A stretch of 64,000 nt of DNA from Minutocellus sp. GHC0000111. Taxonomy: Eukaryota. The stretch spans positions 558,001 to 622,000 of the forward strand of contig OZ361259.1 in the NCBI GenBank assembly GCA_977018835.1, in the 5' to 3' direction. The stretch's first letter is position 1; the number at the start of each line of letters is the position of its first letter. The translations under genes were made by a program, and so were the position numbers. This document shows positions 1-64,000 of this stretch, one piece after another. The notes under the pieces are model-generated. The model made no database searches, was not told the DNA's origin, and worked only from the letters and a program-made list of their open reading frames with translations.

Positions 1-870
1 CTCTGAATGTGATCATTGAACACTCCGGCAGATATGGAGTTTCGCTGGTTGTTTGTGTCAACTGCATAGCACACATCGCCTTCCTTTGGCAGAGCTACGC
101 CATCCAGAGCAAGGAGGCGGCGGTTAATCTTTTTCCTGTCGTCTTCCGTGTCCATTCCTGAGCGAATTCTTCCGAGAATCTCCCCCCACTCTGGATCATC
201 TTTGAACCTGTGAAGCCCTTCCAGCATGATTACGCAATTTATTACGCCTTGCCAGTAAATGCTGTGCTGCTGGTAGATTGGAGTGCCTGACATGGTTCTC
301 ATTTGATGGAAGTCTCCTGCAAAAACAATTGAAAGTCCTCACAATTGAAAGTCCTCCGTACATTTCGGCCGGGCGGCTACGAAGTCGCCTCAATTTTTTA
401 TCGAGTTTTTCTAAGTCAGCTGTGGAAAAATATGACACTTCATCAATGACCAAAATTCTCACATAGTCCCACTCTCTGCAGTTGGCCTCTTTTATAGTCT
501 TCTTGTTGAGAAATGCAGCGCTGTGAATGGTGACGCCACCCCAAAGTGCGGCAGACGAACCAGTGCACGATGTAAACCAAAACGTAGTTTCATCAAAGGG
601 CAGTGCTGCAGCTGTGCAGAAAAGTGTTTGCAAAACTTTTGCGCTGCATAAAGAGCGCGACTCTTCCCACAGCCGGCGGGACCTGTTAAGAACATGAGAA
701 GCTGGTACGGATTTGTTGAAGATCCAGTTGACCCCACTTCCACTTTTGCTGCTCTGCTGCGGAGTCGTTGGATCAGTTCATCTCTCTTGACTTCTGTGTA
801 CTCTTCTGCATGGTCGACCACACCACAAATTTTGAAACTTCTGCTAAAAGTAAAAGCAATTGCAAATCAT
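1..870 (-). pseudogene. PIF1-family (SF1B) helicase, Helitron-like, frameshifted; runs off the window start
   Basis: Walker A MFLTGPAGCGKS, then TGSSAALWGGVTIHS and Walker B ILVIDEVS. Removing a 16-bp tandem duplication (acaattgaaagtcctc at 325-340 and 341-356) restores GGLSIVFAGDFHQ. Further on is HRFKDDPEWGEILGRIRSG. At least two frameshifts. Confidence 0.8.
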
Positions 871-1006
871 CTGTACTAGCACACCCTACTTGCTATCCTC
901 TCTTGTTTGGCCAACAATATGTCGATACCGAAATAATCTCAACAAATAAGCATCGCTGGTGAGCATAGTCCAGACCTTTAGTAGTAACAGCCTGCTTTCC
1001 TCTTTC

Positions 1007-2042
1007 CTACCGTGTTTCATTACGGTTTCTACGGGAACTATTGGACTCATCTGTAAGAACACCTGGATCAACAACATCATCCATCCAATAATCTTTGGAC
1101 AATTTCAAAAAGGAATACTCATAAAATGGCAAATTTGGAAACTGCACATTGTGTTCCTTGGAATACTTGACATACCCCGCTGCACGAAAGGCATCAAAAA
1201 AATCCTTCATTTGATTTCCTGTTGCAGCATGAACCTCCACCAAAATCTGTTGTAGGATCGGATTGGAATCATCCAACCAGTCAGTGAAGGTTTCATGTTC
1301 ACATCCTTCACAATCAATTTTGAAAATATCAATGCCTGGTGCTCCATCATGGCCCAACTCCTTAAGCGTCTCGGACATTGTTTTGTACACGTGACCGTTC
1401 TTCTCATTGACGCTGGATGTCTTAGATAGTCCCCATTGGTGATAGTGTAAGTTCAGATTGGGATGCATTAGGTGGGAATAATCGTCCATGTCGAAAATGT
1501 GAATCTCGCAGGTATCTCTTCCAAGTGTCATTTGGAGAGAGCTGTTTCAAAAGAAAAATCACCACACGATCCGACACTGTAGATAAGGCATCCGGGTTTA
1601 GAAGGATTGGCCTTCTTTCTCGTTTTGGATTGCGCAATGAGTCGATGAGGGTCACATACCCATTTGGGCCCATCGCCAAGCCCATTCCCACCAACCCGTT
1701 TCCGAAATTGACAACTAAAGTCTGGTTCATAATGTGATTGAAACCATTCCGTCTTGACCTTGGAACTTCCATCTGCTTTCATTGGCTGCTGTCCTCTGGC
1801 ATAGGTTGCATGATCTCCCGGAATCCAGTGATTTTCCCGTGAGGACGAAATAACACGTAACCGATTCCATTGTGATTCCGTAATGTCTTGAAAGAACCCA
1901 AAGGATTGCCCGAGGGATGCTTCTGCACAGAATCAGAGATTCTAATAATTGTATTTGTAATCAAAGATGTAATGAGGAGAAATATTAGGAGATGCTTTGT
2001 AGTTAAAGCATCTGAAGCGAAGCGTCTTTTCGGTGCGACCAT
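1007..2042 (-). pseudogene. Methyltransf_22 / METTL24-like SAM methyltransferase, type II membrane anchor, split over three frames
   Basis: N-terminal hydrophobic helix (LLIFLLITSLI). Motifs GDGPKWVCDP, CLIYSVGS, CEIHIFD, IDIFKIDCEGCE and QILVEVH are spread over ORFs 1779-2042, 1528-1782 and 1007-1531. Confidence 0.8.
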
Positions 2043-2399
2043 TGATTTCGAAGAAATGTTACATTCGAGAGCCAGTGTTCAGGAAAAAAAACGAATACAT
2101 GTAACGTCGCCGATAACCAATGCACGGAGAGTGGAGGGTGAAGTCGCGCGCAAACGCCGCCGCCGCGTGCGATCCGTGCCCTATGACTCGTTCGACTGAC
2201 TAAATTGACTCACTCGACTTAATTCTGACGAGCCTCAACGCGGGCGAAGTTAGCGAAACATCGGAACCCCCTCCTGCAGCCACGCCAGACGATTTGAGCC
2301 AAACCAGCCATCACACACGTTACTGGTATACCAAAGGCGACAGTAGATAGGATAGTTGGCTGTTTATTAGTTCAAGATAGTCATTTTAGACGTTCCTCC

Positions 2400-3720
2400 T
2401 CTGCACCCACCCACTTTTGCCACCGGGGGAAAAGTCACGCACAAAAAGCGATGACGACGCACGAAAATTTGCTCTCATTGGCGGCCGATTCGGGGGCGGA
2501 TGCGAACAAAAACCACAACAATCAACCACACAAACATTTTCATACATATCTTGGGCGTGTGTCTCTGCATTTCTGGGTGGATTGGGCGGCTGTGGCTCTC
2601 ACGGTGTCACTTCTCATCCGCGGCCCTTTTTCGCGCACTCGAACACAGGTTGATTGTTTTGATTTGTGTTTTCTCATGCAACAGCATGCCAATCAAGCTG
2701 AAACTTTCGCATGCGTAGCGCAATGGTATCGGCCAGCCTCGGGAATGCCCACATCTTGCCTTGCAAATGTGTAGCGGCCAGGAGCGGGGGTCACCATGAT
2801 GAGCTTCGTTCGGGAGGAAAAATGGACGGACGTCGGTCTTTCCGTCATCCGACAACGCGAGCGAAGTTAGCAAAATCTCCAATGTCCTGAAGTGCCTCAC
2901 CTAAAATGGGACCAACTCCCCCTCGATGGCTCAGCCTGTGTGCGGAATTTTCGAGCCGGACCTTCGATGTCCCCAACCTTGAATGTGTCTAGAGTGGGGA
3001 CGCAAGCGAGGCAGGCCGGCTCGATCAAGTCTTTTTGCCATGTTTCAGGGGGAAAAGTTGGTCCGGCAGGAAGTTGCGACTTTTCCGTGCTTGGAAACAC
3101 GGACGACGGAAAGACGAATGTCCAGTTTTTGGGTCGAGCGGCTCACCTAAAGCTGGACCAACTCACCATCAAGTTTGTCAAAGAATCAGTTCCAGTGCTC
3201 TGTCACCGCGCCCTTTCCTCCGCCGATCACCATCACTCCTGCATCTTTGGTCATTTGGGGGGCGAGTCGGCATGGGCGGGGCCTCACCGATGATGATCTT
3301 TGTGGACACAACAATGGCCGTGGCAAAAAAAGGGACAAGAGCTGCTGAAATTCCGGAAAAACGAGTGAGTGTTCCTCCTTTTCGCCACGCACCACCGGAC
3401 CAGGTGCACAGTCCACCCACCCAACAGCCACTTCAACACTGTGCCGACCATTTGCACACGGTGGCCGGAACATGGCACACATCCTCAATGCAATCTTCCG
3501 GCCAGAAGTGACAGATTGCCACCTCAGCAGAGGCAAAAAATCGGCCTTCAGGTGGATTTGCTGGAACTCTGTCCACTGTTCCGAAGGACATGTTTGCCCT
3601 GAAATGGAAAGAAATTGACAAAGATGATAATCAAAAGCGATGCAGGCGGCATGGTTACACTTACAATCCGTCAAAACAACGAAGTTGACGACTCTTTTGT
3701 GGTTCATTGTTTTTCGTGAA
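2400..3720. mobile_element. Degenerate TpA-depleted transposon relic with short internal repeats
   Basis: Imperfect inverted pair (ggacgtcggtctttccgtcatcc ~2827 vs ggacgacggaaagacgaatgtcc ~3101) and direct pair (ctcacctaaa..ggaccaactc ~2896 and ~3142). Almost no TA dinucleotides. No convincing intact ORF. Confidence 0.4.
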
Positions 3721-4009
3721 GCCTAGTCTTTCAGCAAAAAGCCTTGCTGCAACAGCACAATCTGTTGCCATGAAACTTTCTCCAGTTCAAAGGAAAAGTC
3801 TTCATTCTACTGTGTAGGTTTGTACCAGAAACCTACTCACATGACTAACAGATACAGCCGTACATGCAAGCACATGTTTTTTGTTAGCAGTTGACGTTTG
3901 TTCAACCTATTTTCCAATCGTTTCACAATGCAAGTGTCATGCCTAGGTGCGTAGATAGTGTTAACAGCACATGCGTGTTTTACAGACTCGCTAGCTAGGC
4001 CTACCTGCG

Positions 4010-4090
4010 CACTCATTTATTTCAGAACCTACCTACGTAGCACAGAAACACTCATTTATTTCAGAACCTACCTACGTAGCACAGAAACAC
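4010..4090 (+). repeat. 39-bp tandem duplication
   Basis: cactcatttatttcagaacctacctacgtagcacagaaa occurs twice, with no spacer. Confidence 0.95.
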
Positions 4091-4225
4091 CAGCATGTCA
4101 TGGCACAGCAGGAACCAGTGCGTAAACACCCCTATTTTGCCCTTGGCTTCCTCTCATCTTCCTTTGCTCCTCTTCTGCTGATTTGTCAGCCCTTTCTGAA
4201 CAGTGCAATTCAACGATCAAGTTTT

Positions 4226-5010
4226 TCAACAAATTTCATTGACGCCAACAAACTCCCTGCTTACCATTCTGTTCAAACAACAAACACCCTCCTCTGCACT
4301 AAGAGGATCCATGTCTTGACAATCTCCATCGCAAAAAGCGACCCTGTACCTGCCTCCACCAAGAGCAGCATCCGCTACAGACCCATCTGCTTCTCTTGCT
4401 CTCTCTGCATACTTTTTCCCAAGCTTATCTCCTGCCTCCTCTTTAACCACATATTCCATGTTGCAAGGGGTCAAACCAAAACAAAAAATGTATCCAACAT
4501 ACAAATACTGCCCTTTTTTGAGCTCTTCGCGATACTTCGTTCCTGCAGCTTCTCCATCAAAAGAGAAACAACCAAATTTACCTATAATAATGTTCCCCTC
4601 AAACCTTCATCATCCCAATTTCTTTTCTCTAGACTTGCACTTTCTATGCTATAATTCTGATCTGTACCATATTCCTCATCATGTGCTTTTACTCCATCTT
4701 CAACGAAACTTGGCGGGATGAACCATGTGTGTCCATCTTCGTCAAACGTTACAGCATATGTCCAGGGAAATGACCCATCTTGATTTCTTAATTCTCCAAC
4801 TCTGCCAACGGATGGTTCCTTTGATTTCCCTTCCTTTTGGAAATAGAAGCACAGCTTACACCCTGTGAAAGCACCCCCATTCAAATCGCCACCACCTTCT
4901 GATGTTCCATCTTCTGTGCGTTTCCTTTTCCTATTCTTTTGGCTGTCCACTATTGTGCCCTTTTCCACATTTTCTTCCACTTCGCTCACTACTTTGGACA
5001 TTTCAATCAA
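4226..5010 (-). pseudogene. Decayed ORF with two possible Tudor-like beta-barrel segments, probably transposon-derived
   Basis: ORFs 4582-5010 (GRVGELRNQDGSFPWTYAVTFDEDG) and 4226-4504 (GRYRVAFCDGD). Acidic/basic linker. Region looks CpG-poor. Confidence 0.3.
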
Positions 5011-6017
5011 ATCTCCTACAATTTCTCCATTTACTTCTTCTCTATGGAATCTCCAAATCTCCTACACCTACTACACTAGTACTAGTACCTTTTCCTACCG
5101 TCGGCACTACGTCGGTTATGTGCCTACTACTGTGGCCTACCTACTACGTAGTACTACCTGTGCTGCTCTACCTACGTGTACGTAAACATTTTTCATATTA
5201 CTAGTGCTTCTGTTATGTTTCTAGTGCATTGCTTCTCTCCTCACCACATAGGGGACCGAGATGCTGCTGCCACCCAATACTTTAATGTTTACACTCTGCC
5301 TAGAAGAAGGCCGAATACTTCAATTTTTAAAGTACTATGTTGTTTAAACTACTACGGTACGTAAAACAACATCGTTACACAACTGTTACCAATTGGCACA
5401 TCACGTGCTCTCTCTGCCTGCACATGCATGCATTTACATTACATTACACCTTCACTTCCCCAAAGACAGACGGGATTTGAAATCACACTTACACTAATGA
5501 AGAAGCCAGGACATGACGTTGCCGACAGAGGGTTGACAAGCACCAAACGAGGGGATTAGCGACGGAGGGGAGGGGCCCTGGGGAGCAGCCGTGCTACAAA
5601 AACACGCGACAATGCATGCACTGTTGAACGGCCGAGTGCGTGCATGTGTTCCTGGCTGGCTGCCAAAGAGCAGAGCTGCTGCTTTCTGGTGCGAAAGAGC
5701 GACCGACGTGGCTGTGCCCAAGAGCTCTCTCGTAGGAACAGGTGCAACGGAAAAAAGAAGATGAAAGACAAGTGCGCCATGTGGAAGACGCTTTTTTCTG
5801 AGAGGGTTAGGGTTCGCCGTCGCGACGCCGCTCAGAGGCCGCCGTCTCGAACAGCTCTGATTGAAAAATACGGTACCGTTCATTGTGCCAGTATTGTGCA
5901 CTGATTTTTTTACACCAACACACACACTCCTTTATCTTCTATCGGATCGGCCTAAAGTATTGTTGCCCTCGGAAAAATGTTCATCAGGGTCGTTTGTTGT
6001 GCCGTGAATAGACCAAA

Positions 6018-7664
6018 ATGGCGGCAGTGGTAACCTTTCCTTCCCCATCCAAATCACAGCAGATCTCACTGATCATATTTCTCAGCACTGGTCTCATTGT
6101 GGTTGCAAATACGATGTTATGCATGATAACACCTCTGGACTCGTCACAATCGTCTAATTTTCGTCGATCTGGCGTCTTCACGCTCTCACCGCATGATCCT
6201 TTTGCTCCTTTTGTGGACATTGAGTTCACCAAATCAACCTTCGATCACAGCAAAACATTGCATTCTTCGGTAAAGTGTGCAAATAGTGTTCAATATGCAG
6301 GCGCTACGGAAGCTGATAGAGCTCACAAAGAAATCATGTCTCGATCATGCAAATATTCCAACCTCTTTTACCGACCAAGTGACAAAACATTCCACTACTT
6401 CCCCGGGCCAAAGGAAAATGACCTGTACACACTTTTGTCCGAGGAAAAGAATGATACAATTTCAGTTGTCAAAGAGTTCAAACAAAAAATGAGTGTTTCG
6501 ATGGATCAATCAATTTCGACTGGATCTTTAGAGAATACAGCTGTCAAATTTCACGCTGCAGCAAAATGGTCACCGATAATTCACTTTGGAGAGAATCCAC
6601 CAGAATCATTGTCGTACAGCATTGCAGCGACAGGCAATAGGCAGGATCTTGTATTTACGATGTACCGAACATTTTATGGTTTCAACTTGGGCCACTTCAT
6701 CTGGGACGAAATGCTGCCTCAATTCAATCTTTTGGACATATTTGATTTAGTGGGCAAGCAGACAAGGCATGTCCCTTTCTTTGTTGAGCTGCCAAGCAGG
6801 ATTGATGAATGGTATCGATGCCACCCAAATTTTCGACCCCGATTTGACGACTGTGTTAAAATGTATCATAAATGGTTTCCACCACTACTAAATGTTTTGA
6901 CAGATCAAGCAACCGGAGACATATTGCGAACAGGAAACTGGTTGCAAGGCAAAGATGCTGTTGGTATGGGGCTTAACAATGTACCCGCTGACAATGCAAC
7001 CACTGAAGAGAAATGGGCAAACACCAAGAAAACAAGAGCTTTTCCCGGGCGCAATTATAACACATTAATGCCCAATACATCTTGGGTTGTACTACCGACT
7101 GCACTGGCGGGCATAGGTCGCTTAAACTATGCTGCGTGCTTTGCTGACTGCACCGCTGGCCGATCGGCGCAACGATATAGATTTCGAAACTTTGTTTTAG
7201 AAAATATTTTAGGAACAAATAGATTCACCGAGATCAATGACAAGACTCCTCAAACATACATTACATTTTCGCTACCAGGTGGCTCTAGCCGCCCGGGCGA
7301 AGTCAGTTTCTTTGAAAATTTTATCTTTGCAGCGAGAGAAAGATATGGGGCAAATCGAATAAGAGTGGAAGACATGGCGAATTTGTCCTTCAAAGAGCAG
7401 GCAGAGTTGACAATGGACACAGCAGTGTATGTCAGCAACCATGGCGGGGGCAGTTCCTCGAGTATATTTCTTCCTAAAGGGTCCAGCGTTCTTTTATACC
7501 ACACACCGAATTTGAAAAGAGACCGCATATATTACGAGACTTTGTCTTACCTGCAGACAGTGTGGGTGCCTCTAGAGGATCGCAATAACACTATGAAATT
7601 GATGGGAGTGGTCGAGGCAGCACTTGAGACAACATCAGGTTTTTATCCAGACTTTTCAATGTAG
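6018..7664 (+). CDS. Glycosyltransferase family 61 (DUF563)-like protein, 548 aa
   Basis: Intact ORF with an N-terminal TM helix, NLGHFIWDE, and the C-terminal DMANLSFKEQAELTMDTAVYVSNHGGG..IFLPKGSSV typical of GT61. Confidence 0.8.
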   Translation: MAAVVTFPSPSKSQQISLIIFLSTGLIVVANTMLCMITPLDSSQSSNFRRSGVFTLSPHDPFAPFVDIEFTKSTFDHSKTLHSSVKCANSVQYAGATEADRAHKEIMSRSCKYSNLFYRPSDKTFHYFPGPKENDLYTLLSEEKNDTISVVKEFKQKMSVSMDQSISTGSLENTAVKFHAAAKWSPIIHFGENPPESLSYSIAATGNRQDLVFTMYRTFYGFNLGHFIWDEMLPQFNLLDIFDLVGKQTRHVPFFVELPSRIDEWYRCHPNFRPRFDDCVKMYHKWFPPLLNVLTDQATGDILRTGNWLQGKDAVGMGLNNVPADNATTEEKWANTKKTRAFPGRNYNTLMPNTSWVVLPTALAGIGRLNYAACFADCTAGRSAQRYRFRNFVLENILGTNRFTEINDKTPQTYITFSLPGGSSRPGEVSFFENFIFAARERYGANRIRVEDMANLSFKEQAELTMDTAVYVSNHGGGSSSSIFLPKGSSVLLYHTPNLKRDRIYYETLSYLQTVWVPLEDRNNTMKLMGVVEAALETTSGFYPDFSM

Positions 7665-8099
7665 ACTAGGCAAGAAATTGGGTGATGTATTTAGACATGC
7701 TGCACTAAATAAAGGACAAGAGCCAACACAGCACCAGGTGTATTTGATATTCATAGGGAGAAGATAAATGGAAGTTGCTGGGAGGGCCAGGGCATCGTCC
7801 AATAAAGTTCAAACATTCAACAGAATATAGTGCACCATGGCCGACAATATAAAATAGAATTGAATTGATATTGTAAATGTTTATTTTGTATTCAGCTGTG
7901 GCTGTTCTCCAGCCAAATGTCAGGCTGATTTGATACAAATCCAATGTCAAGTACCACCACAATGTGACGCCGGTAATCTTGGCACATGCAGCAGACACAA
8001 TCCATGCTAGGATTGGAAGCATGGGCGTCACTAATCCAACTACCGCATCGCTCAATCCTATAACACATGCCAACAGCCCTCCGAAAATATCAGGGCTCC

Positions 8100-8270
8100 A
8101 AACTAGAGCACATCAACAACGAACCTGAGTACGTGCGACACACGATCGGCAACATTTACTATTCCAGATGATGAATTAAACGATCTTGCTCACGCCATCG
8201 CCGAGGGCTTTGCAATCCTGGTCAGCGACGGGGCAGTGGCGAAGAAGCGGGCAGAGCACATGCGTGGGTC
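8100..8270 (+). mobile_element. Fragment resembling the RNase H region of a non-LTR retrotransposon
   Basis: Broken translation NEPEYVRHTIGNI..IPDDELNDLAHAIAEGFAILVSDGAV..AHAW. The VSDG...AW pattern resembles the first RNase H motif. Confidence 0.4.
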
Positions 8271-8271
8271 G

Positions 8272-8523
8272 AAAGGATTGTCTTGCACTTTCAAATAATT
8301 TGCTCGAAGCTGATTGGGGTTAATAAGAGAATGTTCTAATGAAGATCCAAACCAAAGAAATAGTTCTCACACAGTAAATACTCTTTTCCAGAATTTGGAT
8401 CAGTCCAAACAGCACATGCAGTGACAATTGGGACTTCCTTGATGCTGTCATACTTGTCAGTAAATGGTTGTACCTCACGAACCACATCGGAATATGTTAG
8501 TACAACCCAATTTTTACCGGCAA
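8272..8523 (-). mobile_element. ~250-bp diverged duplicate of the Copia protease region at 13292-13543
   Basis: Direct repeat at offset 5020 encoding AGKNW.VLTYSDVV.EVQPFTDKYDSIKEVPIVTAC.VWTD. Confidence 0.92.
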
Positions 8524-8799
8524 GACAGGACCAGGGTGACTCTTTGGGACAAAAGTGCACACAACGAATCTCTCTTATTGCACTTGCGTTTGTGTAAAAA
8601 TAATTCCTAATCAAACAACAAAACAATGCAAACACAATTAAATTCAACGCAGAGGTGCCACTCGTTCCCTAATGTCAACAACACTGGAATGCAATCCAAT
8701 CCAATCGACATAAAACTAAACTTTTCTTTCTTTTCTCTTTCTTTTGCTGTGGGTTCTGAAAAAACGAGTGAAATCCGGCGATAGCGGAATTCAGCGTTC

Positions 8800-9865
8800 C
8801 ATCCATCGTTGTTTTGTGTTGTCGGCACTCGCGTCTACGGAATGTTCGAAAGAGCGGCAAGTCATGGTCGTCAACTAGGTGCTCCTTGTGTTTGAAGTGC
8901 CGGCGGATTTTCTTGTTGCATGCATCGTAGTTTGTGCTTTCGGGCATGTTTTGAGAGAGATGGGAATGAATGATTGTTGTTGTTGTTGTCTTCGTTGTCG
9001 CCGCCGTTGCCGTCATTGTCATTGTCATCGTCGTCATCGTAATCTTGAAAGGAAGCAAGCAAAGTGCCGCGAATGAAGTCGATTGCCGAACATGCAACCG
9101 GACGACAAGCTGTGCTCACTGTGCGTAAAAATCTAGCTGGCATGCCTGAGACTCTCATCTTGTTGTCCTTTCTGTTTGCAGCTCGTGCAATGTCCTCGGG
9201 TGTTAGTTTGGAAAATGCATTGGCGAGAGACCTGCCACGAAGTGGTGTTTTACATTTGATAAATCCGCGCAGTGAGCACAGCTCACAGCTTGTCGTCCGG
9301 TTGCATGTTCGGCAATCGACTTCATTCGCGGCACTTTACTTGCTTCCTTTCAAGATTACGATGACGATGATGACAATGACAATGAAGGCAACGGCGGCGA
9401 CAACGAAGACAACAACAACAACAATCACTCATTCCCATCTCTCTCAAAACATGCCCGAAAGCACAAACTGGACCCAAAACAAATCGCCGCGCACGAAAGC
9501 ACATGCAGCACGTGCACATGTTACAAGTCTTACGAAATGCAGCATCGCATGAAGCAGCAACGAGAGACACATCTGCTACCAACAACATCAAGAATTGGAC
9601 ATGTCTGGTTCTTTCCCGCGTCAGAGCGCTCACCGGTCTTTTCGTCCTCGAGAAGCTAGACGAAGACCAAGACTGTTCGGTCGACCCAAAACTGTGGCGC
9701 ATGCTATCCTCCACCACGAAGATGGCAGTGTCAAACATGATGCATGCAACAAGAAAATCCAGCGGCACTTCAAACGCAAGGAGCACCTAGTTGACGACCA
9801 TGACTTGCCGCTCTTTCGAACACTCCGCAGACGCGAGTGCCGACAACACAAAACAACAATGGATA
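8800..9865. repeat. Imperfect fold-back (inverted repeat) of about 1.07 kb
   Basis: About 8928-9125 is the reverse complement of about 9266-9469, and about 8800-8927 of about 9739-9865. The spacer is about 140 bp. The right arm has an extra ~270 bp. Confidence 0.9.
9575..9700 (+). pseudogene. C-terminal PIF1/Helitron helicase fragment (motif VI)
   Basis: NNIKNWTCLVLSRVRALTGLFVLEKLD matches the Y(V)xLSRV..L.GL motif, with Tyr changed to Cys. Confidence 0.65.
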
Positions 9866-10154
9866 GAACAAGTAGAAATCGCGATCGGATCGCGACACGG
9901 CAAAGTGGGAGGTGCCGTTTGATCCCCTTCCTCTCTACCATTTGCGCCCAAATCGCGTGGATGGACGCTTCTCATGCGCACTTGTTCGTCGCGCGTGTCG
10001 TGGGAAAGACACAGTGCCAAGCGCGTGATTGTGTTGATTGGACTTGATGCAGCGCATAATTGTTGGCCATCGTGGCCTCCCCGGCGTTGGTTGTGAACGT
10101 CAAGGTTTCCTCCAAGTGCAACAGAGTGAAATCCGACAATGGCGGAATTCACCT

Positions 10155-13100
10155 CTGTAGCTCATGGCTTGTTGACTAACTTGAAACATGAAAACTACAA
10201 CTTGCTACTCCACGGACTACCTACTACGTACTACAGACTGCTACGTACACACGTACGTCAACAGGATTTACTCGGTCCCCGCGAATTGATTCCATCAATA
10301 ACATGGATCGATTCGACTTATCCAACAGTGTATCCTACACCGACCTAGACAAACTAGGAGTGACTTTGTACAGAGCCTGGTTAAAACCAGTGTCACGCAA
10401 CCAGAAAACTGACCGCTGCTCGTCGGGACATCTACATATGAAATATTTAACGAAAAATGAAACCACACAAATAATTCCTCCTTTCAGCTGTCAAAATCTT
10501 GGTAAGCAAATCAGCAAGATTTGTCTGACTATCTTCCTTTCCAACCACCATAATCTTAGCTGCAACTGATTCTCGAATAATGTGATAATTAATTGCATTG
10601 TGACGCTTGTGAAGAACTGACTGAGGAACACTAACATTCTTGACGACTCCAGCATTATCACAGTAGGTGTAAGCTGGACCTTGAAGATTCAATCCAAACA
10701 TCCTGAGTTTGTACCTGAGAGAAACAATAAGATCACGACAAATGCGCATAGAGACAAGCTTGCTGCCAAAAGTTGAGGATTCGACAGTATTCTGTCTTTT
10801 ACTGAACCAAATAATAGGAGCATTGTTCACATAAATGATAATACCACTGTGCGACCGTCTTGTAACAACATTACCTGCATGATTTGCTTGCATGTATACT
10901 AACCGATCGACCCAGAGGTTCGGGCATCTTGGGAGGCATTTCCTCCTCGACTTCACCATAAAATGATGTCCAATCTGCTGTCTCATTGAATGCACGATAA
11001 TCAACCTTTGGCTCCTTGTGATCATATGCAATGCGCCCCATGTTTGGGTGTCCCCGCAAATAGGCAAAGATGTGATACAGGGCATCCAAATGACCAACTC
11101 TCGGGCTTGCCTGATACTGCGATAACAATGAGACTTCCAGCATTGTGTCCAATCTTCCAAGCTCCACAGCCCATCTCAACATGCCAATAAGCTGGAGGTA
11201 CCTGGGAATAAAACAGAGTCAAGCTCAGTTGTAATGTCAACTTCTGGACGATAATTGCTTGGAAGGGGATTCTTGGCCTTTGAAGGGCTTCGAAGCTGCA
11301 TGTCTTTGCCATCTTCAGTCAATAAATTCTCGACCACCTTGACTGCATTCTGAACATATGTTTTGGAACTAGTACTCCATACTTCATGACCACCAGCTGT
11401 CTGCACCTTTGCAACATCAGCTCCCAGATAAATTTCTGGTGCCTTTCGACTCTCTGGCTTAATCTTGTAATGATCATCAATACCATCGGCAATTGTGTCA
11501 CATCGGTGAGAAACAATCAAAATATCATCAGTGTACACAAGCAGCATTTCATAATACTCATATCCATCTGGCTTTCGGGCTCTTTTGATCCAAACCTTCG
11601 GGTCAGCCAATGTAGATTCAAACTCCATGAATCGCAGTGCCTCTGCTAGCGCTTCTCTCCAAGAAAATCCAGAACTTTCTAGTCCATATAGGCTGCGGGT
11701 CAGGACACAAACCTTGCCCTTGTCTTCACCACATTCTGTGCCGCCTTCAAACCAAATCTTCTCGGCACACGGAGCATTAAGATATGCATTCTCCAAGTCA
11801 ATTGCCAAAACATCGACATCGTGAAGGGCAGCTGCTAAAAGACCAATTCGCACACTGTCCCTCGACACAACACTTGAATAAGTAATACCATCCGGGGCAT
11901 CTGTGGTATGGCCACCTGCACAGTATCTAGCTTTCCTTGTAAAATCCATCTTGACATCAAAAACAATATGATTTCGAATTTCTTGGTAACCAATCAATTC
12001 ACCAACTTTGCCCTTTCGAGCTTCATTGGGAGTAACACCATCCAGAGTCTTCCATGATACCTTGGCCTTAGACATTTCCTTGTTAATAGCATCTCGCCAT
12101 AAAGTGTTGCCATTGATTTCATCCAATTGTAGAGCCTCTTGTACAGATTTAGGAACCCTGACACCATACTTACTTGTGAGTTGTTCTCCAATACTTCTTT
12201 TTCACCTTGGAAATAATCCTGTTGCGTCGTCTCAAAACTGTTTTCACCCACCAAGCAAAAGCAGGTTCGTCCTGAATACGATTAGCAACTGCATATTCGG
12301 CAACTTCAACTGGATTGGAATTCTTGAGATCTTTAAGTTTCACCCAAGAGCTAGAACCGTCCTTCCATGATACTAATAATTCCTAGCCTTTTGTAGTTGG
12401 CTTCCTATGCTTGTTGTGGCCTCGATAAACATAAGCATCTTGCTCTGTAAGACCAGTACCATCCTTTCTGTGATCTTCGATTTCATCAAGCAATAAATAG
12501 GAGTTGCCTTCATCATCAATCTGTGCATACATATTCTCAGCAATAATATTGGCAGTAACCTTGTCCCGCGTACCATCTGCAAATTCAATCTCATAAGCGC
12601 GGGTATCAAGGATAGGGTTAGAATGTGCGGTACCAATCGTCTTGCCATCATCAGTACGAGCCCATTTTACAACACGGGCCCCTCGCTCATTGTTAGTGCC
12701 AACATCCATAACTAATTCCATGCCCAAATACTTATCAATCATCTCGTCTTCGTCATCAGGACGCTCATCGACAAGCATGTCACCATATTCGTCATCTCTA
12801 GGTATATTGCGCTCATCACGCCCATCATGTTCAAGTTCATCTGGCAATGGAACATCGGGCAATCGATATTTTTCTGCACCCTCTGGCAGCTCAACACGGT
12901 GATTACTGTCATTTCTCTTTTGTCAACATCATTTCGGGTTGCACAAGCAATATTTTCACTGGCAATCATTCGATCACAAAAGTACTGTAGTTCTGCATTC
13001 CTATAATATCCGTCGGCACTACTCATAGCTTCCATCTCCTTTTTACTCAATCCAGATGCTAATGAACAAATTGTCCTCATTTCATTTTCTTCAATGGTAC

Positions 13101-13910
13101 GAGAGACCTTAGATAAAGTGACATTACCAGGGTCCCACTGATCAGCTGTGATCACAATAACAGGAAGGTTAGACATTTCAAATTCAGTTGGTACACGAGA
13201 TTCGAAGCTGACAATCGTCCCCGTGGTATCAAAGGGAATAAAAACATCATCATCGTCATTTGTATTGCCTGAGATGCCAGCATCAGGTTCAAAAGGATTG
13301 TCTTGCACTTTCAAATAATTTGCTCGAAGCTGATTTGGGTTAATAAGAGAATGTTCTAATGAAGATCCAAACCAAAGAAATTGTTCTCACACAGTAAATA
13401 CTCTTTTCCAGAATTTTGATCAGTCCAAACAGTACATGCAGTGACAATTGGGACTTCCTTGATACTGTCATACTTGTCAGTAAATGGCTGTACCTCACAA
13501 ACCACATCAGAATATGTTAGTACAGCCCAATTTTTACCGGCAACACAAGTATCAGCATGTGTGTCCATTTCATTAGTACTGATAGTGCCGGGTTTTGTCT
13601 TATCCTGAGCTCGCAATGAGCTAATTCGGGCAATTCTTTTAGTGGAAATGACAGAAATTGAACGGGGTTTCTTTGGTAAAACATGAATCGATCTGTTTGT
13701 TCGACACTTGGGGTTAGCTGTAAAGTTTGTGAATTGATGGAGACCAACTAAAGACATCCAAAATGAAATAAAATAAACTGTGAAGGAAATAAAAGATGTC
13801 AATAGTCCTCCAATCATTCAGTTGTTGCGGTAAGCACCAGAACCAAATCCAGATCCATTTTGACTGCCGCGGTCAGGAATGGGCTGCTGCTGTTGTTGCT
13901 GCTGTTGGTT
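10155..13910 (-). mobile_element. Ty1/Copia (CoDi-like) LTR retrotransposon, internally deleted and frameshifted
   Basis: Protease-like EMDTHADTCVAG. RT motifs WRDAINKEM, FDVKMDFTRKAR, DLENAYL, SLYGL and LVYTDDILI. RNase H motifs PIIWFSKRQNTVESSTFGS, YCDNAGV and NLADLLTK. The integrase core is missing (join near 12900). A putative PPT (gcggggaccgag) precedes a partial 3' LTR starting TGTTG at 10263. A probable gag tail lies at 13818-13910. Confidence 0.93.
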
Positions 13911-14290
13911 AGGCCGGCCCTTGCGGGTTTGCAAAAGACAAAAACATTTTTTTCTTGTTTCTTTTTGTTTTTCCGGTCCTTCCGTCAACCAGCACGCAAA
14001 AGCGGATCCGCTCGTTTTGTTTTTGCTTTTTGTGCCGCAAGGCCGGATGACAACAAATTGCAAAAAGCAAAATGTAGCCTCTTTGAGCTGTGGCGCGGCC
14101 GCCGATTTCGAATTTCTTCGTCGACGAATGCCGACACGATGAACACAATGTTTTCGTTTTGCTTGGTGTGCATCGTCTCCAGGTGCACGGCTTTTGCCGA
14201 TTGCATGGTGGTGGCCGCTCATCGCAGCCGTTTGCGCATGCGTCACGAATCGCAATCGCTACGAGCATCAATCGGTCGATTGTTGATGCA

Positions 14291-14640
14291 ATGAAGCTCG
14301 GCGACGCAGCAAAGTTTGCAGCCGCCAATGCTGCAATCGACTCTCTCAGAGCTCGATGCGAAGTTGCTTCACTGGAAAGGCCAGCCTCCCTCCTCCGATG
14401 CTTTGATGCTGACGACGGCGAGCTCGATCTTGTGGAGCTTTCGCACCACATGATGAAGCAAGCCGATGCTGTCGAAAACAAGCTGAACGACATTCTTCTC
14501 GGCAACCCCCAGGACAACGAGGAGGTGGGCGATGACAACGAAGAGACGCCGTCAAAGAAGAGGCGCAAGCGCAAGCCGACGCTTGCCAGGAGGAACGAAA
14601 ACGGTGAGTTGGAGGCTGTCACTCTCCAAGACTGCACCCT
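14291..14640 (+). mobile_element. Possible N-terminal fragment of a PIF/Harbinger-type transposase
   Basis: KKRRKRKPTLARRNENGELEAVTLQDCT resembles N-termini of diatom Harbinger-like transposases (from recall only). Tyr-free, TpA-depleted, and cut abruptly at ~14640. Confidence 0.35.
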
Positions 14641-15875
14641 TGCTAAAACAAAACAACGAAATCGTTCTTCTGATCCACTGGGATAGTGGTGGAAGGTGAA
14701 TGTGGTGCTCTTCAACCTATCTGGGTCTATGGCAGCTCTGTGTTCAATTTCGTTGTAACCGCTGAGAAATCTTTCAACAGCTGTTACAATGCAGGCGTCA
14801 TCAGAATCAAGGTTGCGGAGAGACTTGTCAAAGAAAAAATGTCCCCCCTTTTTTGAGAACGTAGAGTTTGCGTGACCAACAATTTGATTGTTTGCTGCCT
14901 TGAATATCCTAAGATAAACAGTGGCAATGTCGGTACCGTTGGCCTTGTAGGACCAACCTCTATCTTGAAATGACCTGAGATTATGGAATATTTTCTCGCC
15001 ATTATGCTCCATCTTCAGCTCTTTCTGCGCCTGCAAGAACATAATGGAACCCAAATGGGTCCGTGGCTTCATATTTGGGCATAATTTTCTTTTCATTAAC
15101 GGCCAAATTTCTTCAAAAACATAGCTGGTATTGCAGCAGATTTGATTTGTGCCACTTGCATTACACGCAACATCTAGTTGACGCTCGACACTAGGAAAGA
15201 TGTCATGAAGTTTCTCTGAAATTTCCCAAGCAATCATATCGGGGTGACCGCCCCCATCACCTTTACAGCGATGCTCTGCCTGTGTGGTGTCTGCAAATCT
15301 GGAGAAATCTCCACGTTCGGCACAAACAGAGATGTTTCGCTTATCATTGATTGTATGCATGCACTCAAAGCCCAACTTTTTAATATATATTTTTTTCATC
15401 AATAGGGTGAATGTTAGTTCGGCCAAACTTTTCTCTCATGGTCTTTGCTACCTCGATGAATTGTTCGTACTGTCTTACTCCCTTCCTTCCAAATCCACTT
15501 AATCCAATCACAGGACCTGAGTACACGGTCAGGAATTCTTCTAGGAGAGGGGGCGGCTTCAGCTGTACTTCGTTCGAGTTGGCGCCAGTAAAATTGCTCA
15601 AGCCCTTACGAATCATTGCAACAATGGAAGATTGCTTATCACGGTAGTCTTGTTTGCAATAAAAATTTCCAAATACCAAAGCATCAAGCGTGTCTAATTT
15701 GGCTTTGATCAGCATTTCCACTAAAGCTCGCCAATTTTTAGCATGAAAGACAGGATTATTTGTCAGTGATACGAGAGTAGAGTTGTTAGCAAAGGACGCA
15801 GCAAATCAATTTGTGTGAGCTTCTCCTAATCCAAAGAGGAGAGTGGAATCTTTATTGAGATCTTCGTAGTTGATC
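14641..15875 (-). pseudogene. Sulfotransfer_2-like sulfotransferase fragment, truncated at both ends
   Basis: VYLRIFKAANNQI (5'-PSB-like) and CIVTA-VERFLSGYNEIE (3'-PB motif lacking RDP). Frameshift near 15390 and in-frame TGA at 15806. Confidence 0.6.
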
Positions 15876-18800
15876 AGGCGATCACTGGATTGGCAGACAA
15901 TAGTTTCTGTGATCTCCTCAACTCCGGCGTCGAGATCCCCGCGTCTCTTCTTTCGAAAGTTGAGAGCCCGCTCCAAGTGATCGGTGGCGATGTCGAGGAG
16001 AGACTTGGCCCCCAGGGTAAGCACTGGGGTGGCACTGGCATCATCAGACGACTCGGCACTGGTGCCGGGTAGTTCCTTATCAAAGACCAAAAGGTAGACC
16101 TCTGCCAAAGCCACGGAGGCATCGGCGATGGCATTATCTGTCATTGCAGAGCTATTACCTCCACGGGACAACTTGATTGCCTCGTCCAAATATTTGATGG
16201 CATTATCCTTTGCATCAGTATCGACCTTCCCGAACTTATCAGACGACAGGACAAGCATGGTTTTGTAGGTGGATCCCATCCGTCTCTTGATATTAGCGAT
16301 TTGCAGGGGATGCTTGGGAGTCTCGTCTTCGTTAGTATCGGCAGCAGCCGCTTCTTCTGCCCTTTTGTATTGCTCGATGGCCTTTTCGTAGTCAAGCGCC
16401 TTGAGATGCATGTTGGCCATTTCCAGCATAGCATCAGAGCGATCTGGCGCAAGAGAAAGTAATCGCTCGCAACAGTACTTGAGTTTCTCATCCATTGCAA
16501 CACCGCTGAAAGAAGTAGCGTCAAATTCTTCATCACGAAGAGAGTATACCGAATAGCCGTGGTTGGAGAGACCACTGTACACCCTGAGGCCCATGTCGAA
16601 GCTATCAATGGCAGCCGCATTATCTTTTTCTCGAATTTTGATCCGCGCAAGACGCTCCGACACATCGCCAAGCTCCAGATTAAGTAAGACGGACGAAGTA
16701 CCGCCCCATGGCGTCAAGGATGAAGGTTCAGCAAAGAGATGGAGCCATCTGGCCTCCATGGCCTCGAAGGATGGCATCTTGCCCTCCGCCGCTTTTACAG
16801 CATTGTAGTACTGCATTCCATTCTCGTAGCATTTTTGTGCATCCTTGGTCTTCTTGATCTCGTCACAAGACTTCCCCATGGCCCAGTACGAGGTTGCAAG
16901 GGCAATGTTGACCGCAATGGCAACCTTGGGATCGATAGATGGAGAAGGATAATCGTGAGTGGTATCCTCGGATTTCTTTTCTTCCTACGTCTTGTTTTTA
17001 TCGGCCGATGACTTCTCCTCGTCGCCACCTTCCTCGCCGTCGCCGTCGCCCTTGTTGGTATGGCTATCAGATCCAGAACTTGACTCCTTGGTATCCTTTG
17101 GACGTATTTGATCGGCAGCTTTCTCCATTAGCTTCACACACTCTTGAAAGCTCCCTATCGCCTCGGCATGATCACTCTCCCCTGCAGCAACGAGACCTAT
17201 GCGATAGTGGATGCTTGCCCATTCCATTTTCTCCCCGATTTTATGGTCGACAATATTATTTCCAGCGACGATGCCGTCTCCTTGGTTTCCCTCAGCCGTA
17301 AATGGATTTTGTTGGCCTCGGTTCTGCCGCTCGAGCACATCGAAAGCCGCCTTCAAACACTCTTGTGCATCGTCGAAGCGGCGCTTTCTGACATACGTGT
17401 TCCCAAGCAGAGTGAGAAGAGGAATGGGCGTGAAGTCATGGGGAAGATCACTTGAGTTGTCGGCAAGAAAAGCATCGTAGACTCGTCTGGCTTCTTCATA
17501 GTCGGCGATGGCTTCATCGTACGCTTTTTGACGGAAAGATAGACGACCCAATGCGATAAGGTCATGGAAAAGGGGAGCGAGCACGCTTGGCGCTTCTACT
17601 GCAAGGCCCCCCTTTGCGAGCCCGACAAGAAAATCTTTGCTTAGAGGCGTGTCCGGTGGCGATGGGAAGGACGACGCAGCACCCTGGATGGCGGGATTAC
17701 TGGCAGAATTAGCGGAACCATCGCCTCTGGCCATATTCAAGAGGGCTCGACGGCGATTCGTAACTGCCTCCTGGAAGCATTCTCTGGCATTCTTCTCGGC
17801 AAGGGCTCGGTCCGAAACAAGCAAGTCCGTTCCAGAACTGGTGAATGGAGACTCATATTCGATCTTGGCACCAGTCTGAGCAAGAAGGGTAACCTCGCTA
17901 TGCCCATGCCACCTCGCCGCAAGCTCGGCTGACTTTTCAATCAACATATTCCCCATGGTCGAATGTAGATCGGTTCGCAAGGCAGTGGCCTCACAGGCGC
18001 ACGATTCCTTATCGCAATGGCACTCGGCTAGTGCATCTTGGATGCACCTCTCGGCATCATTCCAACGCTTCAACTCAGTCAAGACTTTGCCCAAACATCG
18101 GAGGGAGTTGGCTAAATCGTCGTCGACGCATTGCTCGGGAGACGCAACGCCGCTTTCAGCAGCCGCCGCAGCCAGCTTTGCCTTGTTCTTCTTCGTGATG
18201 CGAACGCATTCGTTGTAACATCTCAGGGCCTCCCTCCAATTCTGCATCTCCACATGGATGGTGCCGAGATTGTGCAGCGTGTTGCAAACTACAATGTGAT
18301 GCTTGCCAACATGCTTGGTGTACAGCGACAGACTCTCCTTGTAAGCCATCAGAGCGCGATCAAAGTCTTTCTGCTTCACATCGTGACAATAACCCAGGCA
18401 GGTGAGCGAATCAGCGAGAAAGAGCTCGACTGAAACCATGGTATCGCGGAAGAAGAAGATCCGTCGATCTCGATCCTGCTCCCAGAGTTTTCGGGCCTTG
18501 GACTTCCCCGACGGAGAGCTATCGACGCGTGGCCCTCCGTCCTGGGTGAACCTACTCTTCCTAGCCGAAGATTCACCTGCCTTGAGCATTTCCGATGCCG
18601 AGCGGTATGCCTTTAGCGAATTGATGTAGTTGCTTACTTCGATGGATGCCACATCGGGGTGAGAAATTTCGTCTTGATCCATGACGGCAGCTTCGATGTA
18701 CTCCTGCTGACTCCGACCAAGCCTCACTCCAAGATGGTGGAGTGAACGGCCAACCTCGAGACAGAAAGACATGACCATAGCATTGTATGGGCGGCGTTGA

Positions 18801-21472
18801 TTCCTCTTTGCCTCGCTCGCCCTGTCCCTACGCCGCCGACTCGCTTCATCGGCACCCGTGCCAACTATTGATGCAACTCGTTCACCATCGACCCGATCCA
18901 AGAGAGCATCCATACCTGCAACAAGAGCACCCGATATAATCTTGTGAAAATTCTCGTCGATGGTCTTTGCGTTGCTCTGTGAATCCGCCGATATCACTGC
19001 CGATTGCGACAGGACATTGTAGGACTCCCAGTCAGCAAGATGGAACATCGTAGCATAGTACGGACCGAGAACATTGACTCTGGCCTGGAAGAAGCGGGGA
19101 TCCGAAAGGACCTGGTGCTGCTTCCTGCCTCTCCCTCGTCCCTGGTCAGATTTTGCTGCTGCTCCTGATGCCGTAGAAGCAACCGTTGCTCGTCGTAAGA
19201 ATAGAGGCAAATAGCGGACGGCATAGGCTTCTGGTAGATTCACCTCAAGGTCCTTGGGGGCCAGCGTTGAAAGGTTCGAATCATACCGATTCACGGCACT
19301 CGTTCCCCCATCAACACCGCCAAGCTGCAAAATATTACGCTGAAGCACCGACTCAGCAAAAACTTCCTCCCAAACAGTGCCCCGATTGGAATTTCGGATG
19401 CTACCACCCTCACTGGAGAGAAAATGCCGACCGATGCCACATCGAAGTCGGACCTCCTCTTCTTCGGCCATATTCTTCTTCTTGCTGCGATCGCCCGACG
19501 CCCCTTCCTTGTCATTCTTCTCACTGCTGCCACCGCCATCACCATCGTCATCGGCCATGCGACCGTACAAAATCTTCTCAATGTCGGTCCGATTCTCACT
19601 GTCAAAGTCGATCGCCCCCTTCCGTCGACGTTGACGCGTAGTGGCACGGCTGTACGCATCGTCATCGTCCATGACGGTACCATCACCCCCGGCACCGCCC
19701 CCCTGCATCCGTTGGCGTTCCAGTATCTGCGATGCCGCCTCCTCACCAGTACCACCGCCTGCACCTTCCTCCCGTCCTTGCTGATCATTCCCCGTAACGA
19801 CGGATCCCACCGAGTAACGTCGAAAGGCATTGAATTCGGGCGACAGCAGCGCTCGCAAAACCTTTTGCGTCATTCGTTTCCGTCGTCGTTCGGTATCTTC
19901 CGGCCTGGGCGGCGGCGGCGGCGGACCGGACGATTGCAAGTTGCGCTTCCGGCGCTGCACCATCACCGCCTCCATTCGTTTTTTTATTACCGCTGATACG
20001 AGTCCCTCGACGACCGACAGTGGCACGTACGGATTGACGGATATGTCCACGGGAAGGTCATTGATATCGAATGGGGGTATTGCTGTTGCTGCTGTTTCAT
20101 CATTACCTCCATCACCAGCTCCAACTTGATCATCATCATCATCGTTCCGCCGCCGACGCTTGGACGTGCCACCAGCAGCCTCCCCCGGCCGACCATGGAA
20201 CACCGTCACGTAGGCCCCCAAACAATCCACCAGAATCGATCGGAACGCTTGTACCTTGTGCTTGGTGCGCACGTCGTCGTCCCGGGTGGTGTGCACCGTG
20301 GCCGAACCGGCAATGGTGGAGGCGGCGTCGGTGCTGCCCAGGGCCGCCGCGGGATCCACCGGAAGCGAAAGGGTCGGTGCACTGGATGTGGCATCGTCGT
20401 TGTCGCTGTTGTCCATTTCGTCGTCAAGATCGAACCACTCGTCGTCGGATTCGGAATGCACCGACCCGTCGCCACCTCCATCATCAGCTCCATCTTTGCC
20501 TTGATCACCATCGCCACCAACATCATTGTCACCGTCGTCGTCATCCTCCGTCCCACTATTGCCATTGCCACCCCGACCGCCGTACGACCAGTACGCCCGG
20601 GCGGCCGACCAGATCCGCTCCTCCCACTTGTCCTCCTCTTCGATGGCCTCGGCCGATTCGAACTGCGTCGGCTGCTGCTGTGGCTGCTTCTTCGGCGGTT
20701 GTTTTTGTTGCTGCCGCCTTGCATCCCCGGCCTGTGCTCCATCTGGCTCCTCCTCCTCATCTTCTTGATCGTCGCCGAGGGATTGGTAGTATGGATCCTC
20801 ACATCCGTCGTCATCGAACACGTTCGAAGCCATGGAGGCATCGTCGTCATCATCGGCAGCACCGCCACCGACCGCCTGCTTCGTTGCGCCGCTGTGGACG
20901 CTGCCGGCCATGCCGCTGTGCACACTGGCAGCACCGCTGTGGGCGCTGTGAACACTGCGGGCGCTGGCCGCGCCGCTGGCAATGCTGGCGGCACCGCTGG
21001 CGCTGGCATGGCTGTGCGCGCGCGAGGGGGCGGAGGTGCCCGTGAGAGCGGAGACGTGGCTGCGGTTGTCGGACGGCTGCGGCGGACTGACGGCACCGAT
21101 GGAAGAAGATTGGCGGAGATGCCCGTCGAGATCGTTGGGGTTGCGCTGATTGGCATTGTTGTTGGTGGAGTTATTGGTGGTGGAGGGAGGTTGGTCGGCT
21201 ACCGCGGCCGCCAGTGCCTGGTCTGTGTCGTCGTGATCGTCATTATTATCGTCGCCGTCATGGTGGGATTGCGCACTGTCGTCATCGTTGTTGCTGCTGT
21301 TGTTGGGGAGCCACCCCCCGTTGCGCAGTTCTTGGATCCACCACGCACCCTCGGGTATTGGCCGTGCCGATGGGTTGGTGCCGTCGTCGTCGTCGTCGGC
21401 TGCCGTCATGATGGGAGAGCGGCGGCGTGGTGGGGACGGGATCTTTCGAGAAAAATGAGGGTGGGCGGTCAT
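15806..21472 (-). pseudogene. Large TPR-repeat protein with acidic low-complexity N-terminus; one in-frame TAG; 3' end apparently fused to the sulfotransferase fragment
   Basis: TPR-like helices (LADSLTCLGYCH..FDRALMAYKESL, TLHNLGTIH..WREALRCY, LGNTYVRKRRFDDAQECLKAA). ORFs 16985-21472 and 15806-16879 are in the same frame, separated only by TAG at 16985-16987. Confidence 0.75.
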
Positions 21473-21914
21473 GGCATGGCGGGCGAAGCAAGAGGGTCAT
21501 TTGAGGTAATAGCCGTACCTAGGTACAGCCGTACGTACGTAATTGGGGACCGATGACCCTGAAAATGGAAAGCAGTTTTGAAGCAGACTCATCATCCATC
21601 CACCTTTGAGCTCCCAGGTTTCCACCTGTCGGAGCAGTTTGGCTTTCATCGATTTCTTCGTCAGTCAATCTTCTTACGAATGACTGTGTGAGCCGTTTAG
21701 ATGATTCTTTGCTTGCTTTTTCGATCTAAAATGGTTGCCTGTTGGTGAACAGTTGGGAGAGACTTGAGCGACTCGAGGTCGGTCGCGTGGTTGCACACAC
21801 GCGCACGTGACTTGACGATCTGTTGACGGCTTAGTGGTTTGATTTTCCCCGGGAACTCCCCCGAATTTCCCTGGGGAACGTGTTTTTCCTGCCTTCAAAA
21901 CTGCCATTTTCCCC

Positions 21915-21988
21915 TGTTTTCCCCTAATTTCCCCTCTGTTTTCCCGTGTTTTCCCCTAATTTCCCCTCTGTTTTCCCGTGTTTTCCCC
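21915..21988 (+). repeat. Pyrimidine-rich 32-bp minisatellite (2.3 copies) containing CCCTAA
   Basis: Unit tgttttcccctaatttcccctctgttttcccg. Confidence 0.9.
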
Positions 21989-22699
21989 ACTTTCCTTTCC
22001 ATTTTGGGCCACCAAAGGGGAAGAGGGAAAGGGAATTTCAAACTAAGGTTGACGGCATTGTTGCGGCCGGGGGACGACGACGATGGTGGTCTTGGTTTTG
22101 TTTCTTGGACGTTGTGCTTCTTCTTGCTTTTTTCGCCGATGACCAACTCCGCCGACACGACGAGTTCCGAGGCAAGCGATCGCCTCAGAACAGCGCAGGT
22201 GCGCTTTTGCAGAAGTCTCGAAGAATCAATGAAGAACACTTGTGTCATGTTCGGGCACAGACAGCTCCTCCTACAAGTGTGGATTCGAACACGACGGGGG
22301 GATTTGTGGTCGCAGCAGGAGGCTCTCTTGGACCAGGTGAAGCAGCTGTACATGGAGAAGCTGCGGGCCCTCATCGCAAAGTCACCGGCCGCCCTCCAAG
22401 AAAGCGCCAGCAACGGTGACAACGTCTTCTCCGTGGAAAAGCAGAAGGAATGGGAGACGAACCCTGCTGCTTCAAAACTTCACTCATTAGCACTCGAAAC
22501 AAAACATCCAAACATTCCAACAGTGCAAATGCCTAAAACTGAGCTGGAACCAAGCAAGAACGCAAGCACGAAGATGGCCGCCCGCCCATGGGTATCGAGG
22601 CCAGAGCGGCATTTGACGATACAAGCACGTACAACAACTCGGAGCCACGAATAGACGCAGCAAATAATCCCCTCATACTCGCACACATAAATAATAACC

Positions 22700-23452
22700 A
22701 TGGCAACGGTGGGATCAAACGGACCCGCCTGGGCCAACGCCTCCTCGCATTCCAGCACATCCCGGAGCGTCCAAGAGGAACTCAACGCCAACGATGCGGA
22801 GAACGACCCCAACGCCTTCCTTGCCAAACCGTACAGCACCCTCGACGAGCCCATCAGCGAAACCATCATGCGCGACGTTCGAGCCGTTGCCGTGAAATTA
22901 CGGGTGGTCCTACTGCCCCTCGACCGCAACACACACTTTGGTTACTCCGGCCTATCGGTCACCGATACCACCGACGACGTTACCGCGGGAGAGAACCAAA
23001 AGCAGGTCATTGACAAGCTCAAGGAATGGGATCTGTGGGGACCGCTATTTGTTTGCCTCGCGCTTAGCGTCATTCTGAGCTTTAGGGCTCCGGCCCACCA
23101 GGCCAGTGCGGTATTCGGTGCGGTGTTCGTGGCGGTATGGGTCGGGTCGGCGGTGGTGACGGTAAACGCACAGCTGCTGGGGTCCAACCTATCCTTCTTC
23201 CAGTCCGTATGCGTGTTGGGATACTGCGTCTTCCCACTCATGTTGGCGGCATTGTTAATATCGACGCTGCACTTGACCCCGTTGGGTTTGGTCTGGGTCG
23301 ATATCATTTGGATCACCGTCGCATTTATCTGGGCATGTCGGGCCAGCGCCGTCTTCATCGGGCAGATCATACCAAAGGAGCGACGATTCTTGGCCATCTA
23401 TCCCGTATTCTTCTTCTATACATTTTTGGGGTGGTTGATTCTGTTGTTCTAG
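22700..23452 (+). CDS. YIPF6: Yip1-domain Golgi membrane protein (YIPF6/Yip4-like), 250 aa
   Basis: STLDEPISETIMRDV..V.VKL..V, LKEWDLWGPL, SFFQSVCVLGYC.FPL and LAIYPVFFFY. Five hydrophobic segments. Intact. Confidence 0.88.
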   Translation: MATVGSNGPAWANASSHSSTSRSVQEELNANDAENDPNAFLAKPYSTLDEPISETIMRDVRAVAVKLRVVLLPLDRNTHFGYSGLSVTDTTDDVTAGENQKQVIDKLKEWDLWGPLFVCLALSVILSFRAPAHQASAVFGAVFVAVWVGSAVVTVNAQLLGSNLSFFQSVCVLGYCVFPLMLAALLISTLHLTPLGLVWVDIIWITVAFIWACRASAVFIGQIIPKERRFLAIYPVFFFYTFLGWLILLF

Positions 23453-23990
23453 ATGTTTGGGCACCAAGAATAATGATACTGTGGGACTCGAATGAATAGA
23501 GCGGAACGGGTGGTCCGCTGTCTTGGACTGATTCATCCATCCGGATTGAATGTCGAATGTTTCAAGGGCAATCTCAGTGGCCTCCCCCGCGGTTATCCTT
23601 TACTAGATAGGAATTCCTAGATTTGTGTATTTGCTCAAAAGTTGTAGGAGACGGGTCTACATGTCATGTTACCCACCGGTACTCTCTCCTTACTCAACAA
23701 ATCTACAAACAACTTCAGATAACCCGCGGTTGGCCTTCCACTCCTCGAAAAGTCGCCCTAACTGGCGAAGATAAACAAGACGACGGTGCGGTGGTCATCA
23801 ACGCAACGTCGAGGGCTCAAATGACGCGAATTATCGGCAGCGCTATGCCTTCTCTAATGGGAAGAGCTGGGCGATATCGTCCATGATGAGAATGAAACAA
23901 ATTATTGCTTTATTCGGATTCCGTGGCTTGTGGGTCTCCTCCTCCGGGTCCCCCAGCTGAATTCTTCCCCGCCACAAAACCAACGCAACG

Positions 23991-25897
23991 ATGAGCATGC
24001 CCCCTGGTCCACCCCATCAACCGTCCTCGGCGGCGCGGAACATGCTTTCACTGGCGCTTTTTGCCGCGTCTATATCCTCAGTGCACGCGTTTTCACCGCA
24101 AGCAACAGCGTCGTTCTCCAGCCGATCACGACGTGCATCTATCACCGCCGCTCCTCCTCGTGGAGCCGGAGGCTCGATTTGTCAAACGTCAGTGAAAGCC
24201 GATGACGCAGGTAGAGACGAACTGGCGCCTAAACCAAGTGCCGTCAGCGATGTGGGGCTAGTAAATGCCACTAATGTTGGTTCCTCCGTGAAAGAGCTGG
24301 TCGACGAACTATCCGATCCGGAGGCCGAGAAAAGAAGCACAAGGGCACGACGGGCACAAATCGACATCAATTGATGAAGATGATGATGACGAGGAATACG
24401 ACTTCTCAACACCAAGTCGGCCGAGGATACGACACGACAAGATGAATGGCAGAAGAAAACGTACCGCCGATGACTTGTTCGATGATGACTTTGAAGACGA
24501 CGATGACTTCTTTGACGATGACGAAGATGACTACTACGACCGACGAAGGAAAAGTGCTTCTCGGCCATTGAGCAACAAGAAGAAGTCCAACCGAAGGAGA
24601 AGGCTCTTTGATGATGATGACGATGATTACGAAGATGATTATTACGGGGATGAAGACTACGGTCGTACTGCCGACAAACCAAAAGAAAAGAGACGATACG
24701 GCGAGTACGTCACCTATTTCCAGGAGGACTTTGTCGAAGAAGATCCCAACCAGGCCTGGGAGTGGGAGACTACCCGGTCCGGCCGGGCGTCGGTACTGCT
24801 CCCACCGCTCCCCGATGATGCTCCTGCCAACAGTGCCGCACCAACCCCCCAAAGCATCATTCACTTTATTGGCGGTGCTATAGTTGGTTCGTATCCTCGA
24901 TTTGCTCCTGCCTCTGGCTCAGCAGACCAATTCCGTGGAGGTGGCAACCAATGTGCCGGTAACGGTGGATCGGAACCCATTGGACCACTATGCCCTTTCA
25001 GATACAATTTACGAGGCGCTAGAAGAGGCATACGAAGACGTGCTTTGTGACGAGTTTGATTTTGATAAGTTGAAGGACGTTCCCCTGGTGGGTGTTGGGC
25101 ACAGTTTGGGATCGAGGCTGCATGTGGTGATGAATACCGACGACGAGGACATGGTCAGAAGAATGGAAAAGCGAATTCCCAACAAGAGGGTTGGCAATGT
25201 CTTCATGGGCTTTAACAATTATGGCACCAGCTCGGCGGTTCCAGGTGTAAAGACGCTTCGAAAGGGTGTCAAGGAAAGCGAGAAATATCGGCAACAGAAG
25301 CGGAAAAGCAGTCGGCGCCGCAATGCAAGACGAGATAGATACTCGTACGATGACGACTTCGAAGACGATGATTACTACGATGATGACGACTCCACCATCC
25401 AAGAGGACTTGGAAGAAATCTTCGGGCTTGCCATGGCTTCCGTGAAATCAAGGCTCACCCCGCGCGAATTGGGAGAGAATCTGGAGTTTGAACCGACTCC
25501 CGACGAGCTGTGGTCCTCTATCAGCAGCGGCTTGTACGCAAAGAGGATCAAGAATACACTGATTGTGCAATTCGACAGAGATCGCATATGCCAAGGCTCT
25601 CGTTTGGCCCGGGCATTATCAGAGGACGCTGCCGAGTCCAGCGGCAGCAACATTAAATTCGCCAGATTGGAGGGAGCTCACTTGACGCCGTCTTCATCGT
25701 ACAAGTCGAACGGTCTCAGCTTATCAAAGATTGTTGGATTTACCCAAGCTAGCCTCTCATTTGATGCAATGGCCAAGGAGATTGCGCGAGAACGCAAGGA
25801 GGACGAGAAAGCATCCAAGAAGGTCCTTGAGGACAAAGCTCACGAAATGGAGGCATTGGTTAAGACCCTAACAAGGTTTGTAAAGGAAGTAAGATAA
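23991..25897 (+). pseudogene. Plastid-targeted DUF1350-like alpha/beta hydrolase, disrupted
   Basis: Presequence MLSLALFAASISSVHA-FSP. Motifs IIHFIGGAIVGSYP, VGVGHSLG, FMGFNN, EFEPTPDE and LEGAHLTP. Frame breaks near 24372 and 24900. Confidence 0.72.
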
Positions 25898-25959
25898 GAG
25901 AAGAAAGATTATTACATGTATTGACTCTATTTTTGGACATAAACTGCAGTTACATATAA

Positions 25960-28074
25960 TCAAATGAACACACCGGTTGCCCCAGCTAAAGGCACCAGCA
26001 GGAACAAGTTTGTCATTAGATCGCGTATCGACCCGGCAGATGTAGTGTCTCCTGATTCATCATTGATTTCCTCACTTCCGCCATCATCACTTGATTCGCC
26101 ATCGGATTCAGGCTCATCGCCAAAGTAGGTCCAACGCTCGCACAGCTTGACGCACTCTTCAATCCCAGCGCCCTTCAGACACTCGATCAAGGCATTGTAC
26201 TTGTCATGGTTGATGGTGCTTGGGTTGAAATCTGCAGTGACCGACGGCAAGGTTGGGGTTGGTGCAAAGATTTCCTGGCAGTAATGGACACTTGTTGGCG
26301 AACTTTTGGTATACATGAATCCGTAGTCTGCGGCTACTGGAACCGAAAAGTTGTTTGGATTGACGCCCATAATACCGTGGCCGCCGGCAAGATATCCATT
26401 ATCATCCGGCACGAGCTGGTTGGTATGGCCATGCCCATCAAAATAAATGATCCTCGATCCAAAGTGCGAACATCCTGGCAAATCGAGGAGCAATTCCCGA
26501 GCTCTTGGCGTTACAACTTGACCTCCGTATGGGAGTACCCAGGACTGTATTGTTTCATCACCGTTCCAGTGACCGATGAGTAGGATCGTTTCATCCTTGT
26601 TCACATTCTCCTCGAAGAATGCACACGCTTCGGTGAAGTAGGGCAGTAGCTCCTCAGCCGAATACCCGCCATTGAAGAATAGCAGACCAAAGCCACCAAG
26701 CTTGTACCAGCCGATACTGTTCTTGATGGAGGAAGTTGCCTCAATTGACTGATATTTGGTGCCACTTCCAGAGGGTGGATCGTCGGGATTGATACTGTAA
26801 TCGAAGTAGGTACCATTGTCGGCACTTACAACGGAGTCAATGCCAAGGTACTGTAAACTATACTGCAATGGATCGTAGACCACGCCGTCATCAGGGGCAC
26901 CGCCTGTCCAGATGTCGTGATTGCCAAGGATGTAGACCAACGGCTTACTCATGGCCTTGGTAGATAGACGCTTCCAAAAGGATGTAGTAATGGTGCCATC
27001 CGAGTCGTAGAAGTTATCTCCCAACATAATGAAGCAATCAAATCCTCCATCGTCGACATCTGCCTCCGCCAGAGCATTCAACATTTCCACCGACTTGGAA
27101 TAAGCATCGAAATACTTGCCGAATGAACACCCCACAAACTTGGAGCTGATGCAAGGGTCACCCCAAATCACACACTTTGCCGGCTCGTTATCTTCGGCGA
27201 TACGAACATTGAACTCGGTCCCATCGACTTCAAAGGGGTTGTCCAATCCGGGCACAACCTTAACAATTGCCGTGTGAATGTACGACTTGCCATACTTTTT
27301 AGTAGTCGTCCAGCCCTTGAGCATGGCCAATTCGCCCTTGTCTACCGGCTTGTTCTCGAACTTATCCAACAATAGGGCGTCATTCATGTCGGGGGCATCA
27401 TCCGCCATAAGATCTTCCATCTCCATTGCATCGATGCATTGGTCACACTCTCGAAACAGCTCGCAGATGCACTCATTGGTCGTTTGGTTGTAGTACTGGG
27501 AAAAGTAGGTGCATTCCTCGTTGCTTTGACAATCAAACAGACACTGCGAATCCGGCGCTGGACTCTCGGCATGGCCACCCCACGTGTAATTGTAGGATTC
27601 GATGAGAGAATTGCCGTTGGGATCGGCGACGCATCGGGCGTTGGCCGTGCCGGTGTCAAATTGGGCCGTCCAGCGGTACTTGAATGGTGCCGAGGTGTCC
27701 CACGATAGCACCTCGTCTTCCACGGCACTACTATCAGCCATGGGCCTTCGAACGAATGCAGGCGGGTCGAGGGATGTGCTCACAATGGAGATGCGGACGG
27801 CGTCGTATCCATGTGAGGCATGCGCTTTGCTCACACGTAGATCGATGGGACTTACTGGTGGATCGATGGCCGAGCTGCACTTATCATTGCTGGCCTGTGC
27901 CTTGCGACGTCGTTGTTCATCTGCCTCTTGGAACGATGTGTGATAGTCATGCTCAAAGTGTCCGAGAGGCGGGCGTTCCACGAGGCGAGGATCGGCCAGG
28001 ACAACGCAGAGCAGGTGGGCAATGACTGCCGCGGCAAAGATAATACTCATCGGGCGATAAGAAGCGACGATCAT
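25960..28074 (-). CDS. Secreted calcineurin-like metallophosphoesterase with Cys-rich (PAN/apple-like) insert and hydrophobic C-tail, 704 aa
   Basis: Signal peptide; motifs WGDP, LGDNFY, LGNHD, LIGH and DGHGH; CLFDCQSNEECTYF..CICELF..C; C-terminal hydrophobic stretch. Confidence 0.85.
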   Translation of the reverse strand: MIVASYRPMSIIFAAAVIAHLLCVVLADPRLVERPPLGHFEHDYHTSFQEADEQRRRKAQASNDKCSSAIDPPVSPIDLRVSKAHASHGYDAVRISIVSTSLDPPAFVRRPMADSSAVEDEVLSWDTSAPFKYRWTAQFDTGTANARCVADPNGNSLIESYNYTWGGHAESPAPDSQCLFDCQSNEECTYFSQYYNQTTNECICELFRECDQCIDAMEMEDLMADDAPDMNDALLLDKFENKPVDKGELAMLKGWTTTKKYGKSYIHTAIVKVVPGLDNPFEVDGTEFNVRIAEDNEPAKCVIWGDPCISSKFVGCSFGKYFDAYSKSVEMLNALAEADVDDGGFDCFIMLGDNFYDSDGTITTSFWKRLSTKAMSKPLVYILGNHDIWTGGAPDDGVVYDPLQYSLQYLGIDSVVSADNGTYFDYSINPDDPPSGSGTKYQSIEATSSIKNSIGWYKLGGFGLLFFNGGYSAEELLPYFTEACAFFEENVNKDETILLIGHWNGDETIQSWVLPYGGQVVTPRARELLLDLPGCSHFGSRIIYFDGHGHTNQLVPDDNGYLAGGHGIMGVNPNNFSVPVAADYGFMYTKSSPTSVHYCQEIFAPTPTLPSVTADFNPSTINHDKYNALIECLKGAGIEECVKLCERWTYFGDEPESDGESSDDGGSEEINDESGDTTSAGSIRDLMTNLFLLVPLAGATGVFI

Positions 28075-28363
28075 GGTGATGCCAAGCTACTTTGGATGGA
28101 TTGTGTTATGCTGTTCCTCATGTGGAGAGGCAGCCATCTTGGCGCCCGGCAAGTTGGGGAAAATCTAATCACCCCGAAACACTCTTTGGAGTCTTATCAT
28201 ATTAGGAACCCGGAACTTGAGCTCAGGGAAGCCGATGATGTGGCGGCCCTCGCCAGCAACACAAGAACGCGGCGCCGACCAAAAAGACAAGGACCAGCAT
28301 CGCCTGCTTGCTTCCTGCCCCGTCCTTCATTGTTGAAGTTTTGCACACCAAAAGGACCCAACC

Positions 28364-29694
28364 ATGCGCGTCCTCGGAGGTTCCCTCGCCCTCCTCCTCG
28401 CCGCCGGCAAGGTGCGTGGCTTTCTTGCCCTGCTCGTGATGGTTGGCGACTCGTTGGAAAGTTGCGGCACATAATCGATGATGGATGGATTGACAAACGC
28501 ACGCAGACCGGTTCACTGTGTGCAGTGCCGAGAGTTTCAGTTCCGTTGAGAATGATGGGCGTGATGGAATGAGGATTTTGCCACAGTGTACAGTCTCGTC
28601 AGCAACCTTGGAGTTGCGTGGGTATCTTGCGAAGGAGGTTGGAGAATTGGAGCACATCTCGTGCTGGGAAAATATTGGAAGGCAACAACGGTATCGGCAG
28701 CATGCAGAGAAAAAATGTGCCGCAAGAAAAATTGGAATGCAATTTGTTTGGCACATCCCAAGCCCATCAAGCTTGCCAGCATTGATACAACATGCCAAGT
28801 CAAGCTCCAAAAGCAATTCATCTCACATATCATCTTCTCTCATATCTTCGTGTCTAATTCACACACACCTAAAAGCAGGCGTCGGCGTTTGTTCCGTCGT
28901 CGTTTGTTGCCCGGAATGGAAATATTGTTGCCTCCCCATCGGCCGCCTCCCCGTCCTCGCTGCACATGGCGACCGACAGCGGACCGCCGTACTCCGGCCC
29001 CAGCGTCAAGCCCATCCTGGACTCCATCGAGTATCCCTCCGACATGAAGAACCTCGGCATGAAGGACCTGAAGCAGCTCGCCCACGAGCTCCGTTGGGAG
29101 GTCATCGAGGCCGTTTCCAAAACCGGCGGCCATCTCAGCTCGTCCCTCGGCGTCGTCGAATTGACCGTCGCCCTGCACTACGTCTTCGACATGCCCGACG
29201 ACGACATCATCTGGGACGTCAGTCATCAGTGCTACCCGCACAAGATGCTCACCGGCCGGCGCAACCGGTTCGAAAAGCTCCGGCAGCTCGGCGGCATCTC
29301 CGGTTTCTGCAAGCGCAAGGAATCCGAATACGATTCCTTCGGTGCCGGACATTCCACCACCAGTATCTCCGCCGCTCAGGGCATGTCGGTCGGCAAGGCC
29401 ATGCTCAACAAGCGCAAGAACAACAACATTGCCGTTATTGGCGATGGTGCCATCACCGGTGGCATGGCCTTCGAGGCCATGAACAGTGCGGGTTATCTCA
29501 AGAACCGCATGATCGTCGTCCTCAATGACAATGGACAGGTCAGCCTCCCCACCGGCACGCAGAGTGCTGGTGGTGTCGTCCCTGCCTCGCAGCTCAGTGC
29601 CTACACGTCCAACCTGCTGGTTTCTAAGCCCTTCCAGGATTTCCGTGACTTCGCCAAGAGCTTTAACCGTCTGTTGCCCGAGAATGTGCAGGAA
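28364..29694 (+). pseudogene. DXS: 1-deoxy-D-xylulose-5-phosphate synthase, 5' third only, with one intron
   Basis: Exon 1 is 28364-28411 (MRVLGGSLALLLAAGK). A GT-AG intron spans 28412-28878. Exon 2 starts ASAFVP in frame with GGHLSSSLGVVELTVALH, WDVSHQCYPHK, GAGHSTTSISAA, GDGAITGG and LNDN. Similarity stops after LPENVQE. Confidence 0.93.
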
Positions 29695-29978
29695 TTCCAC
29701 CGGCAGTCGGGGTGCTGTGGATCTGCTGCACTTCGTGCAAGAGGGTGGACTGCGTTCCGCCGGCAGGCGGTGAGACCTTGGCGGCCTCGGGGGCGTTGGA
29801 GGGACTTTCGCTGCGGGACGGTCCGGCCGATTCCATGCCACCGCTGCCGCTGTTGTTATTGTCGAAACTGCTGGCCATTTTCAGGCTGTCAATTCGTCCA
29901 GCGATGGCGTCGGGAGAAACATCCTCTCCGCTTCCGGCCAGCGAGGAAGAGTTGGCTCCCGAAAGCTGCTGCCGACAT
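29690..29978 (-). pseudogene. 5' fragment of an unidentified low-complexity protein gene, joined convergently to the DXS fragment
   Basis: Ser/Gly/Pro-rich frame (SGANSSSLAGSGEDV..MASSFDNNNSGSGG..STPTAGGIP) ends exactly where DXS similarity ends. Confidence 0.4.
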
Positions 29979-30854
29979 CTTGGACCGGCCTTGGCTTCTA
30001 CAGAATTCTCGTACTTTCCAAGTATCTTTTTAGAGCACAAGATGTGCTGGTTTGGGTTCTGGAGTCGAATCGAGGCCGAATATCCACTCAAATGGTCAGG
30101 TGAAAGGTTGCGGGGCTTCTGTTGTTCTATTTGCCGCTCTGATTCTTTCTTCCCTCGCCGAATTCGGTACTGACCGTTCAAATCTTCACAGCGCGCGGCG
30201 TGCAGGCAAATATCAAATCGTGCCCAGGAATGAACCGCGAAGCAAACAGTTCTTTCTCGGTGCCAATGACAAAACTCTTCAACGAGCACGCAATATGCCG
30301 GTTTGAAAGTATGTGCTGACCAAGCAAAATTCGAGGGGAAAGAGAACCAACCCCTTCCACGCTCACGCTCCGTCACAAGGATTTCAAATAATCCGCTTGA
30401 CAGATTCTTCTTTGCAAACAATTTTCTGACGCGTGGCGGGGCGGCGAACTTGGTTGGATCCGAGACGAGACGAACGAGACGGCCTCACGGATATACAGAT
30501 AAAGATACGCGAGGGACAAAGGCAGGCGCCTCTCTAGCCCTTATCGGTCCACGCCTTCAATCGAGGAGTGAGTTGTGCGGCTTCTTTGCTTTGGCGCCTC
30601 CTTCCATTCATTCGATTTGAACTGACGTGTAAAAATTTGCGCGGCGGAGGTCATGGAAAAATGTCTTGGAGATGGCGGGCTCGATTCTCTGGGTGTCTTT
30701 TTTCCGTTGAAGGGATCCGGGTTTCTTCCCACCAACACTAAAATATCTGAAGCTTTGACGAGATGTGTTGGGGCAGAGTGCAGTATCAGTAGCCGAGAAG
30801 GCTTTCCACGCAGCGGCCGGTCCCTTGCTCTCCTCTTCAATATATGTTTCCAAG

Positions 30855-33690
30855 ATGACATCGACCAGTAGATCGCCCGGCGTATCTTTTAACGATCCAT
30901 TTCCAGACTCTCCCGACCGAGCAACTTTCGAAGAAGCACATAATTCTTCGACATCTACATCTGCCACGCATGATCCCATCCTGCACGGCCATCTGCTCCA
31001 ATCCAAGTACCGCGGGGCCGGATTTCGCAATTTTGGATCCAAATGGCGTCACGTCGTCCTCAACATTCGCACCGGCGAATTGTGTATATATCAAGTCGAG
31101 CAAGACGAAGGTGGTGGTGGCTACAACATTCGGAAAGAAGTTAGTCGGCAGAAGCAAGAGGGACAGCACCGCCTCGTCGTCGTCGGAGGTGGCCGTCAAT
31201 GCCAAGAATCGGACCAAATCCGAGCTGTATTTCTTGCCACGCGACCAACAGGACCAACAAAACAAGGGTGGTCGGACCAGCAACAGCAAGGCGGCGGCGC
31301 TGCTGCTCGGTTCGACCCTACCCCAGGAAGCCGATCTGATACTGCGCCTACCGGCCGGTACATGGGCCATCAAGGATTTGGTGGGGAACGACACGGCCTT
31401 CGTCGTCAAGTACGATTTGCGCTCGGTGGAGTTGACTGGCGGCACTGGTAAATTGCAAGGCGATCAGGACGAGGAATTGACGCTGGAAAGCAATGCATCG
31501 GTCACCAAAGATCGCAAGGCCAAGATACGGAGTCTCAAGTTGGGCAAGATGGGCAACAAGTAGACCCAGCGAGCAAGCAGCTGAAGACTCTTTCTTTGTG
31601 GACGACAATGAAAACGCATCGGTCGGGATGTCGACGGTCCAGTCCGAATTCACATCGGCAACAGTAACAGCCGGTGGTATCAACAAAATGGCCAAATCCA
31701 AGGGCAAGATCACCCTCCGATGTCCCGGTGGTGGCAACGAGAAGGCCATGTGGGAGACCGCCGCAAGCAAATGCGGTGGGATCGATGCGCCCGAATTATT
31801 GGAAGAGATTGCACCGCAATCCAAAAGTCAATTGTCGGCCATCGGACAGACGGTGTCAACTCAATCAAAGTCGGCATTCAAGATACTGTCCAAGAGCAAG
31901 CCCGTCAAGCAGATTGGCAAGACGGTGCCCAAATCCATCCAACCCAAGAATGTTACGTGGAGATATCGCAAGGATTTTACGGCTGTTGGTGCATTGAATA
32001 TGAGTGTTTTGGTCAAGGGACCACTGCCCAACTCGGCGTTGAGCGAGATGCATCGATCGATTGTGCAAGATGACGACGAAGAGATGTCCATCACTGATAA
32101 TACGAAATGCGACGAGGATGAGCTCGGCAGAGTCAAGGAATACAAAGTTCAGCCCCAATGGGCATATCCCAATGTTTGGATGACTCCTCCTGAGCTCAAG
32201 AGAGAGATGCTAAGACGATCGGATCATTTTCATGATTTGAGGGACGACGTGGATGGTGGGCAATCTGAGGTAAACAACTTGAGCCGTCGAATTGGCAGTC
32301 TTCAAGTCGAGGTGCTCAGCTGTCACGGTCTAGCGAGACAAGAAACGGTCGCCGATGCAATCAATCTTTCCGATGGGAGTGGTGGAGCTGTAGTATATCT
32401 CGTCGCAGGTGCCAAGGCATTCTGCACAGATACCATTCCAGGAATCCGAGATCACTTTTGGCTCAGAAAGACTCGGAGAGCAGCAATCTTCCCACTATAC
32501 CATCCTTATGACCATTTATATGCCGGGGTCTTCGATGCCGACACCAACGACTTTTCGGGGAGGGTTTGTATCGATGTGGCCAAGTTACGGCCTGATAGCA
32601 CTTATAACATTACCCTGCCTCTTCGACAGTCGGCCCAAATGTACGCCCGCAGAGGCCGAGGTACCATCCAACTGCGATTCAAGCTAGAGTGGGACGATGA
32701 CAAAGCGGCAGTTCTTTCCTACCTACCACCTTCACTACGAGCAAATCCCGTGTCGATACCTTGTGGGGATAAGGTTGCATTCCGTAACATTGCAAGGACT
32801 GTTTATGGCGAAGATCTCCACGGGAAATGGAGTCGCACGATTATGAAGGCTACGACGAAAGAGCTCAAGCTCTACAAGAAGCACACCAAGGCGTTGAAGA
32901 AGCAAATTATGGGCGATATTTCCGGCTGGGTCAATCCGACATTTTCGCTCTATGTCTTTGTTGCCTGGATGCACTGCGTCTATCGAGCCTCCATGGCTCT
33001 TATTTTGCCCTACTTTTTTGGGTTCGTTATCATGTGGCTTGTTCGAAACTACGCTACGTTTGTCCTCGGGAGCTATAAGCACATGGGATATACCCCGCCG
33101 ACAATTCCCGAGCTCATTGCATCTCTTTTTGGGCTCAAAGCTATCCGTCCTCTCGAAGTGAAGAAGCACGACGCCCAAGACCCTCCTCCTATGCCTCAGC
33201 GGCCCTTTGCCGAGAAGACATACAGGGCTACTGGATTCAAAGAGAGCGACGGCGATCTTGACGAAGAAGGCTACCATTTAGAGTTTCCATTTTCTGACGG
33301 CAATCGGCATCGGAAGGTATTACTGAGAGACGCCTACGCAAAAGACCTGGCTCCAGCGCCATCACCTCGCAAATCGCTACCGGTGCCAGCTCGACCCGGC
33401 AGTAATCACCATTCTTCTGTTGAGATAACAGAACAGGATCTCTTCACATTCGAAGATGATGACGAAAACAACAATTTTGACGTGGACATGGCCGAGACTT
33501 CGTCAAAATTCTTGGCATTGGAATCTAGTGGTAATGCTTCAGACCGAAAGCAGGTTATTGATCACATTGCTCCAGACCAGGATATGGATGTTCCGTACAA
33601 AGGCACAACAATATTCGAGGATTTGGAAGAATTTCTCGGTATTGCCCACTCTGCGACGTTTGGTCTAGTAAATGATCGTGTCGTCAAGGC
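30855..33690 (+). pseudogene. PH-like plus C2-domain membrane protein, frameshifted and 3'-truncated
   Basis: ILHGHLLQSK..KWRHVVL..GELCIY (PH-like start). IGSLQVEVLSCHGL..LYAGVFD..DFSGRVCID..GTIQLRFKLEW (C2). A hydrophobic hairpin follows. Frame breaks near 31090 and 31561. Confidence 0.65.
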
Positions 33691-33721
33691 CCGGAAGCTA
33701 GTGGTAAAGTCGTACCAAGCA

Positions 33722-34420
33722 ATGGCAAGTAGGAGGCAGCTGGTAGACGCCAAAAATTGCCTCCTTCCCCAAGGAGAATCCATTCGCCTTCCAGCTGATG
33801 GTGGCGACAGGGAAGACAGCGGCTGCCGACGTAATGGTGCAGATTGTTGTGGAAAAGAAGAAGCTATCAGAAATTGACTGGAAGCGCAATTTCATTTTCG
33901 TCGCATTTGGCTTTGGTTACCTTGGAGGATTTCAGTATTGGATTATGGTGACCAAGTACCGACAATGGTTCCCCACGATGGATCGATTTGCCAAGCTCTC
34001 CTTTGCTGAAAAAATAAAGGACACGGCAGGAATACTCGATGCCTTGAAGATGGTTGCATTTGATGTATTCGTGCATTTGCCCATCAGTACTTCCCCTCGT
34101 ATTATGTGTGCAAGGAGTTCGTAACATCTGATAGCTGGAATGTGTTGGATTGGGTCAAGGACGGCACGACGAAGTATGCCAACAATGCCAAGGAGGACTT
34201 GACGGCCATGATCAAGCTTTGGGGACCAAGTGATTGTGTCCAGTTTGTGTTGCCAGTGCATATTCGAATGCCATTTAGGCATTTGGTTTCCTTCTTTTGG
34301 ACTGCCTACGTCTTGTTCACTCGCGGTGGGTCCGAGCCGGAACCACAAAGCGAACAAGAAATGAATGCTCAAGTAGAAAAGGTCAAGCGAAGGATCTCGG
34401 CTGGAGAGCAGCCAGAATGA
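33722..34420 (+). pseudogene. Mpv17/PMP22 family protein with two 1-bp frameshifts
   Basis: PKENPFAFQLMVATGKTAAADVMVQ, IDWKRN..F..FGFGYLG, LWGPSD.VQFVLPVHIRMPFRHLVSFFWTAY. Breaks at the A-run near 33752 and near 34086. Confidence 0.82.
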
Positions 34421-34555
34421 AGTCTTGACTTATTATTGGATGGAGTGAATGGCTTAATAATATTTATATCTGCTAACTTATATATATATATGTACACTTT
34501 TTCGCTCTTATTCTATTAGATACCAAAGATGGCCATCTCTATACATTGACATATG

Positions 34556-35284
34556 CTAGTGCTTCAGCGTTTCTCGGAGCGCCTGCCCAACCTTCTTCCG
34601 AGCCTTGTTCTTTTCAACCTCCACCCACCCATCGGAGTAGACATCTTTTTCGAGGAACCTCCCACCATATCCATGAATGAAATTTACAACACACATGCTA
34701 AACTCCTGCTTCTCATCCTTGCTGCTCAGCTTTTGATAGTATGGTTTAAAGGCTTCAATCTTTTCGCGATACAGTTTGTTTCCTTTGTGATGATTCGTCA
34801 ATCCTCCTCTACCAAGTAGGACATCCCTATCGGTTGGCTCCTCACAGGTCCCTGCAAAGAGTTCATAATCGTTGTATTTTGAGGCATGATCGCCCCTCTG
34901 GAGGAATTCATCAACATCAACAAGAATTGAAGCACTTTCCTCAAGATACTCCGCCTTTCGCTTACGATATTTTGTAAGGCTGTTGATATCCTTGCCCTTT
35001 GAAGGGCCACTGGTAGCACATGCGGCAGTAGTTGTCTTCGGCGCCACGGCTGCAATCTTCGACTCTACAATGCTTGGAACACTTGGGGATGCCACGCCGC
35101 GCTCACCTTCAACACCACCGGTAACAGTTGCAGTAGCATCACCACCAACTTCATTCGCAATTGGAGTATCACCCAACTTGAATTGTTCTCCGGCTTCAGA
35201 AGAAAACACACTCTCCTCCAGCGGCATCGGCACCAAATCTTCTCCCTCACCAAAAATTTCCTCGGGCGACATGTTCCCAGCGAT
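34556..35284 (-). pseudogene. DUF6824 protein, 5'-truncated by the duplication junction
   Basis: PTDRDVLLGRGGLTNHHKGN..Y..GGRFL..W.EV...ARKKVGQALRE. The longer copy is at 63038-64000. Confidence 0.85.
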
Positions 35285-35309
35285 TAACCCTAACCCTAAC
35301 CCTAACCCC
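35285..35309 (+). repeat. Interstitial telomeric repeat (TAACCC)4 + C at the duplication junction
   Basis: cgat|taaccctaaccctaaccctaacccc|aattttcg. Absent at both parental sites (6828 and 63766). Confidence 0.97.
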
Positions 35310-36146
35310 AATTTTCGACCCCGATTTGACGACTGTGTTAAAATGTATCATAAATGGTTTCCACCACTACTAAATGTTTTGACAGATCAAGCAACCGGAG
35401 ACATATTGCGAACAGGAAACTGGTTGCAAGGCAAAGATGCTGTTGGTATGGGGCTTAACAATGTACCCGCTGACAATGCAACCACTGAAGAGAAATGGGC
35501 AAACACCAAGAAAACAAGAGCTTTTCCCGGGCGCAATTATAACACATTAATGCCCAATACATCTTGGGTTGTACTACCGACTGCACTGGCGGGCATAGGT
35601 CGCTTAAACTATGCTGCGTGCTTTGCTGACTGCACCGCTGGCCGATCGGCGCAACGATATAGATTTCGAAACTTTGTTTTAGAAAATATTTTAGGAACAA
35701 ATAGATTCACCGAGATCAATGACAAGACTCCTCAAACATACATTACATTTTCGCTACCAGGTGGCTCTAGCCGCCCGGGCGAAGTCAGTTTCTTTGAAAA
35801 TTTTATCTTTGCAGCGAGAGAAAGATATGGGGCAAATCGAATAAGAGTGGAAGACATGGCGAATTTGTCCTTCAAAGAGCAGGCAGAGTTGACAATGGAC
35901 ACAGCAGTGTATGTCAGCAACCATGGCGGGGGCAGTTCCTCGAGTATATTTCTTCCTAAAGGGTCCAGCGTTCTTTTATACCACACACCGAATTTGAAAA
36001 GAGACCGCATATATTACGAGACTTTGTCTTACCTGCAGACAGTGTGGGTGCCTCTAGAGGATCGCAATAACACTATGAAATTGATGGGAGTGGTCGAGGC
36101 AGCACTTGAGACAACATCAGGTTTTTATCCAGACTTTTCAATGTAG
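35310..36146 (+). pseudogene. GT61-like gene, C-terminal 278 aa only (copy 2)
   Basis: Identical to residues 271-548 of the 6018-7664 protein. Confidence 0.88.
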
Positions 36147-36753
36147 ACTAGGCAAGAAATTGGGTGATGTATTTAGACATGCTGCACTAAATAAAGGACA
36201 AGAGCCAACACAGCACCAGGTGTATTTGATATTCATAGGGAGAAGATAAATGGAAGTTGCTGGGAGGGCCAGGGCATCGTCCAATAAAGTTCAAACATTC
36301 AACAGAATATAGTGCACCATGGCCGACAATATAAAATAGAATTGAATTGATATTGTAAATGTTTATTTTGTATTCAGCTGTGGCTGTTCTCCAGCCAAAT
36401 GTCAGGCTGATTTGATACAAATCCAATGTCAAGTACCACCACAATGTGACGCCGGTAATCTTGGCACATGCAGCAGACACAATCCATGCTAGGATTGGAA
36501 GCATGGGCGTCACTAATCCAACTACCGCATCGCTCAATCCTATAACACATGCCAACAGCCCTCCGAAAATATCAGGGCTCCAAACTAGAGCACATCAACA
36601 ACGAACCTGAGTACGTGCGACACACGATCGGCAACATTTACTATTCCAGATGATGAATTAAACGATCTTGCTCACGCCATCGCCGAGGGCTTTGCAATCC
36701 TGGTCAGCGACGGGGCAGTGGCGAAGAAGCGGGCAGAGCACATGCGTGGGTCG

Positions 36754-37005
36754 AAAGGATTGTCTTGCACTTTCAAATAATTTGCTCGAAGCTGATTGGG
36801 GTTAATAAGAGAATGTTCTAATGAAGATCCAAACCAAAGAAATAGTTCTCACACAGTAAATACTCTTTTCCAGAATTTGGATCAGTCCAAACAGCACATG
36901 CAGTGACAATTGGGACTTCCTTGATGCTGTCATACTTGTCAGTAAATGGTTGTACCTCACGAACCACATCGGAATATGTTAGTACAACCCAATTTTTACC
37001 GGCAA
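36754..37005 (-). mobile_element. Copia protease-region fragment (copy 2)
   Basis: Copy of 8272-8523. Confidence 0.9.
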
Positions 37006-37281
37006 GACAGGACCAGGGTGACTCTTTGGGACAAAAGTGCACACAACGAATCTCTCTTATTGCACTTGCGTTTGTGTAAAAATAATTCCTAATCAAACAA
37101 CAAAACAATGCAAACACAATTAAATTCAACGCAGAGGTGCCACTCGTTCCCTAATGTCAACAACACTGGAATGCAATCCAATCCAATCGACATAAAACTA
37201 AACTTTTCTTTCTTTTCTCTTTCTTTTGCTGTGGGTTCTGAAAAAACGAGTGAAATCCGGCGATAGCGGAATTCAGCGTTC

Positions 37282-38347
37282 CATCCATCGTTGTTTTGTG
37301 TTGTCGGCACTCGCGTCTACGGAATGTTCGAAAGAGCGGCAAGTCATGGTCGTCAACTAGGTGCTCCTTGTGTTTGAAGTGCCGGCGGATTTTCTTGTTG
37401 CATGCATCGTAGTTTGTGCTTTCGGGCATGTTTTGAGAGAGATGGGAATGAATGATTGTTGTTGTTGTTGTCTTCGTTGTCGCCGCCGTTGCCGTCATTG
37501 TCATTGTCATCGTCGTCATCGTAATCTTGAAAGGAAGCAAGCAAAGTGCCGCGAATGAAGTCGATTGCCGAACATGCAACCGGACGACAAGCTGTGCTCA
37601 CTGTGCGTAAAAATCTAGCTGGCATGCCTGAGACTCTCATCTTGTTGTCCTTTCTGTTTGCAGCTCGTGCAATGTCCTCGGGTGTTAGTTTGGAAAATGC
37701 ATTGGCGAGAGACCTGCCACGAAGTGGTGTTTTACATTTGATAAATCCGCGCAGTGAGCACAGCTCACAGCTTGTCGTCCGGTTGCATGTTCGGCAATCG
37801 ACTTCATTCGCGGCACTTTACTTGCTTCCTTTCAAGATTACGATGACGATGATGACAATGACAATGAAGGCAACGGCGGCGACAACGAAGACAACAACAA
37901 CAACAATCACTCATTCCCATCTCTCTCAAAACATGCCCGAAAGCACAAACTGGACCCAAAACAAATCGCCGCGCACGAAAGCACATGCAGCACGTGCACA
38001 TGTTACAAGTCTTACGAAATGCAGCATCGCATGAAGCAGCAACGAGAGACACATCTGCTACCAACAACATCAAGAATTGGACATGTCTGGTTCTTTCCCG
38101 CGTCAGAGCGCTCACCGGTCTTTTCGTCCTCGAGAAGCTAGACGAAGACCAAGACTGTTCGGTCGACCCAAAACTGTGGCGCATGCTATCCTCCACCACG
38201 AAGATGGCAGTGTCAAACATGATGCATGCAACAAGAAAATCCAGCGGCACTTCAAACGCAAGGAGCACCTAGTTGACGACCATGACTTGCCGCTCTTTCG
38301 AACACTCCGCAGACGCGAGTGCCGACAACACAAAACAACAATGGATA
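37282..38347. repeat. Fold-back with helicase motif VI fragment (copy 2)
   Basis: Copy of 8800-9865. Confidence 0.9.
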
Positions 38348-38636
38348 GAACAAGTAGAAATCGCGATCGGATCGCGACACGGCAAAGTGGGAGGTGCCGT
38401 TTGATCCCCTTCCTCTCTACCATTTGCGCCCAAATCGCGTGGATGGACGCTTCTCATGCGCACTTGTTCGTCGCGCGTGTCGTGGGAAAGACACAGTGCC
38501 AAGCGCGTGATTGTGTTGATTGGACTTGATGCAGCGCATAATTGTTGGCCATCGTGGCCTCCCCGGCGTTGGTTGTGAACGTCAAGGTTTCCTCCAAGTG
38601 CAACAGAGTGAAATCCGACAATGGCGGAATTCACCT

Positions 38637-41600
38637 CTGTAGCTCATGGCTTGTTGACTAACTTGAAACATGAAAACTACAACTTGCTACTCCACGGACT
38701 ACCTACTACGTACTACAGACTGCTACGTACACACGTACGTCAACAGGATTTACTCGGTCCCCGCGAATTGATTCCATCAATAACATGGATCGATTCGACT
38801 TATCCAACAGTGTATCCTACACCGACCTAGACAAACTAGGAGTGACTTTGTACAGAGCCTGGTTAAAACCAGTGTCACGCAACCAGAAAACTGACCGCTG
38901 CTCGTCGGGACATCTACATATGAAATATTTAACGAAAAATGAAACCACACAAATAATTCCTCCTTTCAGCTGTCAAAATCTTGGTAAGCAAATCAGCAAG
39001 ATTTGTCTGACTATCTTCCTTTCCAACCACCATAATCTTAGCTGCAACTGATTCTCGAATAATGTGATAATTAATTGCATTGTGACGCTTGTGAAGAACT
39101 GACTGAGGAACACTAACATTCTTGACGACTCCAGCATTATCACAGTAGGTGTAAGCTGGACCTTGAAGATTCAATCCAAACATCCTGAGTTTGTACCTGA
39201 GAGAAACAATAAGATCACGACAAATGCGCATAGAGACAAGCTTGCTGCCAAAAGTTGAGGATTCGACAGTATTCTGTCTTTTACTGAACCAAATAATAGG
39301 AGCATTGTTCACATAAATGATAATACCACTGTGCGACCGTCTTGTAACAACATTACCTGCATGATTTGCTTGCATGTATACTAACCGATCGACCCAGAGG
39401 TTCGGGCATCTTGGGAGGCATTTCCTCCTCGACTTCACCATAAAATGATGTCCAATCTGCTGTCTCATTGAATGCACGATAATCAACCTTTGGCTCCTTG
39501 TGATCATATGCAATGCGCCCCATGTTTGGGTGTCCCCGCAAATAGGCAAAGATGTGATACAGGGCATCCAAATGACCAACTCTCGGGCTTGCCTGATACT
39601 GCGATAACAATGAGACTTCCAGCATTGTGTCCAATCTTCCAAGCTCCACAGCCCATCTCAACATGCCAATAAGCTGGAGGTACCTGGGAATAAAACAGAG
39701 TCAAGCTCAGTTGTAATGTCAACTTCTGGACGATAATTGCTTGGAAGGGGATTCTTGGCCTTTGAAGGGCTTCGAAGCTGCATGTCTTTGCCATCTTCAG
39801 TCAATAAATTCTCGACCACCTTGACTGCATTCTGAACATATGTTTTGGAACTAGTACTCCATACTTCATGACCACCAGCTGTCTGCACCTTTGCAACATC
39901 AGCTCCCAGATAAATTTCTGGTGCCTTTCGACTCTCTGGCTTAATCTTGTAATGATCATCAATACCATCGGCAATTGTGTCACATCGGTGAGAAACAATC
40001 AAAATATCATCAGTGTACACAAGCAGCATTTCATAATACTCATATCCATCTGGCTTTCGGGCTCTTTTGATCCAAACCTTCGGGTCAGCCAATGTAGATT
40101 CAAACTCCATGAATCGCAGTGCCTCTGCTAGCGCTTCTCTCCAAGAAAATCCAGAACTTTCTAGTCCATATAGGCTGCGGGTCAGGACACAAACCTTGCC
40201 CTTGTCTTCACCACATTCTGTGCCGCCTTCAAACCAAATCTTCTCGGCACACGGAGCATTAAGATATGCATTCTCCAAGTCAATTGCCAAAACATCGACA
40301 TCGTGAAGGGCAGCTGCTAAAAGACCAATTCGCACACTGTCCCTCGACACAACACTTGAATAAGTAATACCATCCGGGGCATCTGTGGTATGGCCACCTG
40401 CACAGTATCTAGCTTTCCTTGTAAAATCCATCTTGACATCAAAAACAATATGATTTCGAATTTCTTGGTAACCAATCAATTCACCAACTTTGCCCTTTCG
40501 AGCTTCATTGGGAGTAACACCATCCAGAGTCTTCCATGATACCTTGGCCTTAGACATTTCCTTGTTAATAGCATCTCGCCATAAAGTGTTGCCATTGATT
40601 TCATCCAATTGTAGAGCCTCTTGTACAGATTTAGGAACCCTGACACCATACTTACTTGTGAGTTGTTCTCCAATACTTCTTTTTCACCTTGGAAATAATC
40701 CTGTTGCGTCGTCTCAAAACTGTTTTCACCCACCAAGCAAAAGCAGGTTCGTCCTGAATACGATTAGCAACTGCATATTCGGCAACTTCAACTGGATTGG
40801 AATTCTTGAGATCTTTAAGTTTCACCCAAGAGCTAGAACCGTCCTTCCATGATACTAATAATTCCTAGCCTTTTGTAGTTGGCTTCCTATGCTTGTTGTG
40901 GCCTCGATAAACATAAGCATCTTGCTCTGTAAGACCAGTACCATCCTTTCTGTGATCTTCGATTTCATCAAGCAATAAATAGGAGTTGCCTTCATCATCA
41001 ATCTGTGCATACATATTCTCAGCAATAATATTGGCAGTAACCTTGTCCCGCGTACCATCTGCAAATTCAATCTCATAAGCGCGGGTATCAAGGATAGGGT
41101 TAGAATGTGCGGTACCAATCGTCTTGCCATCATCAGTACGAGCCCATTTTACAACACGGGCCCCTCGCTCATTGTTAGTGCCAACATCCATAACTAATTC
41201 CATGCCCAAATACTTATCAATCATCTCGTCTTCGTCATCAGGACGCTCATCGACAAGCATGTCACCATATTCGTCATCTCTAGGTATATTGCGCTCATCA
41301 CGCCCATCATGTTCAAGTTCATCTGGCAATGGAACATCGGGCAATCGATATTTTTCTGCACCCTCTGGCAGCTCAACACGGTGATTACTGTCATTTCTCT
41401 TTTGTCAACATCATTTCGGGTTGCACAAGCAATATTTTCACTGGCAATCATTCGATCACAAAAGTACTGTAGTTCTGCATTCCTATAATATCCGTCGGCA
41501 CTACTCATAGCTTCCATCTCCTTTTTACTCAATCCAGATGCTAATGAACAAATTGTCCTCATTTCATTTTCTTCAATGGTACGAGAGACCTTAGATAAAG

Positions 41601-42392
41601 TGACATTACCAGGGTCCCACTGATCAGCTGTGATCACAATAACAGGAAGGTTAGACATTTCAAATTCAGTTGGTACACGAGATTCGAAGCTGACAATCGT
41701 CCCCGTGGTATCAAAGGGAATAAAAACATCATCATCGTCATTTGTATTGCCTGAGATGCCAGCATCAGGTTCAAAAGGATTGTCTTGCACTTTCAAATAA
41801 TTTGCTCGAAGCTGATTTGGGTTAATAAGAGAATGTTCTAATGAAGATCCAAACCAAAGAAATTGTTCTCACACAGTAAATACTCTTTTCCAGAATTTTG
41901 ATCAGTCCAAACAGTACATGCAGTGACAATTGGGACTTCCTTGATACTGTCATACTTGTCAGTAAATGGCTGTACCTCACAAACCACATCAGAATATGTT
42001 AGTACAGCCCAATTTTTACCGGCAACACAAGTATCAGCATGTGTGTCCATTTCATTAGTACTGATAGTGCCGGGTTTTGTCTTATCCTGAGCTCGCAATG
42101 AGCTAATTCGGGCAATTCTTTTAGTGGAAATGACAGAAATTGAACGGGGTTTCTTTGGTAAAACATGAATCGATCTGTTTGTTCGACACTTGGGGTTAGC
42201 TGTAAAGTTTGTGAATTGATGGAGACCAACTAAAGACATCCAAAATGAAATAAAATAAACTGTGAAGGAAATAAAAGATGTCAATAGTCCTCCAATCATT
42301 CAGTTGTTGCGGTAAGCACCAGAACCAAATCCAGATCCATTTTGACTGCCGCGGTCAGGAATGGGCTGCTGCTGTTGTTGCTGCTGTTGGTT
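38637..42392 (-). mobile_element. Ty1/Copia (CoDi-like) relic (copy 2)
   Basis: Copy of 10155-13910 with identical translations. Confidence 0.93.
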
Positions 42393-43122
42393 AGGCCGGC
42401 CCTTGCGGGTTTGCAAAAGACAAAAACATTTTTTTCTTGTTTCTTTTTGTTTTTCCGGTCCTTCCGTCAACCAGCACGCAAAAGCGGATCCGCTCGTTTT
42501 GTTTTTGCTTTTTGTGCCGCAAGGCCGGATGACAACAAATTGCAAAAAGCAAAATGTAGCCTCTTTGAGCTGTGGCGCGGCCGCCGATTTCGAATTTCTT
42601 CGTCGACGAATGCCGACACGATGAACACAATGTTTTCGTTTTGCTTGGTGTGCATCGTCTCCAGGTGCACGGCTTTTGCCGATTGCATGGTGGTGGCCGC
42701 TCATCGCAGCCGTTTGCGCATGCGTCACGAATCGCAATCGCTACGAGCATCAATCGGTCGATTGTTGATGCAATGAAGCTCGGCGACGCAGCAAAGTTTG
42801 CAGCCGCCAATGCTGCAATCGACTCTCTCAGAGCTCGATGCGAAGTTGCTTCACTGGAAAGGCCAGCCTCCCTCCTCCGATGCTTTGATGCTGACGACGG
42901 CGAGCTCGATCTTGTGGAGCTTTCGCACCACATGATGAAGCAAGCCGATGCTGTCGAAAACAAGCTGAACGACATTCTTCTCGGCAACCCCCAGGACAAC
43001 GAGGAGGTGGGCGATGACAACGAAGAGACGCCGTCAAAGAAGAGGCGCAAGCGCAAGCCGACGCTTGCCAGGAGGAACGAAAACGGTGAGTTGGAGGCTG
43101 TCACTCTCCAAGACTGCACCCT

Positions 43123-44357
43123 TGCTAAAACAAAACAACGAAATCGTTCTTCTGATCCACTGGGATAGTGGTGGAAGGTGAATGTGGTGCTCTTCAACCT
43201 ATCTGGGTCTATGGCAGCTCTGTGTTCAATTTCGTTGTAACCGCTGAGAAATCTTTCAACAGCTGTTACAATGCAGGCGTCATCAGAATCAAGGTTGCGG
43301 AGAGACTTGTCAAAGAAAAAATGTCCCCCCTTTTTTGAGAACGTAGAGTTTGCGTGACCAACAATTTGATTGTTTGCTGCCTTGAATATCCTAAGATAAA
43401 CAGTGGCAATGTCGGTACCGTTGGCCTTGTAGGACCAACCTCTATCTTGAAATGACCTGAGATTATGGAATATTTTCTCGCCATTATGCTCCATCTTCAG
43501 CTCTTTCTGCGCCTGCAAGAACATAATGGAACCCAAATGGGTCCGTGGCTTCATATTTGGGCATAATTTTCTTTTCATTAACGGCCAAATTTCTTCAAAA
43601 ACATAGCTGGTATTGCAGCAGATTTGATTTGTGCCACTTGCATTACACGCAACATCTAGTTGACGCTCGACACTAGGAAAGATGTCATGAAGTTTCTCTG
43701 AAATTTCCCAAGCAATCATATCGGGGTGACCGCCCCCATCACCTTTACAGCGATGCTCTGCCTGTGTGGTGTCTGCAAATCTGGAGAAATCTCCACGTTC
43801 GGCACAAACAGAGATGTTTCGCTTATCATTGATTGTATGCATGCACTCAAAGCCCAACTTTTTAATATATATTTTTTTCATCAATAGGGTGAATGTTAGT
43901 TCGGCCAAACTTTTCTCTCATGGTCTTTGCTACCTCGATGAATTGTTCGTACTGTCTTACTCCCTTCCTTCCAAATCCACTTAATCCAATCACAGGACCT
44001 GAGTACACGGTCAGGAATTCTTCTAGGAGAGGGGGCGGCTTCAGCTGTACTTCGTTCGAGTTGGCGCCAGTAAAATTGCTCAAGCCCTTACGAATCATTG
44101 CAACAATGGAAGATTGCTTATCACGGTAGTCTTGTTTGCAATAAAAATTTCCAAATACCAAAGCATCAAGCGTGTCTAATTTGGCTTTGATCAGCATTTC
44201 CACTAAAGCTCGCCAATTTTTAGCATGAAAGACAGGATTATTTGTCAGTGATACGAGAGTAGAGTTGTTAGCAAAGGACGCAGCAAATCAATTTGTGTGA
44301 GCTTCTCCTAATCCAAAGAGGAGAGTGGAATCTTTATTGAGATCTTCGTAGTTGATC
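43123..44357 (-). pseudogene. Sulfotransferase-like fragment (copy 2)
   Basis: Copy of 14641-15875. Confidence 0.6.
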
Positions 44358-47300
44358 AGGCGATCACTGGATTGGCAGACAATAGTTTCTGTGATCTCCT
44401 CAACTCCGGCGTCGAGATCCCCGCGTCTCTTCTTTCGAAAGTTGAGAGCCCGCTCCAAGTGATCGGTGGCGATGTCGAGGAGAGACTTGGCCCCCAGGGT
44501 AAGCACTGGGGTGGCACTGGCATCATCAGACGACTCGGCACTGGTGCCGGGTAGTTCCTTATCAAAGACCAAAAGGTAGACCTCTGCCAAAGCCACGGAG
44601 GCATCGGCGATGGCATTATCTGTCATTGCAGAGCTATTACCTCCACGGGACAACTTGATTGCCTCGTCCAAATATTTGATGGCATTATCCTTTGCATCAG
44701 TATCGACCTTCCCGAACTTATCAGACGACAGGACAAGCATGGTTTTGTAGGTGGATCCCATCCGTCTCTTGATATTAGCGATTTGCAGGGGATGCTTGGG
44801 AGTCTCGTCTTCGTTAGTATCGGCAGCAGCCGCTTCTTCTGCCCTTTTGTATTGCTCGATGGCCTTTTCGTAGTCAAGCGCCTTGAGATGCATGTTGGCC
44901 ATTTCCAGCATAGCATCAGAGCGATCTGGCGCAAGAGAAAGTAATCGCTCGCAACAGTACTTGAGTTTCTCATCCATTGCAACACCGCTGAAAGAAGTAG
45001 CGTCAAATTCTTCATCACGAAGAGAGTATACCGAATAGCCGTGGTTGGAGAGACCACTGTACACCCTGAGGCCCATGTCGAAGCTATCAATGGCAGCCGC
45101 ATTATCTTTTTCTCGAATTTTGATCCGCGCAAGACGCTCCGACACATCGCCAAGCTCCAGATTAAGTAAGACGGACGAAGTACCGCCCCATGGCGTCAAG
45201 GATGAAGGTTCAGCAAAGAGATGGAGCCATCTGGCCTCCATGGCCTCGAAGGATGGCATCTTGCCCTCCGCCGCTTTTACAGCATTGTAGTACTGCATTC
45301 CATTCTCGTAGCATTTTTGTGCATCCTTGGTCTTCTTGATCTCGTCACAAGACTTCCCCATGGCCCAGTACGAGGTTGCAAGGGCAATGTTGACCGCAAT
45401 GGCAACCTTGGGATCGATAGATGGAGAAGGATAATCGTGAGTGGTATCCTCGGATTTCTTTTCTTCCTACGTCTTGTTTTTATCGGCCGATGACTTCTCC
45501 TCGTCGCCACCTTCCTCGCCGTCGCCGTCGCCCTTGTTGGTATGGCTATCAGATCCAGAACTTGACTCCTTGGTATCCTTTGGACGTATTTGATCGGCAG
45601 CTTTCTCCATTAGCTTCACACACTCTTGAAAGCTCCCTATCGCCTCGGCATGATCACTCTCCCCTGCAGCAACGAGACCTATGCGATAGTGGATGCTTGC
45701 CCATTCCATTTTCTCCCCGATTTTATGGTCGACAATATTATTTCCAGCGACGATGCCGTCTCCTTGGTTTCCCTCAGCCGTAAATGGATTTTGTTGGCCT
45801 CGGTTCTGCCGCTCGAGCACATCGAAAGCCGCCTTCAAACACTCTTGTGCATCGTCGAAGCGGCGCTTTCTGACATACGTGTTCCCAAGCAGAGTGAGAA
45901 GAGGAATGGGCGTGAAGTCATGGGGAAGATCACTTGAGTTGTCGGCAAGAAAAGCATCGTAGACTCGTCTGGCTTCTTCATAGTCGGCGATGGCTTCATC
46001 GTACGCTTTTTGACGGAAAGATAGACGACCCAATGCGATAAGGTCATGGAAAAGGGGAGCGAGCACGCTTGGCGCTTCTACTGCAAGGCCCCCCTTTGCG
46101 AGCCCGACAAGAAAATCTTTGCTTAGAGGCGTGTCCGGTGGCGATGGGAAGGACGACGCAGCACCCTGGATGGCGGGATTACTGGCAGAATTAGCGGAAC
46201 CATCGCCTCTGGCCATATTCAAGAGGGCTCGACGGCGATTCGTAACTGCCTCCTGGAAGCATTCTCTGGCATTCTTCTCGGCAAGGGCTCGGTCCGAAAC
46301 AAGCAAGTCCGTTCCAGAACTGGTGAATGGAGACTCATATTCGATCTTGGCACCAGTCTGAGCAAGAAGGGTAACCTCGCTATGCCCATGCCACCTCGCC
46401 GCAAGCTCGGCTGACTTTTCAATCAACATATTCCCCATGGTCGAATGTAGATCGGTTCGCAAGGCAGTGGCCTCACAGGCGCACGATTCCTTATCGCAAT
46501 GGCACTCGGCTAGTGCATCTTGGATGCACCTCTCGGCATCATTCCAACGCTTCAACTCAGTCAAGACTTTGCCCAAACATCGGAGGGAGTTGGCTAAATC
46601 GTCGTCGACGCATTGCTCGGGAGACGCAACGCCGCTTTCAGCAGCCGCCGCAGCCAGCTTTGCCTTGTTCTTCTTCGTGATGCGAACGCATTCGTTGTAA
46701 CATCTCAGGGCCTCCCTCCAATTCTGCATCTCCACATGGATGGTGCCGAGATTGTGCAGCGTGTTGCAAACTACAATGTGATGCTTGCCAACATGCTTGG
46801 TGTACAGCGACAGACTCTCCTTGTAAGCCATCAGAGCGCGATCAAAGTCTTTCTGCTTCACATCGTGACAATAACCCAGGCAGGTGAGCGAATCAGCGAG
46901 AAAGAGCTCGACTGAAACCATGGTATCGCGGAAGAAGAAGATCCGTCGATCTCGATCCTGCTCCCAGAGTTTTCGGGCCTTGGACTTCCCCGACGGAGAG
47001 CTATCGACGCGTGGCCCTCCGTCCTGGGTGAACCTACTCTTCCTAGCCGAAGATTCACCTGCCTTGAGCATTTCCGATGCCGAGCGGTATGCCTTTAGCG
47101 AATTGATGTAGTTGCTTACTTCGATGGATGCCACATCGGGGTGAGAAATTTCGTCTTGATCCATGACGGCAGCTTCGATGTACTCCTGCTGACTCCGACC
47201 AAGCCTCACTCCAAGATGGTGGAGTGAACGGCCAACCTCGAGACAGAAAGACATGACCATAGCATTGTATGGGCGGCGTTGATTCCTCTTTGCCTCGCTC

Positions 47301-49954
47301 GCCCTGTCCCTACGCCGCCGACTCGCTTCATCGGCACCCGTGCCAACTATTGATGCAACTCGTTCACCATCGACCCGATCCAAGAGAGCATCCATACCTG
47401 CAACAAGAGCACCCGATATAATCTTGTGAAAATTCTCGTCGATGGTCTTTGCGTTGCTCTGTGAATCCGCCGATATCACTGCCGATTGCGACAGGACATT
47501 GTAGGACTCCCAGTCAGCAAGATGGAACATCGTAGCATAGTACGGACCGAGAACATTGACTCTGGCCTGGAAGAAGCGGGGATCCGAAAGGACCTGGTGC
47601 TGCTTCCTGCCTCTCCCTCGTCCCTGGTCAGATTTTGCTGCTGCTCCTGATGCCGTAGAAGCAACCGTTGCTCGTCGTAAGAATAGAGGCAAATAGCGGA
47701 CGGCATAGGCTTCTGGTAGATTCACCTCAAGGTCCTTGGGGGCCAGCGTTGAAAGGTTCGAATCATACCGATTCACGGCACTCGTTCCCCCATCAACACC
47801 GCCAAGCTGCAAAATATTACGCTGAAGCACCGACTCAGCAAAAACTTCCTCCCAAACAGTGCCCCGATTGGAATTTCGGATGCTACCACCCTCACTGGAG
47901 AGAAAATGCCGACCGATGCCACATCGAAGTCGGACCTCCTCTTCTTCGGCCATATTCTTCTTCTTGCTGCGATCGCCCGACGCCCCTTCCTTGTCATTCT
48001 TCTCACTGCTGCCACCGCCATCACCATCGTCATCGGCCATGCGACCGTACAAAATCTTCTCAATGTCGGTCCGATTCTCACTGTCAAAGTCGATCGCCCC
48101 CTTCCGTCGACGTTGACGCGTAGTGGCACGGCTGTACGCATCGTCATCGTCCATGACGGTACCATCACCCCCGGCACCGCCCCCCTGCATCCGTTGGCGT
48201 TCCAGTATCTGCGATGCCGCCTCCTCACCAGTACCACCGCCTGCACCTTCCTCCCGTCCTTGCTGATCATTCCCCGTAACGACGGATCCCACCGAGTAAC
48301 GTCGAAAGGCATTGAATTCGGGCGACAGCAGCGCTCGCAAAACCTTTTGCGTCATTCGTTTCCGTCGTCGTTCGGTATCTTCCGGCCTGGGCGGCGGCGG
48401 CGGCGGACCGGACGATTGCAAGTTGCGCTTCCGGCGCTGCACCATCACCGCCTCCATTCGTTTTTTTATTACCGCTGATACGAGTCCCTCGACGACCGAC
48501 AGTGGCACGTACGGATTGACGGATATGTCCACGGGAAGGTCATTGATATCGAATGGGGGTATTGCTGTTGCTGCTGTTTCATCATTACCTCCATCACCAG
48601 CTCCAACTTGATCATCATCATCATCGTTCCGCCGCCGACGCTTGGACGTGCCACCAGCAGCCTCCCCCGGCCGACCATGGAACACCGTCACGTAGGCCCC
48701 CAAACAATCCACCAGAATCGATCGGAACGCTTGTACCTTGTGCTTGGTGCGCACGTCGTCGTCCCGGGTGGTGTGCACCGTGGCCGAACCGGCAATGGTG
48801 GAGGCGGCGTCGGTGCTGCCCAGGGCCGCCGCGGGATCCACCGGAAGCGAAAGGGTCGGTGCACTGGATGTGGCATCGTCGTTGTCGCTGTTGTCCATTT
48901 CGTCGTCAAGATCGAACCACTCGTCGTCGGATTCGGAATGCACCGACCCGTCGCCACCTCCATCATCAGCTCCATCTTTGCCTTGATCACCATCGCCACC
49001 AACATCATTGTCACCGTCGTCGTCATCCTCCGTCCCACTATTGCCATTGCCACCCCGACCGCCGTACGACCAGTACGCCCGGGCGGCCGACCAGATCCGC
49101 TCCTCCCACTTGTCCTCCTCTTCGATGGCCTCGGCCGATTCGAACTGCGTCGGCTGCTGCTGTGGCTGCTTCTTCGGCGGTTGTTTTTGTTGCTGCCGCC
49201 TTGCATCCCCGGCCTGTGCTCCATCTGGCTCCTCCTCCTCATCTTCTTGATCGTCGCCGAGGGATTGGTAGTATGGATCCTCACATCCGTCGTCATCGAA
49301 CACGTTCGAAGCCATGGAGGCATCGTCGTCATCATCGGCAGCACCGCCACCGACCGCCTGCTTCGTTGCGCCGCTGTGGACGCTGCCGGCCATGCCGCTG
49401 TGCACACTGGCAGCACCGCTGTGGGCGCTGTGAACACTGCGGGCGCTGGCCGCGCCGCTGGCAATGCTGGCGGCACCGCTGGCGCTGGCATGGCTGTGCG
49501 CGCGCGAGGGGGCGGAGGTGCCCGTGAGAGCGGAGACGTGGCTGCGGTTGTCGGACGGCTGCGGCGGACTGACGGCACCGATGGAAGAAGATTGGCGGAG
49601 ATGCCCGTCGAGATCGTTGGGGTTGCGCTGATTGGCATTGTTGTTGGTGGAGTTATTGGTGGTGGAGGGAGGTTGGTCGGCTACCGCGGCCGCCAGTGCC
49701 TGGTCTGTGTCGTCGTGATCGTCATTATTATCGTCGCCGTCATGGTGGGATTGCGCACTGTCGTCATCGTTGTTGCTGCTGTTGTTGGGGAGCCACCCCC
49801 CGTTGCGCAGTTCTTGGATCCACCACGCACCCTCGGGTATTGGCCGTGCCGATGGGTTGGTGCCGTCGTCGTCGTCGTCGGCTGCCGTCATGATGGGAGA
49901 GCGGCGGCGTGGTGGGGACGGGATCTTTCGAGAAAAATGAGGGTGGGCGGTCAT
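44288..49954 (-). pseudogene. TPR-repeat protein with in-frame TAG (copy 2)
   Basis: Copy of 15806-21472. Confidence 0.75.
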
Positions 49955-50396
49955 GGCATGGCGGGCGAAGCAAGAGGGTCATTTGAGGTAATAGCCGTAC
50001 CTAGGTACAGCCGTACGTACGTAATTGGGGACCGATGACCCTGAAAATGGAAAGCAGTTTTGAAGCAGACTCATCATCCATCCACCTTTGAGCTCCCAGG
50101 TTTCCACCTGTCGGAGCAGTTTGGCTTTCATCGATTTCTTCGTCAGTCAATCTTCTTACGAATGACTGTGTGAGCCGTTTAGATGATTCTTTGCTTGCTT
50201 TTTCGATCTAAAATGGTTGCCTGTTGGTGAACAGTTGGGAGAGACTTGAGCGACTCGAGGTCGGTCGCGTGGTTGCACACACGCGCACGTGACTTGACGA
50301 TCTGTTGACGGCTTAGTGGTTTGATTTTCCCCGGGAACTCCCCCGAATTTCCCTGGGGAACGTGTTTTTCCTGCCTTCAAAACTGCCATTTTCCCC

Positions 50397-50470
50397 TGTT
50401 TTCCCCTAATTTCCCCTCTGTTTTCCCGTGTTTTCCCCTAATTTCCCCTCTGTTTTCCCGTGTTTTCCCC
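50397..50470 (+). repeat. 32-bp minisatellite (copy 2)
   Basis: Copy of 21915-21988. Confidence 0.9.
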
Positions 50471-51181
50471 ACTTTCCTTTCCATTTTGGGCCACCAAAGG
50501 GGAAGAGGGAAAGGGAATTTCAAACTAAGGTTGACGGCATTGTTGCGGCCGGGGGACGACGACGATGGTGGTCTTGGTTTTGTTTCTTGGACGTTGTGCT
50601 TCTTCTTGCTTTTTTCGCCGATGACCAACTCCGCCGACACGACGAGTTCCGAGGCAAGCGATCGCCTCAGAACAGCGCAGGTGCGCTTTTGCAGAAGTCT
50701 CGAAGAATCAATGAAGAACACTTGTGTCATGTTCGGGCACAGACAGCTCCTCCTACAAGTGTGGATTCGAACACGACGGGGGGATTTGTGGTCGCAGCAG
50801 GAGGCTCTCTTGGACCAGGTGAAGCAGCTGTACATGGAGAAGCTGCGGGCCCTCATCGCAAAGTCACCGGCCGCCCTCCAAGAAAGCGCCAGCAACGGTG
50901 ACAACGTCTTCTCCGTGGAAAAGCAGAAGGAATGGGAGACGAACCCTGCTGCTTCAAAACTTCACTCATTAGCACTCGAAACAAAACATCCAAACATTCC
51001 AACAGTGCAAATGCCTAAAACTGAGCTGGAACCAAGCAAGAACGCAAGCACGAAGATGGCCGCCCGCCCATGGGTATCGAGGCCAGAGCGGCATTTGACG
51101 ATACAAGCACGTACAACAACTCGGAGCCACGAATAGACGCAGCAAATAATCCCCTCATACTCGCACACATAAATAATAACC

Positions 51182-51934
51182 ATGGCAACGGTGGGATCAA
51201 ACGGACCCGCCTGGGCCAACGCCTCCTCGCATTCCAGCACATCCCGGAGCGTCCAAGAGGAACTCAACGCCAACGATGCGGAGAACGACCCCAACGCCTT
51301 CCTTGCCAAACCGTACAGCACCCTCGACGAGCCCATCAGCGAAACCATCATGCGCGACGTTCGAGCCGTTGCCGTGAAATTACGGGTGGTCCTACTGCCC
51401 CTCGACCGCAACACACACTTTGGTTACTCCGGCCTATCGGTCACCGATACCACCGACGACGTTACCGCGGGAGAGAACCAAAAGCAGGTCATTGACAAGC
51501 TCAAGGAATGGGATCTGTGGGGACCGCTATTTGTTTGCCTCGCGCTTAGCGTCATTCTGAGCTTTAGGGCTCCGGCCCACCAGGCCAGTGCGGTATTCGG
51601 TGCGGTGTTCGTGGCGGTATGGGTCGGGTCGGCGGTGGTGACGGTAAACGCACAGCTGCTGGGGTCCAACCTATCCTTCTTCCAGTCCGTATGCGTGTTG
51701 GGATACTGCGTCTTCCCACTCATGTTGGCGGCATTGTTAATATCGACGCTGCACTTGACCCCGTTGGGTTTGGTCTGGGTCGATATCATTTGGATCACCG
51801 TCGCATTTATCTGGGCATGTCGGGCCAGCGCCGTCTTCATCGGGCAGATCATACCAAAGGAGCGACGATTCTTGGCCATCTATCCCGTATTCTTCTTCTA
51901 TACATTTTTGGGGTGGTTGATTCTGTTGTTCTAG
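51182..51934 (+). CDS. YIPF6: Yip1-domain protein (copy 2)
   Basis: Translation identical to 22700-23452. Confidence 0.88.
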   Translation: MATVGSNGPAWANASSHSSTSRSVQEELNANDAENDPNAFLAKPYSTLDEPISETIMRDVRAVAVKLRVVLLPLDRNTHFGYSGLSVTDTTDDVTAGENQKQVIDKLKEWDLWGPLFVCLALSVILSFRAPAHQASAVFGAVFVAVWVGSAVVTVNAQLLGSNLSFFQSVCVLGYCVFPLMLAALLISTLHLTPLGLVWVDIIWITVAFIWACRASAVFIGQIIPKERRFLAIYPVFFFYTFLGWLILLF

Positions 51935-52472
51935 ATGTTTGGGCACCAAGAATAATGATACTGTGGGACTCGAATGAATAGAGCGGAACGGGTGGTCCGC
52001 TGTCTTGGACTGATTCATCCATCCGGATTGAATGTCGAATGTTTCAAGGGCAATCTCAGTGGCCTCCCCCGCGGTTATCCTTTACTAGATAGGAATTCCT
52101 AGATTTGTGTATTTGCTCAAAAGTTGTAGGAGACGGGTCTACATGTCATGTTACCCACCGGTACTCTCTCCTTACTCAACAAATCTACAAACAACTTCAG
52201 ATAACCCGCGGTTGGCCTTCCACTCCTCGAAAAGTCGCCCTAACTGGCGAAGATAAACAAGACGACGGTGCGGTGGTCATCAACGCAACGTCGAGGGCTC
52301 AAATGACGCGAATTATCGGCAGCGCTATGCCTTCTCTAATGGGAAGAGCTGGGCGATATCGTCCATGATGAGAATGAAACAAATTATTGCTTTATTCGGA
52401 TTCCGTGGCTTGTGGGTCTCCTCCTCCGGGTCCCCCAGCTGAATTCTTCCCCGCCACAAAACCAACGCAACG

Positions 52473-54379
52473 ATGAGCATGCCCCCTGGTCCACCCCATC
52501 AACCGTCCTCGGCGGCGCGGAACATGCTTTCACTGGCGCTTTTTGCCGCGTCTATATCCTCAGTGCACGCGTTTTCACCGCAAGCAACAGCGTCGTTCTC
52601 CAGCCGATCACGACGTGCATCTATCACCGCCGCTCCTCCTCGTGGAGCCGGAGGCTCGATTTGTCAAACGTCAGTGAAAGCCGATGACGCAGGTAGAGAC
52701 GAACTGGCGCCTAAACCAAGTGCCGTCAGCGATGTGGGGCTAGTAAATGCCACTAATGTTGGTTCCTCCGTGAAAGAGCTGGTCGACGAACTATCCGATC
52801 CGGAGGCCGAGAAAAGAAGCACAAGGGCACGACGGGCACAAATCGACATCAATTGATGAAGATGATGATGACGAGGAATACGACTTCTCAACACCAAGTC
52901 GGCCGAGGATACGACACGACAAGATGAATGGCAGAAGAAAACGTACCGCCGATGACTTGTTCGATGATGACTTTGAAGACGACGATGACTTCTTTGACGA
53001 TGACGAAGATGACTACTACGACCGACGAAGGAAAAGTGCTTCTCGGCCATTGAGCAACAAGAAGAAGTCCAACCGAAGGAGAAGGCTCTTTGATGATGAT
53101 GACGATGATTACGAAGATGATTATTACGGGGATGAAGACTACGGTCGTACTGCCGACAAACCAAAAGAAAAGAGACGATACGGCGAGTACGTCACCTATT
53201 TCCAGGAGGACTTTGTCGAAGAAGATCCCAACCAGGCCTGGGAGTGGGAGACTACCCGGTCCGGCCGGGCGTCGGTACTGCTCCCACCGCTCCCCGATGA
53301 TGCTCCTGCCAACAGTGCCGCACCAACCCCCCAAAGCATCATTCACTTTATTGGCGGTGCTATAGTTGGTTCGTATCCTCGATTTGCTCCTGCCTCTGGC
53401 TCAGCAGACCAATTCCGTGGAGGTGGCAACCAATGTGCCGGTAACGGTGGATCGGAACCCATTGGACCACTATGCCCTTTCAGATACAATTTACGAGGCG
53501 CTAGAAGAGGCATACGAAGACGTGCTTTGTGACGAGTTTGATTTTGATAAGTTGAAGGACGTTCCCCTGGTGGGTGTTGGGCACAGTTTGGGATCGAGGC
53601 TGCATGTGGTGATGAATACCGACGACGAGGACATGGTCAGAAGAATGGAAAAGCGAATTCCCAACAAGAGGGTTGGCAATGTCTTCATGGGCTTTAACAA
53701 TTATGGCACCAGCTCGGCGGTTCCAGGTGTAAAGACGCTTCGAAAGGGTGTCAAGGAAAGCGAGAAATATCGGCAACAGAAGCGGAAAAGCAGTCGGCGC
53801 CGCAATGCAAGACGAGATAGATACTCGTACGATGACGACTTCGAAGACGATGATTACTACGATGATGACGACTCCACCATCCAAGAGGACTTGGAAGAAA
53901 TCTTCGGGCTTGCCATGGCTTCCGTGAAATCAAGGCTCACCCCGCGCGAATTGGGAGAGAATCTGGAGTTTGAACCGACTCCCGACGAGCTGTGGTCCTC
54001 TATCAGCAGCGGCTTGTACGCAAAGAGGATCAAGAATACACTGATTGTGCAATTCGACAGAGATCGCATATGCCAAGGCTCTCGTTTGGCCCGGGCATTA
54101 TCAGAGGACGCTGCCGAGTCCAGCGGCAGCAACATTAAATTCGCCAGATTGGAGGGAGCTCACTTGACGCCGTCTTCATCGTACAAGTCGAACGGTCTCA
54201 GCTTATCAAAGATTGTTGGATTTACCCAAGCTAGCCTCTCATTTGATGCAATGGCCAAGGAGATTGCGCGAGAACGCAAGGAGGACGAGAAAGCATCCAA
54301 GAAGGTCCTTGAGGACAAAGCTCACGAAATGGAGGCATTGGTTAAGACCCTAACAAGGTTTGTAAAGGAAGTAAGATAA
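52473..54379 (+). pseudogene. DUF1350-like hydrolase, disrupted (copy 2)
   Basis: Copy of 23991-25897. Confidence 0.72.
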
Positions 54380-54441
54380 GAGAAGAAAGATTATTACATG
54401 TATTGACTCTATTTTTGGACATAAACTGCAGTTACATATAA

Positions 54442-56556
54442 TCAAATGAACACACCGGTTGCCCCAGCTAAAGGCACCAGCAGGAACAAGTTTGTCATTA
54501 GATCGCGTATCGACCCGGCAGATGTAGTGTCTCCTGATTCATCATTGATTTCCTCACTTCCGCCATCATCACTTGATTCGCCATCGGATTCAGGCTCATC
54601 GCCAAAGTAGGTCCAACGCTCGCACAGCTTGACGCACTCTTCAATCCCAGCGCCCTTCAGACACTCGATCAAGGCATTGTACTTGTCATGGTTGATGGTG
54701 CTTGGGTTGAAATCTGCAGTGACCGACGGCAAGGTTGGGGTTGGTGCAAAGATTTCCTGGCAGTAATGGACACTTGTTGGCGAACTTTTGGTATACATGA
54801 ATCCGTAGTCTGCGGCTACTGGAACCGAAAAGTTGTTTGGATTGACGCCCATAATACCGTGGCCGCCGGCAAGATATCCATTATCATCCGGCACGAGCTG
54901 GTTGGTATGGCCATGCCCATCAAAATAAATGATCCTCGATCCAAAGTGCGAACATCCTGGCAAATCGAGGAGCAATTCCCGAGCTCTTGGCGTTACAACT
55001 TGACCTCCGTATGGGAGTACCCAGGACTGTATTGTTTCATCACCGTTCCAGTGACCGATGAGTAGGATCGTTTCATCCTTGTTCACATTCTCCTCGAAGA
55101 ATGCACACGCTTCGGTGAAGTAGGGCAGTAGCTCCTCAGCCGAATACCCGCCATTGAAGAATAGCAGACCAAAGCCACCAAGCTTGTACCAGCCGATACT
55201 GTTCTTGATGGAGGAAGTTGCCTCAATTGACTGATATTTGGTGCCACTTCCAGAGGGTGGATCGTCGGGATTGATACTGTAATCGAAGTAGGTACCATTG
55301 TCGGCACTTACAACGGAGTCAATGCCAAGGTACTGTAAACTATACTGCAATGGATCGTAGACCACGCCGTCATCAGGGGCACCGCCTGTCCAGATGTCGT
55401 GATTGCCAAGGATGTAGACCAACGGCTTACTCATGGCCTTGGTAGATAGACGCTTCCAAAAGGATGTAGTAATGGTGCCATCCGAGTCGTAGAAGTTATC
55501 TCCCAACATAATGAAGCAATCAAATCCTCCATCGTCGACATCTGCCTCCGCCAGAGCATTCAACATTTCCACCGACTTGGAATAAGCATCGAAATACTTG
55601 CCGAATGAACACCCCACAAACTTGGAGCTGATGCAAGGGTCACCCCAAATCACACACTTTGCCGGCTCGTTATCTTCGGCGATACGAACATTGAACTCGG
55701 TCCCATCGACTTCAAAGGGGTTGTCCAATCCGGGCACAACCTTAACAATTGCCGTGTGAATGTACGACTTGCCATACTTTTTAGTAGTCGTCCAGCCCTT
55801 GAGCATGGCCAATTCGCCCTTGTCTACCGGCTTGTTCTCGAACTTATCCAACAATAGGGCGTCATTCATGTCGGGGGCATCATCCGCCATAAGATCTTCC
55901 ATCTCCATTGCATCGATGCATTGGTCACACTCTCGAAACAGCTCGCAGATGCACTCATTGGTCGTTTGGTTGTAGTACTGGGAAAAGTAGGTGCATTCCT
56001 CGTTGCTTTGACAATCAAACAGACACTGCGAATCCGGCGCTGGACTCTCGGCATGGCCACCCCACGTGTAATTGTAGGATTCGATGAGAGAATTGCCGTT
56101 GGGATCGGCGATGCATCGGGCGTTGGCCGTGCCGGTGTCAAATTGGGCCGTCCAGCGGTACTTGAATGGTGCCGAGGTGTCCCACGATAGCACCTCGTCT
56201 TCCACGGCACTACTATCAGCCATGGGCCTTCGAACGAATGCAGGCGGGTCGAGGGATGTGCTCACAATGGAGATGCGGACGGCGTCGTATCCATGTGAGG
56301 CATGCGCTTTGCTCACACGTAGATCGATGGGACTTACTGGTGGATCGATGGCCGAGCTGCACTTATCATTGCTGGCCTGTGCCTTGCGACGTCGTTGTTC
56401 ATCTGCCTCTTGGAACGATGTGTGATAGTCATGCTCAAAGTGTCCGAGAGGCGGGCGTTCCACGAGGCGAGGATCGGCCAGGACAACGCAGAGCAGGTGG
56501 GCAATGACTGCCGCGGCAAAGATAATACTCATCGGGCGATAAGAAGCGACGATCAT
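54442..56556 (-). CDS. Secreted metallophosphoesterase (copy 2, one V>I change)
   Basis: As 25960-28074, but RCIAD instead of RCVAD. Confidence 0.85.
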   Translation of the reverse strand: MIVASYRPMSIIFAAAVIAHLLCVVLADPRLVERPPLGHFEHDYHTSFQEADEQRRRKAQASNDKCSSAIDPPVSPIDLRVSKAHASHGYDAVRISIVSTSLDPPAFVRRPMADSSAVEDEVLSWDTSAPFKYRWTAQFDTGTANARCIADPNGNSLIESYNYTWGGHAESPAPDSQCLFDCQSNEECTYFSQYYNQTTNECICELFRECDQCIDAMEMEDLMADDAPDMNDALLLDKFENKPVDKGELAMLKGWTTTKKYGKSYIHTAIVKVVPGLDNPFEVDGTEFNVRIAEDNEPAKCVIWGDPCISSKFVGCSFGKYFDAYSKSVEMLNALAEADVDDGGFDCFIMLGDNFYDSDGTITTSFWKRLSTKAMSKPLVYILGNHDIWTGGAPDDGVVYDPLQYSLQYLGIDSVVSADNGTYFDYSINPDDPPSGSGTKYQSIEATSSIKNSIGWYKLGGFGLLFFNGGYSAEELLPYFTEACAFFEENVNKDETILLIGHWNGDETIQSWVLPYGGQVVTPRARELLLDLPGCSHFGSRIIYFDGHGHTNQLVPDDNGYLAGGHGIMGVNPNNFSVPVAADYGFMYTKSSPTSVHYCQEIFAPTPTLPSVTADFNPSTINHDKYNALIECLKGAGIEECVKLCERWTYFGDEPESDGESSDDGGSEEINDESGDTTSAGSIRDLMTNLFLLVPLAGATGVFI

Positions 56557-56845
56557 GGTGATGCCAAGCTACTTTGGATGGATTGTGTTATGCTGTTCCT
56601 CATGTGGAGAGGCAGCCATCTTGGCGCCCGGCAAGTTGGGGAAAATCTAATCACCCCGAAACACTCTTTGGAGTCTTATCATATTAGGAACCCGGAACTT
56701 GAGCTCAGGGAAGCCGATGATGTGGCGGCCCTCGCCAGCAACACAAGAACGCGGCGCCGACCAAAAAGACAAGGACCAGCATCGCCTGCTTGCTTCCTGC
56801 CCCGTCCTTCATTGTTGAAGTTTTGCACACCAAAAGGACCCAACC

Positions 56846-58176
56846 ATGCGCGTCCTCGGAGGTTCCCTCGCCCTCCTCCTCGCCGCCGGCAAGGTGCGTG
56901 GCTTTCTTGCCCTGCTCGTGATGGTTGGCGACTCGTTGGAAAGTTGCGGCACATAATCGATGATGGATGGATTGACAAACGCACGCAGACCGGTTCACTG
57001 TGTGCAGTGCCGAGAGTTTCAGTTCCGTTGAGAATGATGGGCGTGATGGAATGAGGATTTTGCCACAGTGTACAGTCTCGTCAGCAACCTTGGAGTTGCG
57101 TGGGTATCTTGCGAAGGAGGTTGGAGAATTGGAGCACATCTCGTGCTGGGAAAATATTGGAAGGCAACAACGGTATCGGCAGCATGCAGAGAAAAAATGT
57201 GCCGCAAGAAAAATTGGAATGCAATTTGTTTGGCACATCCCAAGCCCATCAAGCTTGCCAGCATTGATACAACATGCCAAGTCAAGCTCCAAAAGCAATT
57301 CATCTCACATATCATCTTCTCTCATATCTTCGTGTCTAATTCACACACACCTAAAAGCAGGCGTCGGCGTTTGTTCCGTCGTCGTTTGTTGCCCGGAATG
57401 GAAATATTGTTGCCTCCCCATCGGCCGCCTCCCCGTCCTCGCTGCACATGGCGACCGACAGCGGACCGCCGTACTCCGGCCCCAGCGTCAAGCCCATCCT
57501 GGACTCCATCGAGTATCCCTCCGACATGAAGAACCTCGGCATGAAGGACCTGAAGCAGCTCGCCCACGAGCTCCGTTGGGAGGTCATCGAGGCCGTTTCC
57601 AAAACCGGCGGCCATCTCAGCTCGTCCCTCGGCGTCGTCGAATTGACCGTCGCCCTGCACTACGTCTTCGACATGCCCGACGACGACATCATCTGGGACG
57701 TCAGTCATCAGTGCTACCCGCACAAGATGCTCACCGGCCGGCGCAACCGGTTCGAAAAGCTCCGGCAGCTCGGCGGCATCTCCGGTTTCTGCAAGCGCAA
57801 GGAATCCGAATACGATTCCTTCGGTGCCGGACATTCCACCACCAGTATCTCCGCCGCTCAGGGCATGTCGGTCGGCAAGGCCATGCTCAACAAGCGCAAG
57901 AACAACAACATTGCCGTTATTGGCGATGGTGCCATCACCGGTGGCATGGCCTTCGAGGCCATGAACAGTGCGGGTTATCTCAAGAACCGCATGATCGTCG
58001 TCCTCAATGACAATGGACAGGTCAGCCTCCCCACCGGCACGCAGAGTGCTGGTGGTGTCGTCCCTGCCTCGCAGCTCAGTGCCTACACGTCCAACCTGCT
58101 GGTTTCTAAGCCCTTCCAGGATTTCCGTGACTTCGCCAAGAGCTTTAACCGTCTGTTGCCCGAGAATGTGCAGGAA
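56846..58176 (+). pseudogene. DXS: DXS 5' fragment (copy 2)
   Basis: Copy of 28364-29694. Confidence 0.93.
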
Positions 58177-59336
58177 TTCCACCGGCAGTCGGGGTGCTGT
58201 GGATCTGCTGCACTTCGTGCAAGAGGGTGGACTGCGTTCCGCCGGCAGGCGGTGAGACCTTGGCGGCCTCGGGGGCGTTGGAGGGACTTTCGCTGCGGGA
58301 CGGTCCGGCCGATTCCATGCCACCGCTGCCGCTGTTGTTATTGTCGAAACTGCTGGCCATTTTCAGGCTGTCAATTCGTCCAGCGATGGCGTCGGGAGAA
58401 ACATCCTCTCCGCTTCCGGCCAGCGAGGAAGAGTTGGCTCCCGAAAGCTGCTGCCGACATCTTGGACCGGCCTTGGCTTCTACAGAATTCTCGTACTTTC
58501 CAAGTATCTTTTTAGAGCACAAGATGTGCTGGTTTGGGTTCTGGAGTCGAATCGAGGCCGAATATCCACTCAAATGGTCAGGTGAAAGGTTGCGGGGCTT
58601 CTGTTGTTCTATTTGCCGCTCTGATTCTTTCTTCCCTCGCCGAATTCGGTACTGACCGTTCAAATCTTCACAGCGCGCGGCGTGCAGGCAAATATCAAAT
58701 CGTGCCCAGGAATGAACCGCGAAGCAAACAGTTCTTTCTCGGTGCCAATGACAAAACTCTTCAACGAGCACGCAATATGCCGGTTTGAAAGTATGTGCTG
58801 ACCAAGCAAAATTCGAGGGGAAAGAGAACCAACCCCTTCCACGCTCACGCTCCGTCACAAGGATTTCAAATAATCCGCTTGACAGATTCTTCTTTGCAAA
58901 CAATTTTCTGACGCGTGGCGGGGCGGCGAACTTGGTTGGATCCGAGACGAGACGAACGAGACGGCCTCACGGATATACAGATAAAGATACGCGAGGGACA
59001 AAGGCAGGCGCCTCTCTAGCCCTTATCGGTCCACGCCTTCAATCGAGGAGTGAGTTGTGCGGCTTCTTTGCTTTGGCGCCTCCTTCCATTCATTCGATTT
59101 GAACTGACGTGTAAAAATTTGCGCGGCGGAGGTCATGGAAAAATGTCTTGGAGATGGCGGGCTCGATTCTCTGGGTGTCTTTTTTCCGTTGAAGGGATCC
59201 GGGTTTCTTCCCACCAACACTAAAATATCTGAAGCTTTGACGAGATGTGTTGGGGCAGAGTGCAGTATCAGTAGCCGAGAAGGCTTTCCACGCAGCGGCC
59301 GGTCCCTTGCTCTCCTCTTCAATATATGTTTCCAAG

Positions 59337-62172
59337 ATGACATCGACCAGTAGATCGCCCGGCGTATCTTTTAACGATCCATTTCCAGACTCTCCCGACC
59401 GAGCAACTTTCGAAGAAGCACATAATTCTTCGACATCTACATCTGCCACGCATGATCCCATCCTGCACGGCCATCTGCTCCAATCCAAGTACCGCGGGGC
59501 CGGATTTCGCAATTTTGGATCCAAATGGCGTCACGTCGTCCTCAACATTCGCACCGGCGAATTGTGTATATATCAAGTCGAGCAAGACGAAGGTGGTGGT
59601 GGCTACAACATTCGGAAAGAAGTTAGTCGGCAGAAGCAAGAGGGACAGCACCGCCTCGTCGTCGTCGGAGGTGGCCGTCAATGCCAAGAATCGGACCAAA
59701 TCCGAGCTGTATTTCTTGCCACGCGACCAACAGGACCAACAAAACAAGGGTGGTCGGACCAGCAACAGCAAGGCGGCGGCGCTGCTGCTCGGTTCGACCC
59801 TACCCCAGGAAGCCGATCTGATACTGCGCCTACCGGCCGGTACATGGGCCATCAAGGATTTGGTGGGGAACGACACGGCCTTCGTCGTCAAGTACGATTT
59901 GCGCTCGGTGGAGTTGACTGGCGGCACTGGTAAATTGCAAGGCGATCAGGACGAGGAATTGACGCTGGAAAGCAATGCATCGGTCACCAAAGATCGCAAG
60001 GCCAAGATACGGAGTCTCAAGTTGGGCAAGATGGGCAACAAGTAGACCCAGCGAGCAAGCAGCTGAAGACTCTTTCTTTGTGGACGACAATGAAAACGCA
60101 TCGGTCGGGATGTCGACGGTCCAGTCCGAATTCACATCGGCAACAGTAACAGCCGGTGGTATCAACAAAATGGCCAAATCCAAGGGCAAGATCACCCTCC
60201 GATGTCCCGGTGGTGGCAACGAGAAGGCCATGTGGGAGACCGCCGCAAGCAAATGCGGTGGGATCGATGCGCCCGAATTATTGGAAGAGATTGCACCGCA
60301 ATCCAAAAGTCAATTGTCGGCCATCGGACAGACGGTGTCAACTCAATCAAAGTCGGCATTCAAGATACTGTCCAAGAGCAAGCCCGTCAAGCAGATTGGC
60401 AAGACGGTGCCCAAATCCATCCAACCCAAGAATGTTACGTGGAGATATCGCAAGGATTTTACGGCTGTTGGTGCATTGAATATGAGTGTTTTGGTCAAGG
60501 GACCACTGCCCAACTCGGCGTTGAGCGAGATGCATCGATCGATTGTGCAAGATGACGACGAAGAGATGTCCATCACTGATAATACGAAATGCGACGAGGA
60601 TGAGCTCGGCAGAGTCAAGGAATACAAAGTTCAGCCCCAATGGGCATATCCCAATGTTTGGATGACTCCTCCTGAGCTCAAGAGAGAGATGCTAAGACGA
60701 TCGGATCATTTTCATGATTTGAGGGACGACGTGGATGGTGGGCAATCTGAGGTAAACAACTTGAGCCGTCGAATTGGCAGTCTTCAAGTCGAGGTGCTCA
60801 GCTGTCACGGTCTAGCGAGACAAGAAACGGTCGCCGATGCAATCAATCTTTCCGATGGGAGTGGTGGAGCTGTAGTATATCTCGTCGCAGGTGCCAAGGC
60901 ATTCTGCACAGATACCATTCCAGGAATCCGAGATCACTTTTGGCTCAGAAAGACTCGGAGAGCAGCAATCTTCCCACTATACCATCCTTATGACCATTTA
61001 TATGCCGGGGTCTTCGATGCCGACACCAACGACTTTTCGGGGAGGGTTTGTATCGATGTGGCCAAGTTACGGCCTGATAGCACTTATAACATTACCCTGC
61101 CTCTTCGACAGTCGGCCCAAATGTACGCCCGCAGAGGCCGAGGTACCATCCAACTGCGATTCAAGCTAGAGTGGGACGATGACAAAGCGGCAGTTCTTTC
61201 CTACCTACCACCTTCACTACGAGCAAATCCCGTGTCGATACCTTGTGGGGATAAGGTTGCATTCCGTAACATTGCAAGGACTGTTTATGGCGAAGATCTC
61301 CACGGGAAATGGAGTCGCACGATTATGAAGGCTACGACGAAAGAGCTCAAGCTCTACAAGAAGCACACCAAGGCGTTGAAGAAGCAAATTATGGGCGATA
61401 TTTCCGGCTGGGTCAATCCGACATTTTCGCTCTATGTCTTTGTTGCCTGGATGCACTGCGTCTATCGAGCCTCCATGGCTCTTATTTTGCCCTACTTTTT
61501 TGGGTTCGTTATCATGTGGCTTGTTCGAAACTACGCTACGTTTGTCCTCGGGAGCTATAAGCACATGGGATATACCCCGCCGACAATTCCCGAGCTCATT
61601 GCATCTCTTTTTGGGCTCAAAGCTATCCGTCCTCTCGAAGTGAAGAAGCACGACGCCCAAGACCCTCCTCCTATGCCTCAGCGGCCCTTTGCCGAGAAGA
61701 CATACAGGGCTACTGGATTCAAAGAGAGCGACGGCGATCTTGACGAAGAAGGCTACCATTTAGAGTTTCCATTTTCTGACGGCAATCGGCATCGGAAGGT
61801 ATTACTGAGAGACGCCTACGCAAAAGACCTGGCTCCAGCGCCATCACCTCGCAAATCGCTACCGGTGCCAGCTCGACCCGGCAGTAATCACCATTCTTCT
61901 GTTGAGATAACAGAACAGGATCTCTTCACATTCGAAGATGATGACGAAAACAACAATTTTGACGTGGACATGGCCGAGACTTCGTCAAAATTCTTGGCAT
62001 TGGAATCTAGTGGTAATGCTTCAGACCGAAAGCAGGTTATTGATCACATTGCTCCAGACCAGGATATGGATGTTCCGTACAAAGGCACAACAATATTCGA
62101 GGATTTGGAAGAATTTCTCGGTATTGCCCACTCTGCGACGTTTGGTCTAGTAAATGATCGTGTCGTCAAGGC
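59337..62172 (+). pseudogene. PH-like/C2 protein, disrupted (copy 2)
   Basis: Copy of 30855-33690. Confidence 0.65.
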
Positions 62173-62203
62173 CCGGAAGCTAGTGGTAAAGTCGTACCAA
62201 GCA

Positions 62204-62902
62204 ATGGCAAGTAGGAGGCAGCTGGTAGACGCCAAAAATTGCCTCCTTCCCCAAGGAGAATCCATTCGCCTTCCAGCTGATGGTGGCGACAGGGAAGACA
62301 GCGGCTGCCGACGTAATGGTGCAGATTGTTGTGGAAAAGAAGAAGCTATCAGAAATTGACTGGAAGCGCAATTTCATTTTCGTCGCATTTGGCTTTGGTT
62401 ACCTTGGAGGATTTCAGTATTGGATTATGGTGACCAAGTACCGACAATGGTTCCCCACGATGGATCGATTTGCCAAGCTCTCCTTTGCTGAAAAAATAAA
62501 GGACACGGCAGGAATACTCGATGCCTTGAAGATGGTTGCATTTGATGTATTCGTGCATTTGCCCATCAGTACTTCCCCTCGTATTATGTGTGCAAGGAGT
62601 TCGTAACATCTGATAGCTGGAATGTGTTGGATTGGGTCAAGGACGGCACGACGAAGTATGCCAACAATGCCAAGGAGGACTTGACGGCCATGATCAAGCT
62701 TTGGGGACCAAGTGATTGTGTCCAGTTTGTGTTGCCAGTGCATATTCGAATGCCATTTAGGCATTTGGTTTCCTTCTTTTGGACTGCCTACGTCTTGTTC
62801 ACTCGCGGTGGGTCCGAGCCGGAACCACAAAGCGAACAAGAAATGAATGCTCAAGTAGAAAAGGTCAAGCGAAGGATCTCGGCTGGAGAGCAGCCAGAAT
62901 GA
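62204..62902 (+). pseudogene. Mpv17/PMP22 pseudogene (copy 2)
   Basis: Copy of 33722-34420. Confidence 0.82.
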
Positions 62903-63037
62903 AGTCTTGACTTATTATTGGATGGAGTGAATGGCTTAATAATATTTATATCTGCTAACTTATATATATATATGTACACTTTTTCGCTCTTATTCTATTA
63001 GATACCAAAGATGGCCATCTCTATACATTGACATATG

Positions 63038-64000
63038 CTAGTGCTTCAGCGTTTCTCGGAGCGCCTGCCCAACCTTCTTCCGAGCCTTGTTCTTTTCAAC
63101 CTCCACCCACCCATCGGAGTAGACATCTTTTTCGAGGAACCTCCCACCATATCCATGAATGAAATTTACAACACACATGCTAAACTCCTGCTTCTCATCC
63201 TTGCTGCTCAGCTTTTGATAGTATGGTTTAAAGGCTTCAATCTTTTCGCGATACAGTTTGTTTCCTTTGTGATGATTCGTCAATCCTCCTCTACCAAGTA
63301 GGACATCCCTATCGGTTGGCTCCTCACAGGTCCCTGCAAAGAGTTCATAATCGTTGTATTTTGAGGCATGATCGCCCCTCTGGAGGAATTCATCAACATC
63401 AACAAGAATTGAAGCACTTTCCTCAAGATACTCCGCCTTTCGCTTACGATATTTTGTAAGGCTGTTGATATCCTTGCCCTTTGAAGGGCCACTGGTAGCA
63501 CATGCGGCAGTAGTTGTCTTCGGCGCCACGGCTGCAATCTTCGACTCTACAATGCTTGGAACACTTGGGGATGCCACGCCGCGCTCACCTTCAACACCAC
63601 CGGTAACAGTTGCAGTAGCATCACCACCAACTTCATTCGCAATTGGAGTATCACCCAACTTGAATTGTTCTCCGGCTTCAGAAGAAAACACACTCTCCTC
63701 CAGCGGCATCGGCACCAAATCTTCTCCCTCACCAAAAATTTCCTCGGGCGACATGTTCCCAGCGATGCCCACTGTTTTGCCGGCAACCCAATTCGAGCTC
63801 GCCGTGCGGCAACTCGACGACGTATCTCTCATTGGAAAGTTGGATTTGCTCGTAGTAGGAGTGGTATCATCGTCTCTTGCCTGGGTCGTTCTCGGAGATT
63901 TTTCGACATCATTGGTCAGGTTCGACTTATTTGTATGCGACGACGATGAGGCCACAGGGGCTGCCTCATCCTCGCCGTCGCTTTTGGAGGCATCCACTTT
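63038..64000 (-). CDS. DUF6824 domain protein; 5' end lies beyond the window
   Basis: The frame is open from the window edge and ends in DVLLGRGG..HKGN..GGRFL..KKVGQALRE. Confidence 0.8.
   Translation of the reverse strand, partial: KVDASKSDGEDEAAPVASSSSHTNKSNLTNDVEKSPRTTQARDDDTTPTTSKSNFPMRDTSSSCRTASSNWVAGKTVGIAGNMSPEEIFGEGEDLVPMPLEESVFSSEAGEQFKLGDTPIANEVGGDATATVTGGVEGERGVASPSVPSIVESKIAAVAPKTTTAACATSGPSKGKDINSLTKYRKRKAEYLEESASILVDVDEFLQRGDHASKYNDYELFAGTCEEPTDRDVLLGRGGLTNHHKGNKLYREKIEAFKPYYQKLSSKDEKQEFSMCVVNFIHGYGGRFLEKDVYSDGWVEVEKNKARKKVGQALRETLKH

Follow-up and report, generated by a model that had tools for sequence, protein, structure and literature searches.

The window, by which we mean the whole 64,000-nt stretch of DNA analysed, contains genes for DXP synthase (DXS) and for a protein of the diatom-rich DUF6824 family, along with a Copia reverse transcriptase, a PIF1 relic and TTAGGG-type repeats. 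Together with the species in which the Harbinger relatives named below occur, this content points to a diatom as the likely source. The PIF1 helicase relic (196–1932) appears to be Helitron-like and adjoins a co-oriented Methyltransf_22 gene, possibly through gene capture or insertion. The Copia retrotransposon relic occupies 10200–13850 on the minus strand (RVT_2, E = 1 × 10−16), and a set of nested, TA-poor inverted repeats (TA observed/expected, o/e, 0.25) lies at 8796–10150, with arms at 8796–8926/9739–9869 and 8929–9114/9284–9469.

A tandem duplication of 28,482 bp (6827–35284/35309–63766) carries a single mismatch, 27630 C/56112 T, located at a CpG. Contig depth inside the duplication is approximately 1.5–2 times that outside in read sets X1 and X3, and about equal in X10; this difference gives a weak hint that the duplication is real and sample-specific. 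A short (TAACCC)n telomere-type tract at 35285–35309 falls exactly at the junction, between DUF6824 and glycosyltransferase-61 genes that are both cut, and possibly represents telomere-repeat insertion at a repaired break.

TA-poor blocks and their surroundings

The initial annotation had counted one TA dinucleotide in 3001–3600 and three in 13861–14640. Both hand counts are exact and the depletion is real, with 31.0 and 42.1 TA expected, respectively (o/e 0.03 and 0.07). The abundance of TG (o/e 1.25) and CA (o/e 1.46) in 3001–3600 was likewise correctly described, as was the recovery of TA past 14641 (o/e 0.53 at 14641–15400). Since the window is TA-poor overall (o/e 0.55), both regions were tested against this background, yielding Poisson P values of 7 × 10−7 for 3001–3600, which is the minimum amongst 116 overlapping 600-bp windows, and 2 × 10−7 for 13861–14640. 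A sequencing artefact is ruled out by the presence of the same letters in contigs of three studies: 3265–4039 is covered by contigs of X1, X3, X5 and X10, and 13726–14900 is spanned by those of X1 and X3, in each case with 0–1 differing letters, X10 covering most of the latter region. X1 and X3 derive from study P1 (possibly the window's own source), X5, an RNA run, from P2, and X10 from P4; the best-matching read sets include sponge and marine metagenomes, and for X15–X24 the share of words was small or nil.

Three further regions for which weaker loss had been described are less clear: 22060–22480 gives P = 8 × 10−4, and 9470–10150 (P = 0.007) and 5500–5800 (P = 0.06) do not fall below GC-rich host coding DNA in TA o/e (0.35 for DXS and 0.26–0.32 for the 5′ end of a TPR gene). 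Segmenting the non-duplicated 35 kb into two states returned four blocks (2549–3626, 13848–14642, 20256–21503 and 21543–22488), and recovered neither 9470–10150 nor 5500–5800. The stretch at 5500–5810 (3 TA versus 13.6 expected, P = 0.06 against background) is not significant alone. A telomere-like motif, GGGTTAGGGTT, at 5803–5813 closes this weakly TA-poor stretch ahead of the GT61 gene.

The block at 20256–21503 is the GC-rich, low-complexity 5′ end of the host TPR gene, which displays 11 TA where pooled host codon usage predicts 29 ± 4. Its TA poverty is likely caused by strong GC3 (0.72), with spread from the neighbouring block a possibility. The intergenic block at 21543–22488 (9 TA versus 54.2 expected) harbours short tandem repeats and a 13-nt inverted repeat (21574–21586/22467–22479), and is possibly a non-autonomous element; TG and CA are hardly raised therein (1.07 and 1.11). 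Such regions bear on an alternative in which no special process exists: composition or selection would keep TA scarce at the GC-rich ends of transposons and at gene 5′ ends, with the extreme blocks forming the tail of this distribution. Host coding DNA reaching o/e values of 0.32–0.35, and the missing TG/CA gain at 21543–22488, are in keeping with it, and composition or selection probably does explain 5500–5800 and the TPR 5′ end. As an account of the extreme blocks it is distinctly improbable, for reasons that begin with the block at 3165–3627.

This TA-free block, the core of the finding, has 0 TA versus 25.3 expected in 463 bp at 53 % GC, which composition does not predict; TG and CA are raised to 1.58 and 1.44, and the ApT o/e is 0.95. 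It is low-copy to approximately 3390 and thereafter of single-copy depth. TAA and TAG are absent from both strands, so that the suggested loss of these stops is real in the eroded blocks, but many of the window's long ORFs lie antisense to ordinary genes. The six read-through frames of 3165–3627 gave no Pfam match below E = 0.1, and across 52 ORFs of the TA-poor blocks, taken together with six read-through frames, no Pfam match fell under E = 0.04. A search with one frame amongst longer proteins found no homologue, which is weak evidence, and no paralogue of 3389–3627 was present in the contigs searched. Because nothing matched, the label of transposon relic is unproven for this block. TA-rich motifs (TACCTACGTAG-like) at 3990–4090 and 5060–5400 adjoin TA-free blocks and are left intact, and the border is therefore sharp; a 39-bp direct repeat (4010/4049) lies within the TA-rich stretch beside the TA-free block.

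The second extreme block corresponds to a truncated PIF/Harbinger transposon, of which the 5′ end is preserved at 13912–14640 on the plus strand (2 TA versus 39.9 expected). Its translation shares 88 % identity over 111 aa with the N-terminus of P0002, a protein with the domains PF04827 and PF13359; Plant_tran/DDE_Tnp_4 transposase homology is thus present, with the catalytic part and the 3′ end absent. The piece sits inside a Copia gag region of normal TA content, behind a TTA that we take to be a typical Harbinger target site. CG is not depleted (o/e 1.22). Truncation is by a 265-codon open frame at 14641–15435 on the minus strand, of normal TA content, for which the only match is a weak one to S-AdoMet_synt_N (E = 0.047). 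No paralogue of the Harbinger 5′ end was found in X1, X3 or X10 apart from a short terminal match; named relatives come from Fragilaria crotonensis, Nitzschia inconspicua and Attheya. P0002 and P0003 have no Tyr in their first 100 residues, retain Tyr in the catalytic part, and share a His at a column where 6 of 12 more distant aligned relatives have Tyr. Since both N-termini are Tyr-free, the 5′ end of this family was possibly eroded before landing here, and may have been TA-poor already before insertion at 13912; the same shared feature is also compatible with a compositional origin.

With regard to locality, confinement to transposon relics had been claimed, and this is only partly correct. 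The repeat at 2431–3164 (described below) and the Harbinger end are eroded, whilst the Copia (TA o/e 0.65) and PIF1 (0.44) relics are near background and spared, 3165–3627 is tied to no element, and the TPR 5′ end is TA-poor as well. A duplicated Copia piece (8266–8527/13286–13547) differs at 2 of 28 TA and 2 of 55 AA sites, with no excess at TA. A trigger by duplication, as in RIP, is not supported by the 28.5-kb tandem duplicate, where none of 969 TA steps has changed, although this copy could be of very recent origin or a product of assembly. The feature is real, with the window a modest example of it, its blocks being small and the main one matched to no element.

Variation between copies of the 2431–3164 repeat

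The region 2431–3164 is a high-copy, interspersed, non-coding repeat, recognised from contig depth and varied flanks, that is partly TA-eroded (9 TA versus 40.8 expected). Its summed contig depth in X1 is approximately 5,600–19,900, as against 143–197 in single-copy DNA, a ratio of around 40–140 that is not a strict copy number. Other copies run into different flanks at 2431, 2918 and 3164, and the repeat appears to be made of nested MITE-like pieces. A scan of viral contigs for exact repeat motifs returned 0 matches.

Variants were analysed for the 27 rows in 2431–3300 amongst the 40 of 135 rows listed, 13 rows beyond 3700 being left out. These 27 comprise 15 T[A>G], 7 A[A>G] (5 of them from the RNA run X5), 2 G[A>G] and 1 C[A>G], together with a CpG transition and a transversion, such that the 5′-neighbour order for A>G is T >> A > C or G. 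Within 2530–2860, all nine majority-state TA steps are TG or CA in some copies amongst the variant rows listed, with few other adenines varying, a pattern that composition does not predict. In the same listed rows, A>G affects 12 of 18 TA-context adenines and 8 of 141 others (Fisher P = 5 × 10−9), or 11 of 18 and 3 of 141 when rows seen only in X5 are set aside; the P values for this interval are approximate, as the variant table is partial, the copies are non-independent and depth is not a copy count. The proposed loss of TA to TG/CA is hence supported between repeat copies as a context-specific change, and a composition-only reading of 2431–3164 is contradicted.

At 7 of the 10 listed sites where at least about half of the depth differs from the window, and which were taken as window-derived changes, the window has TG or CA and the others TA. 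Most other copies have TA, and the window TG or CA, at 2666, 2678, 2752, 2758, 3003 and 3042; for 3252 the share of other copies with TA is approximately half or above. Both TG and CA outcomes occur in the one window copy, indicating change on both strands. For the TA step at 2752–2753 the window reads CA, many copies read TG and one X5 contig has CG; already-changed sites can therefore be hit again. The inverted arms at 8796–10150, compared using the window alone and independently of the contigs, differ at 3 of 7 TA-context adenines versus 2 of 54 AA and 0 of 45 GA (2 of 99 for AA and GA combined).

The minor AA context fits either a deaminase or DNA polymerase eta (pol eta), whose errors follow a WA motif. 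Error-prone repair synthesis at repeats by a pol eta-like enzyme, producing A>G at WA with TA above AA, would thus account for the 7 AA changes amongst the 27 listed rows. We consider it unlikely, given that AA is unchanged (0 of 439) between the near-identical Harbinger loci described below, and that, in the part of the preprint available, 230 of 231 mutations in Bigelowiella natans are transitions, all on TpA (Mettrop et al. 2026; 10.64898/2026.01.13.699255).

Direction and spread in related Harbinger loci

Pairwise comparisons are symmetric, and polarity within the window follows a majority rule over a partial variant table. Both points would accommodate the opposite polarity, with the other copies having undergone RIP-like CpA>TpA change, or else GC-biased gene conversion. 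The evidence on direction comes from 80 related Harbinger loci from metagenomes, scored at 10 conserved Tyr codons. Eight of these loci have 5–8 of the codons replaced, always by TGY or CAY, with 0–3 replaced in the other 72. The eroded eight represent five families; a single microbial-mat assembly supplies five of the loci, and the remaining three, close relatives of those five, stem from other records. As read from these sequences, the process runs from TA to TG/CA, in agreement with the direction originally proposed; the conserved-Tyr loci that fix it belong to another organism, and so fix the direction of the process rather than that within the window. Replacement of Tyr by Cys or His at conserved transposase sites is, moreover, not predicted by composition. 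Amongst 49 three-copy singletons, from an alignment that is poor over its last 90 columns, there are 11 T[A>G] versus 4 of the reverse, and gene conversion would not single out TA. Given conserved-Tyr polarity in five families, the opposite polarity or gene conversion is very improbable.

Two near-identical loci, L010 and L012, differ at 9 of 213 TA versus 1 of 792 AA and GA sites (P = 6 × 10−6). The signature was not observed in two control DNA pairs, which differ at 0 of 491 TA (L064/L070) and 1 of 195 TA (L051/L054), nor in 10 Harbinger protein clusters, where Tyr>Cys/His makes up only 3 of 546 changes versus 5 in reverse. These clusters contain 140 listed members, including some from Nitzschia inconspicua and Fragilaria crotonensis, and favour near-intact copies; their leading changes are of CpG type (D>N, R>Q, V>I and R>C). 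With the signature in 8 of 80 loci and in none of the other pairs or clusters, the process looks patchy across lineages.

Strand coordination was not supported overall, 18 of 30 neighbouring changes being on the same strand (P = 0.18) and DNA run tests giving P > 0.5. In one Harbinger copy (L013, 6001–7599) all eight changed conserved Tyr codons became Cys, on the same strand, with other families mixed; this may possibly reflect a single strand-biased burst.

Proposed mechanism and comparison with known systems

We regard the TA-free blocks as very probably the scars of a locally targeted TpA to TpG/CpA mutation acting on some DNA-transposon sequences. With regard to chemistry, a TadA/ADAT2-like host deaminase, acting A-to-I on DNA adenine, has about an even chance of being the agent. 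Such an enzyme, preferring a 5′ T, would convert the A following T to inosine, which would be copied as G to give TpG, or CpA via the other strand. TadA-derived editors do prefer a 5′ U/T. Its action would be aimed at a subset of mobile DNA on both strands and at a low rate, targeted perhaps by silencing marks or small RNA and not by duplication itself, with changes presumably accumulating slowly over many generations and not in one burst. A role in defence against mobile DNA seems plausible; any such defence is leaky, as the 2431–3164 repeat is still abundant despite erosion. Against this scheme, neither the two relics (Copia and PIF1) nor the 28.5-kb tandem copy is eroded. Nor are changes coordinated by strand overall (18 of 30), as they might be with a deaminase moving processively along one strand. 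No deaminase was found among the 36 window ORFs scanned.

As TpA is palindromic, the lesion could equally be on T. The same targeted process might thus act through a modified base, either T oxidised at TpA (TET/JBP-type 5hmU/5fU mispairing with G) or a modified A that deaminates or miscodes. T[A>G] is [T>C]A on the other strand and variant data are blind to which base was altered, and the slow, unclustered, two-strand pattern fits a chronic mark. Eukaryotic 6mA, however, is situated at ApT, is linked to transcription and shows no correlation with ApT depletion in the accessible part of a published study (PMC12695648), and is thus an unlikely precursor. ApT is also not consistently depleted here (o/e 0.95 in 3165–3627), and a TpA-specific modification was not encountered in the literature searched. 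A modified base is, overall, unlikely, and the deaminase is retained as the working chemistry.

The RIP of ascomycetes (RID/DIM-2) responds to duplication during the sexual cycle and makes C>T changes, mostly CpA>TpA, thereby adding TA. The likeness lies in dinucleotide-specific transitions within repeats that destroy coding capacity. Here, in contrast, TA is removed and not created, a 28.5-kb near-perfect tandem duplicate, perhaps a very young one, is untouched, and RIP-type C:G>T:A change is not found, the direction being opposite. ADAR edits RNA with one-strand A>G change, and AID/APOBEC enzymes make strand-coordinated C>T changes. Deamination-type transitions, a 5′-neighbour preference and targeting of repeats or viruses are shared with these systems. 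Unlike with ADAR, the affected sequences include DNA transposons lacking an RNA intermediate, with both strands changed in one copy, and the strand coordination of APOBEC is not seen. Deamination of 5mCpG in diatom transposons is similarly a transposon-associated transition process, but removes CG and not TA, whilst the Harbinger block retains CG at an o/e of 1.22.

Some diatoms are transformable and knockout-capable, so the enzyme becomes findable, and its gene could be sought by comparing cases with and without the signature, given the patchy presence (8 of 80 related loci and 0 of 10 protein clusters). A natural genomic A-to-I editor, if such it is, would be of interest for genome defence and base editing. 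Removal of TAA and TAG can also mislead gene prediction and transposon dating.

No report of TA-specific hypermutation in diatoms was found in the literature, coverage being mostly of papers outside subscription. A Psammoneis genome paper (PMC12718438) uses none of the terms TpA, dinucleotide, RIP, mutation and methylation, and the accessible part of a Prasinoderma paper (PMC11884799) makes no mention of TpA and is not relevant. The signature itself, presented in the initial annotation as a candidate new system, has a precedent in the chlorarachniophyte B. natans, where a preprint, in its available part, describes hypermutation at TpA in NCLDV and virophage sequences integrated into the genome (Mettrop et al. 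2026; 10.64898/2026.01.13.699255). In mutation-accumulation lines the change arises de novo in foreign DNA: two viral inserts gained 231 de novo mutations, of which 230 were A>G/T>C, each of them at a TpA. The rate, raised in a subset of lines, was approximately 1000-fold that of the background. TpA-depleted genes were enriched in DDE and reverse-transcriptase domains, an ADAT2-like deaminase was proposed, but not proven, and ADAR is described as preferring a 5′ U/T (Mettrop et al. 2026). The words 'diatom' and 'stramenopile' are absent from its main text.

As far as that text extends, the two cases share TpA to TpG/CpA change on both strands and, in part, its local occurrence in foreign-type DNA, and an ADAT2-like deaminase is proposed in both; here A:T>G:C transitions concentrate on TpA on both strands, as hypermutation of the B. 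natans type requires, save for the minor AA context. B. natans belongs to the Rhizaria, its targets are large viral inserts (the NCLDV one single-copy) and its rate is measured, whereas the present case is a likely diatom with sub-kilobase DNA-transposon pieces and near-complete erasure, known from sequence. The signature in diatom transposons is likely TA-specific hypermutation as described in that unrelated alga, extending the process of one chlorarachniophyte preprint to a second SAR branch and to transposons. More tentatively, and with somewhat less than an even chance, Stramenopiles and Rhizaria may have in common a natural defence that edits DNA adenine under sequence guidance and strips foreign DNA of TpA; in diatoms this defence would operate in only some lineages, on particular DNA-transposon families and ends, with sharp borders and no response to duplication as such.
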